Source: Candidatus Zixiibacteriota bacterium
GTDB lineage: Bacteria; Zixibacteria; MSB-5A5; UBA10806
Direction of reading: 5' to 3'
DNA length: 64,000 bases
NCBI GenBank assembly: GCA_020348065.1
Contig: CP070742.1
Location: forward strand, 1,765,721-1,829,720
Shown here: positions 1-64,000 of the stretch, in pieces
How positions within the stretch are numbered: position 1 is the first letter of the stretch
How the letters are laid out: the number at the start of each line of letters is the position of its first letter
Program-made: the position numbers and the translations under genes
Notes under the pieces: generated by a model
The model's database searches: none
What the model saw: the letters and a program-made list of their open reading frames with translations, nothing else
What the model was told of the DNA's origin: nothing

Positions 1-208
1 GGCTGACGAAAGCCGGACTGGTAGAATCTGAAACGTCAAGAATCACCAATCCGTTAACGAAAGCGCAGTAAGCGTAGTCTCCTGCAATTTCGATATCATT
101 TACTCCTGTCCAGAACGTCGAGTTTATATGTTCTATGTTCTGGGCGCCGGCATTACCAACCATAGCCAGCATTACACAGATTACAACAACGGCGGCCACT
201 TTTTTCAT
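1..208 (-). CDS. Partial CDS for the N-terminus of a secreted protein that continues past the left edge; unknown function
   Basis: The reverse complement has ATG at 208..206 with AGGAGGA (plus strand 214-220) 7 nt upstream. Translation is MKKVAAVVVICVMLAMVGNAGAQNIEHINSTFWTGVNDIEIAGDYAYCAFVNGLVILDVSDSTSPAFVS and stays open to position 1. It begins with a classic signal peptide. The ORF track omits it because it has no stop inside the window. Confidence 0.55.
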   Translation of the reverse strand, partial: MKKVAAVVVICVMLAMVGNAGAQNIEHINSTFWTGVNDIEIAGDYAYCAFVNGLVILDVSDSTSPAFVS

Positions 209-638
209 TATTTCCTCCTGGAAAGTCGTTATTTTCGTTAACGATTCAAAGACGCAAAATCAACATTGCCTTTTTAAAATAGATAACCTATTTTACGATA
301 TTGTCAAGTCTTTTGTTTCGTTATAAGCTATCGGATAATTTTTACTAAAATTGATTGAAGAGATAGACGGCGAAGTCGCTTTGTTATGCATACCGATTTG
401 ACAAATGTCAATTCGCTTTATAGTACAAAATTGTATTTTTTACCTGTTACGGAGACGATTTCGGCAAAAACTAAAAAGCCCTACGGCGAATTCCTGAAAA
501 AAAGCGGAAATGGTACAATAGCGGTAGGAAAATACGTAAACTTATCCAGTACGGCTTTTTAGTGGTTGGCGTATCTCCGGATGCGCCAACAAAAAAGCGG
601 CAGATACGGGGACCTGTCGCTGCGTTTTGCCCGCGAAC

Positions 639-2030
639 CTAGAATTTGGCGCTTCTCGGCGTTCGGGGAAGAGGGATAACATCCCTGATATTGGCCATAC
701 CGGACATATACATAAGCAAGCGGGCGAAACCGAGCCCGAAGCCGGAATGGGGCGCCGAACCGTATTTGCGAAGATCGTAATACCACCAGAGTGACTCTTC
801 TTTCACTCCGAAAAGCTCCACCTGCTTTTTCAAAACGTCGAGTCGTTCTTCCCTCTGGCTGCCGCCTATTATCTCGCCTATCTGCGGTACCAGCACGTCG
901 ACCGCCGCTACCGTCTTATCGTCGTCGTTTACCCGCATATAAAACGCCTTGATATCCTTGGGGTAATCCTTCACCATGACAGGGGCGTTGAAATGCTGCT
1001 CGCAGAGATACCGTTCATGCTCCGCCTGCAGGGTAACGCCCCAGTTCACCGGGAATTCGAATTTCATTTTAGCCTTTTTAAGAATTTCAACCGCTTCGGT
1101 ATAGGTTACGATCTCAAATTTCGATTTTAATAAGGTCTCCAGAGTGGTAATCCTGTTTTTCTCGATCCAGCGGCTGAAAAATTCCATTTCCTCGGAGCAT
1201 TCGTTGAGAGCGTACTCGAATAAATACATCAAGAATTCGCCGGCCAACCGCATGTTCTCATCAAGATCGCAGAATGCCATTTCCGGTTCGATCATCCAAA
1301 ACTCGGAAACGTGCCGGGGGGTATTGGATTTCTCCGCCCTGAAGATCGGACCGAAAGTATACACGTCACCCAGCGCCAGCGACATTATCTCGGCTTCAAG
1401 TTGCCCCGATACGGTCAGAAACGTCTGCGAAGCGAAAAAGTCCTTATCGTAATCTACTCTTCCATCGATTTTAGGGATTTTATCGAGATCGAATGTGGTA
1501 ACCCAGAACTGTTCTCCCGCGCCCTCGGCATCAGTGGCGGTTATAATAGGAGAGTGCATGTAATAAAATCCGCGTTCCTGATAAAATTTATGTATGGCAT
1601 ACGCAATTTTGCTTCGAAACCTGTTTACCGCGCCGAAAGTGTTGGTGCGCGGCCTCAGATGAGCGATCTCCCTTAGATATTCGAACGAATGTCTCTTTTT
1701 CTGTAGCGGATAATCGGCGGGGCAGTCTCCCACAAGGGAGATTTCTTCAGGATGAAGTTCGATTTTATGTTTTCTCTGTGGGACGGGAATCAGGTTTCCG
1801 ACCAATCTGACCGCCGCTCCCGATTTTATTTTTTCCAGTTCCGGGAATCGATCCGGATTTTCAACCACAATCTGCAAATTGTGAAGTGTGCTCCCGTCGT
1901 TGATCTCGAGAAATGAAAGGTTGGTGGAATCCCTCCTGGTGCGAACCCATCCCATAACTATAACATTCTCGGTGGCTTGCGGCTCGGCAAGTATCGGGGC
2001 GATTTTTCTGCGCGCAAAGTAATCCATCAT
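639..2030 (-). CDS. asnS: Asparaginyl-tRNA synthetase (class II)
   Basis: 463 aa. The N-terminal OB fold and the class II motifs (FRAEKSNTPRHVSEFWMIEPEMAF, GSAPHSGFGLGFARL) match AsnRS. Confidence 0.9.
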   Translation of the reverse strand: MMDYFARRKIAPILAEPQATENVIVMGWVRTRRDSTNLSFLEINDGSTLHNLQIVVENPDRFPELEKIKSGAAVRLVGNLIPVPQRKHKIELHPEEISLVGDCPADYPLQKKRHSFEYLREIAHLRPRTNTFGAVNRFRSKIAYAIHKFYQERGFYYMHSPIITATDAEGAGEQFWVTTFDLDKIPKIDGRVDYDKDFFASQTFLTVSGQLEAEIMSLALGDVYTFGPIFRAEKSNTPRHVSEFWMIEPEMAFCDLDENMRLAGEFLMYLFEYALNECSEEMEFFSRWIEKNRITTLETLLKSKFEIVTYTEAVEILKKAKMKFEFPVNWGVTLQAEHERYLCEQHFNAPVMVKDYPKDIKAFYMRVNDDDKTVAAVDVLVPQIGEIIGGSQREERLDVLKKQVELFGVKEESLWWYYDLRKYGSAPHSGFGLGFARLLMYMSGMANIRDVIPLPRTPRSAKF

Positions 2031-2228
2031 ATTCTCCTTGATTAAATTATATAGCTAAAATCAGTCGAAAAATCAACTGCAAGAAAATAGGAAATATAAG
2101 CGAATTACTCCGGACGATTCCGATAGATAGGGCGAAAAGACGAAAATAAGTTACAGGTTCCGGGCCCATTTGACAAATAACCCTTTGATAATGAGAGCGA
2201 AAATTGCCTTGACACTTTTGGATAATCG

Positions 2229-2756
2229 ATGTTATTTTCGGACTTTATGAAAGTCGAGTTCCGGCAAGTAAAAGCCGGAGGTTCCGAATTCAGATTTTCA
2301 GTTCCGGCCGCCGATCTGGAATTGGAAGCTGAGGGTTTGAAATTCCCGGAACCTATTGAGGTGGAGCTCACCGCCACGAAATCCGGCGATGAGGTTATTT
2401 TTCAAGGCGCTGTTTCTACCTTGATTGAAGCCGAATGCGCTCGATGCCTGGAACTGTTCGAAAAACAGATCAGTTCCAAATTACAGTTTGTGATCCAGTT
2501 TCTGGATGTTGGCGGTCCCGAGGACACGGGCGACGACGATTTTGTGGTATTGCCCAAGACGACTGCAGATTACGACATTTCCGAGCGTGTCCGCGAAGCG
2601 ATAATACTGGAATTGCCGTTCAAACCGTTGTGCGAGCTAAATTGCAGAGGACTCTGCCCCATGTGCGGTGGAAATCTTAATGAAACCGATTGCGGATGTA
2701 CACAGGATAAAACCGACGAAAGGTGGGATACTTTAAGGCAATTATTTGGAGATTGA
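2229..2756 (+). CDS. yceD: YceD/DUF177 family protein (23S rRNA accumulation)
   Basis: 175 aa with a C-terminal CxxC...CxC cluster. It sits directly upstream of rpmF-plsX, the conserved yceD-rpmF-plsX-fab arrangement. Confidence 0.8.
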   Translation: MLFSDFMKVEFRQVKAGGSEFRFSVPAADLELEAEGLKFPEPIEVELTATKSGDEVIFQGAVSTLIEAECARCLELFEKQISSKLQFVIQFLDVGGPEDTGDDDFVVLPKTTADYDISERVREAIILELPFKPLCELNCRGLCPMCGGNLNETDCGCTQDKTDERWDTLRQLFGD

Positions 2757-2823
2757 ATAAGCAGAAACCGTTTTAATTTAGATACTTTTTGAGGATGGAT
2801 TAATATCAGAACCGAGGTTAATT

Positions 2824-3009
2824 ATGGCGTTACCGAAAAGGCGACATTCCAGATCCAGGGGCGCAAAAAGAAGAACTCACTGGAAGCTTGATAAACCCAA
2901 CATTATGGAATGCCCGCATTGTCACGAACCCAAACTGCCGCACCAGATATGCCCGAGTTGTGGATGGTACAAAGGGCGGGCGGTTGTGGCCATAACAGAA
3001 TCGAAATAA
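2824..3009 (+). CDS. rpmF: 50S ribosomal protein L32
   Basis: 61 aa starting MALPKRRHSRSRGAKRR, with the zinc ribbon CPHC...CPSC. Confidence 0.9.
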   Translation: MALPKRRHSRSRGAKRRTHWKLDKPNIMECPHCHEPKLPHQICPSCGWYKGRAVVAITESK

Positions 3010-4061
3010 TGTCGAATGGAAAAAGAATAAGAATCGCCATAGACGCCATGGGCGGCGATCATGCCCCGGCGTCGATCGTGGAAGGGGCGGTTCTGGCCCA
3101 GAGAGATGTCGGAGAAAGAGTCGAATTGATCCTGCTGGGGGATTCTTTTCTAATTGAATCCGAACTAAAAAAACTCGATGCCGACAATCTTCCGATTAGA
3201 GTGATTCATTGCGACGAGGCGATCGGGATGGCCGAGGAGGCCGCCGAATCCGTGCGAAGAAAACCGAACTCATCCATAGTGGCGGGCATGAATATTCAAA
3301 AAGACGGCGAAGCTGACGCCTTCATTTCCGCCGGGAACACCGGGGCGGTGATGGCCGCCTCGCTTATTATGCTGGGCAGGTTGAAGGGAGTGCATCGTCC
3401 TGCCATAGTATCGCTGTTCCCGACCGAGAAGGGCACTTCCATAATTCTCGACGTCGGAGCCAATTCCGACTGCAAAGCCGTGAACCTGTATCAATTCGCC
3501 CTTATGGGCGTAAGCTATTTTTCGTTGATATTCAACAAGGAAAATCCCAGCGTAGGTTTGCTTTCCATCGGCGAGGAAAAATCGAAAGGAAATGAGGTTA
3601 CCGTCGAATCTCACAAGCTGATTTCGGCGTCCGAATTGAATTTCGTTGGAAACCTGGAGGGTCGCGATATTTTGAAAGGGAAAGCCAATGTTGTCGTATG
3701 CGAGGGGTTTGTCGGCAATATTATTCTGAAATTCGCCGAGTCTATCGATAGTTATCTTGGCGAGCTGTTTAAAAATAGAATCCGCATGAGCCTCTCGGCC
3801 AAGATCGGCGCTCTTTTGATGAACAGGGCTTTCAAGGATTTGAAAAAAAATCTCGATTATGCCGAATACGGCGGCGCGCCGCTTCTCGGAATCAGCGGCG
3901 TGTCGGTTATATGTCATGGCGGTTCTTCGCCCAAGGCAATTAAAAATGCTGTCCGGGCCGCGAAATCTATTGTGGAAAACAACCTGAATAATAAAATTGA
4001 AAACAGAATCGCTGCCAACGGCACGATGGAAATATCCGAAGTCAGGCTTAAACAAACGTGA
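3009..4061 (+). CDS. plsX: Phosphate acyltransferase PlsX
   Basis: ATG at 3009 overlaps the rpmF stop (TAATG). The protein starts MSNGKRIRIAIDAMGGDHAP, the PlsX N-terminus; the track's earlier start would sit inside rpmF. Confidence 0.9.
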   Translation: MSNGKRIRIAIDAMGGDHAPASIVEGAVLAQRDVGERVELILLGDSFLIESELKKLDADNLPIRVIHCDEAIGMAEEAAESVRRKPNSSIVAGMNIQKDGEADAFISAGNTGAVMAASLIMLGRLKGVHRPAIVSLFPTEKGTSIILDVGANSDCKAVNLYQFALMGVSYFSLIFNKENPSVGLLSIGEEKSKGNEVTVESHKLISASELNFVGNLEGRDILKGKANVVVCEGFVGNIILKFAESIDSYLGELFKNRIRMSLSAKIGALLMNRAFKDLKKNLDYAEYGGAPLLGISGVSVICHGGSSPKAIKNAVRAAKSIVENNLNNKIENRIAANGTMEISEVRLKQT

Positions 4062-5044
4062 ACGGAAAGTATGTGCGAATAATCGGTACCGGTTCATCCG
4101 TCCCGGATCGGGTTTTAACCAATGCCGATCTCGAGAAAATGGTGGAAACGAGTGATGAATGGATAACCGCCAGGACCGGTATCAAGGAAAGAAGGATCGC
4201 ACCCGACGGTTTCGCCGCGTCGGATTACGCTTACGGGGCTACTATAAAAGCCATGGAGATGGCGGGTATTTCGGCGGATGAACTGGACCTGATTATACTG
4301 GGAACCGTAACCCCCGATGCCCCTTTACCCTCGACAGCCTGCATTCTTCAGAATAAACTGAAAGCCAGAAATGCCGCCGTGGTCGATATAGTAGCCGCCT
4401 GTTCCGGATTTATCTACGGCCTTGAATACGCGAAGGCCATGATTCAGACCGGTTTAAAAGAAAATGTCCTGGTTGTCGGCGTGGAAACGCTCTCGAAAAT
4501 AGTCAACTGGAAAGACAGAAATACATGTGTCCTTTTCGGAGACGGAGCAGGCGCAGCGGTCCTCGCTCCCTCCGATTCTCCCGGGGGCATATTGGCAACC
4601 TTTACAAAGGCTGACGGCTCGCTTGCGCGACTGTTGCAGGTTCCGGCTGGCGGCGGCCGCATGCCGATTAATCTTGATAACATCGGTAACGGTAATCGTT
4701 TTATCCAGATGAAAGGTTCCGAGGTTTTCAAGTCGGCGGTCAAAGCTATGGGCGAGGCCGCCATATCTATACTGGAAAAATCCGGAACAGAATCCGGAGA
4801 TATCGATCTTATGATTCCGCATCAGGCCAATATCAGAATAATCGAGGCTACCGCCAAGAGGATCAAGTTGCCGATGGATCGCGTCTTCGTGAATATACAC
4901 AAGTATGGCAACACCTCAGCCGCATCGGTCCCGATTGCCCTCGATGAGGCCGTTAGATCCAACAGGATAAAACCGGGCGATAAAATTATGATGGTATCTT
5001 TCGGGGCCGGGTTTACATGGGGGTCGGTTCTTGTTGAATGGTGA
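4058..5044 (+). CDS. fabH: 3-oxoacyl-ACP synthase III
   Basis: GTG start overlaps the plsX stop. 328 aa with the FabH fold and AACSGF active-site Cys. Confidence 0.9.
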   Translation: MNGKYVRIIGTGSSVPDRVLTNADLEKMVETSDEWITARTGIKERRIAPDGFAASDYAYGATIKAMEMAGISADELDLIILGTVTPDAPLPSTACILQNKLKARNAAVVDIVAACSGFIYGLEYAKAMIQTGLKENVLVVGVETLSKIVNWKDRNTCVLFGDGAGAAVLAPSDSPGGILATFTKADGSLARLLQVPAGGGRMPINLDNIGNGNRFIQMKGSEVFKSAVKAMGEAAISILEKSGTESGDIDLMIPHQANIRIIEATAKRIKLPMDRVFVNIHKYGNTSAASVPIALDEAVRSNRIKPGDKIMMVSFGAGFTWGSVLVEW

Positions 5045-5996
5045 TGTGAAGAAAACGGCATTTTTATTTCCCGGGCAGGCGTCCCAGTATGTGGGGATGG
5101 CCGGAGAATTGTATGATGGTTTCGAGGACGTCAGAAATTTGTTCGAAACGGCGTCAGAGATTCTAAAATACGATTTAGCCGATGTCTGTTTCAACGGCCC
5201 GGAGGAAAAACTGAAACAGACGGCATATACGCAGCCGGCCGTTTTTGTACATTCGTGCGCGGTCGATTTAATGCTTTATAAAGAAGGAATTACCCCTCGC
5301 GCCGCTGCCGGTCATTCTCTCGGCGAGTATTCCGCCCTGGTTAGTTCCGGGGCCCTGGATTTTGATATCGCCATGAAAGCGGTTGCCGTCCGGAGCCGCG
5401 CCATGCAGGAAGATTGCGATAACAATCCCGGAACCATGGCGGCCGTAATGGGGCTTGACTACGATGATGTTGCGGGAACCCTGAAGTCCGCGCGGGGTGC
5501 AGTCGTACCCGCCAATTATAACTCTCCCGGGCAGGTCGTCATTGCAGGAGAGATCGAGGCTGTCGACCGGGCCTGCGATTTACTGAAAGAAAAAGGCGCG
5601 AGAAGAACCGTGCCGATTGCGGTCGGCGGGGCATATCATTCATCGCTGATGGATAATTCATCCGAAAAAATGAGAAAATTCATTATGGAGGAATTAAAAC
5701 TTTCGCCGCTAAGGTTTCCGGTTTATTCCAATGTCAGCGCCGGGCCCGTTGACGATCCGGAAAGATTCAGAGAGCTGCTGGCGGATCAGATTTCCAATCC
5801 CGTGCTCTGGTATCCTATCATACAGAATATGTATAGGGACGGCATCAGGAGATTTATCGAAATCGGACCCGGAAAAGTGCTTCAGGGGCTTGTTAAAAGA
5901 TCGTTGAATTTTGATGATATAGAATTATCGGGAATCGATAATCGGGAAAATCTTATTGATTTTTTAAAAGAAAACGCCGAGGTTGAGTCGGCATGA
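5031..5996 (+). CDS. fabD: Malonyl-CoA:ACP transacylase
   Basis: Contains FLFPGQASQ and GHSLGEYSAL. The start may instead be the GTG at 5046. Confidence 0.9.
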   Translation: MLNGDVKKTAFLFPGQASQYVGMAGELYDGFEDVRNLFETASEILKYDLADVCFNGPEEKLKQTAYTQPAVFVHSCAVDLMLYKEGITPRAAAGHSLGEYSALVSSGALDFDIAMKAVAVRSRAMQEDCDNNPGTMAAVMGLDYDDVAGTLKSARGAVVPANYNSPGQVVIAGEIEAVDRACDLLKEKGARRTVPIAVGGAYHSSLMDNSSEKMRKFIMEELKLSPLRFPVYSNVSAGPVDDPERFRELLADQISNPVLWYPIIQNMYRDGIRRFIEIGPGKVLQGLVKRSLNFDDIELSGIDNRENLIDFLKENAEVESA

Positions 5997-6733
5997 GTCC
6001 TGAAAAGAAAGTCGCGTTGATTACCGGGGGAGCCAGGGGCATAGGTTTTGCCATTGCGGAATGTCTTGCTGCCGACGGTTGCTCGATAATTATCGCCGAT
6101 ATCATGAAAGAAATCGCCGGAGAATCGGCTGAAAAACTATCCTCCCGCGGAACAGATTGTATCGCCGTCGCGGGGGACATTTCCAGACCGGACGATGTGG
6201 AATCGATGTTCAGGATCACCGAGGAAAAATTGGGCTCCCCGGATATTCTCATAAACAACGCCGGAATCACCAGGGATAATTTCCTGATGCGCATGAGCGA
6301 GCAGGAATGGGACATGGTAATGAACATAAACCTTAAAGGATCTTACCTGTGCTCGAAGGCGGCTTCGAAGGGCATGATGAAAAAAAGGTGGGGACGGATT
6401 GTAAATATATCGTCCGTGGTGGGCGTGATGGGCAACGCCGGTCAGGCTAATTACGCCGCTTCCAAGGCGGGCATTATAGGATTCACCAAATCGCTGGCCA
6501 AGGAACTGGCCGGACGTAACATAACGGTCAACGCCGTAGCTCCGGGATACATAGAGACGGAGATGACGAGGAATCTTCCGGAGACGGCCAGAGAGAACTT
6601 CCTTAAAATCATACCTCTTAAACGCCCCGGAAAACCCGGCGACGTCGCCGGTATCGTTTCCTTTCTGGCATCGGATGCCGCGGAGTATGTTACCGGTCAG
6701 GTAATCCATTGCGATGGCGGCATGGCGATGTGA
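5993..6733 (+). CDS. fabG: 3-oxoacyl-ACP reductase (SDR)
   Basis: TGGARGIG Rossmann motif and the YAASKAG catalytic motif; ATGA overlap with fabD. Confidence 0.9.
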   Translation: MSPEKKVALITGGARGIGFAIAECLAADGCSIIIADIMKEIAGESAEKLSSRGTDCIAVAGDISRPDDVESMFRITEEKLGSPDILINNAGITRDNFLMRMSEQEWDMVMNINLKGSYLCSKAASKGMMKKRWGRIVNISSVVGVMGNAGQANYAASKAGIIGFTKSLAKELAGRNITVNAVAPGYIETEMTRNLPETARENFLKIIPLKRPGKPGDVAGIVSFLASDAAEYVTGQVIHCDGGMAM

Positions 6734-6789
6734 TAAACAGGAATGAAGAATTTTTCAAATTGATAGTTGGAAATACTTAAGGAGGAAGA

Positions 6790-7032
6790 ATGTCATCAAT
6801 CGAGGAAAAGGTCAAAGAAATCATCGCCGAAAATCTGGGTGTGGATACCGATAAGGTTGTCCCCGAAGCATCATTTGTAGATGACCTTGACGCGGATTCG
6901 CTCGATCAGGTCGAGTTGATCCTCGCTCTGGAAGAGGCTTTCGACTGTACGATTCCGGAAGAAGAGGCATCAAAAATCACCACCGTCGGTGAGGCCATAG
7001 ATTATATAAATAAATTTCAGGAAAAAGGTTAG
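6790..7032 (+). CDS. acpP: Acyl carrier protein
   Basis: 80 aa with the phosphopantetheine-attachment motif [18 protein letters not shown]; AAGGAGG RBS. Confidence 0.95.
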
Positions 7033-7043
7033 GACTCTTTATT

Positions 7044-8291
7044 GTGAGTCGAAGGGTTGTTGTTACCGGAATCGGCTTAGTAACGCCCCTGGGCAACAGT
7101 ATTGGCGAATTCTGGAAAAACCTGATTTCCGGGAACTCCGGGGTGGCTCTGATTGATAGGTTTGATGCCACCGGTTTGCCGACGAGGATTGCGGCGCAGG
7201 TAAAGGATTTCGATCCTAACGCCTATATAAACAAAAAAGCGGCCAGGCGGATGGACCTCTCCCAGCAGTACGCTATTGTGGCGGCCTGCAAAACGGTCGA
7301 GGATTCCGGACTCGACCTGGAATCTATAGACCGCGAACGGGTCGGGGTAATAATAGGATCCGGAATAGGCGGCCTTAAAACGTTTGAAGATCAGGTCAGC
7401 ATAATTATAAAACAGGGGCCATTGAAGGTCTCGCCGTTTTTTATCCCCATGATGATCGCCGATATGGCCGCGGGGCTGGTCAGCATCCAGTTCGGTTTCA
7501 AAGGACCCAATTATGCCACCGTCTCCGCGTGCGCCTCCTCCAGCAATGCCGTTGCGGATTCTTTTGCTCTGATTCAGCGGGGCGCCGCCGATATAATCGT
7601 CTGCGGCGGCACCGAGGCATCCATAACTCTCACCGGTATGGCGGGTTTTTGTATGGCCAGAGCTATGTCAACGAGAAACGATGAGCCTGAAAAGGCAAGC
7701 CGACCCTTCGACAAGCAACGCGATGGTTTCGTAATGGGTGAGGGAGCCGCCATTTTTATACTGGAAGAACTCTCGCATGCCTTGGCTCGCGGCGCGGAAA
7801 TTTACGCGGAGATTATCGGTATGGGACTTTCCGCGGACGCTTATCATGTTACGGCGCCGGTTCCGGACGGTAACGGCGCGGCAAGAAGTATGAAGGCGGC
7901 GTTGGACGACGCCGGTATTTCCCCGGACGATATCGATTATATCAACTCTCATGGTACCGCCACCGACCTGGGGGATATCGCCGAAACCGCCGCGGTGAAG
8001 ACTATCTTTGGCGAGCGAGCCTATAAGATTCCCGTTAACTCGACCAAATCGATAATAGGACATCTTCTGGGAGCCGCGGGATCGGTAGAGCTGGCCGCTA
8101 CCGTACTTCAAATGCAAAAGAAAAAAATCCACCCTACCATCAACCTGGACTTCCCTGATCCGAAATGCGATCTGGATTACGTCACGGACGGCGCCCGGGA
8201 TCTGGATATTAATTTCGCCCTCACCAATTCATTCGGGTTCGGAGGCCATAATATCTCCCTGGTCCTGAAGAAATATCAAAATACCGAGTAA
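7044..8291 (+). CDS. fabF: 3-oxoacyl-ACP synthase II
   Basis: 415 aa KAS II with SACASS active-site Cys and the NSFGFGGHN C-terminus. Confidence 0.9.
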   Translation: MSRRVVVTGIGLVTPLGNSIGEFWKNLISGNSGVALIDRFDATGLPTRIAAQVKDFDPNAYINKKAARRMDLSQQYAIVAACKTVEDSGLDLESIDRERVGVIIGSGIGGLKTFEDQVSIIIKQGPLKVSPFFIPMMIADMAAGLVSIQFGFKGPNYATVSACASSSNAVADSFALIQRGAADIIVCGGTEASITLTGMAGFCMARAMSTRNDEPEKASRPFDKQRDGFVMGEGAAIFILEELSHALARGAEIYAEIIGMGLSADAYHVTAPVPDGNGAARSMKAALDDAGISPDDIDYINSHGTATDLGDIAETAAVKTIFGERAYKIPVNSTKSIIGHLLGAAGSVELAATVLQMQKKKIHPTINLDFPDPKCDLDYVTDGARDLDINFALTNSFGFGGHNISLVLKKYQNTE

Positions 8292-9022
8292 TGGTTTTCT
8301 CATTAATTAAAAAATTTTTCTCCGGCAAAAGAGACCCACTCGGGGAAGTGGAAACAATAATTGATTATAAATTCGAAAACCGGGACCTTTTGAAAAAAGC
8401 GCTTACTCATCGATCCTGGGAGAACGCGGGACTGGCAAATGAAAGGCTCGAATTCCTGGGCGACGCGGTTCTGGGACTGGTGGTCTCGGAATTTTTATTC
8501 GGCGTATTCCCGAACCTGAATGAGGGAGACCTTACCAAGATGAAATCGAGCCTGGTCAATGAGTCGGCCCTGACAAGGGTCTTCTCGCGATTCGGCCTGG
8601 CGGACTATCTTTATCTCAGTTCCGAAGAAGAAAAATCCGGAGGCAGGGAAAAACCATCAATTACCGCTGATGCCATGGAGGCGATTCTGGGAGCTATTTA
8701 TCTGGACGGCGGCCTGGAGAAAGTCTCAAAAGTAATAGACCAATTGCTCCTTTCGGACTATGAAAATCTTATAAATGATGAATCAATTTATAATTACAAG
8801 GGCGAATTGCTGGAGCTGGTCCAGATCGAGGGGCGAGGAGTCCCTCGTTACGAAGTTATCGAGGAAATCGGTCCCGATCATGAAAAGACTTTCGTGGTGT
8901 CGGTTTCGGTGGAATCCGAAAAGATCGGTACCGGAAAAGGCACAACGAAAAAGGAGGCGGAGCAGAAAGCGGCAAAAATGGCGCTCGATTTTATAAGTAA
9001 GGATCAGGAAATTGAAAACTGA
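8291..9022 (+). CDS. rnc: Ribonuclease III
   Basis: ERLEFLGDAVL RNase III signature plus a C-terminal dsRBD; TAATG overlap with fabF. Confidence 0.9.
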   Translation: MVFSLIKKFFSGKRDPLGEVETIIDYKFENRDLLKKALTHRSWENAGLANERLEFLGDAVLGLVVSEFLFGVFPNLNEGDLTKMKSSLVNESALTRVFSRFGLADYLYLSSEEEKSGGREKPSITADAMEAILGAIYLDGGLEKVSKVIDQLLLSDYENLINDESIYNYKGELLELVQIEGRGVPRYEVIEEIGPDHEKTFVVSVSVESEKIGTGKGTTKKEAEQKAAKMALDFISKDQEIEN

Positions 9023-9072
9023 GCTGCGGTGGCTGGTTATTTTGAAAAATTTTCGATAGAGGAAGATGAGTT

Positions 9073-9834
9073 ATGAAAGTTGCTGTATTGGTCAAACAAA
9101 CTCCTCAACTTTCCGAGGTAACTATGAGCGGCGATGGCCCGAAATGGCCCGGGGGCGCCGATGTTGTTAATCCTTTTGACGAATACGCGGTCGAGGAAGC
9201 TATTAGGTTCAAGGAAAATTACGGCGCTACTGCGGTTGCCGTTACATACGGCGGCGCTGACGTTGTCTCCGCCTTAAGAGATGTTCTGGCTCTGGGCATA
9301 GATGAGGCCGTGCATATAGAATCGGATTCATATTCCGCCACCGATCCTCAGAATACTGCCCGGGTCCTTGCCGCCTGTATCAAGAAATTGGGCGATGTCG
9401 ATCTGGTTTTAACCGGCAAACAAGCTTGCGATGACGATTCCGCCATGGTAGCTTTCGCGGTAGCAGCCAACCTGGATTGGCCGCAGATAGGATTCGTGAA
9501 GAAGTTTGATAAAGTCGATGATTCGAAAATTACGGCCTGGAGAACGACAGATTCGGGATACGATGTGGTAGAGACTCCATTTCCCGCTGTCTGCTCGGTT
9601 GTAAAGGAGATCAACGAGCCCCGACTGCCATCCCTGAAAGGAAAAATGAAAGCCAGAAAAGCGGAAATAAAGAAGTTTTCGTTGGCCGATTTGGATATCG
9701 AACATGACAGAACAACCGAGATTAAAAATATCCAGACTCCCCCCGAACGATCGCAGGGTGAAATTCTCCAAGGCGAATCCGATGAGGTAGTCGATAAATT
9801 AATTGAAAAACTAAAAGCGGATCAGCTTATTTAA
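9073..9834 (+). CDS. etfB: Electron transfer flavoprotein beta-subunit-like protein (EtfB/FixA family)
   Basis: 253 aa starting MKVAVLVKQTPQ, with VNPFDEYAVEEAIR and VAVTYGG, typical of ETF beta. No etfA is adjacent. Confidence 0.75.
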   Translation: MKVAVLVKQTPQLSEVTMSGDGPKWPGGADVVNPFDEYAVEEAIRFKENYGATAVAVTYGGADVVSALRDVLALGIDEAVHIESDSYSATDPQNTARVLAACIKKLGDVDLVLTGKQACDDDSAMVAFAVAANLDWPQIGFVKKFDKVDDSKITAWRTTDSGYDVVETPFPAVCSVVKEINEPRLPSLKGKMKARKAEIKKFSLADLDIEHDRTTEIKNIQTPPERSQGEILQGESDEVVDKLIEKLKADQLI

Positions 9835-9860
9835 ATCGGCTTTATAAAATATAAACCAGA

Positions 9861-9888
9861 AAAACGGCTCCGTATTGGGCCGTTTTTT
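9861..9888 (+). terminator. Rho-independent terminator after etfB
   Basis: AAAACGGC-(10 nt loop)-GCCGTTTTTT: a GC stem with flanking A/T run ending in six T. Confidence 0.6.
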
Positions 9889-9941
9889 GTAATATGCTGT
9901 CTATCAAGGGATTACAATTTCAAATTATTTCATTTTTTATG

Positions 9942-9969
9942 TTGCGAAAGCCCACATTAATAATATATT
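9942..9969 (+). promoter_or_regulatory. Candidate sigma-70-type promoter of the giant regulator gene
   Basis: TTGCGA-N16-TATATT, about 28 nt upstream of the ATG at 9997. Confidence 0.35.
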
Positions 9970-9996
9970 TATGTTGTAGAAAAAAATAACACAATC

Positions 9997-12900
9997 ATGA
10001 ATAATCTGGTCGGCAAAAGATACAAGATTCTCTCCGGGCTGGGATCCGGATCTACGGGGGATGTATATCTCGCCATTGATAGTAGAAGCGAGGATAAGAT
10101 ATGTCTGAAAATTCTGAGGTCGGGCACCAAGGAATTTGAGGAGAATTTTATTCGTGAATTTGAAATTCTCTCGCGCCTGAATCATCCCGGCCTGATACCG
10201 GTTCATGATTTCGGGATCGATCCCGAATATGGCCCTTATTTTTCGATGGAATATGCGAGTGGCGGAGATCTGGGAGAATTGAAAGCGGTTACGCCCCGGG
10301 AATTCTTTTCGATATCGTCGTCAATTTGTCGGGCGCTGGAATATATACATAATCAGGGCCTTGTCCACGGAGATATTAAGCCGACCAATATTCTAATCGA
10401 TTCGAGCAAAAACTACAGGTTGGTGGATTTCGGTTTGTCGTTTATATCCGGAGATACGCCGATTTCATCACCGGGCAGCGCGGCTTTTATCTCTCCCGAA
10501 ATTATACGTAGAAACGCCATGACCACTCGATCGGATATTTATTCTCTGGGTCTTCTCCTATATGAACTGATTTTTGGAAAACCGTTTTACGAGGGGGGCG
10601 CCGGCGAAATTATCTCGAAGAAATTGTCCGGTGTTTTTCAATTGCCCGAAGTTCCGGAAGGATTTGGGGGAAAACGATTAAAAGATCTGCTAAGAAAAAT
10701 GATTGATTCCGATCCCCATAACCGCTTTGAATCCGCTGGCGCCGTTTTGGATGAGATAGAGGACATTTTCAAAACCTATGAGGATTTTGAAGAATCAAAG
10801 AGGTTTGCGATAGAAAAATCTAAATTCGTCGGTAGAAACGAGGAATTGGAATGGCTTTCCAGAGGCCTGGTAATATCAGAAGGCGAACATCACAACTTCT
10901 TTTTTATAGGAGGTGAACCCGGTGTAGGAAAGAGCCGTTTGATGGACGATTTTCGGATAAGGGCGCAGATTCAAGGATTTCGATTTTTTAAATCTTATTG
11001 CAGGGAAAAAGATCTCAAACCGCTTTCCCCAATAATCAGTCTATTAAATTATATCTTCATCGAGCTTGATCCCGACATGGAGATTTTTGCGGATTACGGA
11101 CCGGATTTAAAACGGCTTTTCCCCGAAAAATTCGGAGAAATTACACCCGAAAAATATGAAATGAGTGAAGCTGAAGTCGCCGCCGGCCGCCGTCGGATGT
11201 TTGATAATTTAACATTATATCTGAACCATATTTCCCGTAAGGAAAAACTGGCGGTATTGGTTGAGGATTTCCATTGGGCCGACAATGAAACCCGGGAATT
11301 CATCAGGTTTTTTAAATACTATCCTGCTTTCCGGGGGACGTTGATTTTTATATGCTCCGGTCAAACGGAAACAGATATGGAAGTTCCGGATTTTCTGACC
11401 GATGATAAATCATCATTTCGGATTCTCCAACCGGTTGATAAAAAAGATATGTCCGAATTTATAAACGGCATCCTGGGCGGAGTCGAACTTCCGGACGAAT
11501 TTTATGACCGTTTGTTCGACGAGACCGGCGGTAATTTCCTTTATACCGAGGAGATAATAAAGACCTTATCGTCCGAAGGCCAGTTTGAGCGAGATCGCGG
11601 CAAATGGGTTTTAAATTCGGGATGGGAAGAAAAGATCACCGTACCCGAAGGAATAAAATCGCTGCTGGTCAAAAAACTGGAACGATTGGAATTAAGGGAA
11701 AAAGAAATTGTCGAGTTAGCGGCGGTATTGGGAGAATCGTTTATGGCTGGAGAAATCGAAGATCTTCTTGAGGACTATTCTATCCAGCGGTATGTGGATA
11801 ATCTGGTGAGGAACGGCATCTTCGAAAAATCGGAAATCGGTCGCCGGGAAAGGATTTATTTTACCAACGGTCAACTGGAAAAATTGATTTACGGTTCGAT
11901 ATCTCAGGAGAAGCTGAAAAAGCTTCATCAAAAAATAGCCGGATATTATTCCGGGAAAGGGGCAAGTCCGGAGTTTTTGGGCCGCCATTTCGCGCTGGCG
12001 GGAATTTATGAAAAGGGATTCACCTATAATTTTCAATCCGCCGTTGCCGCGGAAAAAGTTTTTTCATTCAAACAGGCGTTCCGATTTTACCAGTCTGCCG
12101 GGGATTGTGCCGGGTATCTTCCGGACAACCGATTGAATAACCTCAGGGGTTTTCAATCGCTTCTGGGACGCGGCAAAGCCATGAATTTTCTATCACCTGC
12201 AGATGCGACAGATTCGCTTCTCAACGCTTTCAGTTTGGCCGAGGCGAAATTCGGTGTCGGCGCGGAGCTGGCCGAAGCCGGTCTGATCCTGGGTCAGAAT
12301 CTGCTGAATACCGGCGAAAACGAGAAAGCGAAGGAAACCTTTCGAAAAACGCTATCGGCGGCGAAAGTATCGGGGGATAGGAGATTTGAAGGCGAAGCTC
12401 AAATCGGTTTGGGCTTTACCGCCGATAAAATCGGCGATTTGAAAGAAGCCGAAAATTGCTATCTGAAGGCTCTGGACGTTTTTGCCGATATCGATTTACC
12501 CGAAGGTTCGTGTAAAGTATTGAATTATCTCGGTATAATTCGAAAAAGACAGGGAGATCTTACCGGCGCGGAGGATTTCTATCGCAGATCGCTCGATATC
12601 TGCCTGGATAAAGGATTTTTGTGGTCCGCCATGAATTTATACGGGAACATCGGAAATCTTTATGCCTCAAAAGGTGATTATAGAAAAGCGCAGCTAAATT
12701 ATTCCAGATCCCTTGAAATTTCAAAGGAGATATCCGACCGTCGTATAGAAAGCATAGTTCTGTTGAATATCGGACACTCCCTGAACGAGATCGGAGACCT
12801 GTATAAAGCCGAGGCAATATTTTTTGAGGCTATCGATAAATTCAAGACTCTTGGAGATAAGGGATCGGAGGCAATCGCGTTGAATAATCTCGGATTTCTG

Positions 12901-15180
12901 AATTACCGGAAAGGACAGATATCCGATTCGATCAAATTTTATTCTGAGGGTCTTGAGCTGGCCGATGAGATCTCACGTCCTCGAATAAAGCTGGCGAACC
13001 TTATCGGGCTCGCGGAAGTTCACGCCGCCGTCGCCGATTTCGAAAATGCCGGGAAGCTGGCCGTTCAGGCTGTTGAATTGGCCGAGGAAATTGACGACAA
13101 TGAACAGCTGGCGACGGCGCTGCCTATTCTTGCCATGGTCAATGACAGCCTGCTTGATACGAAGGGAGTTTTGAAATCAGTCAGGAAATTCCTAAAGCTC
13201 AAGCCGGAGATAGGAAAACCGCGTCAAAGAATAAAAGCATATCTTCTGGCTCAAAAATATAAGAATGATCTAATGGTTGATATCGGTCCTGTTGAAGCCG
13301 AGATAAAAAAAATTTCCGGTAAAAATCCGGAAGTCTACCCGGTAATTATCGCCTTTAACGCGCAGAATTTCCTGGAATCCGATTCTCTATCCAATCCTGA
13401 AATCTGGCTGGCGCGAATTGACGAAGCTCTGGAAAAAGCCAACGATTTCTATCAGTTTCGCGAAAAAATAAAACTAATGGCGTTGAAACTTGATCTTCTG
13501 CGGTTGATAAGGGATAGCGTCGAAGCGGGACGTCAGGAAGAAAAACTTGTTAAAGAGATTGCCCGAGCAACCGGGGGGCTGGATGATAGCCTCATCGATA
13601 ATTTGAAAAAATACCTTGGTATTCATATAGATGGTGACGAACAGGGAGAATATCTTATGAACAAAGTCAACCGGAACGAACGGCTTGCGGTTCTGCTTAG
13701 AATCGCACATACCATAAACTCGATCAGGGAATCCGAACCTCTGTTAAACAAAATACTCGATCTGGCTCTGGAGACGCTCGAAGGAGAGCGCGGTTTTATT
13801 ATGCTTTATTCCAATGATTCTCTGGAGCCGGTCGTAGCCAGGAATATCGCGCGGGAGGATATTCTGGGAGAGACGACCATATCGCAATCGAGCGCCCTTG
13901 AAGTAGCCCGGCTGGGAAAACCGATTCTGTTAAGCGGGGCCGATGACGACATCTCCGCCCGCCAATCGGTCGCCGATTTCCGAATTTCCTCGTTACTCTG
14001 CGTACCTCTGGCGGTGAAGGGAAAGGTACATGGCATCGTATATGTGGACAGCCGTTCCGGAACCATTTTCTCGGATGACGATCTCGATTTTCTGGTCAGT
14101 TTCGCCGACCTGGCCGCCATCGCGTTCGAAAACGCCAGAATGGCCGAGCAACTCAAGGATAAAAACATATATCTTCAACAACAGGTGGAGTCTACTCTGG
14201 GATTTGGCTCCATAGTAGGGCGGTCATCACCTATGCAGCGGGTTTTCCGAATGGCCGAATCGGTGGCCAATACCGATGTCACGGTCGTCCTGACGGGCGA
14301 TTCCGGTACGGGCAAAGAGATTCTCGCCCGGGCCATCCATCTCGCGAGCCCCAGAAAGAACGCGAAATTCGTCCCGGTCGACTGCGGTGCCCTGACGGAA
14401 ACCCTTCTGGAATCGGAGCTCTTCGGCCACGTCAAGGGCTCCTTTACCGGCGCCACCGCCGATAGAGCCGGGCTTTTCGAGGTTGCCCAGGGCGGAACCA
14501 TATTCCTCGATGAAATCACCAATACCGGCAAAAACTTCCAGGTTAAGCTCTTGAGAGTTTTGCAGGAAAATGAAATCCGCCGGGTGGGGGAAAGCAAATC
14601 CCGAAAAATTGACGTCCGCGTTATAACCGCGACCAATAAACCGCTTGAATCCGAGGTCGAATCGGGCGATTTCAGGGAGGACCTGTACTACAGGTTAAAC
14701 GTTGTGAATATCTTATTACCTTCCCTGCGCGAGAGGAATGAGGATATCCCGATACTGGCCGCTTACTTTCTGGAAAAGATCTGCAAAAAAATGAACTTGC
14801 CCGTCAAAATATTTTCATCCGAGGCGCTGGATTTTCTTCTGCGGTATTCCTGGCCGGGCAACGTCAGGCAGCTTGAAAACGTCTGCGAGAGGATGGTGGT
14901 TTTTACCAGGGGTGAACTGGTCGATATCGATATGCTGCCGCCGGAAATCAAAACTTTCAAACAATCGCCCCCCGCTATAACGACGGAAACGAAAATCCCG
15001 AAGACCAGGGCGGAATTGAAAGCCGAGAAGGCCCGGCTGGATAGACTTTTTATAGTCGGCCTGCTCGAAAAAAGCGAAGGCAATGTCATGCAGGCCGCCA
15101 GGCTGTCCGGAATGGATCGATCGCAGATTCATCACATGATGAGCAAATTCGGGATCAGCAGCGCCGATTTTAAGGGATGA
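9997..15180 (+). CDS. Giant multidomain regulator: Ser/Thr protein kinase, STAND/AAA ATPase, TPR repeats, GAF domain, sigma-54 interaction domain and Fis-type HTH
   Basis: 1727 aa. Kinase motifs are GLGSGSTGDVY, HGDIKPTNIL, DFGLS and SPE. The STAND ATPase has Walker A GGEPGVGKS (aa 305-313) and Walker B LAVLVEDFHW. Residues about 600-1100 are TPR-like. A GAF-like segment spans about aa 1220-1385. The EBP core (aa about 1395-1640) has VVLTGDSGTGKE, ESELFGHVKGSFTGA (GAFTGA variant) and the arginine finger region. The C-terminus ends MQAARLSGMDRSQIHHMMSKFGI (HTH_8). Confidence 0.85.
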   Translation: MNNLVGKRYKILSGLGSGSTGDVYLAIDSRSEDKICLKILRSGTKEFEENFIREFEILSRLNHPGLIPVHDFGIDPEYGPYFSMEYASGGDLGELKAVTPREFFSISSSICRALEYIHNQGLVHGDIKPTNILIDSSKNYRLVDFGLSFISGDTPISSPGSAAFISPEIIRRNAMTTRSDIYSLGLLLYELIFGKPFYEGGAGEIISKKLSGVFQLPEVPEGFGGKRLKDLLRKMIDSDPHNRFESAGAVLDEIEDIFKTYEDFEESKRFAIEKSKFVGRNEELEWLSRGLVISEGEHHNFFFIGGEPGVGKSRLMDDFRIRAQIQGFRFFKSYCREKDLKPLSPIISLLNYIFIELDPDMEIFADYGPDLKRLFPEKFGEITPEKYEMSEAEVAAGRRRMFDNLTLYLNHISRKEKLAVLVEDFHWADNETREFIRFFKYYPAFRGTLIFICSGQTETDMEVPDFLTDDKSSFRILQPVDKKDMSEFINGILGGVELPDEFYDRLFDETGGNFLYTEEIIKTLSSEGQFERDRGKWVLNSGWEEKITVPEGIKSLLVKKLERLELREKEIVELAAVLGESFMAGEIEDLLEDYSIQRYVDNLVRNGIFEKSEIGRRERIYFTNGQLEKLIYGSISQEKLKKLHQKIAGYYSGKGASPEFLGRHFALAGIYEKGFTYNFQSAVAAEKVFSFKQAFRFYQSAGDCAGYLPDNRLNNLRGFQSLLGRGKAMNFLSPADATDSLLNAFSLAEAKFGVGAELAEAGLILGQNLLNTGENEKAKETFRKTLSAAKVSGDRRFEGEAQIGLGFTADKIGDLKEAENCYLKALDVFADIDLPEGSCKVLNYLGIIRKRQGDLTGAEDFYRRSLDICLDKGFLWSAMNLYGNIGNLYASKGDYRKAQLNYSRSLEISKEISDRRIESIVLLNIGHSLNEIGDLYKAEAIFFEAIDKFKTLGDKGSEAIALNNLGFLNYRKGQISDSIKFYSEGLELADEISRPRIKLANLIGLAEVHAAVADFENAGKLAVQAVELAEEIDDNEQLATALPILAMVNDSLLDTKGVLKSVRKFLKLKPEIGKPRQRIKAYLLAQKYKNDLMVDIGPVEAEIKKISGKNPEVYPVIIAFNAQNFLESDSLSNPEIWLARIDEALEKANDFYQFREKIKLMALKLDLLRLIRDSVEAGRQEEKLVKEIARATGGLDDSLIDNLKKYLGIHIDGDEQGEYLMNKVNRNERLAVLLRIAHTINSIRESEPLLNKILDLALETLEGERGFIMLYSNDSLEPVVARNIAREDILGETTISQSSALEVARLGKPILLSGADDDISARQSVADFRISSLLCVPLAVKGKVHGIVYVDSRSGTIFSDDDLDFLVSFADLAAIAFENARMAEQLKDKNIYLQQQVESTLGFGSIVGRSSPMQRVFRMAESVANTDVTVVLTGDSGTGKEILARAIHLASPRKNAKFVPVDCGALTETLLESELFGHVKGSFTGATADRAGLFEVAQGGTIFLDEITNTGKNFQVKLLRVLQENEIRRVGESKSRKIDVRVITATNKPLESEVESGDFREDLYYRLNVVNILLPSLRERNEDIPILAAYFLEKICKKMNLPVKIFSSEALDFLLRYSWPGNVRQLENVCERMVVFTRGELVDIDMLPPEIKTFKQSPPAITTETKIPKTRAELKAEKARLDRLFIVGLLEKSEGNVMQAARLSGMDRSQIHHMMSKFGISSADFKG

Positions 15181-15274
15181 ATCTCTCAGGACGGCGAATA
15201 GAAACATATTGCAATAGCAAAAAGGTTGTATTAACTTATTAAGTTAAGTAGTCTAATTGTAAACGGGAGGATTT

Positions 15275-16027
15275 ATGTCCGGCCATTCCAAATGGTCAAC
15301 TATAAAAAGAAAAAAAGGAAAGCTTGATGCCCAGCGGGGAAAGATATTTACCAAACATATACGGGAGATAACGGTCGCGGCGCGAGAGGGCGGAGGCGAT
15401 CCCGATATGAATCCCAGGCTTAGAACGGCCGTGAATGCCGCCAAAGCGGATAACATGCCGGCGGACAATATCAAGCGCGCCATTCAAAAAGGAACCGGTG
15501 AATTGGAAGGGGTCAAATACGAATCGACCAATTACGAGGGATACGGCCCGGGCGGCGTGGCGGTCCTGGTCGAGGTTTTTACGGACAATAAAAACCGCAC
15601 CGTCGCCGATGTCCGGCACGTTTTTTCCAAGCATAACGGTTCTCTGGGCGAAGTCGGTTGCGTGGGATGGATGTTTAATCGCAGGGGATACATCGTGGTA
15701 GATAAAAATAAAATCGGCGAGGATGAAATGATCGAGAAAGCCCTCGAAGCGGGGGCGGAGGATGTTCAATCGTCCGATGATGTCTATGAAATATATACCG
15801 AATTCTCCGAACTCGAAAATGTCAGATCGGCCCTGGAATCGGCCGGAATAGAAATGATCTCCGCCGAACCCGCCATGATACCCCAGAACACAATAAAACT
15901 CGAAGGGAAACAGGCCGAGCAGATGCTAAAACTCTATGAAGGATTGGAAGATCTCGATGATGTCGCTCATATCTACGCTAATTTTGATATCGACGAATCT
16001 ATTATGGAGGAGATGACGGAGAAATAG
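15275..16027 (+). CDS. yebC: YebC/PmpR family DNA-binding regulator
   Basis: [28 protein letters not shown]-terminus; GGGAGGA RBS. Confidence 0.9.
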
Positions 16028-16507
16028 ATGGCTACGGTCGTTCTGGGCATTGATCCGGGTCTCCGGGTAACGGGATACGCGCTGCTTTCGTGTAATGAAA
16101 GCTCCGTAGAGCTTGTGGAAGCCGGAACTCTGAAAACTTCCGATGGCGATAACCTTGAAAACAAGCTCAAGACTCTATATGATGGTCTTGAGGATGTTAT
16201 CTCGGAATTCCAGCCTGACGCTGTTTCGGTGGAGCGATTATACTCGCACTACAGGCATCCTCAAACTGCCGTTGTAATGGGGCACGCCAGGGGGATTATC
16301 TACCTCTGCGCCGCGAATCACAAACTTCCTTTGAACAGCTACGCGTCTACCAGAATCAAAAAAGCTCTAACCGGTAATGGAAGGGCGTCGAAACTTCAGA
16401 TGCAGAGAGCGGTGAAAAGTTATTTTAAGATGAAAGATCTCCCTAAATCCCCCGATATTGCAGATGCCATAGCGGCAGCGTTATGCCATATAGAGGCTGC
16501 GAAGTGA
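16028..16507 (+). CDS. ruvC: Holliday junction resolvase RuvC
   Basis: VLGIDPGLRVTGYAL N-terminus with the catalytic Asp. Confidence 0.9.
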   Translation: MATVVLGIDPGLRVTGYALLSCNESSVELVEAGTLKTSDGDNLENKLKTLYDGLEDVISEFQPDAVSVERLYSHYRHPQTAVVMGHARGIIYLCAANHKLPLNSYASTRIKKALTGNGRASKLQMQRAVKSYFKMKDLPKSPDIADAIAAALCHIEAAK

Positions 16508-17142
16508 TTTCTAAAATAAACGGAAAACTCGAACATATCGATGGATCGTCGGCCACGGTCGGTGTGGGCGGTATCTATTATGAAATTATGCTGCCGTCGG
16601 CGCTGGCAGAATCGTTGAAGGAAAAATCGCATAACGGGAGCGATATCTCCTTTCATATCCTCGATTATATCGAGGGCGGCCAGGTCGGAAACCAGTATCC
16701 CCGTATGGTCGGTTTCGCCGACGCAGTCGACAAGGATTTTTTCAGGTTATATACCAGCGTCCCCGGGCTCGGAATAAAAAAGGCGCTAAAATCGTTGATT
16801 ATACCGATCAGCGAGATTTCCCGGGCGATCGAAACCGAGGAAACATCGGTTCTTAAAAAATTGCCGGGAATCGGGGGAAGGCTGGCGGAAAAAATAGTGG
16901 CCCACCTGAAAGGAAAAACCACCCGATTCGCCCTGGCGAAAGAGAGCAAGCCCCTGGCCAAACCGGAGATAAAGCCCGACTATGCTGAAGAGGTAATGGC
17001 CGTATTACTGCAGCTTCAATATAAACGAACCGAAGCTCAGATGATGCTTGACCGGGCGCTGAATACCGGAAAACGTTTTAAATCCTCCGAGGAACTGCTT
17101 CAGCAGATATTTAGACAATCCTCAACGGATACAGTTAGATGA
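16504..17142 (+). CDS. ruvA: Holliday junction helicase subunit RuvA
   Basis: A GTG at 16504 (GTGA overlap with ruvC) gives MISKINGKLEHID...VGVGGIYYEI, the RuvA consensus start. The track's 16483 start lies inside ruvC. Confidence 0.85.
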   Translation: MISKINGKLEHIDGSSATVGVGGIYYEIMLPSALAESLKEKSHNGSDISFHILDYIEGGQVGNQYPRMVGFADAVDKDFFRLYTSVPGLGIKKALKSLIIPISEISRAIETEETSVLKKLPGIGGRLAEKIVAHLKGKTTRFALAKESKPLAKPEIKPDYAEEVMAVLLQLQYKRTEAQMMLDRALNTGKRFKSSEELLQQIFRQSSTDTVR

Positions 17143-18161
17143 GAGAACGCATAGTCACGCCGGATAAGTATTCGGAGGAGGACGAAAGGCAGATTGTCAG
17201 CCTGCGTCCCGAGAAAATAGACGAATATATCGGCCAGGGCAAAATAGTTAAAAAACTGAAAGTCTCCATTAACGCCTCCTTACAACGAAAAGAGCCTCAT
17301 GAACATATGCTGTTATACGGCCCTCCGGGGCTGGGAAAAACCACCCTGGCCCATATCCTGGCCCGAGAGATGGGTACCAGGATAATAGTATCCTCGGGTC
17401 CCTCGTTACAAAGGACTGGCGATCTAATGGGTATACTAACCAATCTTGAGGATGGGGATATACTTCTTATTGACGAAGTCCACAGACTCGCCCCCTCGGT
17501 AGAGGAGTTCATATATCCTGCCATGGAGGATTTCAAGGTCGATTTCGTCGTGGATAAGGGGGCTTTCGCCCGGGTAATTAACGTTCCCCTTAAAAAATTT
17601 ACCTTGGTGGGCGCTACCACCCGCGCTGGTCTTTTAACCGCGCCTCTCAGGGACAGGTTCGGCATCGTCCATCATGTCGATTTCTACCCCTTCGAGGAAT
17701 TGGCCGACATAGTGCGCAGATCGGCCGGTATACTGGATGTCAAAATAGATGAAGAAGCGGCATCAGTTATTGCTCAGCGGAGCCGCGGTACGCCCCGCGT
17801 CGCCAACAGGCTGCTCAGGCGGGTTAGGGATTATTGCCAGGTAAACGGTATCGAACGTATCGATAAGCAGTCGGTTCTGGACTCGCTGAAAATGGAGGGA
17901 ATCGATTCGGCCGGCCTCGACGATCTTGATAGAAGATTGTTAACCACAATGGTCGATTATTACAAGGGCGGTCCGGTCGGAATCGAATCGATCGCCGCTA
18001 CTCTGAATGAAGAAGTCGATACGCTGGTAGAAATGATGGAGCCGTTTCTTTTGAAAATAGGTTTCATCAAACGTACCCGCAGGGGAAGGATTGTCGGCGA
18101 CGCCGCCCTCAAACACCTGAATCTGCCCCGTATCAAAGGCTCCCAGCAGGAGTTGCTATGA
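17139..18161 (+). CDS. ruvB: Holliday junction helicase RuvB
   Basis: Walker A LLYGPPGLGKTTLA plus the sensor and arginine-finger motifs. Confidence 0.9.
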   Translation: MRERIVTPDKYSEEDERQIVSLRPEKIDEYIGQGKIVKKLKVSINASLQRKEPHEHMLLYGPPGLGKTTLAHILAREMGTRIIVSSGPSLQRTGDLMGILTNLEDGDILLIDEVHRLAPSVEEFIYPAMEDFKVDFVVDKGAFARVINVPLKKFTLVGATTRAGLLTAPLRDRFGIVHHVDFYPFEELADIVRRSAGILDVKIDEEAASVIAQRSRGTPRVANRLLRRVRDYCQVNGIERIDKQSVLDSLKMEGIDSAGLDDLDRRLLTTMVDYYKGGPVGIESIAATLNEEVDTLVEMMEPFLLKIGFIKRTRRGRIVGDAALKHLNLPRIKGSQQELL

Positions 18162-18385
18162 ATACCGGCTCGTTGGCTAAAGTTCTTATCTTAACGGGGG
18201 CGGCAATAGTTATTTTAGGAGTGATCCTGCTTTTTATAGATAAGGTACCTTTGTTAGGCAAGCTTCCGGGTGATATTGTGGTACGGAAGAAGAATTTCAC
18301 CCTGTATTTTCCCCTGGGGACGATGATACTTCTCAGCGCGGGTCTTTCGTTAATTCTCTATATCATCAGCCATTTCAAAAAATGA
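18158..18385 (+). CDS. Small two-TM membrane protein, DUF2905-like
   Basis: 75 aa with two hydrophobic helices and GKLPGDI between them; translationally coupled between ruvB and queA. Confidence 0.55.
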   Translation: MNTGSLAKVLILTGAAIVILGVILLFIDKVPLLGKLPGDIVVRKKNFTLYFPLGTMILLSAGLSLILYIISHFKK

Positions 18386-19422
18386 GTATCGATATAAGAC
18401 TGTATGATTACGATTTGCCGGAGGGGATGGTCGCGCTTTATCCCGCTGAGCCCCGCGACAGCTCAAAACTGCTGCATCTGCCATTAGGCGGAGGCAAAAT
18501 AGAGCATACCGTTTTTAATAGATTTCCGGAATTTTTGAATAAAGATGATTTACTGGTTATAAACGATTCCCGCGTCTTCCCCGCCAGGCTTTTCGGGCGA
18601 AAAAGAGATACCGGCGGCAAGGTTGAAATTTTCCTTCTGGAAAAAACGGAAGATAATGTCTGGGAAGCTTTGGTTCGGCCGGGACGACGCCTGCAGCCCG
18701 GGACCGAGGTCGAATTCTTTGATAATAAACTGATCGCTCGATTGGGCGAAAGAACTTACAGCGGAGGCCGCGCGGTTCATTTCAGCTCGAACGGCGATCT
18801 CATGTCCATAATCTGGAAACATGGCGAGGTGCCGCTGCCGCCATATATAAACAGAAACGCAGAAGAATCGGACAAAACGCGCTATCAAACTATCTACGCC
18901 GAAAATGTCGGCGCCGTGGCCGCCCCCACCGCGGGATTCCATTTTACCGAAAACACTTTTAAAGCGCTGAAAAAAGCGGGAGTGGAAATCGCAAAGCTGA
19001 CCCTGCATCCCGGCCTGGGAACCTTTCGCCCCATAACAAAAGCCGACGCCGAGAAACACAATATGCACGAAGAGAAATATTCTATTTCCCCCAAAACCGC
19101 CGATACAATCAATAATGCTATAGCGGACGGAAGACGTATTATCGCCGTCGGTACTACTACCGTCAGAGCCCTCGAATCTTCATCTAATAATTTCGGAGAG
19201 ATAAGACCCTGCGAGATGGAAAGCACCGAGCTTTTCATCAAGCCCTCCTACGACTTTAAGGTGATCGGCGGGCTGTTGACTAACTTCCATCTGCCCAAAT
19301 CGACGTTACTGCTTCTTGTCTCAGCTCTGGCCGGCCGGGAGAGGGTGCTGCAGGCATATAAGGAAGCAATTGAGAGGAAGTATCGCTTTTACAGCTATGG
19401 CGATGCTATGCTTTTATTGTGA
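18382..19422 (+). CDS. queA: S-adenosylmethionine:tRNA ribosyltransferase-isomerase
   Basis: YDYDLPEGMVALYPAEPRDSSKLL N-terminus; 346 aa. Confidence 0.9.
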   Translation: MSIDIRLYDYDLPEGMVALYPAEPRDSSKLLHLPLGGGKIEHTVFNRFPEFLNKDDLLVINDSRVFPARLFGRKRDTGGKVEIFLLEKTEDNVWEALVRPGRRLQPGTEVEFFDNKLIARLGERTYSGGRAVHFSSNGDLMSIIWKHGEVPLPPYINRNAEESDKTRYQTIYAENVGAVAAPTAGFHFTENTFKALKKAGVEIAKLTLHPGLGTFRPITKADAEKHNMHEEKYSISPKTADTINNAIADGRRIIAVGTTTVRALESSSNNFGEIRPCEMESTELFIKPSYDFKVIGGLLTNFHLPKSTLLLLVSALAGRERVLQAYKEAIERKYRFYSYGDAMLLL

Positions 19423-20114
19423 AAACCACCAGAAACATCGCGATTGTTGTCGCCGGGGGCGAGGGCAGACGTTTCGGGGACAAAATGCCCAAGCAATATC
19501 ACGATCTCGGCGGCAGGCCGGTCATAACCTATTGCCTGAATCTTTTTGAGAGAAGCGATATGATTGATGAGGTGGTGCTGGTAGTGGCCCAGGATTACCT
19601 CGCTTACGCCTCAAGCGAGATTGTCGATAAATACGAATACCGGAAAATTAAAAAGATTACTGCCGGCGGCGAAAGCCGTCAGGAATCCGTCCACGCTGGC
19701 TTAACCGCCTGCCCCACGGGAATCGATCTGGCCGTAATTCATGACGCCGTAAGGCCGTTTCTGGCAAAAGACCTCCTGCATAAAGCGATAGAAACGGCAT
19801 ACGCAACCGGCGCCGCCATACTGGCGATTCCCGCAAAGGAAAGCGTTAAGCTCGTAAAAGGCAAAGCTATTGAAAAAACACTCCTGCGCGATACCGTCTG
19901 GATAGCCCAGACCCCGCAGGTTTTCAGATTCGACCGCATTCTGGATGCATATAAACGCGCCGAGGCCGCTGAGAACGAAGCGACCGATGATTCTCAGCTC
20001 TACGAGCAATATTGCGGACAGGTTTCAATAGTTAAGGGAAGTTATAATAATATAAAGATCACTAACCGGGGAGACCTGGTGCTGGCAGAGGAAATCTTGA
20101 GGGAGATCGGTTGA
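19419..20114 (+). CDS. ispD: 2-C-methyl-D-erythritol 4-phosphate cytidylyltransferase
   Basis: IAIVVAGGEGRRFG motif; GTG start overlaps the queA stop. Confidence 0.9.
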   Translation: MKTTRNIAIVVAGGEGRRFGDKMPKQYHDLGGRPVITYCLNLFERSDMIDEVVLVVAQDYLAYASSEIVDKYEYRKIKKITAGGESRQESVHAGLTACPTGIDLAVIHDAVRPFLAKDLLHKAIETAYATGAAILAIPAKESVKLVKGKAIEKTLLRDTVWIAQTPQVFRFDRILDAYKRAEAAENEATDDSQLYEQYCGQVSIVKGSYNNIKITNRGDLVLAEEILREIG

Positions 20115-20590
20115 AGACTTATAGAATCGGCCAGGGTTATGATATCCATCGGCTGGCGGAGAACCGGAAGCTGGTATTGGCGGGGGTTGAAATCCCTTTT
20201 GAAAAGGGGCTCGAAGGTCATTCCGACGCCGACGTCGTTGCTCATGCGGTAATCGATTCTCTTCTGGGCGCCGCTGCCCTGCCCGATATCGGTATTCAAT
20301 TTCCCGATACCGACCCCGTATTTAAAAATGCGGATTCAATGAAACTCATGGAAAAAGTAAAAGAAAAGATCAGGCAAAAAGGCTTTTCAATCGGCAACGT
20401 CGATGTTACGATAATCGCGGAGCTTCCCAGGCTTGCCCCGTACATAAAAGAGATGAAAAGCAATATTGCGCGCGCGCTTGAGATCGCCCCCGAAAATGTA
20501 TCGGTCAAAGCGACGACCAATGAAAAGCTCGGCGCCATCGGAAAGGGTGAGGGAATGGCGGCGCTGGCCGTTTCCCTGCTGTATAAATGA
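20111..20590 (+). CDS. ispF: 2-C-methyl-D-erythritol 2,4-cyclodiphosphate synthase
   Basis: RIGQGYDIHRL and the HSDADV metal-binding motifs; TTG start overlaps ispD. Confidence 0.9.
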   Translation: MKTYRIGQGYDIHRLAENRKLVLAGVEIPFEKGLEGHSDADVVAHAVIDSLLGAAALPDIGIQFPDTDPVFKNADSMKLMEKVKEKIRQKGFSIGNVDVTIIAELPRLAPYIKEMKSNIARALEIAPENVSVKATTNEKLGAIGKGEGMAALAVSLLYK

Positions 20591-21195
20591 GTTTCGATCA
20601 GATACTGGAAATAATTCGATCCCAGAATGAATTTATTATTTATGCGCTTCTTCTTTTAAGCGCCTTTATTGAGAACGTGTTTCCTCCTTTTCCCGGCGAC
20701 GCCACCGTTCTCGCGGGAGCCTTCATCGCGGGCAAGGGTAACATAGGGTATTTGGGAGTCTTGACGTCTGTTACTATCGGGGGTGTGGCAGGAGGCATGA
20801 TACTTTATTTCCTGGGCCGGTCTAAAGGGCGGGACTACTTTATACACAGCAAATATAAATACTTCGGTAAATCGAATTTGCTAAAGGTGGAATCGCTTTT
20901 TCAAAAATACGGAACCGCCGTACTTGCCTTTTCGCGCTTTTTTGCCGGCGTCCGTTCCGCCATCTCCATCGCCGCCGGTCTGGGAAACGTGAGGTTTTCA
21001 CGGATGTTCATATTGACGATCTTCAGTAATCTTCTGTGGTGCGGCATGCTGATCGGTTTAATGATTTACACCAAATCAAACTGGCGGGCAATTCTCGATC
21101 TGGTCAAAAATTATCATATGGTCTTGTTTGCGCTGATTGCTTTGGTTATAGTAGTATGGGCGGTAATGAAATTATGGATGAAAAGAAGAAAATAA
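20587..21195 (+). CDS. dedA: DedA/SNARE-associated family membrane protein
   Basis: FIENVFPPFPGD and FAGVRS motifs with about five TM segments. Confidence 0.8.
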   Translation: MSFDQILEIIRSQNEFIIYALLLLSAFIENVFPPFPGDATVLAGAFIAGKGNIGYLGVLTSVTIGGVAGGMILYFLGRSKGRDYFIHSKYKYFGKSNLLKVESLFQKYGTAVLAFSRFFAGVRSAISIAAGLGNVRFSRMFILTIFSNLLWCGMLIGLMIYTKSNWRAILDLVKNYHMVLFALIALVIVVWAVMKLWMKRRK

Positions 21196-22235
21196 GGATC
21201 GCCGTTCTGATGGGCGGATATTCCGCCGAAAGAGATGTATCGCTCGCCACCGGCGCGGGCGTTATCAAGGGATTGCGTGATGCGGGTTATAACGCCATCG
21301 GAATTGACACCGCTATGGGAGCCAGCCAGTTGTCCGAAAATAAGATCAAAGAACTTTCTAAAATCGAAGAAAACCCTCCATCCAACACGGACCTCTCGGA
21401 ACTCGATGCCAGCGCCACCATTCAAACTGTCAGCTCCCCCGATCTCAAGAATGTCGATATGGTTTTCATAGCTTTGCACGGGGGTATGGGCGAAAACGGC
21501 ACCATCCAGGCCCTTCTCGATATCGTGGGCATCCCTTATACCGGTTCGGGTGTTCTGGCATCCGCGGTGGCCATGGATAAGGTTGCCGCCAAGAGGATCG
21601 TATCGGCGGCGGGAGTCCCCACTCCGGATTATTTCGTAAAAGCATCAAGCGAAATCAACGATATGGATGAGCTGGTTAAGGCGATAGAAAATACCATCGG
21701 TTTTCCGCTGGTGATAAAACCCAATGATCAGGGTTCGTCCGTAGGATTGAATATCGCCATGAGGCCTTCCGAACTGGAGAAGTATGTAAAACAGGCTAAA
21801 GAGTATTCCGACAGGGTCCTGTTTGAAAAGATGATTGAGGGCCGCGAATTAACCGTGAGCATTCTGGGTAACGAAGCGCTGCCTGTCGCAGAGGTTATTC
21901 CAAAAGGCGGCTTCTACGATTATCAGCACAAATATACTCCCGGATTGGCCGATAAAATTGTCCCGGCTCCCTTATCGGAGGACGAAACCGCGGAGGTTCA
22001 AAAGCTGGGCCTTATCGCTTTCAGGGCCTTAAATTGCCGCGGCTACGCCAGGATAGATTTCCGTTATTCAAAAGATAAAAAATGGTATTTCCTGGAGGCC
22101 AACACTCTTCCCGGAATGACCCGAACGTCGCTGGTTCCCAAGGCGGCGAAGGCAGCCGGGATCGAATTTCCCGGACTCCTGGAACGAATCGTGCGGATAG
22201 CTCTCGATGATTTCAAGAGGGGCAAAAAGCGATGA
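21174..22235 (+). CDS. ddl: D-alanine--D-alanine ligase
   Basis: Start MDEKKKIRIAVLMGGYSAERDVSL, then ATP-grasp motifs FIALHGGMGENG and the EANTLPGMT C-terminal region. Start moved from the track's 21036 to the first ATG that gives the Ddl N-terminus. About 30 extra residues (aa 45-80) are inserted. Confidence 0.85.
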   Translation: MDEKKKIRIAVLMGGYSAERDVSLATGAGVIKGLRDAGYNAIGIDTAMGASQLSENKIKELSKIEENPPSNTDLSELDASATIQTVSSPDLKNVDMVFIALHGGMGENGTIQALLDIVGIPYTGSGVLASAVAMDKVAAKRIVSAAGVPTPDYFVKASSEINDMDELVKAIENTIGFPLVIKPNDQGSSVGLNIAMRPSELEKYVKQAKEYSDRVLFEKMIEGRELTVSILGNEALPVAEVIPKGGFYDYQHKYTPGLADKIVPAPLSEDETAEVQKLGLIAFRALNCRGYARIDFRYSKDKKWYFLEANTLPGMTRTSLVPKAAKAAGIEFPGLLERIVRIALDDFKRGKKR

Positions 22236-22957
22236 GATTCAAACTGGCTCTATTCGATCTGGGAGGCACTCTCATTAATTACGAAAACAGCCCCTGGCCC
22301 GAACTGGGCAGGCTCGGATGTGTTGAAGGGGCAAAATATATTAAACAGGTTTTAAATTTCGATATTGAAGTCGAAGAATTAAACGCGAAACTACATAACG
22401 CCGTCGGCCGGATGATAAAATCGCGGGGTAATACGGATGTTGAACTCGATCTTATCGATTTAACCGCCAGGACGCTGAGGGAGTTCGGAATAAGTATAAC
22501 CGACGGTCTTCCGCAGAAATTTATCGCCGCTTATTACAGGCCCATCAGAGATCAAATTACCATTGCGCCTTACGCCGGTGAAATTCTTTCTAAGATAAAA
22601 AATGCCGGTATGAAAATCGGGCTGGTATCCAATACCATTTTCCCGGCCGATTATCATAGATTCGAAATGCGCGAATTCGGCCTTTACGATTATTTTGACT
22701 TCGCGTTGTTTTCTTCGGAGGAAAAAATTCGAAAGCCCGGCAAAGAGATTTTTTTCAGGGCATTAAAACTGGGCAGCTCCGAACCGGAGGACGCTGTCTT
22801 TATCGGTGATCGTTTGGAGGAGGATATCGGCGGACCTCAATCGATTGGGATTAAGGCGATATTAAAATATATGGATGGCCGCGATTATTCAGCCGATATC
22901 AAACCGCTTGAAACCGTCCGGAATCTCAAAGAGTTGGAAAATATAATATTTATTTGA
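22232..22957 (+). CDS. HAD-superfamily hydrolase
   Basis: Motif I FDLGGTL, and a C-terminal FIGD motif. Confidence 0.7.
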   Translation: MRFKLALFDLGGTLINYENSPWPELGRLGCVEGAKYIKQVLNFDIEVEELNAKLHNAVGRMIKSRGNTDVELDLIDLTARTLREFGISITDGLPQKFIAAYYRPIRDQITIAPYAGEILSKIKNAGMKIGLVSNTIFPADYHRFEMREFGLYDYFDFALFSSEEKIRKPGKEIFFRALKLGSSEPEDAVFIGDRLEEDIGGPQSIGIKAILKYMDGRDYSADIKPLETVRNLKELENIIFI

Positions 22958-22970
22958 TATTGGAGGAATC

Positions 22971-24041
22971 GTGAGCAGATACGAGAAGCTACTGAAAGAA
23001 CTTACCGAGGCCCATGGCGCGCCCGGGTTCGAGGATGAGGCCATCGAGGTCATGAAAAAGCATATAAAGGCGGCTGATGAAGTAACCTATGATAAACTGG
23101 GAAGCCTGATTGCCAGGAAAAAGGGTAAATCGGATTCTCCTAAGATCATGATCGCCGGGCATATCGATGAGATCGCGTTTATCGTAAAAGAGATAACGGC
23201 CGAGGGATATATAAAATTCATTCCTCTGGGCGGTTGGTGGGGCCACGTTGCGCTGGCGCACAACGTCATAATCAAGACCTCAAAAGGGGATATCCCCGGC
23301 GTGGTCGGCTCCAAACCCCCGCACATACTCGAAGAGGAAGAGCGCAAGAAAGTTATGCAGCTTAAGGATATGTTCATCGACGTCGGTGCCTGCGACGGTT
23401 TCGACGTAAAATCTCTCGGAGTAAAACCGGGCGACCCCATCATCCCTGATTCTCGGTTTCAGGTAATGGGGAATCCCGACCTTTATATGAGCAAAGCCTT
23501 CGATGATCGAATCGGGGCGGCGGCGGCTATCGCGGTAATTAACGAAATTAAAGGGATAAATCATCCCAACACCGTTTATGGCGTGGGAACGGTGCAGGAG
23601 GAAGTGGGCCTGAGAGGCGCCGGCACGGCGGCCCACGTGATCGATCCCGACGTCGCCATCGTGGCTGACGTTTCCCTGGCGACTGACAGCCTCGGTTCAT
23701 CGAAGGAAACACCGGGAAAACTGGGCACCGGGCCGTCCATTAACATCATGGACGGTACCATGATACCCAATCGGCATCTGAGGGATTTTACGGTTAAAAT
23801 TGCGGAAAAGAATAAAATCCCCTTCCATTTCTCATCTATCGAAAGAGGCGGCACCGACGGCGGCCGAATTCACATGTCCCGGGCCGGGGTCCCCTCGATA
23901 TATCTGGGCATAGCCACCAGATATATTCACAGCCATACCGGTATCATTCACAAAGGAGATTTCGAAAACCTGGTTAAACTGATACTGGAGATGATCAAAA
24001 AACTCGACAGGAAAACGGTGGCGTCATTTACCAGGAGTTGA
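22971..24041 (+). CDS. M42 family aminopeptidase (FrvX/YsdC-like)
   Basis: 356 aa. AHGAPGFE, IAGHIDEI, FDDRIGAAA and GGTDGG are typical of the M42 glutamyl aminopeptidase/cellulase-M family. Confidence 0.8.
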   Translation: MSRYEKLLKELTEAHGAPGFEDEAIEVMKKHIKAADEVTYDKLGSLIARKKGKSDSPKIMIAGHIDEIAFIVKEITAEGYIKFIPLGGWWGHVALAHNVIIKTSKGDIPGVVGSKPPHILEEEERKKVMQLKDMFIDVGACDGFDVKSLGVKPGDPIIPDSRFQVMGNPDLYMSKAFDDRIGAAAAIAVINEIKGINHPNTVYGVGTVQEEVGLRGAGTAAHVIDPDVAIVADVSLATDSLGSSKETPGKLGTGPSINIMDGTMIPNRHLRDFTVKIAEKNKIPFHFSSIERGGTDGGRIHMSRAGVPSIYLGIATRYIHSHTGIIHKGDFENLVKLILEMIKKLDRKTVASFTRS

Positions 24042-24116
24042 TTTTAAAAATTAGTAAAATGACGCAACCTGTATTACGATAATACGTAATAGGATGAAAT
24101 TCGAAAGGGTTTTGTG

Positions 24117-25517
24117 ATGTCGCTGAGATTTTATAATACCATGACCCGTTCCCTCGAGGAATTTAAACCGATAAAGCCGGACGAGGTCAGGATGTATACC
24201 TGCGGACCCACTGTCTATGCCCCGGCGCACGTGGGGAATTATAGAGCCTATATGTTCGAGGATATCCTCAGGCGTTACCTCATTTATAAGGGTTACAGGG
24301 TGACCCAGGTGATGAATCTTACCGACATCGACGATAAAACCATTCGCGATTCCAACGCCAAGGGCATTACCCTGAACGAGCACACGCAACCGATCAAAGA
24401 TATGTTTTTCGAGGATATCGACCGGCTCAATATCCAGCGGGCGGAGTATTACCCGGCCGCCACCGAACATATCGGCGAGATGGTGGCCATGGTGGAGAAA
24501 CTCCTCGAGCGTGGGCACGCCTACCGCTCCGGAGATTCGATCTATTATAAAATATCGTCATTCCCTAATTACGGTTCGCTATCTCACATGAAGATAGAGG
24601 ACCTGATGGCCGGCGCCAGGATCGATTCCGATGAATACGAAAAAGAAACCGCCTCCGATTTCGCCCTCTGGAAGGGCTGGACCGAAAAAGATGGCGCCGT
24701 CTTCTGGGAAACCTCTCTGGGAAAAGGCCGGCCCGGATGGCATATCGAGTGCTCGGCCATGTCCATGAAATACCTGGGTGAACAGTTCGATATCCATACC
24801 GGCGGAGTAGACAATATCTTCCCGCACCACGAAAATGAGATCGCTCAATCGGAAGGAGTTACCGGCGATAAGTTTGTCAATTACTGGCTTCATAACGCCC
24901 ACCTGATTTTAGATAGTAAGAAAATGGCCAAATCGGAGGGCAATTTTATTACGGTTAAGGAACTAACCGAACAGGGGCATGATCCGCTGGCCATCAGATT
25001 CGTGCTTCTATCCACCCATTACCGTCAGCAGTTGAATTTTACTATGGATGGATTGGGAGCGGCCAAGGCCGCCATTACTCGTTTGCGCGATTTTAAATCC
25101 AATGTTGAATCCGCCTCCGGTTCGGGTGACGGCATAGCAGTGAATGAAGCGATAGAAAAAGCCGTCAGGGGATTCGAAGAGGGCCTCGATAACGATCTCA
25201 ACATCTCGCCCTCCGTAGCGGCAGTGTTTGATTTCGTCAGGGATATCAATTCTATTATTGCGGATAACGGCCTTTCCGCTTCCGAAAAAGAATCCGTTCT
25301 GGAAAATCTGAAGAAATTCGACAGCGTGCTCGGCGTCATTTTCGTGGATGAATCCGGCCTCGACGCCGAAATCGAGGAAATGATTCAGAAAAGACTGAAT
25401 GCCAGGAAAAATAAAGACTTTCAAACGGCCGATGAAATCCGCGATGCGCTTCTTTCGAAAGGCATTATCCTCGAAGATACCCCCACCGGCACCAAGTGGA
25501 AACGTAAAATAAGTTAA
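24117..25517 (+). CDS. cysS: Cysteinyl-tRNA synthetase
   Basis: MSLRFYNTMTRSLEEF, then CGPTVYAPAHVGN (HIGH region) and KMAKSEGN (KMSKS). ATG at 24117 preferred over GTG at 24114. Confidence 0.9.
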   Translation: MSLRFYNTMTRSLEEFKPIKPDEVRMYTCGPTVYAPAHVGNYRAYMFEDILRRYLIYKGYRVTQVMNLTDIDDKTIRDSNAKGITLNEHTQPIKDMFFEDIDRLNIQRAEYYPAATEHIGEMVAMVEKLLERGHAYRSGDSIYYKISSFPNYGSLSHMKIEDLMAGARIDSDEYEKETASDFALWKGWTEKDGAVFWETSLGKGRPGWHIECSAMSMKYLGEQFDIHTGGVDNIFPHHENEIAQSEGVTGDKFVNYWLHNAHLILDSKKMAKSEGNFITVKELTEQGHDPLAIRFVLLSTHYRQQLNFTMDGLGAAKAAITRLRDFKSNVESASGSGDGIAVNEAIEKAVRGFEEGLDNDLNISPSVAAVFDFVRDINSIIADNGLSASEKESVLENLKKFDSVLGVIFVDESGLDAEIEEMIQKRLNARKNKDFQTADEIRDALLSKGIILEDTPTGTKWKRKIS

Positions 25518-25596
25518 GATTCGATGATTATACTGGTTACGAAGCGCCTGCCTGGTAACCTCCTACAAATCACCGCTAATAGCCATCGCAGTAACT

Positions 25597-27309
25597 CTAC
25601 CGAAACTCCACCTTCTCAAACCACCGCGGATCGAAATCCGGAAAGATATCATCCCGCTTCTCAAGATCCGCGAGATACTCCCGTTCGCCATCCGAGAGGC
25701 TGTCCGCCCGGCCCGCCATCTCCGCCAGCCGGTTGAAGGCCTCATGATGCGTCGCTATCCTGGTTTCCGCATAATCCCTGGCCGCCCAGGTCGATATCAG
25801 AAACTGCCAGTCCGACGCCGAAAGCAGCAACAGCTCCCGCCCCGCCTGCGTGATGATTCTTTTCTCCAGATCTCCGGCATCGACATATCCTTTAGCCAGC
25901 TCGATCATTTTCAGCTCATCTTCGTAGATATGCTTCCAGGTCCACTCCGTCCACTCGTTGAGCCAGATATAATGATATCCCCCCTCACCCCACGAACCTT
26001 CCGGTAGCGACACGATCTTGGACGGTTTCGATAAATCGTAATATTCGCTCGCGGTAGATAATCCCACCTCATTGTCGGAACCCAGCTTTTCGATGGTTTT
26101 TTCAAGAAATCTCGGTCCCTCGAACCACCAGTGCCCGAAAAGCTCGGAATCGAACGGCGCCACCAGGATACCCGGACTGCCGGTGGATTTATGATGATTA
26201 AGGAGAATATCCTTAACGAGGTGAGCGAAATGCGACGCGTTCTCCTCGATCCTGCCCGTGACCCAGTCCGGATTGTATGTCTGCTTGTCCGCCAGGTCGC
26301 TTTTGGCCGAGGTTACTTTCCAGTAACGATGTCCGCCCGGAAATCTCTTTTTGTGAAAATCGAGGTAATTCCCGTCTCCGGGATATCCCCATTCGCCGGA
26401 CCATACCTGCAGACTGCTCTGGGGATCGCGGGTAAACACCCCCACCGGCATTTTCCCCTCTTTAGATCCCACCAGGTATACGTTTTGCGGCGATTTCTCC
26501 TCGTCCTCGTCCCGGGGAACATACTGCTTTTCGAATATTCCCCAGAGCGTTTTCAAGGCCTCGAACCTGTCCACGTAAACGCCTATGGCCTTGCCGCCTT
26601 TTAACGTCGCGCTGTCCACAAAAAAGTATTCCAGTCCGTTCTCCGAGAGAAACTCCTCGATCCCTTTTCTGGAATAGCTGTCCGGCAGGCCTTTTATTTT
26701 CACCGGCGGGCTCCATTCATAGGACGGCCGGTAAGCGCATTCCGGAAGCCATATCCCTCTCGGATCGCGTCCGAAGTGACTTTTATAAGAGGCTTTTGCC
26801 GTCTTGACCTGAACCTGACATGAAATATCCTGCGAGAGCAGAGGCAGGTATCCATGCGTAGCGGCGCAGGTAATAATTTCGATGTGTCCTTCATCCTGGA
26901 GCCTGCGAAATTCCCCGATCAGGTTATTATTATAATGATTATTGAATGTTAATTTAATCTCGCTATAATAATCCTCCCACATCCTTGCCAGGTCGTGATA
27001 TTCGTTCTGGCCGGTACGGTAAAATTCTGTCGCGTCCGCTCCCGCAGCCTCGATTTTCTGTTCCAGGTATCCGCTGAATTCATCGATGAATGATTTATGG
27101 GCCAGCTGTTCGCACAATACCGGAGAGATACCAATGGTGAATTTCGGCGGTATGCCTTTTGCCGCCAGCCTGTTGCACGACATTAAAAGAGGAATATAGG
27201 TCTCGGCCGCGGCTTCGTTGAGCCAGTCGGTACCATGGGGCCACCTGCCGTGACCCAGAACATATGGCAGATGCGAATGCAGTACGAAGGTGAAATATCC
27301 TTTTCTCAT
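25597..27309 (-). CDS. GH57 family 1,4-alpha-glucan branching enzyme (C-terminal DUF1957-type region)
   Basis: 570 aa. FVLHSHLPYV, ITCAATHGYLPLL and WLPECAY match the GH57 catalytic region. Confidence 0.8.
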   Translation of the reverse strand: MRKGYFTFVLHSHLPYVLGHGRWPHGTDWLNEAAAETYIPLLMSCNRLAAKGIPPKFTIGISPVLCEQLAHKSFIDEFSGYLEQKIEAAGADATEFYRTGQNEYHDLARMWEDYYSEIKLTFNNHYNNNLIGEFRRLQDEGHIEIITCAATHGYLPLLSQDISCQVQVKTAKASYKSHFGRDPRGIWLPECAYRPSYEWSPPVKIKGLPDSYSRKGIEEFLSENGLEYFFVDSATLKGGKAIGVYVDRFEALKTLWGIFEKQYVPRDEDEEKSPQNVYLVGSKEGKMPVGVFTRDPQSSLQVWSGEWGYPGDGNYLDFHKKRFPGGHRYWKVTSAKSDLADKQTYNPDWVTGRIEENASHFAHLVKDILLNHHKSTGSPGILVAPFDSELFGHWWFEGPRFLEKTIEKLGSDNEVGLSTASEYYDLSKPSKIVSLPEGSWGEGGYHYIWLNEWTEWTWKHIYEDELKMIELAKGYVDAGDLEKRIITQAGRELLLLSASDWQFLISTWAARDYAETRIATHHEAFNRLAEMAGRADSLSDGEREYLADLEKRDDIFPDFDPRWFEKVEFR

Positions 27310-27602
27310 TTGGCCGCCTGGAATCCGATATTCTTGTCGGTAGCGCCCTGAATTTTTATCTGCCCGTATTGGGTTTCGTATTTTTTCAGGTTTTCATCGA
27401 GCGCCTTACCGAGCATTTTCGCGTGAGCGGGGGTCATTATAATCCGCGATAAAACCTTCGTCTTGGGAGCGCCCGGCATTACCCTGGCAAAATCGATTAT
27501 TATCTCCTGTGGCGAATGGGCGATCATTACCAGGTTAGCGTAAATCCCCTCCGATTCTTTCTCGCCGATCTCTATATTTAATTGTCTCGGTTTCTGCACC
27601 AA
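27306..27602 (-). CDS. DUF3467-like small protein
   Basis: 98 aa with the core YANLVMIAHSPQEIIIDFARVMPG. It is translationally coupled (ATGA overlap) to the GH57 gene downstream. Confidence 0.55.
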   Translation of the reverse strand: MVQKPRQLNIEIGEKESEGIYANLVMIAHSPQEIIIDFARVMPGAPKTKVLSRIIMTPAHAKMLGKALDENLKKYETQYGQIKIQGATDKNIGFQAAK

Positions 27603-27681
27603 CTTTTCCTCCCTAATCTTAATTTAAAATTAAAATCAAAATATTTGATTAGAACCTTGAATTTTAATATAATTCCGCGTT

Positions 27682-28692
27682 ATGTCAAGACGTTTAGGAA
27701 ACACAATCGTTAAAAAAAGCCGCGCGCTTGAAATTGTTGGAAATTTTCCTCAATCTAAGGTGATGATTCTGGGAGACTTAATGCTCGATCGCTATTTGTG
27801 GGGCAGCGTCGAAAGGATCTCACCTGAAGCCCCGGTTCCGGTGGTTCATATAGAAAAAGAAACCAGTAATCTCGGCGGAGCCGCCAATGTTGCCGCCAAT
27901 GTTAGCGCCCTGGGAGCTCATCCCTTTCTTATCGGTGCAATCGGTGATGATCAATATGCGGTGGAATTGAAAAAGAATCTACGCGGTAAAAGGCTCTCCA
28001 CTTCAGGCCTCGTCATAGATTCTAGGCGTCCCACCACGGTGAAAACCAGGATAGTCGCTCATAGCCAGCAGGTGGTCAGGGTCGACAGGGAAAATCCCGC
28101 CGAAATCGATTCCGGTCTTGTGGAAAGCCTGATTTCCAAAACCGGAAAACACCTGACTCAAATCGACGGTATAATCATATCAGATTACGGAAAAGGCATG
28201 ATTACTCAGGAGTTGCTCGCAAGCATAATTCCGATGGCGGCTTCCGCGGGGAAATTTATTGCCGTGGATCCCAAAGAGGTTCATTTTATGAATTATAAAG
28301 ACGTCTCCGTTATTACGCCCAATCATCACGAGGCAGGATTCGTGTCCGGAAGAAAAATCACCAGCGAGAAAATATTAGTAGATGTGGGCTGGAACCTATT
28401 GAGAATGTTAAATCTGGAATCGCTTTTGATCACCAGGGGCGAAAAGGGAATGGCTCTTTTTGAAAGTAACGGTGATCTAACTCATATTCCTACCGAGGCC
28501 AAAACCGTGTATGATGTTACCGGGGCAGGGGACACTGTCATCGCGACTCTCGCCGTGGCCAAAACCGCCGGAGCGAGTATGAAGGAAGCGGCTTATATCG
28601 CCAATATCGCCGCCAGCCTGGCGGTAGCCCGTTTCGGTACCGCCAGGATAACAAAAGATGAGCTTCTGGAAGCTTTAAATAATAGAAAATGA
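27682..28692 (+). CDS. rfaE1: D-glycero-beta-D-manno-heptose-7-phosphate kinase (RfaE/HldE domain I, PfkB family)
   Basis: 336 aa ribokinase-like: ILGDLMLDRYLWG, and DVTGAGD near the C-terminus. Confidence 0.85.
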   Translation: MSRRLGNTIVKKSRALEIVGNFPQSKVMILGDLMLDRYLWGSVERISPEAPVPVVHIEKETSNLGGAANVAANVSALGAHPFLIGAIGDDQYAVELKKNLRGKRLSTSGLVIDSRRPTTVKTRIVAHSQQVVRVDRENPAEIDSGLVESLISKTGKHLTQIDGIIISDYGKGMITQELLASIIPMAASAGKFIAVDPKEVHFMNYKDVSVITPNHHEAGFVSGRKITSEKILVDVGWNLLRMLNLESLLITRGEKGMALFESNGDLTHIPTEAKTVYDVTGAGDTVIATLAVAKTAGASMKEAAYIANIAASLAVARFGTARITKDELLEALNNRK

Positions 28693-29171
28693 AATCGAAA
28701 ATAGTCTCACAGAAAAAAGCCGTTTCGGTAAGGGCGGTATTGAAGAAGAATAAAAAAATAGTCGTTTTTACCAACGGTTGTTTCGATGTTATCCATTCCG
28801 GTCACGCGATCTATCTCGACCGCGCGCGGCGAAAAGGCGATTTCCTTATAGTAGGTCTTAATACAGATAAATCGGTTCGCCGTCTTAAAGGCAAGAATCG
28901 GCCTGTTATGAGCTTCAGGGATAGAGCGCTTCTTCTGGCATATCTATCACCTGTAGACTTGGTGGTCGGATTCGGCGATGATACCCCCCTGAATTTGATT
29001 AAAAAACTGAGACCCGATATATTGGTTAAAGGAGCCGATTATCGGATATCCGAAATCGTCGGGGCAGCCGAGGTTAAGAGCTGGGGAGGGCAGATTCTAA
29101 GGATTCCGCTCGTCAAAGGCCGTTCGACCAGCGGAATAATCCGGAAATTGCTGCAATTACGAATTGAATAA
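28689..29171 (+). CDS. rfaE2: D-glycero-beta-D-manno-heptose-1-phosphate adenylyltransferase (RfaE/HldE domain II)
   Basis: VVFTNGCFDVIHSGH nucleotidyltransferase motif; ATGA overlap with rfaE1. hldE is split into two genes here. Confidence 0.85.
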   Translation: MKSKIVSQKKAVSVRAVLKKNKKIVVFTNGCFDVIHSGHAIYLDRARRKGDFLIVGLNTDKSVRRLKGKNRPVMSFRDRALLLAYLSPVDLVVGFGDDTPLNLIKKLRPDILVKGADYRISEIVGAAEVKSWGGQILRIPLVKGRSTSGIIRKLLQLRIE

Positions 29172-29216
29172 TCCCTTAATTTACAATGCTTTAAGATGAT
29201 ATCCCATAAAAAGGGG

Positions 29217-29246
29217 TTGACTTTGTAAAGCTCAAATTAGTATGAT
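29217..29246 (+). promoter_or_regulatory. Candidate sigma-70 promoter
   Basis: TTGACT-N18-TATGAT in the rfaE2/TPR intergenic region. Confidence 0.4.
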
Positions 29247-29339
29247 TTAAATTTGCCGGGGTACAATGCACTTACCCCTTGTGCTTTGTTTAGGGGGAAC
29301 ATATCCCCCGTAGTTTTGGTAAGTTTAGCGCTGGTTGAA

Positions 29340-29903
29340 ATGGAACGGGATGATAAATCACAAATATCGCCTTTCGATATCGATGCGATTTCCAGGCGGG
29401 GAAATTTGAGGGACGCTCTTAATCTCGCGCTGGAAGAGATAAAAAGCGGAAGCCTCGAAATCGATCTTTATTTTATCGCCGCCAGCATAGCCTTTCGCCT
29501 GGGTGATCTCGGAAAAGCCGAGCAGTTGACCAACAGATTATTGGTCCTCGATCCCGAACATGTTAGAGGATGGTTGCTTTTCGGGGAAATCTATGCCAGG
29601 AAAAACGACATTGTCAGAGCAGCCCACGCCCGTCAGATGGCTGAAACGCTTTTCCCCGCTCTGGCAAAAATAGACAATGAATCCGTTTATTTTTTTGAAG
29701 AAGTGGAAAACGAAAATAAAAGCGTTAAGGAACCAAAAGAAAGCTTAAACTTCGACACCGTTACCTATGCTGATATCTGCGCCAGACAGGGATATTATAA
29801 TAAGGCGCTTAAGATATATCAGGATCATTTAAGGAAAAATCCCGATAACGAAGAATTGAAAAAGAAAATCGCGGATATCGAAAAAAGGCTGAAAAATGAC
29901 TGA
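29340..29903 (+). CDS. TPR-like hypothetical protein
   Basis: Helical repeat sequence (LGDLGKAEQLTNRLLVLDPEH, ARQGYYNKALKIYQDHLRKNPDN). The track start at 29253 is a TTG directly on the predicted -10, so the first ATG (29340) is preferred; the start remains uncertain. Confidence 0.5.
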   Translation: MERDDKSQISPFDIDAISRRGNLRDALNLALEEIKSGSLEIDLYFIAASIAFRLGDLGKAEQLTNRLLVLDPEHVRGWLLFGEIYARKNDIVRAAHARQMAETLFPALAKIDNESVYFFEEVENENKSVKEPKESLNFDTVTYADICARQGYYNKALKIYQDHLRKNPDNEELKKKIADIEKRLKND

Positions 29904-30966
29904 TCAGCGGATACAAAAGGCTTTCTCGCTTCTGAAAAGAAATAAGATCGACTGTATGCTTGTGACCGAGTTGAATCATGTCCGATACCTTTCCGGTTAC
30001 AGCGGCTCGAACGGTATGGTGTTATTAATCCCCCCCAAAGCCTACTTTTTCACCGATTTCAGATATAAGGTTCAATCCCAAAAAGAGGTCAAAAATTGCG
30101 CCATTGTTATAGCCGAACAGGCTCTCACCTCGGAACTTCCCAAGATCCCCAAACTGAACAAGAAAATAAGGATCGGGTTGGAGGCAGAGTTCGTCACCCT
30201 TTCCCTTCAGGAGAGACTCAAAGATCTCCTGCCAAAAGCGGTTTTTAAATCGACGGAAAAGCTTATTGAATCCCTTTCGATTACAAAGGATATCAATGAG
30301 ATAAAAAAGATCAAAAAAGCCATAAAAATCAGTGAAAAAGCCTTTGCCGAAACCCTCGATTATATAAAGCCGGGCGTTAGGGAAAAAGATATCGCGCTTG
30401 AGCTGGAGTATAAAATGAGGCTGTACGGTGCGGATTCGGCCGCCTTCGATATAATCGTCGCCTCCGGACAACGATCATCTATGCCGCATGGTGTAGCATC
30501 CGAGAAAAAGCTGCGAAAAGGCGATTTCATCACTATCGATTTCGGCTGTTTCTATCAGGGATACGCCTCCGACATTACCAGAACGGTGATGCTTGGAAAG
30601 GCCAATGAAAAACAGAGGGAAATTTACAATATAGTGCTTGAGGCCCAACTCGCTTCCTGCAAAGCCGTAAAACCCGGCCTGGCCTGCAGCCGTCTTGACG
30701 GCGTAGCCCGCGATATAATAATGAAAGCTGGCTATGGAGATAATTTCGGCCATGGACTGGGACACGGCATAGGGCTGATTGTACACGATCTCCCTCAATT
30801 AAACGCGAGATCAACGGAGACGCTTAAACCGAATATGGTGGTTACAATTGAGCCCGGAATCTACATTCCCAATTGGGGAGGCGTGCGAATTGAAGATGAT
30901 GTGGTGGTTACGCCATCCGGAGCGCAGATCTTAAGCAAGTTGCCCAAGGAGCTTATGGAGCTTTAA
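29896..30966 (+). CDS. pepP: Xaa-Pro aminopeptidase/dipeptidase (M24B)
   Basis: Creatinase-like N-terminal domain followed by an M24 'pita-bread' domain with HGLGHGIGLIVHD and the VVTIEPGIY metal ligands. Confidence 0.85.
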   Translation: MTDQRIQKAFSLLKRNKIDCMLVTELNHVRYLSGYSGSNGMVLLIPPKAYFFTDFRYKVQSQKEVKNCAIVIAEQALTSELPKIPKLNKKIRIGLEAEFVTLSLQERLKDLLPKAVFKSTEKLIESLSITKDINEIKKIKKAIKISEKAFAETLDYIKPGVREKDIALELEYKMRLYGADSAAFDIIVASGQRSSMPHGVASEKKLRKGDFITIDFGCFYQGYASDITRTVMLGKANEKQREIYNIVLEAQLASCKAVKPGLACSRLDGVARDIIMKAGYGDNFGHGLGHGIGLIVHDLPQLNARSTETLKPNMVVTIEPGIYIPNWGGVRIEDDVVVTPSGAQILSKLPKELMEL

Positions 30967-30992
30967 TCCGGCATTACACAACGAGGAAAATT

Positions 30993-31466
30993 ATGAGACC
31001 GTCTAAAATAAGATCGCTTATAAAACTTGTCGAGGAATCGAATATTAATGAACTGGAGGTTTCCAGTTGGGGGCGGAAGGTTTGTATTCGCAAGAGAATA
31101 AGCGGGGGAAATGGCCACGGTCCGGCAAATCCTGCCGGCAGCCCGGCCCCGCCCGGCCCGGAAACTTCCGATGTTCACCTCGAACTCACCACCGAATCTC
31201 CCAAAGAACCTGAAAAAAAGATAAATCTGGTTGAGATAAAATCGCCCATGGTGGGGACCTTTTACCGTTCCCCCGCTCCGGATGCTCGCCCTTATATTGA
31301 TGTGGGAGAGGATGTTAAAGCTGGCCAGATGGTCTGCATAATCGAAGCCATGAAGCTTATGAATGAAATTGAGTCTGAGACCACGGGAAAAGTTATCGAA
31401 GTCCTGGTGGGAAACGGCAAACCGGTCCAGTTCGGACAACCGCTGTTTCTGGTCGAACCATATTAA
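30993..31466 (+). CDS. accB: Acetyl-CoA carboxylase biotin carboxyl carrier protein
   Basis: Pro/Ala-rich linker then the biotinyl domain with EAMKLMNEIE. Confidence 0.9.
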   Translation: MRPSKIRSLIKLVEESNINELEVSSWGRKVCIRKRISGGNGHGPANPAGSPAPPGPETSDVHLELTTESPKEPEKKINLVEIKSPMVGTFYRSPAPDARPYIDVGEDVKAGQMVCIIEAMKLMNEIESETTGKVIEVLVGNGKPVQFGQPLFLVEPY

Positions 31467-31565
31467 TATCCCGATTAATTCATAATCCAAATCTGTCGAT
31501 ATAAATAAAAAGCCCATAATAGCGGGCGGTTTTATAATAAACATCGTTCCATCAAGGAGTGATAT

Positions 31566-32699
31566 ATGACATTCAAACAGATGATTCAAGAAATGCTCGA
31601 TAAGAACGCGTCCGACCTGCATCTTCGGGTAGGTTTGAGACCCACTATCAGAAACGACGGTAGACTTCAATCAATTGAGGATCAGATTCTGCTCCATGAC
31701 GAAATGGATAAGATCCTTTCCCAAATCCTAAATGACGATCAAAAAACGAGATTCCATCAAAAAAGAGAGATGGATCTTGCGCTGTCGGTTTCGAAAATGG
31801 GCCGCTTCAGAATCAACCTGTACAAACAGCGCGGTACTATAGGCATAGCGATCAGAAGAGTCAACACCAAGGTGCCTACATTTGAGGAATTAAATCTCCC
31901 CGAGGTCATAAAGAATATAGCGGGCAACAAGAGGGGACTCGTAATCGTAACCGGTACAACAGGTTCGGGTAAATCCACCACGCTCGCATCTATGGTTGAA
32001 CATATTAACGAAAATCGCGCCGAAAACATTCTTACAATCGAAGATCCTATTGAGTATATCTATCGCGATAAAAAATCGATCATATCTCAAAGAGAAGTGG
32101 GGGGAGATACCGAAAGCTTTGCCGCGGCATTACGTTACGCGTTCAGGCAGGATCCCGATATTATCCTGGTCGGGGAGATCAGGGATGCCGATACCATGAG
32201 CATCGCCCTGACCGCCGCGGATACCGGTCATCTGGTTTTAACCACCCTGCATACCCTGAATACCATCGAAACGATTTCGAGAATTATTTCGTTTTTCCCG
32301 CCCCATCAACACCAGCAGATCAGGCTTTTATTGGGTGGTACCCTGAAATCTATTATCTGCCAGAGACTTCTGCCCAGGGCCGATGGCCCTGGCCGGGTAC
32401 CGGCCGTCGAAGTATTGGTTACTTCCGCTTCGGTTCGCGAGGCGATCGTTAATCCCGAGAAAACCAATGCAATTATGGATCTTGTAGAGTCGGGTTCTAT
32501 TCAATACGGCATGCAGAGTTTCGATCAATCCATAATGAAATTATATCGTTCCGGACTAATCAGTTACGAAGAAGCCCTATCCCAGTGTTCCAACCCCGAC
32601 GATTTTGATCTCAGGGTTAAGGGAATAACATCGGCGTCGGATAAAGGATGGTCTGAATTCGAAGAGAGTTCTAAGCCTAAAGACGACTTCTCATTCTAA
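31566..32699 (+). CDS. pilT: Type IV pilus retraction ATPase PilT
   Basis: 377 aa. Walker A GTTGSGKSTT, ILTIEDPIEY and the His box (TLHT) match the PilT/PilU family. Has its own RBS (AAGGAGTG). Confidence 0.85.
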   Translation: MTFKQMIQEMLDKNASDLHLRVGLRPTIRNDGRLQSIEDQILLHDEMDKILSQILNDDQKTRFHQKREMDLALSVSKMGRFRINLYKQRGTIGIAIRRVNTKVPTFEELNLPEVIKNIAGNKRGLVIVTGTTGSGKSTTLASMVEHINENRAENILTIEDPIEYIYRDKKSIISQREVGGDTESFAAALRYAFRQDPDIILVGEIRDADTMSIALTAADTGHLVLTTLHTLNTIETISRIISFFPPHQHQQIRLLLGGTLKSIICQRLLPRADGPGRVPAVEVLVTSASVREAIVNPEKTNAIMDLVESGSIQYGMQSFDQSIMKLYRSGLISYEEALSQCSNPDDFDLRVKGITSASDKGWSEFEESSKPKDDFSF

Positions 32700-32724
32700 T
32701 CCCGGTACATATATCCATCTAACG

Positions 32725-32740
32725 CCGGGTTCATACCCGG
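32725..32740 (+). terminator. Hairpin after pilT (weak terminator candidate)
   Basis: CCGGGT-TCAT-ACCCGG followed by CTATTTACT; only a short T run. Confidence 0.25.
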
Positions 32741-32794
32741 CTATTTACTGCCTGAAATCATTTTACCCGCTTTAAGATCTTATCCAGAATCTGG

Positions 32795-32822
32795 TTGATT
32801 GTCCCTTAAAATATGATATATT
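32795..32822 (+). promoter_or_regulatory. Candidate promoter for accC
   Basis: TTGATT-N16-TATATT with an extended -10 TG (TGATATATT), about 30 nt before the TTG start and GGAGGA RBS of accC. Confidence 0.4.
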
Positions 32823-32852
32823 ATCTGCCTGTAAATTCTGGTCGGAGGACGT

Positions 32853-34247
32853 TTGTTAAAAAAGATTTTAATCGCGAATCGTGGTGAAATAGCGTTAAGG
32901 GTAATTCGGGCCTGTAAAGAGCTGGGTATTTCATCGGTAGCGGTTTACTCCGAAGCCGATATTGACTCTTTGCATGTCAGGTTCGCGGATGAGTCGGTGT
33001 GTATCGGCCCGCCTGCCCCCGGTGAAAGCTATCTGGATCCGCGCAAAATAATATCCGCCGCCGAGATCACCAACGCCGAGGCCATCCATCCCGGCTATGG
33101 ATTCTTGGCCGAGAATCCCGATTTTGCCGAAATATGTGAATCCTGCGAGATTAAATTTATCGGGCCCCCTCATGATGTAATAAGAGCGTTGGGGAATAAA
33201 TCCCTTGCCAAAAAAACCATGGCTCAGGCCGGGGTCCCCGTAATACCCGGATCCGACGGTAATATCTCCGATCTAAAATCGGCCCGGGAAATCGCTATAA
33301 AGATCGGTTATCCCGTGATCGTAAAAGCTTCGGCCGGCGGGGGCGGCAGAGGTATGAGGGTTGTCGAAACCGAAGCCCGGTTTGAAAAAGCTTTCGATAT
33401 GGCCAGAACCGAAGCCGACCTGGCTTTCGGTAATCCGGATGTTTATATAGAAAAATTTATTTCCAATCCCAGACACGTGGAGATCCAGATACTGGCCGAT
33501 TCGCACGGCAAAGTAATTCATCTGGGGGAAAGGGACTGCACCGTTCAGAGACGTCACCAGAAATTGATCGAGGAATCGCCCTCGCCGATTATGACCATTA
33601 CCCTGAGGGAGAAAATGGGACATTCCGCTACGGACGGCGCCGCCGCGGCTCGATATGTCGGCGCCGGGACCTTCGAATTTTTGGTCGACTCCGATCATAA
33701 CCATTACTTCATGGAGGTTAATACCAGGATCCAGGTGGAGCATCCCGTAACCGAAGAGGTTACGGGGCTGGATTTAATCAAGGAACAAATATTAATCGCT
33801 TCCGGCGAAAAACTTAATATTGAACAGGAAGATGTTAAAATAAAAGGTCATACGATCGAATGCCGGATCAACGCCGAGGATCCCGATAGGAATTTCATGC
33901 CCAGCCCGGGAAAGATTACCGCCTTCCACATGCCCGGTGGGCACAATGTGCGGATAGACACGCATGCTTACGCCAACTACGTTATACCCCCCAATTATGA
34001 TTCATTGATAGCGAAGCTTATTGTCTCGGGTAACGACAGGAGGGAGGCTATAAAAAGGATGGAAAGAAGTCTCGAAGAATTAATCATAGAGGGTGTCCCC
34101 ACCACCAAAGAATTCTTCCAGATCGTTTTCAAAAACAAGGATTTCATTTCGGGAAATTATGATAACTCTTTTGTGGATAAATTCCTGGCGCTTAAAAAAA
34201 GCGACTCGGAAATTAATGAAGGCCTTACGGCCGGGGAGGACAAGTGA
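32853..34247 (+). CDS. accC: Acetyl-CoA carboxylase biotin carboxylase
   Basis: [21 protein letters not shown] and the ATP-grasp motifs; TTG start with GGAGGA RBS. Confidence 0.9.
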
Positions 34248-34621
34248 TTCCTGACGATTTAAAATATTCGAAAGAACATGAATGGGTCAAGGTTGACGGG
34301 GACGTTGCCGTCGTAGGCATTACCGATTACGCCCAGGGTGAACTCGGCGATATTGTTTTCGTCGAACTCCCCCGGGTGGGATCAAAAGTCGAATATATGA
34401 AGCCTTTCGGGACTATTGAGGCGGTTAAAGCAATATCGGATTTATTCAGCCCGCTTTCCGGCGAAGTTACCGAAGTTAACAACCAACTTGAGTCCGATGC
34501 TTCTATTATTAACAGCGATCCCTACGGCGACGGATGGATTGTTAAGATCAAGATGTCCGATTCGGGTGAATTGGATAAACTCCTTTCGGCTTCCGATTAT
34601 GAAACTGAAATAGGCGGGTAA
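34244..34621 (+). CDS. gcvH: Glycine cleavage system H protein
   Basis: [24 protein letters not shown] and the lipoyl-Lys region EAVKA. Confidence 0.9.
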
Positions 34622-35955
34622 TGAGCTATATATCCAATTCCTCGAGCATCCGGCGGAGGATGCTGGAAGAGATCGGGCTCGAGGATTTTGAAGATCTTAT
34701 CAAAACCGTTCCTGCCAGCCTTCGGGTTAATAGACCTTTAAACCTGCCCGATCCGCTGTCTGAAATGGAGTTGATCGATAAAGTCCGATCTATAGCCGAG
34801 AAAAACAAAAAAGTCGTGTCCAATTTTGGCGGCGGCGGAGCCTACGATCATTTCAGCCCTGCGGCGGTCGATCATATCCTGTTGCGTTCGGAGTTTTATA
34901 CCGCCTATACTCCTTACCAGGCCGAAGTTTCCCAGGGCACGTTGCAGGCCATATACGAATTTCAAACGTTCATTTCTCGCCTGACAGGACTTCCGGTTAC
35001 AAACGCCTCCATGTATGACGGCGGCAGCGCCCTGGCCGAAGCGGTTTCGCTGGCGATAGGCAAAACAGGCCGCAATGAGGTGCTGATTTCTCGTTCGGTG
35101 AATCCTTTTTATGTAGAAACGGTTAAAACCTATCATTCCGGCAGGAAAGTCAAAATCAGGCCCTTAAATATCTTCGACGGTTCGACCGATTTTGAGGATT
35201 TAAAAGCAAAATTATCTGACAAAACCGCCGCGGTGGTAATCCAGAACCCCAATTTTCTTGGATTGCTGGAAAAAGCCTCTGATGTATCCGCTTACGTAAA
35301 AGAAAAAGGAGCCCTGTTTATTATCGTTTACGATCCCATATCTTTAGGCGTTCTGTCCTCGCCGGGAGAATGCGGGGCTGATATAGCTGTCGCTGAAGGC
35401 CAGTGTCTCGGAATCCCCTTGAACTTCGGGGGGCCATACCTGGGGCTATTCTCCGCGAAGCAGGAATTTTTGAGAAATATTCCGGGCCGGCTTTCCGGGA
35501 GAACCAAAGACAGCAATGGCCGAATCGGTTATGTTCTAACCCTGCAGACACGCGAGCAGCATATTCGGAGAGAGAGAGCCACCTCCAATATATGCACCAA
35601 CCAGGCGCTATGTGCCCTGGCCTCAACTGTTTATCTGTCTCTGCTGGGAAAATCGGGGCTTGAGAAAATCGGCAGACTCTGCCTTTCCAAAGCCCATTAC
35701 GCCGCCTCAAAAATAACCGAGGTTCCCGGCTATAAACTCAAATATAACGGTCCTTTCTTTAAAGAGTTCGTGGTGGAAACCCCGGTTTCGCCTCACCGTA
35801 TAATCACCAGGCTGGCAGGCAAGGGCATTGTGCCGGGTGTGGATATCGGCAAATACGCGGCGGGTTTAAAAGGCTGCCTGATGGTCGCGGTTACGGAAAA
35901 AAGAACCGGGAAACAGATAGATGATCTGGCATTTGAACTGTCGAAATTCGCCTGA
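34621..35955 (+). CDS. gcvPA: Glycine dehydrogenase (decarboxylating) subunit 1
   Basis: 444 aa; YTPYQAEVSQGTLQAIYEFQT signature of P-protein subunit 1. Confidence 0.9.
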   Translation: MSYISNSSSIRRRMLEEIGLEDFEDLIKTVPASLRVNRPLNLPDPLSEMELIDKVRSIAEKNKKVVSNFGGGGAYDHFSPAAVDHILLRSEFYTAYTPYQAEVSQGTLQAIYEFQTFISRLTGLPVTNASMYDGGSALAEAVSLAIGKTGRNEVLISRSVNPFYVETVKTYHSGRKVKIRPLNIFDGSTDFEDLKAKLSDKTAAVVIQNPNFLGLLEKASDVSAYVKEKGALFIIVYDPISLGVLSSPGECGADIAVAEGQCLGIPLNFGGPYLGLFSAKQEFLRNIPGRLSGRTKDSNGRIGYVLTLQTREQHIRRERATSNICTNQALCALASTVYLSLLGKSGLEKIGRLCLSKAHYAASKITEVPGYKLKYNGPFFKEFVVETPVSPHRIITRLAGKGIVPGVDIGKYAAGLKGCLMVAVTEKRTGKQIDDLAFELSKFA

Positions 35956-36212
35956 TGATAAGAGATGTTATGAAAAATGACGTGGTATTAATTCTTGAAA
36001 CCAAAAACCATATGTTTATGAATCTGGTGAAGGAAGCGCTCGAAAATCGGAATATTCCCGTATTGTTAAAATCGCCCATGGGGTATTACCTGCGGGGCAT
36101 GCTTCCCATAGACCAGGGATTTTTCAATTTAAGGCTTTACGTACAAAAAGAATTCGAGCCTGAAGCTAATGAAATTGTCAGAACAATTGTGCCTCCGGAG
36201 GAAATTTTATGA
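35955..36212 (+). CDS. Small hypothetical protein (DUF2007-like?)
   Basis: 85 aa. The pattern VVLILETKNHMFMNLVKEALENRNIPVLLKSP resembles DUF2007 small domains; it is inserted between gcvPA and gcvPB. Confidence 0.4.
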   Translation: MIRDVMKNDVVLILETKNHMFMNLVKEALENRNIPVLLKSPMGYYLRGMLPIDQGFFNLRLYVQKEFEPEANEIVRTIVPPEEIL

Positions 36213-37054
36213 AAAAATCAATCTTATTTACGGCCCTTGCAATTTGTATGATAGCGACCTATTGTACAAAAAAAGAGCGCGTTCCTTCGCAGATAAATTT
36301 TATAAACGATTATGATCAGGCCAAATCCGCCGCCGAAAAATCCGGAAAGCCCATGATAATCGATTTTTTCACCGATTGGTGCCGCTGGTGCGATTCGCTG
36401 GACGCCAACACCTATTCGGATTCTCTGGTGATATCGCTTTCCGGCGACTTTATTTTTGTAAAAATCGACGCCGAAATCGATACCGCTCTGGCAGGCCAAT
36501 TCGGTATTTCGGGATACCCCACAATTATCATAGCAAGACCTGATGGGCAGGAGATTGATCGTATATGGGGATACTTGCCCTCCACCGAATTTTATAACCA
36601 GGTACAGCTTTATCTGCAGGGCAGGGAAACCCTCGAAGACTATTTGTCCCGCCTGGAGGACGAGCCGGAAAATCTCGAATACCTTTCGATGATTGGAGAA
36701 AAATACACCAGCAGATCGATGTATGATAAAGCCATCGAATATTATGAAAAAGTCGTGGAACTTGACGGAGATAACGGGGACGGTTACGCGGCCCGGGCCC
36801 TCGCTTCGATCCATGACGCTCAGAGCCGCGCCAAAGATTATAAATCGGCGTTAAATACCTGCATGAGACTGTTGAAGATATTTCCCGATTCGCCGGAATC
36901 CGACGAGGCCGCCGCCTTGCTGGGTTATTATACCGCCAAAGGTGGAGACACGGTGGAGGCGTTGAAATTATATAAAGGGTATCTAAAAATGAATCCCGAC
37001 AGCGAGAACGCCGAATGGGTCAAAAAACGGATTGCCGATCTGGAAGGCGAGTAA
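36209..37054 (+). CDS. Thioredoxin-like lipoprotein with C-terminal TPR repeats
   Basis: Signal peptide with a Cys lipobox candidate (LAICMIATYC). Thioredoxin fold with WCRWC (CxxC) and GYPTII; C-terminal TPR-like helices. Confidence 0.6.
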   Translation: MKKSILFTALAICMIATYCTKKERVPSQINFINDYDQAKSAAEKSGKPMIIDFFTDWCRWCDSLDANTYSDSLVISLSGDFIFVKIDAEIDTALAGQFGISGYPTIIIARPDGQEIDRIWGYLPSTEFYNQVQLYLQGRETLEDYLSRLEDEPENLEYLSMIGEKYTSRSMYDKAIEYYEKVVELDGDNGDGYAARALASIHDAQSRAKDYKSALNTCMRLLKIFPDSPESDEAAALLGYYTAKGGDTVEALKLYKGYLKMNPDSENAEWVKKRIADLEGE

Positions 37055-37057
37055 TCG

Positions 37058-38527
37058 ATGATTGATCTTTACGATAAACTGATTTTCAACCTGTCTTCAG
37101 AAGGTGACGCCGGGATATCTCTTCCCGAAATCGATGTTCCGGAAGTTGAGATATCCGATGTTATTCCGCCGGAATTTTTGCGAAAATCACCGCCCGTGAT
37201 GCCGTCGATATCCGAACCGGACGTTATGCGTCATTTTGTCGCGCTTTCGACCAAAAACCATCATATCGATAAAGGATTTTATCCCCTTGGATCCTGCACC
37301 ATGAAATATAATCCGAAAATTAACGAAGATCTTGCCAGGCTTTCGGAATTTACAGCCGCTCATCCTCTTTTTCCCGAGAACGCGGTTCAGGGCACCTTAT
37401 CGCTGTTATATGAACTCAAGGAATTGCTTTGCGAAATCGCCGGCATGGACGCCGTAACTCTACAACCCGCCGCCGGCGCTCATGGCGAATTCACGGCGCT
37501 TCTGATGATTCGAGCCTGCCATAAAAAGAACAAAAGAAATCCCGAAAAGATTATTCTCCCCGATTCGGCGCATGGAACCAATCCGGCTTCCGTCATTATG
37601 GCGGGTTACAAGGTGGTGCAGATAAAATCCAATGATCGCGGCCTGGTAGATATCGATCAGCTTTCTGCCCATTGCAACGATGACCTGGCGGCATTTATGC
37701 TTACCAATCCCAACACCCTGGGTCTGTTTGAGTCGGAGATTCAAAAAATAGCTCATCTCGTTCACGACGCCGGCGGCCTGCTCTATATGGACGGCGCCAA
37801 TCTTAACGCCCTGCTGGGATTGACTCGTCCGGGGGATATGGGTTTTGACGTGGTACATTTCAATATGCATAAAACCTTCTCGACCCCGCATGGCGGGGGA
37901 GGACCCGGCGCCGGGGCATTGGGGGTAAAATCCAGTCTCGAACCTTTTCTGCCGGTTCCGGTCGTAAATAGAAAAAATGACCGCCGGGGCAACCACCTCT
38001 TTTTCCTCGATTACAAAAGACCCGATTCTATCGGCAAAGTACACTCTTTCTACGGTAATGTCGCAAATCTTATCCGGGCCTATTGTTATATCAGGAATCT
38101 CGGTCCGAAAGGATTAAAAGAGGTTTCCCAGACGGCTATCGTAAACGCCGCCTATCTCAGGGAAAAGCTGAAAGATATGTTCGAGTTGCCGTATAATGGC
38201 GATACCATGCATGAATTTGTATTGTCCGGAAGCCGTCAGAAAACCCGGGGCGTAAAAACTCTCGATATCGCCAAGCGGATACTGGATTTCGGTATTCACG
38301 CCCCGACGGTGTATTTCCCCCTGATTGTCCCGGAGGCGCTGATGATCGAACCGACCGAAACCGAAAGTAAAGCATCGCTGGATAACTTTATCGAAGTTAT
38401 GAAGATTATTATTGACGAAATTGAAAACGATCCCGAAAAAGTGAAATCGGCTCCGCACAATACACCTGTCTCCCGTCTGGATGAAGCGCTGGCGGCCCGG
38501 GAGCTCGATATTTGCTATAATGAATAA
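37058..38527 (+). CDS. gcvPB: Glycine dehydrogenase (decarboxylating) subunit 2
   Basis: 489 aa; PLP-binding region FNMHKTFSTPHGGGGPG. Confidence 0.9.
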   Translation: MIDLYDKLIFNLSSEGDAGISLPEIDVPEVEISDVIPPEFLRKSPPVMPSISEPDVMRHFVALSTKNHHIDKGFYPLGSCTMKYNPKINEDLARLSEFTAAHPLFPENAVQGTLSLLYELKELLCEIAGMDAVTLQPAAGAHGEFTALLMIRACHKKNKRNPEKIILPDSAHGTNPASVIMAGYKVVQIKSNDRGLVDIDQLSAHCNDDLAAFMLTNPNTLGLFESEIQKIAHLVHDAGGLLYMDGANLNALLGLTRPGDMGFDVVHFNMHKTFSTPHGGGGPGAGALGVKSSLEPFLPVPVVNRKNDRRGNHLFFLDYKRPDSIGKVHSFYGNVANLIRAYCYIRNLGPKGLKEVSQTAIVNAAYLREKLKDMFELPYNGDTMHEFVLSGSRQKTRGVKTLDIAKRILDFGIHAPTVYFPLIVPEALMIEPTETESKASLDNFIEVMKIIIDEIENDPEKVKSAPHNTPVSRLDEALAARELDICYNE

Positions 38528-38553
38528 ACGTTTCGATCTCGTCCCAATGTTTT

Positions 38554-40218
38554 GTGATTGACGTTAATAACATATCGGTAATTTATAAAAGCGGGGATAA
38601 AAGAATCCCCGCTTTATCATCTTTGAGCCTGAATATAGAGGACGGGGCTTATATTTCTATTTTAGGCCCCAACGGATCGGGCAAATCAACCCTCGTGAAG
38701 GCTTTATGCGGACTCGTTCCGCTTGCTGATGGATGTATTGAGATTTTCGGCAAAAGAGTACTGCCCGGCGCCTTCTCGAAGGAGTTCTTCGGGAAAGTCG
38801 GCGTCGTTTTCCAGGAACCATCGGGCCAATTCCTGATGCCGACCGTCAAAAAGGAAATCGAATCCCCGCTTCAGAATATGGGATTGAGTTATTTGGAGCA
38901 GCAAAAGATATTCGATGAAATCATCGAAAGATTCGAACTAATAAATATACTGCATATTTCTCCCGAGAATCTCTCTCCAGGGCAGATGCAAATTATCAAC
39001 CTCGCTGTCGCTTTCTCAATAGGTTCCGATATCCTGATTCTGGACGAACCCACCACTTTTCTCGATCTGAAATTTCGTAGGCTCTTTCTCGAATATGTGC
39101 ATGAAATCAATAATGAGGGCAGAACCATAATTCATATCACTCAGTATCCCGACGAGGCTTTATTCTCAAAAAAGACTGCCATCATGGATTCAGGAAGGCT
39201 GGTCGCCGTGGGCGATTCTTATTCTATTCTGTCGGACCGGGAGATGTTGAATCAATTTAGGCTGTCACCTCCTCGTGAAATCGAATTTAAAAAGTATTTC
39301 GGCTTCGATTTTGACGATTCCGAAGCGATAAATAGTTTTATCGGTTCGTTGAGGAGAAGTAGACTATCCGATTCAATTCCGCCAGAAAAAAACATGATCG
39401 TAATATCGGCAGGCGATTTATCATTTTCTTACCCTGCTGGCCGCTTTTTGCTGAAAATTGAGGAAATGTACTTATATGAAAACCAGATCGCCGGCCTTAT
39501 CGGCCCTTCGGGGTCCGGTAAATCAACGTTGGCGTTGCTTCTGGCGGGGATACTCCAATGTCAAAAGGGAGTCATTAAATACTTCGATAAAAAGATATCC
39601 GACGTTTACGAATACCGCAAGATTATCGGATTAAGCTGGCAGATGCCCGACCCGGTATTAATCGGCCCCACCGTTCAAGATGATTTGTTATTGAGCCTTA
39701 AGTTTAGCGACGAGCAAGACTTAAACATTAACTCGCTTCTGGAAAGTGTCGGCCTGGCGGGATTTGGTGGCAGAATCGTCGATACGCTTTCCGGAGGGGA
39801 GAAGCGTAAATTATCTCTGGCGACCGTTCTGGCGGCAAAGCCCGAATTTCTGGTACTAGACGAACCCGCGGCCTTTCTCGATCCTGCGTCTCAGAACGAG
39901 TTAAAGAATATCATTAAGGAAATTCTACGAAAAGTAAAAGGGGCATTGATTGTCAGCCACGATCTTTCTTTTTTATCTGATCTGGCGGAGCGGATAATCG
40001 GCTTGAATAACGGTAAAATCGCTTTCGATCTGCCGGCCGAAAAATTCTTCTCGTATCCGGAATATAGCCGGTCCATCGATTTGGATGTCGATAAAATGAT
40101 AACATTTCGTAATAAAATCGCCGAAATCGGCCTGGAATTGTCCTGTAATTCGTTGGATCCTAAGACAATAAAAGAAATCCTGAAAAAATCCCCTCCCGCT
40201 GCCGATGATTTCTCTTGA
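38554..40218 (+). CDS. Duplicated (fused) ECF/CbiO-type ABC ATPase, YkoD-like
   Basis: Two complete ABC domains: Walker A GPNGSGKST and GPSGSGKST, signatures LSPGQ and LSGGEKRK, Walker B ILDEP and LVLDEP. No transmembrane segments; GTG start. Confidence 0.75.
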   Translation: MIDVNNISVIYKSGDKRIPALSSLSLNIEDGAYISILGPNGSGKSTLVKALCGLVPLADGCIEIFGKRVLPGAFSKEFFGKVGVVFQEPSGQFLMPTVKKEIESPLQNMGLSYLEQQKIFDEIIERFELINILHISPENLSPGQMQIINLAVAFSIGSDILILDEPTTFLDLKFRRLFLEYVHEINNEGRTIIHITQYPDEALFSKKTAIMDSGRLVAVGDSYSILSDREMLNQFRLSPPREIEFKKYFGFDFDDSEAINSFIGSLRRSRLSDSIPPEKNMIVISAGDLSFSYPAGRFLLKIEEMYLYENQIAGLIGPSGSGKSTLALLLAGILQCQKGVIKYFDKKISDVYEYRKIIGLSWQMPDPVLIGPTVQDDLLLSLKFSDEQDLNINSLLESVGLAGFGGRIVDTLSGGEKRKLSLATVLAAKPEFLVLDEPAAFLDPASQNELKNIIKEILRKVKGALIVSHDLSFLSDLAERIIGLNNGKIAFDLPAEKFFSYPEYSRSIDLDVDKMITFRNKIAEIGLELSCNSLDPKTIKEILKKSPPAADDFS

Positions 40219-40245
40219 CAATCTGCCGGACGATTTTTAATTAGT

Positions 40246-40261
40246 CCCGACGCTTTTCGGG
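40246..40261 (+). promoter_or_regulatory. Leader hairpin with a PyrR-box-like loop (candidate anti-antiterminator)
   Basis: CCCGA-CGCTTT-TCGGG stem-loop preceded by AGUCCCGA, which matches the first 8 positions of the PyrR binding consensus ARUCCNGNGAGG. Confidence 0.3.
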
Positions 40262-40308
40262 CGCAAGTATAATAATGATGATAAAGATCGCTTTAAAATT
40301 CCGATTGG

Positions 40309-40332
40309 TCCGCCAGATGGCGGATTTTTTTT
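40309..40332 (+). terminator. Intrinsic terminator/attenuator in the pyrR leader
   Basis: TCCGCC-AGAT-GGCGGA followed by eight T, 40 nt upstream of the pyrR start. Confidence 0.6.
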
Positions 40333-40370
40333 GCCGAAAACGTCTCACGACTGATAATAACGGAGGTTAA

Positions 40371-40928
40371 ATGGCGAAAAATATGACGGTAAAGGTGATG
40401 TCCGATAAATCGATCTCGCTCGCTCTCAATAGAATCGCCCATGAAATAATCGAGAAAAATAAAGGCGTTGACGATGTCGTAATTGTCGGCATCAGGACCG
40501 GCGGCGCCGTTCTCGCCGATCGGTTGAAAAAAATCCTGGATGGGATTTGTGACGCCGATGTATCTGTCGGCATAATCGATATCACCCTCTACCGTGATGA
40601 TATCCAGGTCAAGCTCGATCAGCCTCTGGTTCAGAAAACCGAAATCCTGTTCGATCTCGTAGATAAAGTGGTTGTCCTCGTTGATGACGTCCTTTATACG
40701 GGAAGGACGGTTAGAGCGGCGCTGGATGCAATAGTCGATTTCGGACGTCCCCGGGCGATACAGCTCGCCATTCTCGTGGATCGTGGCCATAGAGAACTCC
40801 CCATTCGCGCCGATTATGCCGGGAAAGAGATCCCTACATCTAAGTCCGAGAGAGTTGAAGTCCATCTTAAAGAAATTAGCGGTAAGGACGAGGTGATCAT
40901 AGATAGAAGCGGCAGGGGCGGGGTATGA
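40371..40928 (+). CDS. pyrR: Pyrimidine operon regulator / uracil phosphoribosyltransferase PyrR
   Basis: 185 aa PRTase fold with VVLVDDVLYTGRT PRPP-binding motif; upstream of pyrB. Confidence 0.9.
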   Translation: MAKNMTVKVMSDKSISLALNRIAHEIIEKNKGVDDVVIVGIRTGGAVLADRLKKILDGICDADVSVGIIDITLYRDDIQVKLDQPLVQKTEILFDLVDKVVVLVDDVLYTGRTVRAALDAIVDFGRPRAIQLAILVDRGHRELPIRADYAGKEIPTSKSERVEVHLKEISGKDEVIIDRSGRGGV

Positions 40929-41863
40929 GCCTGAAAATCCATCATCTGCTCGGCCTTGAAGGAGTGTCGGCCGATGATATCCGTTTGATACTCGATACGG
41001 CCGTCTCTTTCAAAGAAATCCTCGCCAGGAAAATCCCCAAGGTGCCGACATTGAGAGGAACCACTGTCGCAAATCTCTTCTATGAACCGTCAACACGAAC
41101 AAGGTTTTCGTTTGAGCTCGCCGAAAAAAGATTATCCGCCGACACCATTAATTTTACGACCTCCGGGTCATCCGTCGCAAAAGGCGAATCGCTGAAAGAT
41201 ACGGTGTGGAATATAGAGGCCATGAAGATCGATATCGTCGTAATTCGTCATTCGGCATCAGGCGCTCCTCATTATCTCGCTACTTGCTGCAAATCCACTG
41301 TTATCAACGCCGGCGACGGCGCCCACGAACATCCCACCCAGGGGCTTCTCGATATGTACACCATGAGGGAAAAATACGGTAAACTCCAGGGATTGAAAGT
41401 AGTGATCGTCGGCGATATCAAGCATTCCCGCGTCGCCAGATCGAATATCTGGGGTCTTCTGACCATGGGGGCTAAGGTGGCTGTCTGCGGGCCGCCCACC
41501 TTGTTGCCGGTTGAAATGGAGAAGTTCGGTGTCGAGGTTCACGATGATCTCGACGAGGCGTTAAGGGGAGCCGATATAGTAAATATCTTAAGGCTTCAAA
41601 AGGAAAGACAGAAGACGGGCCTGCTGCCGTCTCTGAGAGAATACAGCCGCTATTACGGAATAACCAGAGATAGGCTCGATTTACTGAATGATAATTTCAC
41701 CATCATGCATCCGGGACCAATGAATCGCGGAGTTGAAATATCCTCGGAGGTCGCCGAGGGCCCGTATTCAGTCATACTTCCTCAGGTAACAAATGGCGTG
41801 GCGGTCAGAATGGCGGTTTTATACCTGCTTTCCGGTGGAAAGGGCAAAGTCGATGAAGAATGA
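40925..41863 (+). CDS. pyrB: Aspartate carbamoyltransferase catalytic subunit
   Basis: STRTR carbamoyl-phosphate motif (EPSTRTRFSF) and HPGP (IMHPGP). Confidence 0.9.
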   Translation: MSLKIHHLLGLEGVSADDIRLILDTAVSFKEILARKIPKVPTLRGTTVANLFYEPSTRTRFSFELAEKRLSADTINFTTSGSSVAKGESLKDTVWNIEAMKIDIVVIRHSASGAPHYLATCCKSTVINAGDGAHEHPTQGLLDMYTMREKYGKLQGLKVVIVGDIKHSRVARSNIWGLLTMGAKVAVCGPPTLLPVEMEKFGVEVHDDLDEALRGADIVNILRLQKERQKTGLLPSLREYSRYYGITRDRLDLLNDNFTIMHPGPMNRGVEISSEVAEGPYSVILPQVTNGVAVRMAVLYLLSGGKGKVDEE

Positions 41864-43139
41864 TATGGTGCTTGCGGGCGGAAAGATAGTCGATCCGGCA
41901 ACCGGTTATTTCGGTCCGGCCACCGTCTTTATTTCTGACGGTAAGATCGAGAAAGTGGAAAAACGCAAAAAAAGCAAAATCGCAGGGGGCAATGTAATAA
42001 AACTTGACGGCAAGATTATCTGCCCCGGCTTTATCGACATGCACGTTCATCTCCGCGAACCGGGAGATGAGGACGAGGAAACCATAATTTCCGGAAGCGA
42101 GGCCGCGGCCGCCGGTGGATTTACGTCCATCGCCTGCATGCCCAATACCAAACCGCCCCTCGATGACGCCGGCGCCATCGAGTATGTAAACAATCGCGCC
42201 CTGCTCGCTCCCGTAAAAGTCTATCCGGTAGGGGCGGTTACGGTCGGACAGAAAGGCGATACTCTAACCGAGATGATGGAGATGTCGGCATGCGGAGCCG
42301 TGGCTTTTTCGGATGATGGATCCGGTGTGCAAAATAATGATATGATGAGACGAGCCCTGGAATATTCCAAAACCTGCGGAGTTCCCGTCATATCTCATTG
42401 CGAATATTCCGACCTCACCGCCTCGGGAGTAATGCACGAAGGTTTTATCTCGAGCAAACTCGGGATGAAGGGAATTCCGGCCATTGCCGAAGAGCTTATG
42501 GTGATGCGCGAAATCATGCTGGCATCCCTTACCGGGGCCAGAGTGCATATCGCTCATGTTTCCACTGCCGGATCGGTTGATCTTATTAGAAAAGCCAAAA
42601 AATCGAAAGTGCCCGTAACTGCCGAGGTCACCCCGCATCATTTCTCAATGACCGATGAGCTCATTAATTCTTTCGATACCAATCTAAAGGTTAATCCCCC
42701 GTTGAGAACCAAAAACGATGTCGACGCCGTTATAAAGGGACTCGCGGACGGCGCTATCGATTGCGTTGCCTCGGATCACGCGCCCCATTCTATTGAAGAT
42801 AAAGAGCTTGAATTCGACTACGCTCCCTTCGGGCTGATCGGATTGGAAACGGCACTGGGGCTGGTTATAACTAAGCTTATCAATGAGAAAATCTTAACCT
42901 GGGTAGAGGTGGTGGATCGAATGTCCGCCGCGCCCGCCAGGATTCTCGATATCCCCGGAGGAATCCTCAACGAAGGCGAGCCCGCCGATATTACCGTCAT
43001 AGATCCCGAACTCGAATGGATAGTCAATCCCAACGATTTTAAATCCCTCTCCCGCAATACTCCCTTCGCCGGGTGGCAGCTCAAGGGCAAAGCGGTGATG
43101 ACCATAGTTGACGGCAATATTGTCTATTCATTAATATAA
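41853..43139 (+). CDS. pyrC: Dihydroorotase (or DHOase-like)
   Basis: DMHVHLREPG metal-binding motif and ASDHAPH. Start set at the ATG overlapping the pyrB end (MKNDMVLAGG); the track start at 41793 lies inside pyrB. Confidence 0.85.
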   Translation: MKNDMVLAGGKIVDPATGYFGPATVFISDGKIEKVEKRKKSKIAGGNVIKLDGKIICPGFIDMHVHLREPGDEDEETIISGSEAAAAGGFTSIACMPNTKPPLDDAGAIEYVNNRALLAPVKVYPVGAVTVGQKGDTLTEMMEMSACGAVAFSDDGSGVQNNDMMRRALEYSKTCGVPVISHCEYSDLTASGVMHEGFISSKLGMKGIPAIAEELMVMREIMLASLTGARVHIAHVSTAGSVDLIRKAKKSKVPVTAEVTPHHFSMTDELINSFDTNLKVNPPLRTKNDVDAVIKGLADGAIDCVASDHAPHSIEDKELEFDYAPFGLIGLETALGLVITKLINEKILTWVEVVDRMSAAPARILDIPGGILNEGEPADITVIDPELEWIVNPNDFKSLSRNTPFAGWQLKGKAVMTIVDGNIVYSLI

Positions 43140-43141
43140 AA

Positions 43142-43564
43142 ATGCCTGTCTACCGCGATAAAATAAAGCTCTCCACCTCCGGCTACTGCGATATCCATGA
43201 TATCACCGCCGAAGTTTCCGGAATCCTGAAAAAATCGGGCCTCAACCAGGGAATCTGCTGTGTCGCCGCCGTGGGCTCCACCTCCGCGGTCAGCACAATC
43301 GAGTTCGAGCCCGGGCTTCTAAAAGATATCCCCAGATTTTTCGAATCCCTTTTGCCTGACGATGTTCCCTATGAGCACGATAAAACCTGGGGCGACGGCA
43401 ACGGTTTCTCTCATATGCGGTCGTTCCTGCTGAAAACCTCCGCCTCCATACCGTTCAATGACGGCAAACTCGACCTGGGTACCTGGCAGCAGATCGTATA
43501 TCTCGATTTCGATAACAGATCGAGACGCCGGGAAATAACAGTGCAACTGGTCGGCGAAAAGTGA
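43142..43564 (+). CDS. yjbQ: YjbQ/UPF0047 family protein (secondary thiamine-phosphate synthase-like)
   Basis: 140 aa; PYEHDKTWGDGNGFSHMRSFLL and NDGKLDLGTWQQIVYLDFD match UPF0047. Confidence 0.75.
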   Translation: MPVYRDKIKLSTSGYCDIHDITAEVSGILKKSGLNQGICCVAAVGSTSAVSTIEFEPGLLKDIPRFFESLLPDDVPYEHDKTWGDGNGFSHMRSFLLKTSASIPFNDGKLDLGTWQQIVYLDFDNRSRRREITVQLVGEK

Positions 43565-44556
43565 ATATCTCCGAGAAATTGGGCTTTACACATATCGAAT
43601 GGGTCGATGATCACCTCGTGGTTCTGGATCAGCGAAAATTACCGTTAAGCGAAGAATATTTTCATATCAGGACCATTGATGGCGCTTTTTACGCCATTCA
43701 AAACCTGGTTGTCAGGGGCGCCCCTTTAATCGGGATAACCGCCGCCTACGCCTTATGCCTGATCGAAAATCATGAAGATCGCGATTCTTTTTTCGTTACA
43801 TGCGAAACTCTTAAATCCGCCCGTCCCACGGCCGTGAATCTATCCTGGGCCGTCAATCGAATGATAAATGCTTATGAATCCCACGTGGGAGATGAAAATC
43901 TGGAAAGGATTTTACTGGATGAAGCGGCAAAGATTCACCGGGAAGACTCGAAAATGTGTGAGTCGATTGGCCTGCATGGGAATAAGATAATTCCCGATGA
44001 ATGCCGGATATTAACCCATTGCAACGCCGGCGCCCTGGCCACTGGCGGCATAGGGACCGCACTGGGTGTGATTTATACCGCGTTTTTCTCCGGCAAAATG
44101 ATCGAGGTCTGGGTGGATGAGACCAGGCCGGTTTTCCAGGGAGCGAGGCTGACTGCCTGGGAGCTTGCCAGAGCCGGCGTTCCGCATACTCTCATTAGCG
44201 ATAACGCATCCGGCAAGTTAATGTCCGAAAACAGGATAAATCTGGTAATCGTGGGGGCCGACAGGGTAGCCAAAAACCTCGATTTCGCCAATAAAATAGG
44301 CACCTATAATCTGGCGGTACTGGCTCGTTATCATAATATTCCCTTCTACTGTGCGGCGCCAACATCGACATTCGATCTGAATTGTCCCGACGGCGGTTCC
44401 ATAGAGATTGAGAATCGGAGCGCCGATGAGATCCGCAATGTATTCGGCGCCCGGATATCTCTTCCGGCGACGCCTGCGTATAATCCCGCCTTTGATATCA
44501 CTCCCAATAGTCTGCTGACCGGCATGATTACTGAAAACGGGATTTTAACCCCCTGA
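43561..44556 (+). CDS. mtnA: S-methyl-5-thioribose-1-phosphate isomerase (eIF2B-like family)
   Basis: 331 aa; VVRGAPLIGITAAYAL, THCNAGALAT and IVGADRVA motifs. Confidence 0.8.
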   Translation: MNISEKLGFTHIEWVDDHLVVLDQRKLPLSEEYFHIRTIDGAFYAIQNLVVRGAPLIGITAAYALCLIENHEDRDSFFVTCETLKSARPTAVNLSWAVNRMINAYESHVGDENLERILLDEAAKIHREDSKMCESIGLHGNKIIPDECRILTHCNAGALATGGIGTALGVIYTAFFSGKMIEVWVDETRPVFQGARLTAWELARAGVPHTLISDNASGKLMSENRINLVIVGADRVAKNLDFANKIGTYNLAVLARYHNIPFYCAAPTSTFDLNCPDGGSIEIENRSADEIRNVFGARISLPATPAYNPAFDITPNSLLTGMITENGILTP

Positions 44557-44711
44557 ATTTAGATAAGTTGACCGTAACCTCAGGAAATATGACGGGTTAT
44601 CTCTAATGTTTATAATGGATCTGTCGAAGAAGAATTATAAGAAAATGATCCCGGCACGCAATAATGCCCGGATTTGCCAAAATGAACGTCGAAATTCGGG
44701 AAGATAACCTG

Positions 44712-44739
44712 ATGATTTCTCTTGACATATCGAAACTGC
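44712..44739 (+). promoter_or_regulatory. Candidate promoter of rplM-rpsI
   Basis: TTGACA-N16-TAAATT, about 55 nt upstream of rplM. Confidence 0.4.
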
Positions 44740-44794
44740 CATTTAAATTAAAAGGTTTATAAAATTTGGAAAACCTGGCCTTAATGGAGCCGTA

Positions 44795-45229
44795 ATGAAT
44801 TCGAAGACTTTTGTACCAAATCAGGATCGCCGGAAACAGGAATGGTATCTAATTGATGCCGAGGGCAAGGTCCTGGGCCGTTTAGCCTCCCGAATTGCCG
44901 GTTTGATAAGGGGCAAAAACAACCCGCTTTTCACTCCCCATCTCGATATGGGATCGTTTGTGGTCGTTATCAATGCCGAAAAGGTGGTTTTAAGCGGTAA
45001 AAAATGGAATACGAAAAAATATTATTCTTATTCGGGATATCCGGGCGGTCTTAAAGAAATCCCGGTGTTGCGTCTTTTGGAAAAACATCCCGAGAGAATT
45101 ATCGAGAAAGCTGTTAAAGGTATGCTTCCTCACAACAGGCTGGGAAGACGCCTTAACAAGAAATTGTTTGTGTACGCGGGTGTTGAACACCCTCATCAGG
45201 CGCAGAAGCCTGAAAAAATAGATATTTGA
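44795..45229 (+). CDS. rplM: 50S ribosomal protein L13
   Basis: 144 aa; [17 protein letters not shown]-terminus. Confidence 0.95.
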
Positions 45230-45250
45230 CAATAACCATCCGGAGGTAAC

Positions 45251-45643
45251 TTGGCAGACGGTCAATTCGCCGCGACGGGACGCAGAAAGAACTCGGTAGC
45301 CAGAGTAACACTCAAAAACGGCAGCGGTACCATAATAGTAAATGGAAAGGATTTGAAATCATACCTTTGCCGGGACACATTGGTCATTCACGCTTTGAAA
45401 CCGCTTGATGCGGCCGAATTGATGGGCAAAATCGATGTCAAGTGTGATGTCGGCGGCGGCGGGCTGACCGGTCAGGCTGGAGCCATAAGACTTGGTATCG
45501 CAAGAGCTTTAACAGAATATGACCCGGAACTACGCGGGCTTTTAAAAAAGAACGGATTGCTTACGCGCGACCCCCGTATGGTGGAACGCAAGAAATACGG
45601 CCTGGTTAAGGCGCGCAAACGCTTCCAGTTCTCTAAGAGATAA
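45251..45643 (+). CDS. rpsI: 30S ribosomal protein S9
   Basis: 130 aa ending [11 protein letters not shown]; TTG start with GGAGG RBS. Confidence 0.95.
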
Positions 45644-45739
45644 TTATCTAACGACGCACATCGGCGGACTCAGGATGCGGTCTCCCGCTTATACAGGGAG
45701 TCATCCGGGGAATGAAACCGGTGGAGGAGAAACCGGCAC

Positions 45740-46498
45740 ATGTCAAATTTAACAGTCAAGGATCTGCTTGAATCGGGGGTTCACTTTGGTCATCAGACCA
45801 GAAGATGGAACCCCAAAATGAAAAAATTCATTTTTACCTCTAAAAACGGCATATACATCATCGACCTGAACAAAACTCTTCTATCGCTTAACCGGGCCTG
45901 TCAGAAAGTCCGCGAGGTTGTAGAGGATGGCGGGAAAATCCTGTTTGTCGGCACCAAAAAACAGGCAAAAGACGTTATAAAAAGCCAGGCTCAGCGATCG
46001 GATCAGTTTTATGTTATCGAAAGATGGCTGGGCGGCATGCTCACAAATTTCATGACTATAAAGAATAACGTCAAGAGGTTGAAAGACATAGAGAGGATGA
46101 AAGAGGAAGGTATATTCGAGAAAATAACCAAAAAAGAGGTCGGCAAACTCGAAAAAGAAGCCTCCCGCCTTGAGAAATTCCTTTCGGGTATCCGCGAAAT
46201 GTACACGCTTCCCAAACTGGTCTTTGTGGTGGACACTAAAAAAGAAAGAATTGCCGTGGCCGAGGCGAACATCCTGAAAATTCCGGTTATCGGTATAATA
46301 GATACCAACTCCGATCCGGATCCTATCAATTATCCTCTGGCGGCCAACGATGATGCCATCAAATCGATTTCGATAATAACCAGGGCTATTGCGGACGCCG
46401 CAGTAGAAGGTCAGCAGAAAGTTGGAGTAGAGGAAATGGAAACCGGACCCGAAAAAGCTGAAACGGTAAAATCTGATGACAGCAGGGAGACGGAATAG
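45740..46498 (+). CDS. rpsB: 30S ribosomal protein S2
   Basis: LLESGVHFGHQTRRWNPKM N-terminus. Confidence 0.95.
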   Translation: MSNLTVKDLLESGVHFGHQTRRWNPKMKKFIFTSKNGIYIIDLNKTLLSLNRACQKVREVVEDGGKILFVGTKKQAKDVIKSQAQRSDQFYVIERWLGGMLTNFMTIKNNVKRLKDIERMKEEGIFEKITKKEVGKLEKEASRLEKFLSGIREMYTLPKLVFVVDTKKERIAVAEANILKIPVIGIIDTNSDPDPINYPLAANDDAIKSISIITRAIADAAVEGQQKVGVEEMETGPEKAETVKSDDSRETE

Positions 46499-47092
46499 AT
46501 GGAAATTTCTGCCAAACAGGTTAAAGAGCTGAGAGAGACTTCCGGCGCCGGAATGATGGATTGCAAGAAAGCTTTACTCGAATCGGACGGTGATATGGAA
46601 AAAGCGGTTGCGTTTTTGCGCAAGCAGGGGCTTTTGAAGGCCGCGAAAAAGGCCGACCGCACTGCAAATGAAGGTATAATTTATTCGTATATACATCCCG
46701 GCAACAAGCTTGGAGTCCTGGTCGAAATAAATTGCGAAACCGATTTTGTGGCCAGAACCGAGGATTTTCAGAATTTCGCCAAAGATATAGCCATGCAGGT
46801 CGCCGCCGCCAGTCCGCTGGTTGTCGAAAGAGGTCAGCTTGATCCCACTCTGGTGGAAAAAGAAAAAGAAATATACAGAACTCAGGCTCTCGGAGAAGGT
46901 AAGCCGGAAAAGGTGATCGAGAAAATAGTGAACGGACGGCTGGAAAAATATTATCAGGAGGTCGTGCTTCTCGATCAACCGTTTATTAAAGACCAGGATC
47001 TATTTGTTAAGGATCTGCTGACCAATGCCGTCGGGAAAATGGGCGAAAATATCAAAATAAAAAGGTTTGCGCGTTATAGATTGGGGGAATAA
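46499..47092 (+). CDS. tsf: Elongation factor Ts
   Basis: ISAKQVKELRETSGAGMMDCKKAL (UBA-like N-terminus). Confidence 0.9.
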   Translation: MEISAKQVKELRETSGAGMMDCKKALLESDGDMEKAVAFLRKQGLLKAAKKADRTANEGIIYSYIHPGNKLGVLVEINCETDFVARTEDFQNFAKDIAMQVAAASPLVVERGQLDPTLVEKEKEIYRTQALGEGKPEKVIEKIVNGRLEKYYQEVVLLDQPFIKDQDLFVKDLLTNAVGKMGENIKIKRFARYRLGE

Positions 47093-47851
47093 TTGGGTCC
47101 CTCTCCAAAATCAAAATCATCTCTCAAAAGGCTTTCTCCTGAAGTTAAGTATAAGAGAATACTCTTAAAACTGTCGGGCGAAGTTCTCATGGGGGGGAAA
47201 TCGGGAAAAGCCCTCGATGATAGAACCCTGGGGAGTATAGCGGGGCAAATAAAAGAGGTCGTTGATCTGGGAGTGCAGGTTGGCGTTGTCATAGGGGGCG
47301 GTAACATCTTCCGCGGCCTGGAGGCTGCGGCAGGCGGCATGGATCGCGTCAGCGCCGATTTCATGGGGATGCTGGCAACGGTGATCAATTCTCTCGCCAT
47401 GCAGGAATACCTTGAAAAACGTCATACCTTCACCCGGGTTTTAACCGCCATCGAGATGGCGGAGGTGGCGGAACCTTTTATCAGAAGGCGCGCCGTAAGA
47501 CACCTCGAAAAAGGAAGAGTGGTCATATTTGCGGGAGGAACCGGCAATCCCTATTTTACCACCGATACCGCGGCGGCCCTGAGAGCCAGTGAAGTGGGCG
47601 CTGAAATTATTCTCAAGGGAACCAAGGTGGACGGTGTCTATGACAGCGATCCCGTCAAAAATAAAAAAGCAAAAAAATACGACAGGGTATCTTATCTGGA
47701 CGTACTGAATAAGGGTCTGAAGGTCATGGACGCCACCGCAATTTCCCTGTGTATGGATAATAAAATCCCCATAGCCGTTTTTAATCTTTATGAAAAAGGG
47801 AATTTGCTTCGTATAATTAATGGAGAGAAGATCGGAACCTTAGTTGCATAA
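47093..47851 (+). CDS. pyrH: UMP kinase
   Basis: [16 protein letters not shown] and [10 protein letters not shown] motifs. There is no in-frame ATG; the TTG at 47093 is preceded by GGGGGA inside the tsf 3' end. Confidence 0.85.
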
Positions 47852-47862
47852 GGCGGAAACTT

Positions 47863-48420
47863 ATGTTAAAAGAAAGCTACAATGAATGTAAAAAGAGAAT
47901 GGAGAAATCGCTTGAGTCCCTGGGCCGGGAACTCGCCGGGATAAGAACCGGGAAAGCGACAACTACAATACTCGATGGGATAAAGGTAGATTACTATGGC
48001 AATCCTGCGCCCCTTAAGCAGGTAGCGTCCATTTCGGCGCCCGATCCGAAGCTCCTCGTGGTTCAACCCTGGGAAAAAACCGTTATGCCCGATATAGTGA
48101 AAGCGATTCAAAAAGCGGATCTCGGATTGAACCCCGTAGCTGAAGCGAACGTAATTCGAATTCCGATACCTCCCCTCAATGAGGAAAGACGCAGGGAAAT
48201 GGTTAAGCTGGTCAAAAAATTCGGCGAGGACGGAAAAGTCTCGATTCGAAATGTTCGGCGGGATATCATAGAAAACCTGAAAAAAGCCCTGAAAGACTCC
48301 GAGATTACCGAGGACGAATTCCATCAGGGTCAGAAAAATATTCAGGACATTACCGACGAGCATATTACCAGGGTGGAGGAAATGGTTGAGGATAAGGAAA
48401 TGGAGGTAATGGAAGTTTAA
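47863..48420 (+). CDS. frr: Ribosome recycling factor
   Basis: 185 aa; GIRTGKATTTILDGIKVDYYG. Confidence 0.9.
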   Translation: MLKESYNECKKRMEKSLESLGRELAGIRTGKATTTILDGIKVDYYGNPAPLKQVASISAPDPKLLVVQPWEKTVMPDIVKAIQKADLGLNPVAEANVIRIPIPPLNEERRREMVKLVKKFGEDGKVSIRNVRRDIIENLKKALKDSEITEDEFHQGQKNIQDITDEHITRVEEMVEDKEMEVMEV

Positions 48421-48433
48421 CGGGCCGTATGCC

Positions 48434-49186
48434 ATGAATCCCGAGGAATTAAAATCTTCCGTAACAGCGGCGGGAAAACTGCCGGAGCACGTTGCCATAA
48501 TTATGGATGGCAATGGCCGATGGGCCAGAAAGCGCGGCCTGTTGCGCACTGCGGGCCATCGCGCCGGAGTGAAAACCGTCAAGAAAATAGTGCGAATCGC
48601 GGGAGATATCGGGCTCAAGTATCTCACCCTGTTTACTTTTTCCACCGAAAACTGGAAACGTCCCAAGGACGAGGTCTCTGCCATAATGAGGCTTCTGGAG
48701 CAGACTACCAAAAAGGAGCTTTCCGAACTTCTCGAAAATAATGTCAGGCTGATCGCCACGGGCAATATAGAAAACCTTCCGCCCAAAAAACGGGAGGTTT
48801 TGCTTGATGCTATAGAGCGCACCAGGAACAATACCGGATTGGTTTTAAATCTGGCCTTGAGCTACTCCGGCAGGGCCGAAATACTGCAGGCCATAAAAAA
48901 TATCACCACAGATTTATCCTCGAAAAAAATTTCCCCCGATGATATCAATGACGAGTTGTTTTCGTCCTACCTGCAAACCAACGGCCTGCCCGATCCCGAT
49001 CTTTTGATAAGAACATCGGGCGAAATGCGCATCTCTAATTTCCTGCTGTGGCAGACGGCCTACACCGAGCTTTATGTCACCGACGTTCTCTGGCCCGATT
49101 TCAGCGAGGATGATTTTCTAAAAGCCATAGCGGATTATCAACGTCGCGACAGACGGTTCGGAATGGTTTCGCCCTCCAAAAAATGA
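48434..49186 (+). CDS. uppS: Undecaprenyl pyrophosphate synthase
   Basis: HVAIIMDGNGRWA, plus the LIRTSGE region (FLLWQ). Confidence 0.9.
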   Translation: MNPEELKSSVTAAGKLPEHVAIIMDGNGRWARKRGLLRTAGHRAGVKTVKKIVRIAGDIGLKYLTLFTFSTENWKRPKDEVSAIMRLLEQTTKKELSELLENNVRLIATGNIENLPPKKREVLLDAIERTRNNTGLVLNLALSYSGRAEILQAIKNITTDLSSKKISPDDINDELFSSYLQTNGLPDPDLLIRTSGEMRISNFLLWQTAYTELYVTDVLWPDFSEDDFLKAIADYQRRDRRFGMVSPSKK

Positions 49187-49989
49187 GCAAGAATCTCGCT
49201 CAAAGACTTATCGTCGCCGCCATTGGAATCCCAGTATTGCTGTTTATAATTTATAGGGGAGGGTATTATCTCTATATTTTTTCTATGCTGGTCGCGGTAC
49301 TGGGCAGCTGGGAACTTGCCGCCATGTTTCTTTCGAAAAATATAGAGATAGGGAAACGGCTGGCCACGCTGTTGTCCATAACGGTGGTCTCGGTTTTTCA
49401 ATTTTCGACTTTCGGCGAAACCGGGCTGCTGATCATGTTTTTGCTGTTCTTTCTGGCGGCGTCGTTGAAGATGATCGAAACCGGAGTGGTCAATTACACC
49501 TCGAGACTGGCCACCGCTCTTCTGGCGGCGGTTTATCCCGGATTCTTCATCTCGTTCTCTATCCTGATTCACCGGAACTTCCCGTCGGGATGGCTCATAC
49601 TGCTTTTTATTTTTGTCAACATATGGCTGGCCGATACCTTCGCCTATGGATTCGGAAAATGGCTGGGATCCAAAAAACTCGCCCCCACCATCTCTCCCAA
49701 CAAAACCTGGGTCGGGTTTTTCGCCGCCTTCCCCGGAGGTTTCCTCACGGTCGCGGCGGTCTATTTTATCTTTAACAGCGAATGGAATACCCTCGCCTGG
49801 CTGGCGGCCAGCGTAACCGCCACCTTTTTCGGCCAGATAGGCGACCTGGTAGAATCGGCCGTCAAAAGAGATTGCGACGTTAAGGATTCGTCCAATCTCA
49901 TTCCCGGGCATGGCGGCGTGCTGGATCGTTTCGATTCGCTCCTTTTTGCCCTGCCGTCAGTCTATTTTGTCTTTAAAATCGCTTCCTGA
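49183..49989 (+). CDS. cdsA: Phosphatidate cytidylyltransferase
   Basis: Polytopic membrane protein with the CTP-transferase C-terminal signature SAVKRDCDVKDSSNLIPGHGGVLDRFDS. Confidence 0.85.
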   Translation: MSKNLAQRLIVAAIGIPVLLFIIYRGGYYLYIFSMLVAVLGSWELAAMFLSKNIEIGKRLATLLSITVVSVFQFSTFGETGLLIMFLLFFLAASLKMIETGVVNYTSRLATALLAAVYPGFFISFSILIHRNFPSGWLILLFIFVNIWLADTFAYGFGKWLGSKKLAPTISPNKTWVGFFAAFPGGFLTVAAVYFIFNSEWNTLAWLAASVTATFFGQIGDLVESAVKRDCDVKDSSNLIPGHGGVLDRFDSLLFALPSVYFVFKIAS

Positions 49990-50101
49990 ATATTTTTCGG
50001 TAGGGCTGATTGTAAATCAAGAAATCGTCATCGCGAGGACCCCGGCGCGGCCGGATAAACCGACCGCCTACGAAATAGCCTGATGTCCGGTGCTGGTGCC
50101 C

Positions 50102-50280
50102 CACCCAACGGGTGGGTCGTTCCCTTCCCTCCGTGTCGCAATTCATTGCGACCGCACCCTCTCAGTCATATTTCACTGGTTCCCAAGCGCCGCCTGGGAA
50201 CCATAACCGTTTGTTGTGTTTCGGGAACTATGATTCCCGAAACCGTCCCGCCGTAGATCAGGTCTCCCCAAGACCTGACA
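50102..50280 (+). other. Cluster of five distinct, perfectly paired inverted repeats (candidate structured RNA, terminator array or IS200/605-type hairpin element) in a 600-nt non-coding gap
   Basis: Hairpin 1: CCCACCC/GGGTGGG at 50102-50118. Hairpin 2: GTCGCAAT/ATTGCGAC at 50137-50154. Hairpin 3: GGTTCCCA/TGGGAACC at 50180-50204. Hairpin 4: GTTTCGGGAA/TTCCCGAAAC at 50220-50245. Hairpin 5: TCAGGTCT/AGACCTGA at 50260-50280. The only ORF here (50112-50312) is low-complexity. Confidence 0.5.
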
Positions 50281-50593
50281 TCGATTCCGTTCCCTTTAAA
50301 TTCTTCTCCTGAAAATAACTTTATAATCATATATACAAAATCAAGTGCGGTCTATTTGTTTGCGCGGTTCAAATCCCCGCATAATATGGAGCCCGCAATA
50401 TATCCGGAAACAAAAACGCGCCATCGGGATCTTCGTTTAAAATGCCTCAATATCGACCCGTTATTTCTGCCAACGGTACCCTGTTTTTTCTCCGTTGCCT
50501 TTTGAAACCCGGGTAGAATTGCTGAAAATTGTTTGACCTTATACGTCCCGATCTGGTTTAAAGTATTTTCCGCCAGGCCGATAAATCTAATGT

Positions 50594-51094
50594 ATGAGAA
50601 AATTTATTTTATGTATTCTGCCTATTTTAGTAGTGTTCGCCGCTTGTTCCGGGCCGGTGAAAGACGCGAAATACGATCTCCCTGCCCGGCCGCTTCATGG
50701 TAAGGACGCTAAAAAACTCCTTACCGGGGCGTCGAAACATATCGGCGAACCATACCAATACGGCGGGGTTTCCTCAAAAGGATGGGATTGCTCCGGATTT
50801 GTCCATGGCATGTTTAAAAGATATCTGGGCGTAAACCTGCCCAGGGAAACCGGCGGATTGTATTCGGCGAGTGTATGTGTAAGAGCCAAAAACTCCCGTC
50901 CCGGCGATCTCGTATTTTTCAGGATAGAATCGGGCAAACCGTCTCACGTGGGGATTTACGCCGGCAATAACAGGTTTATCCACTCTTCAACCTCCGGCGG
51001 CGTAATGGTCTCCAGACTCAGCGAAGACTATTACAGGCAGCGTCTTATCGGCTATCGAAGAATCCGCCACGGATTTCTGGCGAACAGTCGCTGA
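50594..51094 (+). CDS. NlpC/P60 family cell-wall peptidase lipoprotein
   Basis: Lipoprotein signal (LVVFAACSG). Catalytic Cys in GWDCSGFV and the conserved His in HVGIYAGN. Confidence 0.85.
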   Translation: MRKFILCILPILVVFAACSGPVKDAKYDLPARPLHGKDAKKLLTGASKHIGEPYQYGGVSSKGWDCSGFVHGMFKRYLGVNLPRETGGLYSASVCVRAKNSRPGDLVFFRIESGKPSHVGIYAGNNRFIHSSTSGGVMVSRLSEDYYRQRLIGYRRIRHGFLANSR

Positions 51095-51164
51095 CCGCCA
51101 GATTTTTGTTGCAACCCGGCTGAAAATATCATAAAAACCGGTAAACATCAAGAAGGAGGAATGT

Positions 51165-51476
51165 TTGATAGTAACGACTACTCCAAGCATTGAGGGAAAG
51201 GAAATTAAGGACTATATCGGGGTCGTTACCGGCGAAGCCATTATGGGCGCCAACGTTTTCCGGGATTTTTTCGCTTCCATCACCGATATCGTCGGGGGAC
51301 GGTCGGCGGCTTATGAGAAGGAGCTGAACAAAGCGCGAACGGTGGCGATGGATGAGATGACGCAACAGGCGAAGGATCTCGGGGGAAATGCCGTGGTCGG
51401 TGTCGATCTGGATTATGAGGTGATCCGCGACGGCATGTTGATGGTAACCGTTTCCGGTACCGCCGTCAAAATATAG
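51165..51476 (+). CDS. ybjQ: YbjQ/UPF0145 family protein
   Basis: 103 aa; [37 protein letters not shown] is typical of UPF0145. TTG start 4 nt after an AAGGAGGA RBS. Confidence 0.7.
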
Positions 51477-51537
51477 AGAGTCGGTCCGGCGAAAGTTCTT
51501 TCAGACTGTATATTTTATAAACTTTACTGCTGTTTAG

Positions 51538-52293
51538 TTATTGCTTGAACCTGAGCAGCCAGATATCTCCGAAAACGGAACCGTCAATTTTATATCTGCC
51601 GTCGGAGCGGATGAAAACCATCATCCTGTCATCCGACGAGAAACTTGTCATGTAATCGATGAGGTCGTTTTCGCGCTCGATAATGTAGTTTTCATCGGAC
51701 TCCAGATCGAAAATGATAATCCATGAAGGATTCCAATCGAGCAATCCGGAAATATAACGGCCGCCGTTCGAGAATTTTCCCAGGAAACAGGAGATATCCC
51801 CGTATGTCAACTGCGAGATCTGATCCTTGTTGCTAATATAGATTTTTCTCTTTCGCGATGGTCCGTCCTCCTCGGTTTCGAATGCAAAGATTCCGCTGTC
51901 GGGAGAATTTATCGCTATGGTAATGGATTCGCCCGCCACCTCCGGCAATTCCGTCTTGTCCACATAATTTAACGCGGGATATTCGTAGTCGGTTGATAAG
52001 GTGAGCAGTTCCATCGTGTTTATGTTTATTCCGAACGGTTTAATGAGATCTTTATACTCTTTTCCCGATGCCGCTTCGTGATCCGGCGCCAGAAGCCTTC
52101 TGAAATAAATTATGGTATCCCCCGGAGCGAAAATCGGATAAATACATCTACCATCCTGCGTCAACCGTTCAAGATTAGATATTTCGGACGCGTGTTTCAG
52201 GGAGTTGAGAAACCTGTTGGGTCTTTCGGACGGCTGTTTATTTTCGGCGCAACCAAAGGAAAGTATCAATAGCATTAAGACTGTTTTTTTCAT
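51538..52293 (-). CDS. Hypothetical lipoprotein
   Basis: Signal peptide plus lipobox LSFGC; no motif I can recognise; divergent from the efflux operon. Confidence 0.5.
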   Translation of the reverse strand: MKKTVLMLLILSFGCAENKQPSERPNRFLNSLKHASEISNLERLTQDGRCIYPIFAPGDTIIYFRRLLAPDHEAASGKEYKDLIKPFGININTMELLTLSTDYEYPALNYVDKTELPEVAGESITIAINSPDSGIFAFETEEDGPSRKRKIYISNKDQISQLTYGDISCFLGKFSNGGRYISGLLDWNPSWIIIFDLESDENYIIERENDLIDYMTSFSSDDRMMVFIRSDGRYKIDGSVFGDIWLLRFKQ

Positions 52294-52424
52294 AACATGA
52301 ATATATGGGTCCTCGATAGAAATGTCAATTATGCGGCTGAGGCTTTTTATGATCTTGACTATATCAGAATGAAGTTGTAATTAGCCGGATAGGAAATGAC
52401 AACTAATTTGAAGGACGGTACCCG

Positions 52425-53303
52425 GTGAAAAGGATTTTTGTAATAATCGGCGTGTTCGCGGTCTTGCTGATTATTCTAATCGTGTATCTCTCCCGGCAAA
52501 GGGTCTCCGGTACGGATAGCATAAAACTCTCCGGCACGGTGGAAGCGGTTGAAATCGATCTGGCGTTTAAAACCGGCGGCCAGATAGCGTCGATCAGCTT
52601 TGATGAAGGAGACAATGTTGCTGAAGGCGACACCACGGCCGAATTGACACACAATGAGATCAGGGCTCAGATTCAGCTGGCCGAGGATCGTATCTCCGCC
52701 GCTCAGGCGCGGTTGAAATCGCTGAAAATAGAAAAGGAGTCCGCGGAGCGTAATCTTAAAAAAATCGCCAATCTCGTTCCCGCCGGCGGCGCGACCCAAA
52801 ACCAGAAGGAGGACCTGGAGGACAGAATCCGCGTTCTTGAAGCTAACATAGAGGGGGCATCAAGCGATATAAAATCGGCCGGGTCTCAGAGGGATCTTTT
52901 GTTGGAAAATCTTAAAAATGAATATTTAATCTCTCCTTTAACCGGGAAGGTACTGTTGAGATCCGCCGAACCCGGAGAAATAGCCAGACCGGGCCAGACT
53001 GTTCTGACCGTTATAGACAACCGCAACCTGGAAATTAAAGTTTATATTCCCGAAAAATATCTCGGCCGCGTGAAAATCGGCCAGGATGTCGGTATAGCCA
53101 TAGATTCATTTGAAGATAAAATCTTTCCCGGTATTGTTGCCAGCATCGCTGATAAAGCCGAATTCACCCCCAAAAATATTCAGACAAAAGAAGAACGCGT
53201 CAAAACCGTATACGCCGTTACGGTCAGCTCCGGCAATCATGGGGGGATATTGAAACCGGGAATGCCCTGTGATGTCTTGATCGATTTTGAGCCCCCGTTA
53301 TGA
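52425..53303 (+). CDS. HlyD-family membrane fusion protein (YbhG-like)
   Basis: N-terminal TM helix, coiled-coil region, and biotin-lipoyl-like and beta-barrel segments; GTG start. Confidence 0.8.
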   Translation: MKRIFVIIGVFAVLLIILIVYLSRQRVSGTDSIKLSGTVEAVEIDLAFKTGGQIASISFDEGDNVAEGDTTAELTHNEIRAQIQLAEDRISAAQARLKSLKIEKESAERNLKKIANLVPAGGATQNQKEDLEDRIRVLEANIEGASSDIKSAGSQRDLLLENLKNEYLISPLTGKVLLRSAEPGEIARPGQTVLTVIDNRNLEIKVYIPEKYLGRVKIGQDVGIAIDSFEDKIFPGIVASIADKAEFTPKNIQTKEERVKTVYAVTVSSGNHGGILKPGMPCDVLIDFEPPL

Positions 53304-54211
53304 TCGAGATCAAAGGCCTGAAGAAAAAATTCGGGGATAACGAGGCTCTTTGCGGGATAGATCTAACGGTGGACTCCAATATCATTTTCGCTATTGTCGG
53401 GCCCGATGGAGCCGGAAAAACAACCCTCTTGCGCATACTGGCCGGTATAATGACTCCGAACGATGGCAGCATAAATGTCCTCGGGCATGATATAGTAAAA
53501 AATCCCGAGGCCGCCAAAAGATACACAGGTTATCTCTCCCAGAAATTTTCTTTGAATCCCACTCTCACGGTAGCGGAAAATATCGATTTCTTCGGAACGC
53601 TTTACGAAGTGCCCAACAGCCTGAAAGAGGAACGATTAAAGCGGCTTTTGGAATTTTCTCGTCTGGGGCCTTTTAAGGACAGGCAGGCCGGAAAACTCTC
53701 CGGCGGAATGAAACAGAAACTCGCCCTGTGCTGCGCCCTGATACATACTCCCAGGATATTGCTTTTGGACGAGCCGACCACCGGAGTCGATCCCATATCC
53801 CGGCGCGAACTCTGGGAGATACTCTATGATCTGCTGGCCCAGGGCGTTTTGATCCTCATATCGACTCCGTATATGGACGAAGCCGAACGGGCCGGGGAAA
53901 TTATGATGCTTCATCGGGGCAGGACGCTCGCCGGAGGCGGCCTGGAGGATTTGAAATCGAAGTTTAAACATAAACTGTATGAAATGATATGCGATGACAG
54001 CCGCAAGGCGTTTGTTCTCCTATCAGAGCGAGTCGGCGGCGAACGGGTGGTATTTTTCGGCGATAAGCTTCATCTGGCCTTAGATAGCGATCAGGAATCG
54101 CAAAACCTCAAAAACCTCCTCTCGGATTCCGGCCTGAAGATTGATTCGCTCCATCCGATCTCTCCCGGACTCGAAGATGTTTTCATGCAGGAGCTGTTGG
54201 TTGAAAAATAA
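53300..54211 (+). CDS. ABC transporter ATP-binding protein (first half of a YbhF-like pair)
   Basis: Walker A GPDGAGKTT, signature LSGGMKQK, Walker B LLLDEPTTGVD. Confidence 0.85.
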   Translation: MIEIKGLKKKFGDNEALCGIDLTVDSNIIFAIVGPDGAGKTTLLRILAGIMTPNDGSINVLGHDIVKNPEAAKRYTGYLSQKFSLNPTLTVAENIDFFGTLYEVPNSLKEERLKRLLEFSRLGPFKDRQAGKLSGGMKQKLALCCALIHTPRILLLDEPTTGVDPISRRELWEILYDLLAQGVLILISTPYMDEAERAGEIMMLHRGRTLAGGGLEDLKSKFKHKLYEMICDDSRKAFVLLSERVGGERVVFFGDKLHLALDSDQESQNLKNLLSDSGLKIDSLHPISPGLEDVFMQELLVEK

Positions 54212-55163
54212 TAACGATTCTGCCCATATCGCCGTTAAAGTCCGGAATATGACAAAAAAATTCGACAGTTTCACCGCCGTCGATAATATTAGTTTCGATG
54301 TTAAAAGGGGAGAGATCTTCGGGTTTCTGGGGCCGAATGGCGCCGGCAAATCGACCACCATCAGGATCCTCTGCGGAATAATCGAATTAACCTCGGGAAA
54401 GGGATTTGTCGACGGCTATTCCATATTGAAAGAACGGGATAAAATCAAACGAAATACCGGATATATGTCTCAAAAATTCTCGCTTTACGAGGACCTCACT
54501 CCCTACGAAAATCTCGAATTTTACGGCGGGGTTTACGGTCTCGATTCGAATACCAGAAAAAAAAGGATCCAGTGGGCTTTGAATATGTCGGATCTGACCG
54601 AACGGCGTGACGATCTGACCTCCGATCTGCCCATGGGGTATAAGCAACGATTGGCTCTGGGAGCGTCCCTTCTTCATGAGCCGTCAATACTGTTCCTGGA
54701 CGAGCCCACGGCGGGCGTCGATCCTCTGTCGCGCCGTGCTTTCTGGGATCTTATCTACGACCAGGCCCAATCGGGGGTCACCGTTTTCGTTACAACCCAT
54801 TATATGGACGAGGCCGAACATTGCGACCGAATAGCTTTCATCGACAGCGGAAAACTGATCCGACTCGATTCCCCGGCTGCCTTGAAGCAGACGGATTTGA
54901 AAGAAAATATCATCGAAATCGTCTCCGATGATTGGATGAAAACCTTTAACGCTCTTAGAGAGATGACGAAAAGCTTCGGCCATGTCTCTTTGTTCGGGAC
55001 CAGCATACATCTGGGTTTTATCGGCGACGATTACAGCGTCGTAAAATCCTATTTGAGCGATAAAAACATCGACGTAAAATCGATGAGGCCGGTGGTTCCC
55101 TCGCTGGAAGACGTTTTCGTTTCGCTGCTTAAGCCGCAAAGAATCGAGGAGGCTTTGAAGTGA
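54201..55163 (+). CDS. ABC transporter ATP-binding protein (second half of a YbhF-like pair)
   Basis: GPNGAGKST, signature region MGYKQRLAL, and FLDEPTAGVD. Start set at the TTG that overlaps the upstream stop (MKNNNDSAHIAVKVRNMTKKF); the ATG at NMTKKF is the alternative. Confidence 0.8.
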   Translation: MKNNNDSAHIAVKVRNMTKKFDSFTAVDNISFDVKRGEIFGFLGPNGAGKSTTIRILCGIIELTSGKGFVDGYSILKERDKIKRNTGYMSQKFSLYEDLTPYENLEFYGGVYGLDSNTRKKRIQWALNMSDLTERRDDLTSDLPMGYKQRLALGASLLHEPSILFLDEPTAGVDPLSRRAFWDLIYDQAQSGVTVFVTTHYMDEAEHCDRIAFIDSGKLIRLDSPAALKQTDLKENIIEIVSDDWMKTFNALREMTKSFGHVSLFGTSIHLGFIGDDYSVVKSYLSDKNIDVKSMRPVVPSLEDVFVSLLKPQRIEEALK

Positions 55164-56272
55164 TGCGGTATCTCGCGGTAATGCAGCGTGAGACGATCAC
55201 AATAACACGCGACAAAAGACTCCTGTTAATCGTGGTGTTTTTCCCTTTGTTGCTTCTGATAATATACGGTTACGGCGTGACTTTTGATATCATGCATGTG
55301 CCGATCGCCGTTTATGATCAATCGAACAGCGTGATTTCGAGGGAGCTGATAGACCGTTATTATGCTTCGGAATATTTCAAGATTACGGAATTCACCCGCT
55401 CTCGACAGAGGATCGATGAGCTGTTAATTAACGATGATATCATTATAGGTTTGGTTATTCCTCCTGATTTTGCCGGAAATATGAAATCCCGAAAGGGAGG
55501 GGTGGTTCAGGTCCTTATCAACGGTTCCGACGCCAACACCGCCAGCGTCGCCCTGGGCTATCACGCCGCGGTTTTCGCCGATTTTACCGGAAAATACTTT
55601 AAGCTGCCGGAAAATATCTCGTTTCCCGAAGTACAGGCCGAAAACCGAATATGGTACAATCCCGGATTGAAATCATCAAACTTCATTGTGCCCGGAATAA
55701 TCGCCATAATTATGATGCTCATGGGGGCCATCCTGACCTCCACGGCTATAGTAAAAGAAAAAGAGAGCGGGACAATTGAACAGATTGTGGCCTCGCCGGT
55801 AAAGTCCTGGGAGTATATTGCCGGCAAGATCTCTCCCTATATAATTATTTCGCTGTTCGACGTTATCCTTGTGGTTACGGCGGCGTATTTCATCTTTGAT
55901 GTTCCCGTCAGAGGAAGCCTGCTGCAGCTCGGTTTTTTCGCCATTCTGTTTCTCGCCAACGCCCTCGGCGTAGGGCTGTTCGTGTCCTCGGTTTCGAAGA
56001 ATGTGGTCGGCGCGCAGATGATGGCGGCGCTTATCAGCCTGTTGCCTTCTATTCTGCTTTCCGGTTTTGTTTTTCCCATAGGAAGTATGCCGAAAACGAT
56101 CCAGGCAATTACATATCTGGTCCCGGCCCGCTATTTTCTGGAAGTATTGAGGGGCATTTTCCTGAAAGGGACCGGTGTTTCAATCCTGTGGCCTCAAGGG
56201 CTTTTTCTGTGCGCAAACGCCATGTTTTTTTTAAGCCTGGCTTCATTTAAATTCAAAAAGACCCTGGATTGA
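55160..56272 (+). CDS. ABC-2 type transporter permease (YbhS/YbhR-like)
   Basis: One N-terminal TM segment, a large extracytoplasmic loop, then five C-terminal TM segments. Confidence 0.75.
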   Translation: MMRYLAVMQRETITITRDKRLLLIVVFFPLLLLIIYGYGVTFDIMHVPIAVYDQSNSVISRELIDRYYASEYFKITEFTRSRQRIDELLINDDIIIGLVIPPDFAGNMKSRKGGVVQVLINGSDANTASVALGYHAAVFADFTGKYFKLPENISFPEVQAENRIWYNPGLKSSNFIVPGIIAIIMMLMGAILTSTAIVKEKESGTIEQIVASPVKSWEYIAGKISPYIIISLFDVILVVTAAYFIFDVPVRGSLLQLGFFAILFLANALGVGLFVSSVSKNVVGAQMMAALISLLPSILLSGFVFPIGSMPKTIQAITYLVPARYFLEVLRGIFLKGTGVSILWPQGLFLCANAMFFLSLASFKFKKTLD

Positions 56273-57393
56273 TGAGTCGCATTTATTTTATCGCCTGGAA
56301 AGAGCTCATTCAGCTTCTGCGGGATCGCAGGACGTTGACTTTGATTTTAATCGCGCCGGTAATTCAGCTCATAGTCTTCGGATACGTGGCAACCACCGAA
56401 GTAAAAAAAAACAGAATGGTCGTATGCGATTACAGCAGAACGCCCGACAGCCGCGATTTCATAGGCAGGTTTCTCTCCAGCGGCTATTTCGAGATCTACG
56501 ATTATGTGACCGATGCAAATAAACTCGACAAGTATCTGGATAAGGGCAAGGCCGTGGTAGGGATCATTATTCCGCCCGATTTTTCAGATAAAATTAAAAA
56601 TGCCGAAAATACAGACGTGGGAATCTATATCGACGGTACCAATTCCAATTTGGCCACGATTCTCTCCGGCTACCTGAAAATGATCACCAGCCAGTATTCC
56701 AGCGAAATAAGCTTTGAACATATAAAAGGGCTGGGGATAAATCCCCCCCATATCGTCGAATCCAGATCCAGGGTCTGGTTTAATGAGGAATTGAAATCGG
56801 TCAATTTCATGGTGCCGGGTGTGATGGCCATGCTCACCCTGATGCTGCTTCTGAATTTGACCGCCCTCGCCATCGTCAGAGAAAGGGAAAGCGGCACCGC
56901 CGAACAGCTATCGGTGACCCCCATAAGACCCATCGAATTGATTATGGGGAAAATTATTCCGCCGGTCTTTATAGGATATCTTGTAATTACACTGGTTATG
57001 GTTGTAGGCCTGGTATGGTTTAATATAGGCTTCGCGGGTTCCGTTTTACTCCTTTATTTTTTCGCGCTGTTTTTTGTGATCGCAGCGCTCTCGGCGGGCC
57101 TCTTGATTTCCACTTTTTCCCAGACCGCCGACCAGGCAATGTGGACAAACCAGGTTTTCATTATCCCCAATATTCTGCTTTCGGGATTTATATTCCCCAT
57201 TTCCAACATGCCTGAGCCCATTCAGATTGCAACCTATTTCCTGCCAATGAGATACTTCCTGCAAATCATCAGGGGGATTTTCATGCGGGGCGCCGGCTTC
57301 GCGCAGCACTGGGATGAAGCGTTAGTTCTATTGCTTTGGGGAGTTGCGGTGATATTTCTTGCATCCGTAAGGTTGAAAAAAAGGCTGGTTTAG
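56272..57393 (+). CDS. ABC-2 type transporter permease (paralog)
   Basis: Same architecture as the upstream permease and recognisably similar to it; TGATG overlap. Confidence 0.75.
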   Translation: MSRIYFIAWKELIQLLRDRRTLTLILIAPVIQLIVFGYVATTEVKKNRMVVCDYSRTPDSRDFIGRFLSSGYFEIYDYVTDANKLDKYLDKGKAVVGIIIPPDFSDKIKNAENTDVGIYIDGTNSNLATILSGYLKMITSQYSSEISFEHIKGLGINPPHIVESRSRVWFNEELKSVNFMVPGVMAMLTLMLLLNLTALAIVRERESGTAEQLSVTPIRPIELIMGKIIPPVFIGYLVITLVMVVGLVWFNIGFAGSVLLLYFFALFFVIAALSAGLLISTFSQTADQAMWTNQVFIIPNILLSGFIFPISNMPEPIQIATYFLPMRYFLQIIRGIFMRGAGFAQHWDEALVLLLWGVAVIFLASVRLKKRLV

Positions 57394-57438
57394 GGAATAA
57401 TATTTTTATTCATTCGTATAAAACTATGAGAAATAAGG

Positions 57439-57684
57439 ATGGATGATATCGGATCAGGACAGAAAGTGTTGGAATGGATCACGCTGGTTTTGGCTTTAAT
57501 TTTTATCGTAATGGGGATTAGCGTGGTCTCGGGGATCTTTTTTCCCGAAAGGATGTTTCTTGAAGGAGCTATGAGATATGTCTTGGGATTTATTTTGATC
57601 GGATATGGTTTGGTAAGACTGACTATGATAAGCCGTAGATTGAAAAGAGAAAAAAGACAAAAACCGTTTGCAGAAAAAACTTGA
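57439..57684 (+). CDS. Small hypothetical membrane protein
   Basis: 81 aa with two hydrophobic helices and a basic tail; no recognisable family. Confidence 0.4.
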   Translation: MDDIGSGQKVLEWITLVLALIFIVMGISVVSGIFFPERMFLEGAMRYVLGFILIGYGLVRLTMISRRLKREKRQKPFAEKT

Positions 57685-57724
57685 CTTTGATTATGAATTT
57701 GGTATGTTACAAACTTAATTTATT

Positions 57725-59452
57725 ATGGGGTCTTTTGTTATGGGAGGTAACCCGATTTTGAAAAACTTGGTTTTTACAGCATTCGCGATAATCGGAATGA
57801 CGTCAATAGCGCTGGCCGGACCGGCTGATGAAGCGTTGGATAAAGCTCAAGCGCTTTTTGATAAAGGCGATTTTCAAGACGCGGCCACGACCGCCGCTGA
57901 GGGACTGAAGACCGATCCGGAACATTTCAAACTACTCAGGATTTCAGGCCAGATTCAGCTTGAACTCGGCCAGCACGGACAGGCCCTGGAGTTTTTTGAA
58001 AAAGCATTGGGTCAAAAAAGCAAAGACATCGAAACCCTTTACGGCGCCGGGATGTCGGCTCTGAAAATCGGGGAATACAACAAGGCCGCCGAATATTTCC
58101 AGCGGGGTTTGGACCGCAAAAAGCAGGCCAGATTTTATTACGGCCTGGGCATGGCGCAGACTGAACTCGGGAACTACTCCGAAGCCGACCTGAACCTTAG
58201 AAAAGCGATCGATAAAGAAGAGACCGTTGCCGAATACCATCTCGCCCTGGCCGAGGAAAACTACCGTTACAAGGTTTATCCCATTGCCATCAACGAATTT
58301 AAAAAGGCTGTTGAGCTGGATTCGACCCTGGAAAAAACCGTACCCGATCTGTATTATAAAATCGGCGAATCTTACCTCAATCTGCAAAATATATTACAGG
58401 CCATATTCTATTACAAAAAAGGTCTCGAGCTTTTCCCGGATGATATAGTCGCCTGGAAAAAACTGGCCCGCATATGCGAGGTCGCCAATAAGCCTGCGGA
58501 CGCGGTTTATTGCATTGAAAATGTTGTCAGAATTGCGCCGGATGACGGAGAGTGGTGGTTTAAGCTCGCCGGGAATTACCTCAACATAAAAAATAGGGAA
58601 AAAGCAACCGAATCATATGAAAAGGCTATAGGACTGGATTATAATGTCGCAGAATCTTTCGGACAGCTCGCTCTGCTATACGCTGATCTTGATCAATACG
58701 AGAAAGCCTGGGATGCCTATACACGTTACGAAGCGACCTTCGGTCCGCCGGACAGCACGCTTTACTGGTATGAAAAAGGAAAGGTGGGCATTAAGCTGGG
58801 TTCGAAAAATATGGCCTTTTTCGATTCTGCCCTTTATGCTTTTAAGAAGGCGATTGAACTTGATTCGACCTTCTCTTCATCATATGAATACGCCGGGCTT
58901 GCATATTACTTCAAAAGACAATATTCAAATGCTATCCCCTATTTCAAAAAGAAAATAGAACTGGATTCCACCAGCGTGAATTCTCTTAGAAATCTTGCCT
59001 TTTGTTTGCTTAAAGAGGAACGCTACGTGGAAGCCGCGGCAATGCTTGAAAAAGCGTTGGTGGTTAAAGCGGAAGACATTCAAATGCGCACCATGCTGGG
59101 TAAGATATACTCATTCAATAAGAAATACGATGAAGCCGTTCAGCACTTTGAGATTTTACTCAATGATTACAGCGAATCACTTAATGACTCTATAAGATGC
59201 TTAATATACCCCGATTTGGGCTTAAGCTATTTATCCGATGGTAAGTGCACAAAAGCAACTCCGGTCTTGCTTAAAGCCGAACAATGCAATCCCAACGATA
59301 TCAGCGTTCTGCTTAATATCGCCACTTCTTATCATACATGTAATTTGATTAAAGAGGCCAATACATATTACAAAAAAGTTCTGAGAATTGATCCCAATAA
59401 TAAAGATGCTACCAGGGGTAATCTGGAAACAACGATTCAGGGCCAGGAATAA
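57725..59452 (+). CDS. Secreted TPR-repeat protein
   Basis: 575 aa with a signal peptide; at least ten TPR-like repeats. Confidence 0.7.
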   Translation: MGSFVMGGNPILKNLVFTAFAIIGMTSIALAGPADEALDKAQALFDKGDFQDAATTAAEGLKTDPEHFKLLRISGQIQLELGQHGQALEFFEKALGQKSKDIETLYGAGMSALKIGEYNKAAEYFQRGLDRKKQARFYYGLGMAQTELGNYSEADLNLRKAIDKEETVAEYHLALAEENYRYKVYPIAINEFKKAVELDSTLEKTVPDLYYKIGESYLNLQNILQAIFYYKKGLELFPDDIVAWKKLARICEVANKPADAVYCIENVVRIAPDDGEWWFKLAGNYLNIKNREKATESYEKAIGLDYNVAESFGQLALLYADLDQYEKAWDAYTRYEATFGPPDSTLYWYEKGKVGIKLGSKNMAFFDSALYAFKKAIELDSTFSSSYEYAGLAYYFKRQYSNAIPYFKKKIELDSTSVNSLRNLAFCLLKEERYVEAAAMLEKALVVKAEDIQMRTMLGKIYSFNKKYDEAVQHFEILLNDYSESLNDSIRCLIYPDLGLSYLSDGKCTKATPVLLKAEQCNPNDISVLLNIATSYHTCNLIKEANTYYKKVLRIDPNNKDATRGNLETTIQGQE

Positions 59453-59464
59453 CGGAGGAAATTA

Positions 59465-60157
59465 ATGGGTAAGAATGAATCCGATCCCGATGCTATTTAT
59501 AGATATCTCGGTTTTGGAATCGGTCCGGGGAAAATAAAAGAGTTCTGGGAATCCGAAGAAGAAAAGAAAAAATATCTTAAAGACGTTGAGGCGCGGGGCG
59601 GCAGGCCGGCCATCCTCGATCGCGAAAGCTCCATGAAAAATGCTAATCTCATGACCTCTGTCGATAGAATTTTCTCCCTGATAGGCGGGGTGATTCTTAT
59701 AATCGCGTTTTTCTTTCCGATTTATTCGATTGACCCCGATGGCAAAGCCATTTCGGGTTCGGGCATTTCCTATCTTCTCAATCTACCTTTCATCGTATCC
59801 TATGCCTTTGCGGACGGGATTATCATGATCCTGGCCTTTATCATTTTCACCTTGATTCTGCTGGCTTGCCCGGCGGCCGGGGTTTTGAATATTCTGGGTT
59901 TGTTTAACAAAAATAAAGGCGATGAGTATTTGGCCACCGTTAAAAAATACAATCGTTTCACCTATTTTCCGATTATTCTTTACGTCCTTTTAATTGTCGT
60001 GCTGATATTCGGCGCCCCCCATCCGTTCGGATCTCTCGGCATAAGGGCGCTCGGCGACCAACTGGGTTTCGCGGCGATCTTCACCTTGACCAGCTACGGA
60101 TTCTGGCTCTATATCGTGGGCCTGCTGTTCGGATTTGCCCAGTCACGCGGGATCTAA
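59465..60157 (+). CDS. Hypothetical polytopic membrane protein
   Basis: 230 aa; hydrophilic N-terminus followed by about four TM segments; GGAGG RBS. Confidence 0.5.
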   Translation: MGKNESDPDAIYRYLGFGIGPGKIKEFWESEEEKKKYLKDVEARGGRPAILDRESSMKNANLMTSVDRIFSLIGGVILIIAFFFPIYSIDPDGKAISGSGISYLLNLPFIVSYAFADGIIMILAFIIFTLILLACPAAGVLNILGLFNKNKGDEYLATVKKYNRFTYFPIILYVLLIVVLIFGAPHPFGSLGIRALGDQLGFAAIFTLTSYGFWLYIVGLLFGFAQSRGI

Positions 60158-60230
60158 TTTAAGTAGAAAATTGTTCTTTAAGAATAGAAAATGAAGTTAA
60201 AAATAGACTAATTGTAAGGAGGCTGTTGAC

Positions 60231-60989
60231 TTGCGTCAGGTAATTTTCGTAACAATTTTGATGGTTGTGTCTTTTGGCGTGGGATTCGGAATATGGTTCG
60301 GCATTTTCCGCAACGCGCCGGACAGATCGTTGATGCATACAATGTATCAGGGGGGACCCCTTGTTGTCGCGTTAATCGCTATGCTGGTTATGCTTATGGG
60401 ATTCATTATTGAGCGATCCATCACCCTTTATCACGGCGCCACCGGTAAGGCGTCGGTTCAATCGTTTTTCAAAAAGGTGATTACCGCACTGCAAAAAGGC
60501 GATTACGAAGGGGCCATCGCGGCCTGCGACAAACAGAAAGGTACCGTTGCCAATATACTCAGAGCCGGTATCGAAAGATTTAATGTTGTCAAGGATGACT
60601 CGTCTCTTAATTTTGAGAAAAAAATCAGCGAAACCCAGAGAGCTATAGAGGAGGCAAATGCTCTGGAGGTTCCTTTGCTCGAAAGAAACCTGATCGCTCT
60701 CTCGACCATCGCCTCCACGGCCACCATGGTGGGGCTTCTGGGAACCACCATCGGCATGATCAGGGCTTTCGCCGCCACCGGTGACACCGCCACCGGGGCC
60801 ATTAACGCCGAGCAGCTGGCTATCGGTATTTCGGAGGCGCTGGTGAATACCGCCGGAGGTCTCGCCAACGCCATCATCGGGATTATTTCCTATAACTTTT
60901 TTGTGAACAAGGTTGACGCTTTCAACTATACCATCGATGAGGCCTCCTACGAGGTTATTCAATTGCTCAAAGACAAAGAAGGGAAATAG
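60231..60989 (+). CDS. exbB: MotA/TolQ/ExbB family proton channel
   Basis: LSTIASTATMVGLLGTTIGMIRAF and GISEALVNTAGGL motifs; TTG start with AAGGAGG RBS. Confidence 0.85.
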   Translation: MRQVIFVTILMVVSFGVGFGIWFGIFRNAPDRSLMHTMYQGGPLVVALIAMLVMLMGFIIERSITLYHGATGKASVQSFFKKVITALQKGDYEGAIAACDKQKGTVANILRAGIERFNVVKDDSSLNFEKKISETQRAIEEANALEVPLLERNLIALSTIASTATMVGLLGTTIGMIRAFAATGDTATGAINAEQLAIGISEALVNTAGGLANAIIGIISYNFFVNKVDAFNYTIDEASYEVIQLLKDKEGK

Positions 60990-60991
60990 AG

Positions 60992-61522
60992 ATGGCAGGC
61001 AAGAAAAGGAGAATTAATATCGCAATCGATATGACCCCTATGGTTGATATCGCTTTTCTCCTTTTGATTTTCTATATGACTACCACGTCATTCAAACCGC
61101 CCGAGAAATTCGAGGTGGTTCTGCCGCCTTCCGAATCCCAGTACAATATGCCGGATGCCGATATTATCAATATTACGGTAAATAAAAACGATGAAATGTT
61201 TCTCGAGTATGTCATAACCGAGGTTGTTCCCAACGATACCGTGATAAATAACATTCTCGTGCCGGCCGGCGATACGACCGTGATCAGAGATTATGTCGAG
61301 GTAGATCCCAGAACCCTGAACGCCGAGTTCATCAGAGTACAGGCCAAGTTCCTCCGAAAAGGCGGCAATCCGCCCCTGGTCGTAAAGGCGGATAAATCCG
61401 CCCGCTACGGTACCATAAAGAAGATTATGGATACTCTTCAGGATTTGAATATCAACCAGTTTTCCCTTATGACCGACAGGGAAAGAATGGCCGAGGCTTT
61501 GGCTGAAGAGCCCCCCGGTTAA
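60992..61522 (+). CDS. exbD: ExbD/TolR biopolymer transport protein
   Basis: INIAIDMTPMVDIAFLLLIFYM signature. Confidence 0.85.
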   Translation: MAGKKRRINIAIDMTPMVDIAFLLLIFYMTTTSFKPPEKFEVVLPPSESQYNMPDADIINITVNKNDEMFLEYVITEVVPNDTVINNILVPAGDTTVIRDYVEVDPRTLNAEFIRVQAKFLRKGGNPPLVVKADKSARYGTIKKIMDTLQDLNINQFSLMTDRERMAEALAEEPPG

Positions 61523-61538
61523 AGTGAGGTGATAAGAA

Positions 61539-62141
61539 ATGGCCGGAGTAGATGTAGGCGGGGATAAACCCCAAAAAGACAAAAAAGAAGGGCTTAGAAG
61601 ACCCAAGCGAAGGGTAAGAATCCGTATCGATATGACTCCCATGGTCGATATCGCATTTCTGCTTTTAATATTTTACATGGTTACAACAGTGTTCTCCCGT
61701 CCTCTGCGAATGGAGATTTCTCTTCCCCCGAAACCTGAGCCCGGAACCGAGCCCCCTACGGTTAAAATCGGGGAAAGCAAGCTACTTCAGATCTTCGTCG
61801 ATAAAAACGATTCTCTTTATTTCCAGACCGGTGAGGGTATGAAACAGCCGGATAAAATCTCCTTTGGGGGACTTTCGGAGATCATTGATGATAAAAACAG
61901 GAACATTCCCGGTTTCACCATGGTATTGAAAATGGACCAGGCCGCTTCATACAGTATGATGGTTAATATTATCGACGAGATTCAAAGTGTGGAACGGGCG
62001 ATCAACGCCGAAATCGCTCAAATGAAAGCTGTCGATCCCGCACTTGAAGATTTTTCGGTCAGGTTCAGTCTGCAGGATATGACCGCCTGGGATGAACATG
62101 TGCTGGGAATAGTCGCGGAAGGGGGGACGGTAGAGCTATGA
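61539..62141 (+). CDS. exbD: ExbD/TolR paralog 2
   Basis: IRIDMTPMVDIAFLLLIFYMVTTVF. Confidence 0.85.
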   Translation: MAGVDVGGDKPQKDKKEGLRRPKRRVRIRIDMTPMVDIAFLLLIFYMVTTVFSRPLRMEISLPPKPEPGTEPPTVKIGESKLLQIFVDKNDSLYFQTGEGMKQPDKISFGGLSEIIDDKNRNIPGFTMVLKMDQAASYSMMVNIIDEIQSVERAINAEIAQMKAVDPALEDFSVRFSLQDMTAWDEHVLGIVAEGGTVEL

Positions 62142-62869
62142 GCACAAGATCTATTTTGGTTGGCTCCTACGAGCTGAAAAGAATCTATCAACGCAACATG
62201 CTTATCGGTTTCGGAATTGCCGGCGGGGCGCATCTTCTTATCATCGGAGCTATCGCGATCGTAATATCGATTAAATCAAGCCAGATAATTGACGCCCCTT
62301 CCGTTGTTATCAGGTCTAAAGCCGAGCTTATTATTCCGCCCTCTATGAGCAAACCCAGGGAACAGATAAAGGTTGCCACTCCCGAACATGAAATCAGACC
62401 TTCGGTGGGCGTGCCCGAACCGGTTCCCGACGAGGAAGCGCCGGAAGAAGTCGAAATCGCCACTCAGGAGGATCTGGCCGCTATGGCGCCCGTAACACCC
62501 ATTGAGGATCTCGAGGACCTCAACGTCGATATGGACGTGGAGGGGATAATCGACGAGCTTCTGCCCACGCCCGATGAATTCATTCCATTCGAGGAGGCGC
62601 CGGTTCAGATTAAAACCGTCAAACCGGAATATCCGCCCATCGCTCAGAGAGCCGGTGTCGAGGGCGTTGTCTGGGTAAAAGCCCTGGTCGACAAAGAGGG
62701 CAAAGTCAGGGATGTTATCATAGTGAAGGAATCGGGAGCCAATGCCGGTTTCGAGGAGGCGGCCATAGAAGCCGCCAAGCAGACCGTATGGAAACCGGCC
62801 ATAGCCAACGGGCAGCCGATCGCCCTATGGATTACCTACAAAGTGGAATTCGTGCTGAGACAGCAATAA
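62138..62869 (+). CDS. tonB: TonB family energy transducer
   Basis: N-terminal TM anchor, Pro/Glu-rich spacer, and a C-terminal TonB domain (KPEYPPIAQRAGVEGVVWVKALVDKEGKV). Confidence 0.8.
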   Translation: MSTRSILVGSYELKRIYQRNMLIGFGIAGGAHLLIIGAIAIVISIKSSQIIDAPSVVIRSKAELIIPPSMSKPREQIKVATPEHEIRPSVGVPEPVPDEEAPEEVEIATQEDLAAMAPVTPIEDLEDLNVDMDVEGIIDELLPTPDEFIPFEEAPVQIKTVKPEYPPIAQRAGVEGVVWVKALVDKEGKVRDVIIVKESGANAGFEEAAIEAAKQTVWKPAIANGQPIALWITYKVEFVLRQQ

Positions 62870-62894
62870 CTCCAGCTTAATAAGTTAGCCCACA

Positions 62895-62928
62895 GCCTCG
62901 CGGATGATAAAAACCGCGAGGCTTTTTT
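62895..62928 (+). terminator. Rho-independent terminator after tonB
   Basis: GCCTCGCGG-(10 nt loop)-CCGCGAGGC followed by TTTTTT. Confidence 0.8.
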
Positions 62929-63023
62929 ATCTACGGAATAAGCCAGCAGCCCCATACGTATTCATAATAGAGAGCGCAATGGGCGCTGATTTAAAAAGGG
63001 CTATTACCGGGGAGGTGATAAAA

Positions 63024-63620
63024 ATGGCCGGGGCTGACACTGGAAATGATAAGAAACACGCAGATATTAAACGTGGGCTGAGACGACCCCAGCGCCGGGC
63101 CAAAGTCCGCATTGATATGACTCCCATGGTAGATATCGCGTTTCTGCTCTTGATCTTTTATATGGTAACCACTGTTTTCGCAAGACCCACTCGAATGGAA
63201 ATATCCCTTCCTCCCAAATCCGATACTTATGAGCCGGAACCGATCGCGGAATCCAAATTGCTAAGACTATTCGTGGATAAAGACGATTCTTTCTATTTCC
63301 AGATAGAGGGAAACATGGATTATCCGGCGAAAGTAGATTTGGTTAAGCTCGCCGAGATAATAAACACGAAAAATCGCACCGTTGAAGATCTTGTTATGCT
63401 GCTTAAACTGGATCAAAACGCGTCCTATTCGTCAATGGTGCGAATTATCGATAAAATCCAGAGCGTGGAAAGCGCGATTAATAACGAAATAGAAATCGCC
63501 AGGCGCTGTAACCCGGAATTAATTATAGGGGATTATTCGCCCCGCCTTATCTTGCGTAATATGTCGGCATATGACGAGTATCTGCTGGATGTGGCAAATC
63601 AGGAAAGGAGGAAACAATGA
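63024..63620 (+). CDS. exbD: ExbD/TolR paralog 3
   Basis: ATG at 63024 with a GGAGGTG RBS gives MAGADTGND...VRIDMTPMVDIAFLLLIFYMVTTVFARPTRMEISLPPK, clearly paralogous to exbD-2. The track start at 62904 overlaps the terminator. Confidence 0.8.
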   Translation: MAGADTGNDKKHADIKRGLRRPQRRAKVRIDMTPMVDIAFLLLIFYMVTTVFARPTRMEISLPPKSDTYEPEPIAESKLLRLFVDKDDSFYFQIEGNMDYPAKVDLVKLAEIINTKNRTVEDLVMLLKLDQNASYSSMVRIIDKIQSVESAINNEIEIARRCNPELIIGDYSPRLILRNMSAYDEYLLDVANQERRKQ

Positions 63621-64000
63621 ATTTCAGGATCTCAAATCTTAAGAGAGTATATCAAAGGAATATGCTCATCGGTTTTTTAACCGCAGGCACCTTATTTGTG
63701 TCTGTATTCGCATTAGCGTCCAATTGGAGCAAAGAATATGAAAAGATTTCCATTTTTATAGAGGAAGACCCTAGATTAGACACATTGATCGTTTATCCCC
63801 CGATACCACCAAAACCGATAGATATAGAAGATATTAGAACCGGTTCACCGCCAGAACCGCCCGAGATTGGACAAATAATAGCCGTTGCTGATACTTTGGT
63901 GGAGCAGGTCGCCGAAATACCGACTCAAAATCAATTAACCAAATGGATTCCGGATAATCCTGAATTCGATCCTGATAGATATACTTCAGAAGCGAATATC
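63617..64000 (+). CDS. tonB: Second TonB-like protein, 5' part (runs off the right edge)
   Basis: ATG at 63617 overlaps the exbD-3 stop. The N-terminus MNFRISNLKRVYQRNMLIGFLTAGTLFVS parallels the first TonB (LKRIYQRNMLIGFGIAGGAHLL) and is followed by a Pro-rich spacer. Missing from the ORF track because there is no stop in the window. Confidence 0.6.
   Translation, partial: MNFRISNLKRVYQRNMLIGFLTAGTLFVSVFALASNWSKEYEKISIFIEEDPRLDTLIVYPPIPPKPIDIEDIRTGSPPEPPEIGQIIAVADTLVEQVAEIPTQNQLTKWIPDNPEFDPDRYTSEANI

Follow-up and report, generated by a model that had tools for sequence, protein, structure and literature searches.

The regulator gene and its surroundings

Positions 9997..15180 on the + strand of the window, by which we mean the whole 64-kb stretch of Zixibacteria DNA that was analysed, form a single uninterrupted open reading frame (ORF listing and translation). 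The frame starts with ATG, encodes 1727 amino acids followed by a stop, and contains no internal stop in its translation. Its parts, together with two elements just upstream of it, are the following.

9942..9969, + strand: sigma-70-type promoter-like site, TTGCGA, 16-nt spacer, TATATT (consensus scan and direct reading)
9972..9991, + strand: conserved leader or operator-like motif, TGTTGTAGA-N5-7-(T/C)AACA (alignment of orthologue upstream regions)
9997..15180, + strand: complete ORF, kinase-STAND-TPR-GAF-sigma-54 activator-HTH (ORF listing, Pfam, NCBI match)
10021..10800, + strand: Hanks-type Ser/Thr kinase domain, non-RD, aa 9-268 (Pfam Pkinase, PknB alignment, AF2/Foldseek)
10822..11871, + strand: STAND nucleotide-binding oligomerisation domain (NOD), aa 276-625 (AAA_16, AF2, Foldseek)
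11872..13569, + strand: arm and TPR-like sensor solenoid, aa 626-1191 (Pfam TPR, PDB sequence matches, AF2)
13717..14151, + strand: GAF domain, aa 1241-1385, then a long helix (~aa 1360-1400) into the AAA+ core (Pfam, AF2)
14212..14970, + strand: sigma-54 interaction AAA+ core and lid, aa 1406-1658 (Pfam, NifA/ZraR alignment)
15034..15156, + strand: C-terminal Fis-type helix-turn-helix, aa ~1680-1720 (HTH_8, NifA/ZraR alignment)

An earlier, sequence-only reading had placed the gene between an orphan etfB and yebC-ruvCAB, and this setting is borne out. The etfB-like gene occupies 9073..9834 and lacks an adjacent etfA, and yebC-ruvC-ruvA-ruvB follow 3' of the regulator at 15275..18161. A hairpin with a T-run (9861-9889) stands 3' of etfB, ahead of the promoter-like site of the regulator. 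The position of this site is conserved in orthologous loci, the site itself being a sequence match only. The leader motif sits between the -10 box and the ATG, and holds the longest invariant run (11 columns) in an alignment of five orthologous upstream regions. It occurs once only in the 64-kb window and recurs in L001 and L005-L008; L002 and L003 carry variants of it. Neither the window nor the related intergenic element gave any match in Rfam.

Much of this neighbourhood is shared by orthologues down to ~42-50% identity, with the fab operon, rnc and etfB upstream and yebC-ruvCAB-queA-ispDF downstream. Next to orthologues at 41-56% identity, the 3' neighbours of the regulator are a CarboxypepD_reg/T9SS-tail protein, an LplA-like gene and a FlgD_ig/T9SS-tail protein, all of which are absent from this position in the window. 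We considered these neighbours as a direct sigma-54 target and rejected them, since the gene 3' of the regulator in the distant orthologues has a clear sigma-70 promoter (A-tract, TTGCAA or TTGACA, TATAAT) instead of GG-N10-GC.

The 1727-aa product is 100% identical to an NCBI protein from a Candidatus Zixiibacteriota metagenome-assembled genome (P0001), which carries the automatic name 'sigma 54-interacting transcriptional regulator'. More than 30 orthologues of the same length, at 40-88% identity, come from independent assemblies and mostly occupy the same gene neighbourhood. To our knowledge, the Zixibacteria are a phylum known from metagenome-assembled genomes only. The architecture is common to 33 database clusters at 40-100% identity, with lengths of 1717-1758 aa except in three of them; their sources are NCBI, ENA, JGI and Logan assemblies and include the complete 3.83-Mb chromosome CP070813.1. 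We conclude that the gene encodes a genuine single-chain signalling protein of a Zixibacteria genome, with the build of a STAND switch that has effectors at both ends.

The domains of the regulator

The sequence-only reading had recognized in this chain a complete eukaryotic-like kinase with HGD, a STAND ATPase, a long TPR array, a GAF domain, a sigma-54 AAA+ core with GSFTGA and a Fis-type HTH. Our domain scan agrees and supplies the boundaries: Pkinase, AAA_16, TPR, GAF, Sigma54_activat and HTH_8 are all significant, HTH_8 marginally so. We are nearly certain of these module identities.

Pkinase (PF00069) matches aa 9-245 with 156.4 bits against a cut-off of 31.7 (1.2e-45). In the alignment with Mycobacterium tuberculosis PknB (1.4e-33), K38, D126, N131, DFG and SPE are in register, and D180 and R243, the alpha-F Asp and the alpha-H/I Arg, also match PknB residues; with the AF2 model, Foldseek matches the kinase region to PknB and PknA. 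The motifs run from GSGSTG (16-21), K38 and E54 through HGDIKPTN (124-131) to DFG (144-146) and SPE (166-168), and the catalytic residues are invariant or nearly so in alignments of 13 diverse family members and of 7-8 orthologues. All the ATP-binding and catalytic residues of Hanks Ser/Thr kinases are present, and we predict that the domain is a kinase. It would be a non-RD kinase, since HGD (124-126) stands in place of HRD. Nearly all relatives likewise have HGD, HND, HCD or HLD rather than HRD.

The STAND domain is found by AAA_16 at aa 276-439 (78.4 bits, cut-off 32.6, 1.2e-21). It consists of a P-loop NBD, a helical domain and a winged-helix-like part, and carries Walker A GEPGVGKS (306-313), Walker B LVED (421-424) and the helical-domain motif ETGGNF (509-514). 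The STAND FVGR motif and both Walker motifs are invariant or nearly so in the 13 diverse members and the 7-8 orthologues. In particular, none of the three alignments shows any variation at G306, G309, G311 or K312; D424 never varies among the Zixibacteria orthologues and is nearly invariant (at least 90%) in the diverse family set. The description of this ATPase as AfsR/MalT-like holds in its MalT half, AAA_16 being of the MalT/PknK type; AfsR-like is imprecise, because AfsR has the NB-ARC type.

Following the STAND domain, aa 626-1191 contain 28 predicted helices in about 14 hairpins, with the best Pfam TPR units at roughly aa 810-1050 (TPR_12 1.7e-30, TPR_MalT 6.5e-12, also TPR_1 and TPR_2). 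Sequence matches of this solenoid in the PDB are the TPRs of LGN/Pins, and its AF2 secondary structure has pLDDT mostly between 80 and 95. The AF2 model of aa 1-1200 as a whole (pLDDT 81.7) shows the kinase, NBD-HD-WHD and the 28 repeat helices; the NBD is five-stranded, and besides helices there are beta-hairpins at 530-539 and 609-622. Its inter-domain geometry is uncertain (pTM 0.53). According to this model, an NBD-HD-WHD core would lead into an arm and then a repeat sensor, as in STAND NTPases.

The GAF domain (aa 1247-1376, 55.7 bits, 9.8e-15 in Pfam) is the most conserved domain among Zixibacteria orthologues, at 69-97% identity, followed by the EBP (enhancer-binding protein) core and the TPR region. 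In Foldseek its AF2 model matches GAF domains, including those of the Aquifex EBPs Nlh1/Nlh2; as to a ligand, the fold search returned generic GAF neighbours only (cyclic-nucleotide, PtsP, DosS, Nlh).

Sigma54_activat (PF00158) covers aa 1406-1572 with 228.9 bits (cut-off 20.2, 3.8e-68), and AAA_lid_14 covers aa 1578-1658 (96 bits, 1.1e-27). The EBP motifs are Walker A GDSGTGKE (1434-1441), GSFTGA (1481-1486), Walker B FLDE (1503-1506), RRVG (1528-1531) and WPGNVRQLEN (1619-1628). This part aligns with NifA at 3e-79 and with ZraR at 1.5e-77, keeping GxxGTGKE, FLDEI, RVG and PGNVRxLEN; the Walker motifs, the arginine finger and sensor II of sigma-54 activators are all present. As judged from its sequence, GSFTGA is an intact GAFTGA-type loop for the predicted sigma-54 contact. 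The HTH_8 match at about aa 1689-1716 is marginal: with the C-terminal segment scanned alone, it scores 23.1 bits where the cut-off is 22 (6.1e-5). It is backed by the alignment, which runs through the NifA and ZraR HTH, and several orthologues have a precomputed PF02954 annotation. Besides HTH_8, the last 78 aa give weak matches to other HTH families and none to GerE, the LuxR-type HTH.

Relatives and known systems

The sequence-only reading also knew of no earlier description of such a fusion, and had named commonness in public databases as something that would remove the novelty. The architecture is indeed common there: Pkinase (PF00069) and Sigma54_activat (PF00158) occur together in 69 of the 120 best database clusters, in Zixibacteria, Planctomycetota, Eisenbacteria, Acidobacteriota and Verrucomicrobiota, and further copies of the architecture are found in Terriglobia, Terriglobales and Candidatus Udaeobacter genomes. 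What stands is that our full-text literature searches found no description of a kinase-STAND-TPR-sigma-54 activator fusion. Unstudied as it is, the architecture is thus already found among dozens of proteins in databases, spread over several bacterial phyla. A survey of GTDB genomes found it in full in 3 of 80 loci, the matches listed being mostly ordinary HGD-type kinases; since no Zixibacteria are among those matches, the phyletic spread is a lower bound. Papers on the myxobacterial kinome or the Sorangium genome may mention kinase-sigma-54 fusions; the Sorangium and Polyangiaceae loci that we examined hold kinases without an EBP part.

The distance matrices of five domains correlate with one another (r = 0.65-0.96), which indicates that the fusion is old and has been inherited as a unit. 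From end to end the protein has evolved as a single piece, and its place in the chromosome is conserved.

Relatives with other outputs share most of this chain. P0066/P0110 and P0070/P0109 are colinear with the regulator over kinase (HGD), NOD, arm, TPR and GAF, at 25-41% identity per domain. After the GAF domain the former pair continues into a histidine kinase (HisKA/HATPase) and the latter into a diguanylate cyclase (GGDEF), where the regulator has its sigma-54 AAA+ and HTH. On this common chassis, then, the C-terminal AAA+/HTH acts like an output that can be exchanged. These four relatives presumably resemble the cyanobacterial HstK-type dual kinases. In a second group (P0073-P0120, ~1360-1430 aa), a sigma-54-type AAA+ and HTH_8 are again joined to an AAA_16 NOD and TPRs, but the order is reversed: an N-terminal EBP with GAFTDA replaces the kinase, and there is neither kinase nor GAF.

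Among characterized proteins, the last ~500 residues are colinear (GAF, linker helix, AAA+, HTH) with the GAF-type EBPs NifA, NorR, FhlA and Aquifex Nlh1/Nlh2. Of the family models, that for NifA covers aa 1229-1662 and that for NorR aa 1231-1721. Both scores fall below the NCBIfam equivalog cut-offs (370.4 against 528.85 for TIGR01817 nifA, 357 against 476 for NF003451 NorR), so that the regulator is neither NifA nor NorR. Moreover, whereas EBPs of the NifA/NorR type begin at the GAF domain, 1240 residues precede it here.

For the remainder of the chain the closest comparisons are STAND proteins. PknK of M. tuberculosis consists of an N-terminal Hanks kinase, a MalT-like STAND NTPase and a helical-repeat C-terminal region. 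The regulator resembles it in joining a Hanks kinase to a STAND NTPase of the MalT kind and to helical repeats, a likeness at the level of shared Pfam families, and differs in that PknK lacks the GAF domain, the sigma-54 AAA+ core and HTH_8. The top Foldseek PDB match of the aa 1-1200 model is PH0952 of Pyrococcus horikoshii (6MFV), in which NBD-HD-WHD-arm-TPR recurs (E = 7e-14 over 825 alignment columns). Sequence identity is 13% and the TM-scores are low (0.18 and 0.31), which means that the two differ in overall conformation. The N-terminal effector of PH0952 is ArsR-like and, unlike the regulator, this protein has no kinase and no EBP.

MalT and Ser/Thr kinases such as PknK have been counted among the bacterial STAND members (PMC6468293, PMC4381067), PknK being the named kinase member (PMC4381067). 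In STAND theory a closed ADP form opens upon ATP binding and multimerises, with an effector at either end (PMC6468293, PMC4381067). With E. coli MalT and the LAL class, the regulator shares an AAA_16-type NOD, an arm, a helical-repeat sensor and an effector at the C terminus that binds DNA, and also the expected logic, whereby inducer and ATP lead to multimerisation and then to activation of transcription (PMC4381067, PMC6468293). MalT, however, ends in an HTH of the LuxR type and acts together with sigma-70 polymerase, while the regulator has a GAF-AAA+-HTH_8 effector and an N-terminal kinase. Lacking the LuxR-type (GerE) HTH effector, it falls outside the MalT/LAL class.

How the regulator might work

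How could such a chain act? The sequence-only reading had suggested that nucleotide-dependent oligomerisation or phosphorylation could be coupled to sigma-54 transcription, which is a reasonable reading, and we propose the following version of it. In the resting state the NOD would be closed with ADP and, like those of MalT and PH0952, kept inactive by the protein's own TPR sensor. Binding of an inducer in the TPR groove, which we suggest to be a peptide or protein because the TPRs are of an LGN-like type, would lead to replacement of ADP by ATP. The open NOD would then form multimers, and the local concentration of the C-terminal GAF-AAA+ modules would rise. A second gate would be the GAF domain, the best-conserved part of the chain; its relief would let the AAA+ domains close into a hexameric ring, which would bind enhancer DNA via the HTH and remodel sigma-54 RNA polymerase. 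The same multimerisation would cluster the kinase domains, which may phosphorylate the regulator or further substrates, giving a second output or a feedback. Since the kinase is non-RD, phosphorylation of its activation loop would not be needed for this.

A caveat concerns the match between STAND geometry and the EBP ring, as we know of no STAND multimers that are hexamers. We regard this STAND-switch explanation, taken as a whole, as somewhat more probable than not, whereas the order of events within it is put forward tentatively and could well turn out to be different.

The sequence would be compatible with control between the kinase and the EBP running in either direction. Perhaps, then, the kinase belongs to the input side: by autophosphorylating linkers, GAF or AAA+, in cis or in trans, it would control ring assembly, a role like that of receiver-domain phosphorylation in NtrC-type activators, and STAND-TPR would only time the firing of the kinase. 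The full conservation of the catalytic residues argues for this, as does the retention of the kinase in relatives with histidine-kinase or GGDEF outputs, as expected for a part of the regulatory chassis, and the low-confidence linkers at aa 263-275 and ~1192-1240 could carry phospho-sites. On the other hand, we identified no conserved Ser/Thr acceptor site, and P0073-P0120 join an EBP to STAND-TPR without a kinase, so that coupling of STAND to EBP needs none. We consider the kinase unlikely to be the input, though by no means negligibly so. An input role of this kind and the main STAND-switch model are compatible with each other.

Does the C-terminal module still work with sigma-54? It might have become a sigma-70-type regulator or a repressor, like TyrR, DhaR and HupR, and would then have as its operator the conserved motif found at its promoter. 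Indeed, this motif is partly palindromic and overlaps both the promoter and the leader of the regulator. No RpoN box was found in the six-frame translation of the 64-kb window and of 90 loci examined. A convincing -24/-12 promoter was likewise not found in the window or beside the Zixibacteria orthologues, one weak intragenic match being the sole GG-N10-GC in the window, and no target gene emerged there. In some distant family members, moreover, the GAFTGA phenylalanine is lost and the motif has degenerated to KTATG, KVATG or PSVATD, which indicates that sigma-54 contact is not universal in the family. The regulator and all its Zixibacteria orthologues nevertheless retain GSFTGA, GAFTGA or GAFTSA (GAFTGA rather than GSFTGA in the more distant ones) together with Walker A/B, RRVG and the sensor-II motifs. 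The GSFTGA variant, with A2 changed to S, is functional in the validated sigma-54 activator LevR, and sigma-54 dependence has been lost where the GAFTGA motif is disrupted (PMC3162934). Since autorepression and sigma-54 activation can also coexist, we think it improbable that the regulator has lost its sigma-54 dependence.

Less probable still is an anti-phage, Avs-like STAND defence protein with kinase and AAA+ as its effectors. Defence systems often contain STAND NTPases that have TPR sensors, and PADLOC models match the kinase and AAA+ parts, but these matches are generic (PD-T4-6 kinases, RtcR/PspF AAA+) and include no Avs model among the 25 listed; the gene, moreover, lies in a conserved, housekeeping, syntenic neighbourhood rather than a variable island, and its DNA-binding HTH is typical of transcription activators.

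That the long frame is an assembly artefact, a chimeric join of a kinase-STAND gene to a NifA-like one or a masked frameshift, might be read from two related entries, P0034 and P0035, which end after the TPR region, but these are themselves damaged copies of the syntenic regulator gene in which the GAF-EBP part resumes in another frame, and with one architecture in 33 clusters from independent assemblies, CP070813.1 included, and all domains diverging in step, this idea is refuted for practical purposes. The identical NCBI protein and the many same-length orthologues thus also settle the earlier concern about a chimera or missed frameshift. The damage in the pair is a frame switch at nt 9153-9177 of L089 and a 32-nt tandem duplication in L090. 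We had also considered P0034 and P0035 as natural split versions consisting of kinase-STAND-TPR only; being frameshifted or duplicated gene copies, they were rejected as such.

Returning to the STAND-switch explanation, what would it mean? EBPs are a textbook case of activators that receiver, GAF, PAS or V4R domains turn on. Among STAND NTPases, bacteria have their own cousins of the apoptosome and of NLR proteins, and non-RD kinases are a class tied to eukaryotic innate-immune receptors. It is conceivable, though on balance we would rather doubt it, that this family is the first known to have an NLR-like STAND switch assemble a sigma-54 AAA+ ring directly, in place of two-component phosphorylation, while also firing a non-RD kinase, and that the protein serves as a conserved, syntenic master regulator across Zixibacteria, integrating protein or peptide signals through the TPRs with small-molecule signals through the GAF domain. 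All of its parts are known domains, domain shuffling is common in bacterial signalling, and the architecture is already public, which tempers the interest. If true, scaffolded multimerisation would be a third way to control ring assembly, and Ser/Thr phosphorylation and sigma-54 transcription would be linked within one molecule. The family, given the histidine-kinase or GGDEF outputs of its relatives, offers a natural experiment in output swapping, and the regulator itself is a candidate global regulator in Zixibacteria.

Modules of the regulator and a model of their coupling

Our analysis demonstrates the identity, order, integrity and joint conservation of the regulator's modules, and the middle part of the protein is structurally akin to a STAND protein with a TPR sensor. 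The sequence-only reading was confirmed in both its observation and its annotation: the six modules that it assigned all score above their Pfam thresholds, the HTH marginally; its uninterrupted frame is a single ORF with an ATG start and no break or stop in translation; and the flanks are as described, an etfB-like gene without adjoining etfA upstream and yebC-ruvCAB downstream. The marginal HTH_8 score is backed by alignments of the sigma-54 activator (enhancer-binding protein, EBP) part with NifA (3e-79) and ZraR (1.5e-77), both of which extend across the HTH.

Modules and motifs of the regulator (domains from Pfam; residues of the protein)
Window 9997-15180 (+): regulator ORF, 1727 aa
aa 9-245: Pkinase, 156 bits
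16-21 GSGSTG, K38, E54, 124-131 HGDIKPTN, 144-146 DFG, 166-168 SPE, D180, R243: kinase residues matched to PknB
aa 276-439: AAA_16, 78 bits
277-280 FVGR, 306-313 GEPGVGKS (Walker A), 421-424 LVED (Walker B), 509-514 ETGGNF (conserved): STAND motifs
about aa 810-1050: TPR_12, TPR_1, TPR_2 and TPR_MalT
aa 1247-1376: GAF, 56 bits
aa 1406-1572: Sigma54_activat, 229 bits, then AAA_lid_14 at aa 1578-1658
GDSGTGKE (Walker A), GSFTGA, FLDEI (Walker B), RRVG, WPGNVRQLEN: EBP motifs kept
near aa 1689-1716: HTH_8, 23.1 bits (cut-off 22)

The kinase aligns with Mycobacterium tuberculosis PknB at 1.4e-33 with the catalytic residues in register, and these residues are invariant or nearly so in 13 diverse family members and in the close orthologues. 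Its HGD is no local oddity, as nearly every family member carries HGD, HND, HCD or HLD at the catalytic loop, so that the family kinases are of the non-RD type. Such kinases usually do not require activation-loop phosphorylation.

For aa 1-1200 we built an AlphaFold2 model with seven orthologues (mean pLDDT 81.7), in which the kinase domain and a low-confidence linker (aa 263-275) are followed by the nucleotide-binding oligomerisation domain (NOD), made of a five-stranded P-loop domain, a helical domain and a winged-helix-like part with two beta-hairpins. In the model aa 637-1191 then form 28 helices; the repeat sensor would therefore comprise about 14 hairpins and fill the stretch free of Pfam hits too. 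Its top PDB match is 6MFV (E = 7e-14, 825 columns), the STAND protein PH0952, whose TPR sensor architecture the modelled middle part resembles; the next matches are PknB/PknA and the TPRs of LGN/Pins. Since the regulator's TPRs are of the LGN-like type and carry a ladder of invariant Asn residues, the inducer is probably a peptide or protein.

The model of the GAF region has a GAF fold, from which a helix of about 40 residues runs into the AAA+ domain. Among the structural neighbours of this GAF are those of Nlh1 and Nlh2, two EBPs of Aquifex; the neighbours point to no ligand. An N-terminal GAF usually restrains the EBP ring, the linker helix playing a role as in Nlh2, NifA and NorR. The GSFTGA loop, replaced by GAFTGA in orthologues below about 60% identity, is common to the regulator and LevR, an activator validated by experiment (PMC3162934).

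How could a STAND front end control a sigma-54 activator? Resting STAND proteins are ADP-bound, closed and autoinhibited by their sensor; inducer binding permits ATP exchange, opening and multimerisation, and effector domains at either end become active once clustered (PMC6468293, PMC4381067). EBP activity needs assembly of a hexameric AAA+ ring (PMC2941729). We propose that the TPR sensor of the regulator would detect the inducer and that the NOD would then multimerise. This would concentrate the GAF-AAA+ modules and, with the state of the GAF, permit ring formation and sigma-54 activation; the same event would cluster the non-RD kinase, which would thereby supply either another output, by phosphorylation, or feedback. 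In the main rival the kinase is an input that phosphorylates the regulator itself; this is compatible with our model of NOD-driven clustering.

Locus and candidate sigma-54 promoters

Features around the regulator gene
Window 9073-9834: etfB-like gene (NCBIfam best match ETF beta, 168 bits, below cut-off)
Window 9861-9889: hairpin and T-run after etfB, preceding the regulator's promoter-like site
Window 9942-9969: promoter-like site of the regulator, TTGCGA-16-TATATT
Window 9972-9991: leader motif TGTTGTAGA-N5-7-YAACA (Y = T/C), partly palindromic, after the -10 box and before the ATG
Window 9985-9999: no Shine-Dalgarno sequence before the regulator's start codon (AACACAATCATG)
Window 15210-15240: promoter-like site of yebC, TTGCAA...TATTAA
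Window 15262-15277: strong Shine-Dalgarno sequence of yebC, GGGAGG (GGGAGGATTTATG)

In the window the regulator gene is preceded by fabG-acpP-fabF-rnc and the etfB-like gene, and followed by yebC-ruvC-ruvA-ruvB-queA-ispD. The upstream order is shared with the orthologous loci L005, L006, L008, L089 and L090, and the etfB-regulator pair is syntenic in six related loci, every time after the fab operon and rnc. Downstream there are two arrangements: yebC-ruvCAB in the window, L001 and L005, and, in the more distant orthologues (L002, L003/L004, L006, L007, L008, L089), a trio of CarboxypepD_reg/T9SS-tail, LplA/LipB-like and FlgD_ig (or BNR-like)/T9SS-tail genes. The core of the leader motif is invariant across five orthologous upstream regions; the motif, found once in the 64-kb window, recurs at L001 7976, L005 5971, L006 5969, L007 5963 and L008 5969, and is kept even with a different upstream gene. 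The motif may serve as an operator for autoregulation, or it may form a small hairpin in the 5' leader.

Three orthologous loci (L002 13186-13363, L007 11200-11376, L008 11189-11363) carry, in the intergenic space on the 3' side of the regulator, a structured element about 175 nt long. It is closed by a long stem (CGGGTTCCG...CGGAACCCG) and has one hairpin at its 5' side, another at its 3' side and an internal stem (AAGAAACCCG/CGGGTTTCTT), with compensatory changes in 16 of the 37 predicted pairs. It resembles a 6S-like RNA in shape; it has no Rfam match, and a covariance model built from it matches nothing in the window.

Neither rpoN nor a convincing sigma-54 promoter was found within the 64-kb window or the orthologous and related loci examined. 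The first gene of the trio was rejected as a direct sigma-54 target, having a clear sigma-70 promoter with an upstream A-tract and no -24/-12 element. The one good -24/-12 match adjoining a family member (TGGTAT-N5-TTGCA, L012 9882-9897, in a Terriglobales MAG) precedes by about 55 nt a 72-aa ORF (9952-10170) that has a strong ribosome-binding site and encodes a signal peptide. This promoter lends weak support, because the L012 regulator has a degenerate loop (KVATGV). After the 72-aa ORF comes a 253-aa truncated EBP-like AAA+ ORF (10320-11081). Separately, a -24/-12-like site (TGGCAT-N5-AATGCT, L003 3497, minus strand) stands 37 nt upstream of a gene with a 3D domain (cell-wall related), 4.5 kb from the regulator on a Zixibacteria contig, a weak hint that sigma-54 promoters may exist in that phylum.

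L012 belongs, with the proteins P0039, P0044 and P0057, to a kinase-EBP subclade in which GAFTGA is replaced by KTATG, KVATG or PSVATD, so that its phenylalanine is lost and the remainder of the AAA+ core kept. That phenylalanine is essential in studied activators, and in these members the usual sigma-54 contact may be absent. Sigma-54-independent action is unlikely for the regulator itself, with its EBP motifs kept.

Inheritance, relatives and distribution of the fusion

A protein 100% identical to the regulator is deposited at NCBI as 'MAG: sigma 54-interacting transcriptional regulator [Candidatus Zixiibacteriota bacterium]', on a 3.74-Mb contig. The architecture is common to 32 further clusters at 40-88% identity, 1717-1758 aa long except for three (1577-1651 aa), drawn from NCBI, ENA, JGI and Logan assemblies and including the complete chromosome CP070813.1. 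Every domain diverges in step along the orthologue series, and in a rough test the distance matrices of kinase, NOD, TPR, GAF and EBP correlate pairwise at r = 0.65-0.96, likewise in the distant subset, which fits an old fusion inherited as a unit. On the identical protein, the clusters of equal length and this stepwise co-divergence, the misassembly raised by the sequence-only reading is excluded.

Two database proteins that end after the TPR region, P0034 and P0035, occupy the same syntenic slot as the full-length gene. The damage is a 32-nt tandem duplication in P0034 (L090, about 9100-9170) and a frame switch in P0035 (L089, about 9153-9207, where the contig names look like those of a long-read assembler); gene callers split each gene into two ORFs, and the GAF-EBP part resumes in another frame. 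We rejected them as kinase-STAND-TPR only proteins: both represent the full-length gene in damaged form, and as such speak against an assembly artefact, an unlikely explanation of the fusion. Within Zixibacteria no module is better conserved than the GAF, at 69-97% identity; the EBP core and TPR region come behind it, and the stretches that vary most are aa 481-800, the arm, and aa 1061-1240, the last repeats. GC content reaches a peak of 0.57 in window 14000-14499, the sigma-54 AAA+ core, against 0.42-0.50 elsewhere in the gene; since the same core is most similar to other activators, we read the peak as conservation rather than a join.

The kinase(HGD)-NOD-arm-TPR-GAF chassis is colinear in proteins ending in HisKA/HATPase (P0066, P0110) or GGDEF (P0070, P0109). 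The sigma-54 AAA+/HTH is thus one of several exchangeable outputs after the GAF, and the regulator is a member of a modular family in which one chassis takes interchangeable outputs. In a large, abundant and separate family of about 1360-1430 aa (P0073-P0120) the modules run EBP core (GAFTDA)-HTH_8-AAA_16 NOD-TPR, with neither kinase nor GAF. Its EBP is N-terminal, where the regulator has its kinase, whereas that of the regulator is C-terminal; STAND-EBP coupling therefore arose in two topologies.

PF00069 and PF00158 occur together in 69 of the best 120 database clusters, from Zixibacteria, Planctomycetota and Eisenbacteria where the source names a taxon, and GTDB species genomes hold at least three more full-architecture genes: L009 in a Terriglobia MAG (1833 codons between stops, or 1827 aa counted from the first ATG), L012, and L022 in Candidatus Udaeobacter. 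Myxobacterial kinome or Sorangium genome papers may list kinase-sigma-54 fusions. Our full-text literature searches found no paper describing a kinase-STAND-EBP fusion, and the text of a 2011 census of EBP architectures makes no mention of a kinase type. The front end that the sequence-only reading held to be undescribed thus stands as such in the literature searched and fails in the databases, where the architecture is already common, which on that reading's own terms removes the novelty.

The interpretation in the sequence-only reading is partly supported: the architecture is real and mechanistically suggestive, yet neither rare nor new to databases. The regulator is best placed among two known kinds, the EBPs and the MalT/PknK-type STAND proteins, as an uncharacterised variant of both, an anti-phage STAND being an unlikely identity for it. 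Its coupling of STAND to sigma-54 deserves an experiment, though it would not astonish a specialist.

Follow-up and report, generated by a model that had tools for sequence, protein, structure and literature searches.

What occupies the 604 nt between the stop codon of cdsA and the start of nlpC (49990-50593) in a Candidatus Zixiibacteriota genome? The window, that is, the whole 64-kb stretch of DNA that was analyzed (positions 1-64000), is placed in this phylum by its cdsA and NlpC homologs, and its NlpC protein is 100% identical to UCE67931.1, which is encoded on a 3,744,838-bp Zixiibacteriota MAG contig. The gap has no credible ORF and is the largest ORF-free stretch of the window. Six short ORFs overlap it without entering cdsA or nlpC, each of at most 66 aa, and a Pfam scan of four of the six gave no match. 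An earlier description made from the letters alone, here termed the sequence-only reading, had correctly seen both an empty gap of about 600 nt and five distinct perfect hairpins with stems of 7-10 bp within 180 nt, but set REP repeats aside. The best explanation for ~300 nt on the cdsA side of the gap (about 50027-50293) is an intergenic mosaic, BIME- or NIME-like, of REP-type palindromes (probability about 0.8). The feature is thus one of ordinary REP-type repeats in a little-studied phylum, not a new structured RNA. The elements of the gap and its flanking genes are as follows; L numbers denote fetched loci.

49183..49989, + strand: cdsA (CDP-diglyceride synthase; Pfam CTP_transf_1, E = 1.2e-60), the end of the frr-uppS-cdsA block.
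50027..50040, no strand assigned: start of a short motif, GTCATCGCGAGGAC (gtcatcg[c/t]gag...), recurring in other Zixibacterial intergenic mosaics; low confidence.
50041..50082, + strand: module M0, cccGGCGCGGCCGGATAAACCGACCGCCTACGAAATAGCCTG, which includes a 5-bp palindrome, CCGGC-gcg-GCCGG.
50042-50054: a sixth small palindrome, CCGGCGCGGCCGG.
50095..50116, + strand: H1 REP unit, 22 nt, GGTGCCCCACCCAACGGGTGGG, a singlet with GGTG tag, 7-bp stem and loop AAC.
50100-50116: hairpin 1 (H1), 7-bp stem, loop of 3.
50132..50160, no strand assigned: H2 module, cgtGTCGCAATtcATTGCGACcgcaccct, 29/29 identical in L023 2078-2106.
50135-50152: hairpin 2 (H2), 8-bp stem, loop of 2.
50177..50203, no strand assigned: hairpin 3 (H3), TGGTTCCCAAGCGcCGCCTGGGAACCA, 9-bp perfect stem, or 13 bp with one mismatch.
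50215..50244, no strand assigned: H4 module, tgtGTTTCGGGAActatgaTTCCCGAAACc, 30/30 identical in L023 2204-2233.
50218-50243: hairpin 4 (H4), 10-bp stem, loop of 6.
50253..50282, + strand: H5, a GTAG-tagged palindrome, GTAGaTCAGGTCTccccaAGACCTGAcatc, with GTAG one base before the stem.
50258-50278: hairpin 5 (H5), 8-bp stem, loop of 5.
50294..50316, + strand: relic cdsA 3' end including the stop codon, 23 nt, CTTTAAATTCTTCTCCTGAAAAT, directly after the array.
50317..50593, + strand: AT-rich sequence upstream of nlpC, without similarity to relatives except in the last ~45 nt before the ATG.
50594..51094, + strand: nlpC, the next gene downstream, encoding an NlpC/P60 (C40) peptidase (Pfam NLPC_P60, E = 3.4e-30).

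The array starts ~40 nt past the cdsA stop codon, and the clustering of its hairpins is not due to chance. The whole window contains 40 perfect hairpins (stem of at least 7, loop 3-9), from which ~0.1 would be expected per 180 nt, so that five amount to ~50 times the background; by arithmetic from the same window-wide count, the probability of at least five hairpins in 180 nt is ~7e-8 per position. All five are perfect inverted repeats lying where they were first noticed, only with positions about 2 nt lower than those then given. On either strand, the fold of the 221-nt hairpin block is far more stable than those of shuffled sequences (z = -4.8 and -5.7). Folded singly as DNA, H1-H5 have energies of -6.9 to -9.9 kcal/mol, and four of the five beat all 200 shuffles. 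The spacers between them, originally called pyrimidine-rich, are indeed C-rich on the + strand (GC skew -0.15 to -0.33). Each of H1-H5 is a short palindrome (about 20-40 bp) that forms a stem-loop, as REPs do, and the five share no similarity, direct or inverted, beyond a 9-nt GGGAAC[C/T]AT match. Within the window there is one copy of each unit (M0, H1-H5), which suggests a low copy number in this genome, and there is no second copy of the gap. A CRISPR array, already set aside by the sequence-only reading, is rejected on the lack of any direct-repeat family longer than 12 nt in the region.

Beyond the window, H1 is a dispersed repeat. The identical 22-mer occurs 15 times in the 558 kb of fetched loci, in unrelated intergenic contexts, and a search allowing up to 4 mismatches gives 77 matches compared to 0-1 for shuffled patterns. 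At the orthologous locus there are two copies in L023, both in the same orientation, and two to three in L020. When metagenomes were scanned with the H1 core, 51 loci matched, whose host contigs are not all assigned to Zixibacteria. The extended GG...G unit is found in about 17 of these 51 (counted from the flanks), compared to a chance expectation of ~0.8; the intergenic contexts of these copies are unrelated to one another and lie mostly after genes, and about six come from one sample. The GGTG tag is conserved, and it differs from the variant tags cited from PMC3733652 (GTGG and others). Inverted H1 doublets, similar to REPINs, occur in several relatives (L052, L070, L078 and L079). As the search pattern itself had selected most copies, evidence from paired changes is drawn only from copies not chosen in this way; these secondary copies keep the stem through paired changes (CCCCACCT..AGGTGGGG and CCCCGTCC..GGGCGGG).

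H1 is also found beside genes for a RAYT. In L074, two H1 copies are followed by a 201-aa RAYT gene, and an inverted, degenerate H1 overlaps the 3' end of that gene. Its product scores 107.1 bits on NCBIfam NF047646, 'REP-associated tyrosine transposase' (cutoff 80), and also matches Pfam Y1_Tnp. Four further RAYTs (P0122, P0123, P0124 and P0125) score 108-118 bits on NF047646 (same cutoff of 80), while on the IS200 model the RAYT proteins reach only 28-32 bits, below the cutoff of 55. In L074, L077, L078 and L079, H1 lies upstream of the RAYT gene and an inverted H1 at or after its 3' end; with NF047646 scores of 107-116 bits for their RAYTs, these relatives show the flanking of a RAYT gene by its inverted cognate repeat that characterizes REPs. 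The gene order is mostly dciA-gyrB-[H1]-RAYT-[inverted H1], the RAYT gene being downstream of gyrB in three of the four relatives. When the window and the other fetched loci (L077-L079 aside) were scanned for RAYT genes, L074 alone had one. The RAYT ortholog of the window's own genome is UCE65922.1 (P0124), which shares 75% identity with the L074 protein, reaches 117.9 bits on NF047646, and is encoded on a contig of 3,744,838 bp, the length of the contig that carries the window's NlpC. Taken together, the repeat and gene arrangements identify H1 as the predicted cognate repeat of the Zixibacterial RAYT, the flanks of UCE65922.1 being assumed from those of its relatives. REP repeats had been excluded on the ground that the hairpins differ from one another. 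This argument does not hold, both because H1 is identical to a 22-nt repeat that flanks RAYT genes in relatives and because the units are different palindromic families that co-occur in mosaics. The sequence-only reading had also proposed that multiple copies would reclassify the region as a mobile repeat; since H1 has multiple copies, that rule applies to H1.

Three observations concern the surroundings of these genes and of H1 itself. The position of the RAYT gene is constant in L074, L077 and L078 (dciA-gyrB-RAYT), with proteins 74-86% identical, a pattern consistent with reports that RAYTs are inherited vertically and in single copy. A ~70-nt segment (ctacaaaataggccctgacgacgagggcaacgaactggaactggag...) is present on both sides of the RAYT gene in L079 (3250-3320 and 4040-4106) and recurs in another contig, at L078 4650-4720. 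At L020 2024-2187, a ~146-nt insert interrupts the loop of an H1 copy. The insert has CTTGTTGATAAA / TTTTTCAACAAG as terminal inverted repeats, comes with a direct duplication of 9 bp, CCCAACGGG, and resembles a MITE inserted into a REP.

The other units have fewer copies, and several of them recur outside this locus. The leading motif at 50027..50040 has a 12-nt match at L003 4080-4091, and related motifs are found at L003 4840-4857 and 5042-5060 and at L067 8110-8215. M0, another dispersed repeat, has copies in three contexts: the window, the region upstream of the BNR gene in bin119 (L025 2185-2203 and 2223-2246), and the region downstream of the RAYT gene in L079, where the copy is 26/27 identical to window 50045-50071. 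H5 has a copy on the opposite strand in bin119 (L003 4168-4197, 28/30 identical), which adjoins two other GTAG-tagged hairpins, one of them read as CTAC on the opposite strand. This copy is not assigned to the cdsA locus, because the cdsA break in bin119 is a 100-N scaffold gap. In the Zixibacteria-type loci, a GTAG or CTAC tag accompanies 11 of 88 hairpins with stems of at least 8, compared to ~3.4 expected.

H2, H3 and H4 lack a GTAG or CGTC tag. H2 has no copy beyond the orthologous locus in 558 kb of fetched loci, and H3 has none in any fetched locus over the same 558 kb. H4 has a diverged copy (23/26) inside another intergenic mosaic, at L067 8263-8288, and its 16-nt core, GGGAACTATGATTCCC, occurs just 3' of gyrB in L078. 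Scans of viral contigs for H2, H3, H4 and H5 gave either nothing or chance matches with unrelated flanks. Three H2 matches were rejected on their unrelated flanks, and a single H3 match on its unrelated loop and flanks. Most likely, H2, H3 and H4 are additional palindromes of the REP kind, either orphans or units of low copy number. Hairpins of yet another form, (T)GTC-ATTCCnnn-loop-nnnGGAAT-CCA, occur in relatives at L002 5329, L003 4942 and 4980, L025 2072 and L032 1996, and in L056 at 1885, 1973 and 5033. They fit the published description of the CGTC/dRS3 REP superfamily, and none is present in the window's array.

Comparison of the same locus in relatives shows how the units behave. The window's cdsA product is 94% identical in amino acids to that of L001 and 68% to that of L002. 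In L020 (91% nucleotide identity in cdsA), cdsA is followed by a 633-nt hairpin-rich spacer, a 528-aa BNR/Por_Secre_tail gene and then NlpC; in L023 (81% nucleotide identity), by a 332-nt spacer, the same BNR gene and NlpC. In L002, a UbiA gene stands in the position of the BNR gene, only 44 nt after cdsA. The starting assumption that dxr and rseP normally follow here is therefore misplaced, since neither follows cdsA in L020, L023 or L002, and the relatives examined have a BNR/T9SS-tail or UbiA gene and then NlpC/P60, with 29-62 nt between the BNR or UbiA gene and nlpC. Most relatives carry the BNR-repeat gene (~529 aa, with a T9SS C-terminal sorting domain) just upstream of nlpC, and the window does not.

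The order of units in the window is M0, H1, H2, H3, H4, H5, while in L023 it is H2, a TGTC/ATTCCC-type unit, H1, H4, H1. Thus H2, which follows H1 in the window, precedes it in L023, and H4 lies there between the two H1 copies. In L020, the closer relative, H2 and H4 are absent and the H1 copies are accompanied by other hairpins, and L025 (bin119) has M0 and an H1 variant upstream of the BNR gene. The units are therefore separate modules, not one co-linear element, and the site that they occupy 3' of cdsA is hypervariable. Between the window and L023, H1, H2 and H4 are 100% identical over 25-30 nt, whereas the flanking cdsA and nlpC genes are 81-83% identical in nucleotides. For H2 and H4, this may reflect horizontal exchange or selection on a local function.

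The array also sits between two versions of the cdsA terminus, since the relic at 50294-50316 is 21/23 identical to the cdsA end of L023 and 18/23 to the window's own. Its alignment score of 36, compared to a shuffle mean of 15.4 (sd 2.3), was reached by 0 of 300 shuffles. The relic fits growth or recombination of the cluster that carried flanking DNA along, and it agrees with the remark in PMC3733652 that large REP clusters include flanking DNA. After the relic comes the AT-rich sequence, whose 49-aa ORF has no Pfam match; its last ~45 nt align with relatives (TTTAAAGTAT...CCGATAA...TATG) and presumably contain the nlpC promoter and RBS.

How might such a mosaic arise? It has been established that RAYT / TnpA-REP acts on a folded single-stranded hairpin with its tag (PMC3333891, PMC3479197, PMC3116915), the biochemistry of binding and cleavage of single-stranded REP having been done for E. 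coli TnpA-REP (PMC3333891, PMC3479197). By analogy with this knowledge, the Zixibacterial RAYT would be a Y1/HUH single-strand DNA endonuclease that recognizes the folded hairpin and its unpaired 5' tag, and would thereby recognize H1; the tags read would be GGTG for H1 and GTAG for H5. By cutting and rejoining single-stranded DNA, the enzyme would seed copies in intergenic DNA, and clusters would then grow and shuffle by local duplication and recombination, dragging flanking DNA along, which would explain the relic cdsA 3' end after the array. A survey of tagged REPs describes RAYT-plus-REP 'REPtrons', different families that coexist in one genome, and clusters that vary in composition and include flanking DNA (PMC3733652). 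Finally, because the array lies within the cdsA 3' untranslated region, its transcribed hairpins probably impede 3'-to-5' exonucleases and read-through into nlpC. Such a role in protecting the 3' end of cdsA mRNA or in termination would probably be a by-product, not the work of a dedicated RNA gene.

The possibility that the gap encodes a single multi-stem structured ncRNA, or a 5' leader or riboswitch controlling nlpC, had been raised at the outset and is highly improbable. Genes of the NlpC/P60 class are sometimes riboswitch-controlled, the gap lies upstream of such a gene, and its fold is significantly stable on both strands. However, covariance models found no Rfam family: there was no match in the whole 64-kb window at the gathering threshold (ydaO, RNase P, tmRNA, SRP, 6S and others, and no tRNA or ribosomal-protein leader near rpsB-tsf), nor any for the gap at E of 1 or below, ydaO included, and a permissive search (E of 10 or below) of 49900-50700 gave best E values of 1.2-7, for unrelated eukaryotic or viral families. 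Moreover, unit order and number differ between relatives, which does not fit a single co-linear structured RNA, nor does the proposed ydaO-type control of nlpC find support. Since a BNR or UbiA gene directly precedes nlpC in relatives, at the spacing of 29-62 nt given above, the array does not belong to a leader conserved ahead of nlpC, and about 300 nt of unrelated AT-rich DNA separate it from nlpC in the window. The RNA and leader readings are therefore largely refuted. A stack of locally selected terminators or insulators, which would end the rpsB-to-cdsA transcript and shield nlpC with hairpins that are not mobile, is unlikely. The array is directly 3' of cdsA on the transcribed strand, its hairpins are stable, H2 and H4 are perfectly conserved in L023, and a scan of 50000-50593 for the intrinsic terminator consensus found none elsewhere in the gap, the only terminator-like site being inside cdsA. 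In addition, H4-like copies (L067, L078) contain stem positions that are non-complementary as DNA, three of which, in L078, would be G-U pairs as RNA. Yet the hairpins are followed by C-rich tails and none by a T-run, unlike intrinsic terminators, although they may act on transcripts in this way as a side effect. In L020, the closest relative, cdsA is followed by a set of units that differs from the window's; H1 and M0 are found elsewhere too, in unrelated contexts and beside a transposase gene; in relatives, H1 is directly upstream of the presumed BNR promoter region; and L002 has no more than 44 nt from cdsA to the next gene.

It is very unlikely that the region is, instead, the scar of a deletion or recombination in which the BNR/T9SS gene was lost and the hairpins were left as its former upstream region, fused to other DNA. 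In relatives, the 529-aa BNR gene separates the hairpin region from nlpC; the window lacks this gene, and the relic cdsA 3' end follows the array. On the other side, no homolog of the BNR gene exists anywhere in the 64-kb window, a search of the gap for BNR or UbiA pseudogene remnants gave noise-level matches only, at very permissive settings, and the conserved promoter segment of the BNR gene has left no remnant in the window. A scar would also account for the position of the array and not for the nature of its hairpins, and it is compatible with a REP mosaic and hence no true alternative to it. Of the three readings offered earlier, the IS200/IS605-derived hairpin element (PATE- or MITE-like) is the most nearly correct, RAYTs being Y1/HUH enzymes that belong to this transposase superfamily; the MITE part of that suggestion fails, since the array is not framed by terminal inverted repeats and does not recur as a whole. 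Nor can the cdsA-end duplication serve as a MITE target duplication, being diverged (18/23) and, at 23 nt, far longer than is typical. Two further identities were considered and dropped, a CsrA sponge (from GGA-rich minus-strand spacers) and an anti-SD function (from CCUCC in plus-strand spacers), as spacers and unit order are not conserved in relatives.

Among known systems, the closest to this REP mosaic is the REP/REPIN and RAYT 'REPtron' of E. coli, Pseudomonas and Stenotrophomonas (PMC2817692, PMC3116915, PMC3333891, PMC3733652). The features in common are a G+C-rich palindrome of only 20-30 nt, tagged at its unpaired 5' side in H1 and H5, a location in intergenic DNA mostly just downstream of genes, and, for H1 in relatives, many dispersed copies and a single RAYT gene that has inverted copies of its own repeat around it and a conserved chromosomal position. 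The differences are a tag of GGTG instead of GTAG, a copy density that appears low in this genome (one copy in 64 kb), an H1 that is a singlet in the window where a REPIN is a doublet, and a host in an uncultivated FCB-group phylum. As in an enterobacterial BIME, several REP-type hairpins are joined by short linkers in one intergenic region. In a BIME, however, one REP family supplies the few variants, which alternate strictly in orientation and are joined by defined linker motifs, while the units here have unrelated stems and show no alternation of orientation, so that the array is not a BIME in the strict sense. The Neisseria NIME with dRS3 (CGTC-1 family, PMC3733652) is similar in that members of several small repeat families are intermixed and reshuffled from one locus or strain to another, and relatives of the window carry the TGTC-ATTCCnnn-loop-nnnGGAAT-CCA units that fit the CGTC/dRS3 description. 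It differs in that the window's array has no dRS3-type unit and that H1 is RAYT-linked, whereas the Neisseria repeats have no linked RAYT. Finally, the subterminal hairpins of IS200/IS605 and the PATEs are likewise DNA hairpins read in single-stranded form by a Y1/HUH transposase of the same superfamily. Unlike these elements, the array has no tnpA or tnpB gene and no left-end and right-end pair bounding it, and its linked enzyme scores above the RAYT cutoff (107-118 bits) and below the IS200 cutoff (28-32 bits, cutoff 55).

There is a small chance that these mosaics are more than passive, being either heterogeneous hairpin cassettes kept by a RAYT or a selected modular device at 3' ends. In the former case, one vertically inherited RAYT might maintain and shuffle units with unrelated stems (H1-H5, M0 and the GTAG-tagged hairpins), and the locus would then be a hotspot where palindromes arise or pass between lineages. 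In the latter, the five-hairpin block might serve as 3'-end protection or insulation for the essential rpsB-to-cdsA operon.

Reading the region as a REP mosaic has several consequences. A candidate 'new structured RNA' is cleared away for a definite reason and not for want of a match, and a REP-RAYT pair (H1, GGTGCCCCACCCAACGGGTGGG) is documented in Candidatus Zixiibacteriota, a phylum known only from metagenomes. Hairpin-rich intergenic mosaics are shuffled between close relatives in these genomes and coincide with assembly breaks and over-extended gene calls. H1 provides a sequence tag to mask when annotators screen these MAGs for non-coding RNAs.

Several minor observations were made on contigs of relatives. 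Arrays of three to five different hairpins also occur at L003 4860-5105, L003 4100-4195, L056 5145-5262 and L067 8110-8290; their presence in other intergenic regions of related contigs indicates that hairpin mosaics are a general trait of these genomes. Just 3' of cdsA, a 121-nt unit is present once in L020 (1663-1783) and in at least 2 tandem copies in L001 (3838-4085), where the contig ends. The unit holds a long hairpin (CTGATGTGTCAGGATG...CATCCTGACAC), and related units lie beside H1 doublets in L070 and L052. At L023 2174-2353, the JGI call of the BNR gene begins 60 codons early and crosses the hairpin array, the true start being 2354 by alignment with two orthologs. In the bin119 'chromosome' (CP070813.1), the 100-N scaffold gap lies in mid-cdsA, at L003 3304-3403. 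A GTAG-tagged hairpin borders this gap and recurs 740 nt further on, so these repeats evidently break or mis-join assemblies.
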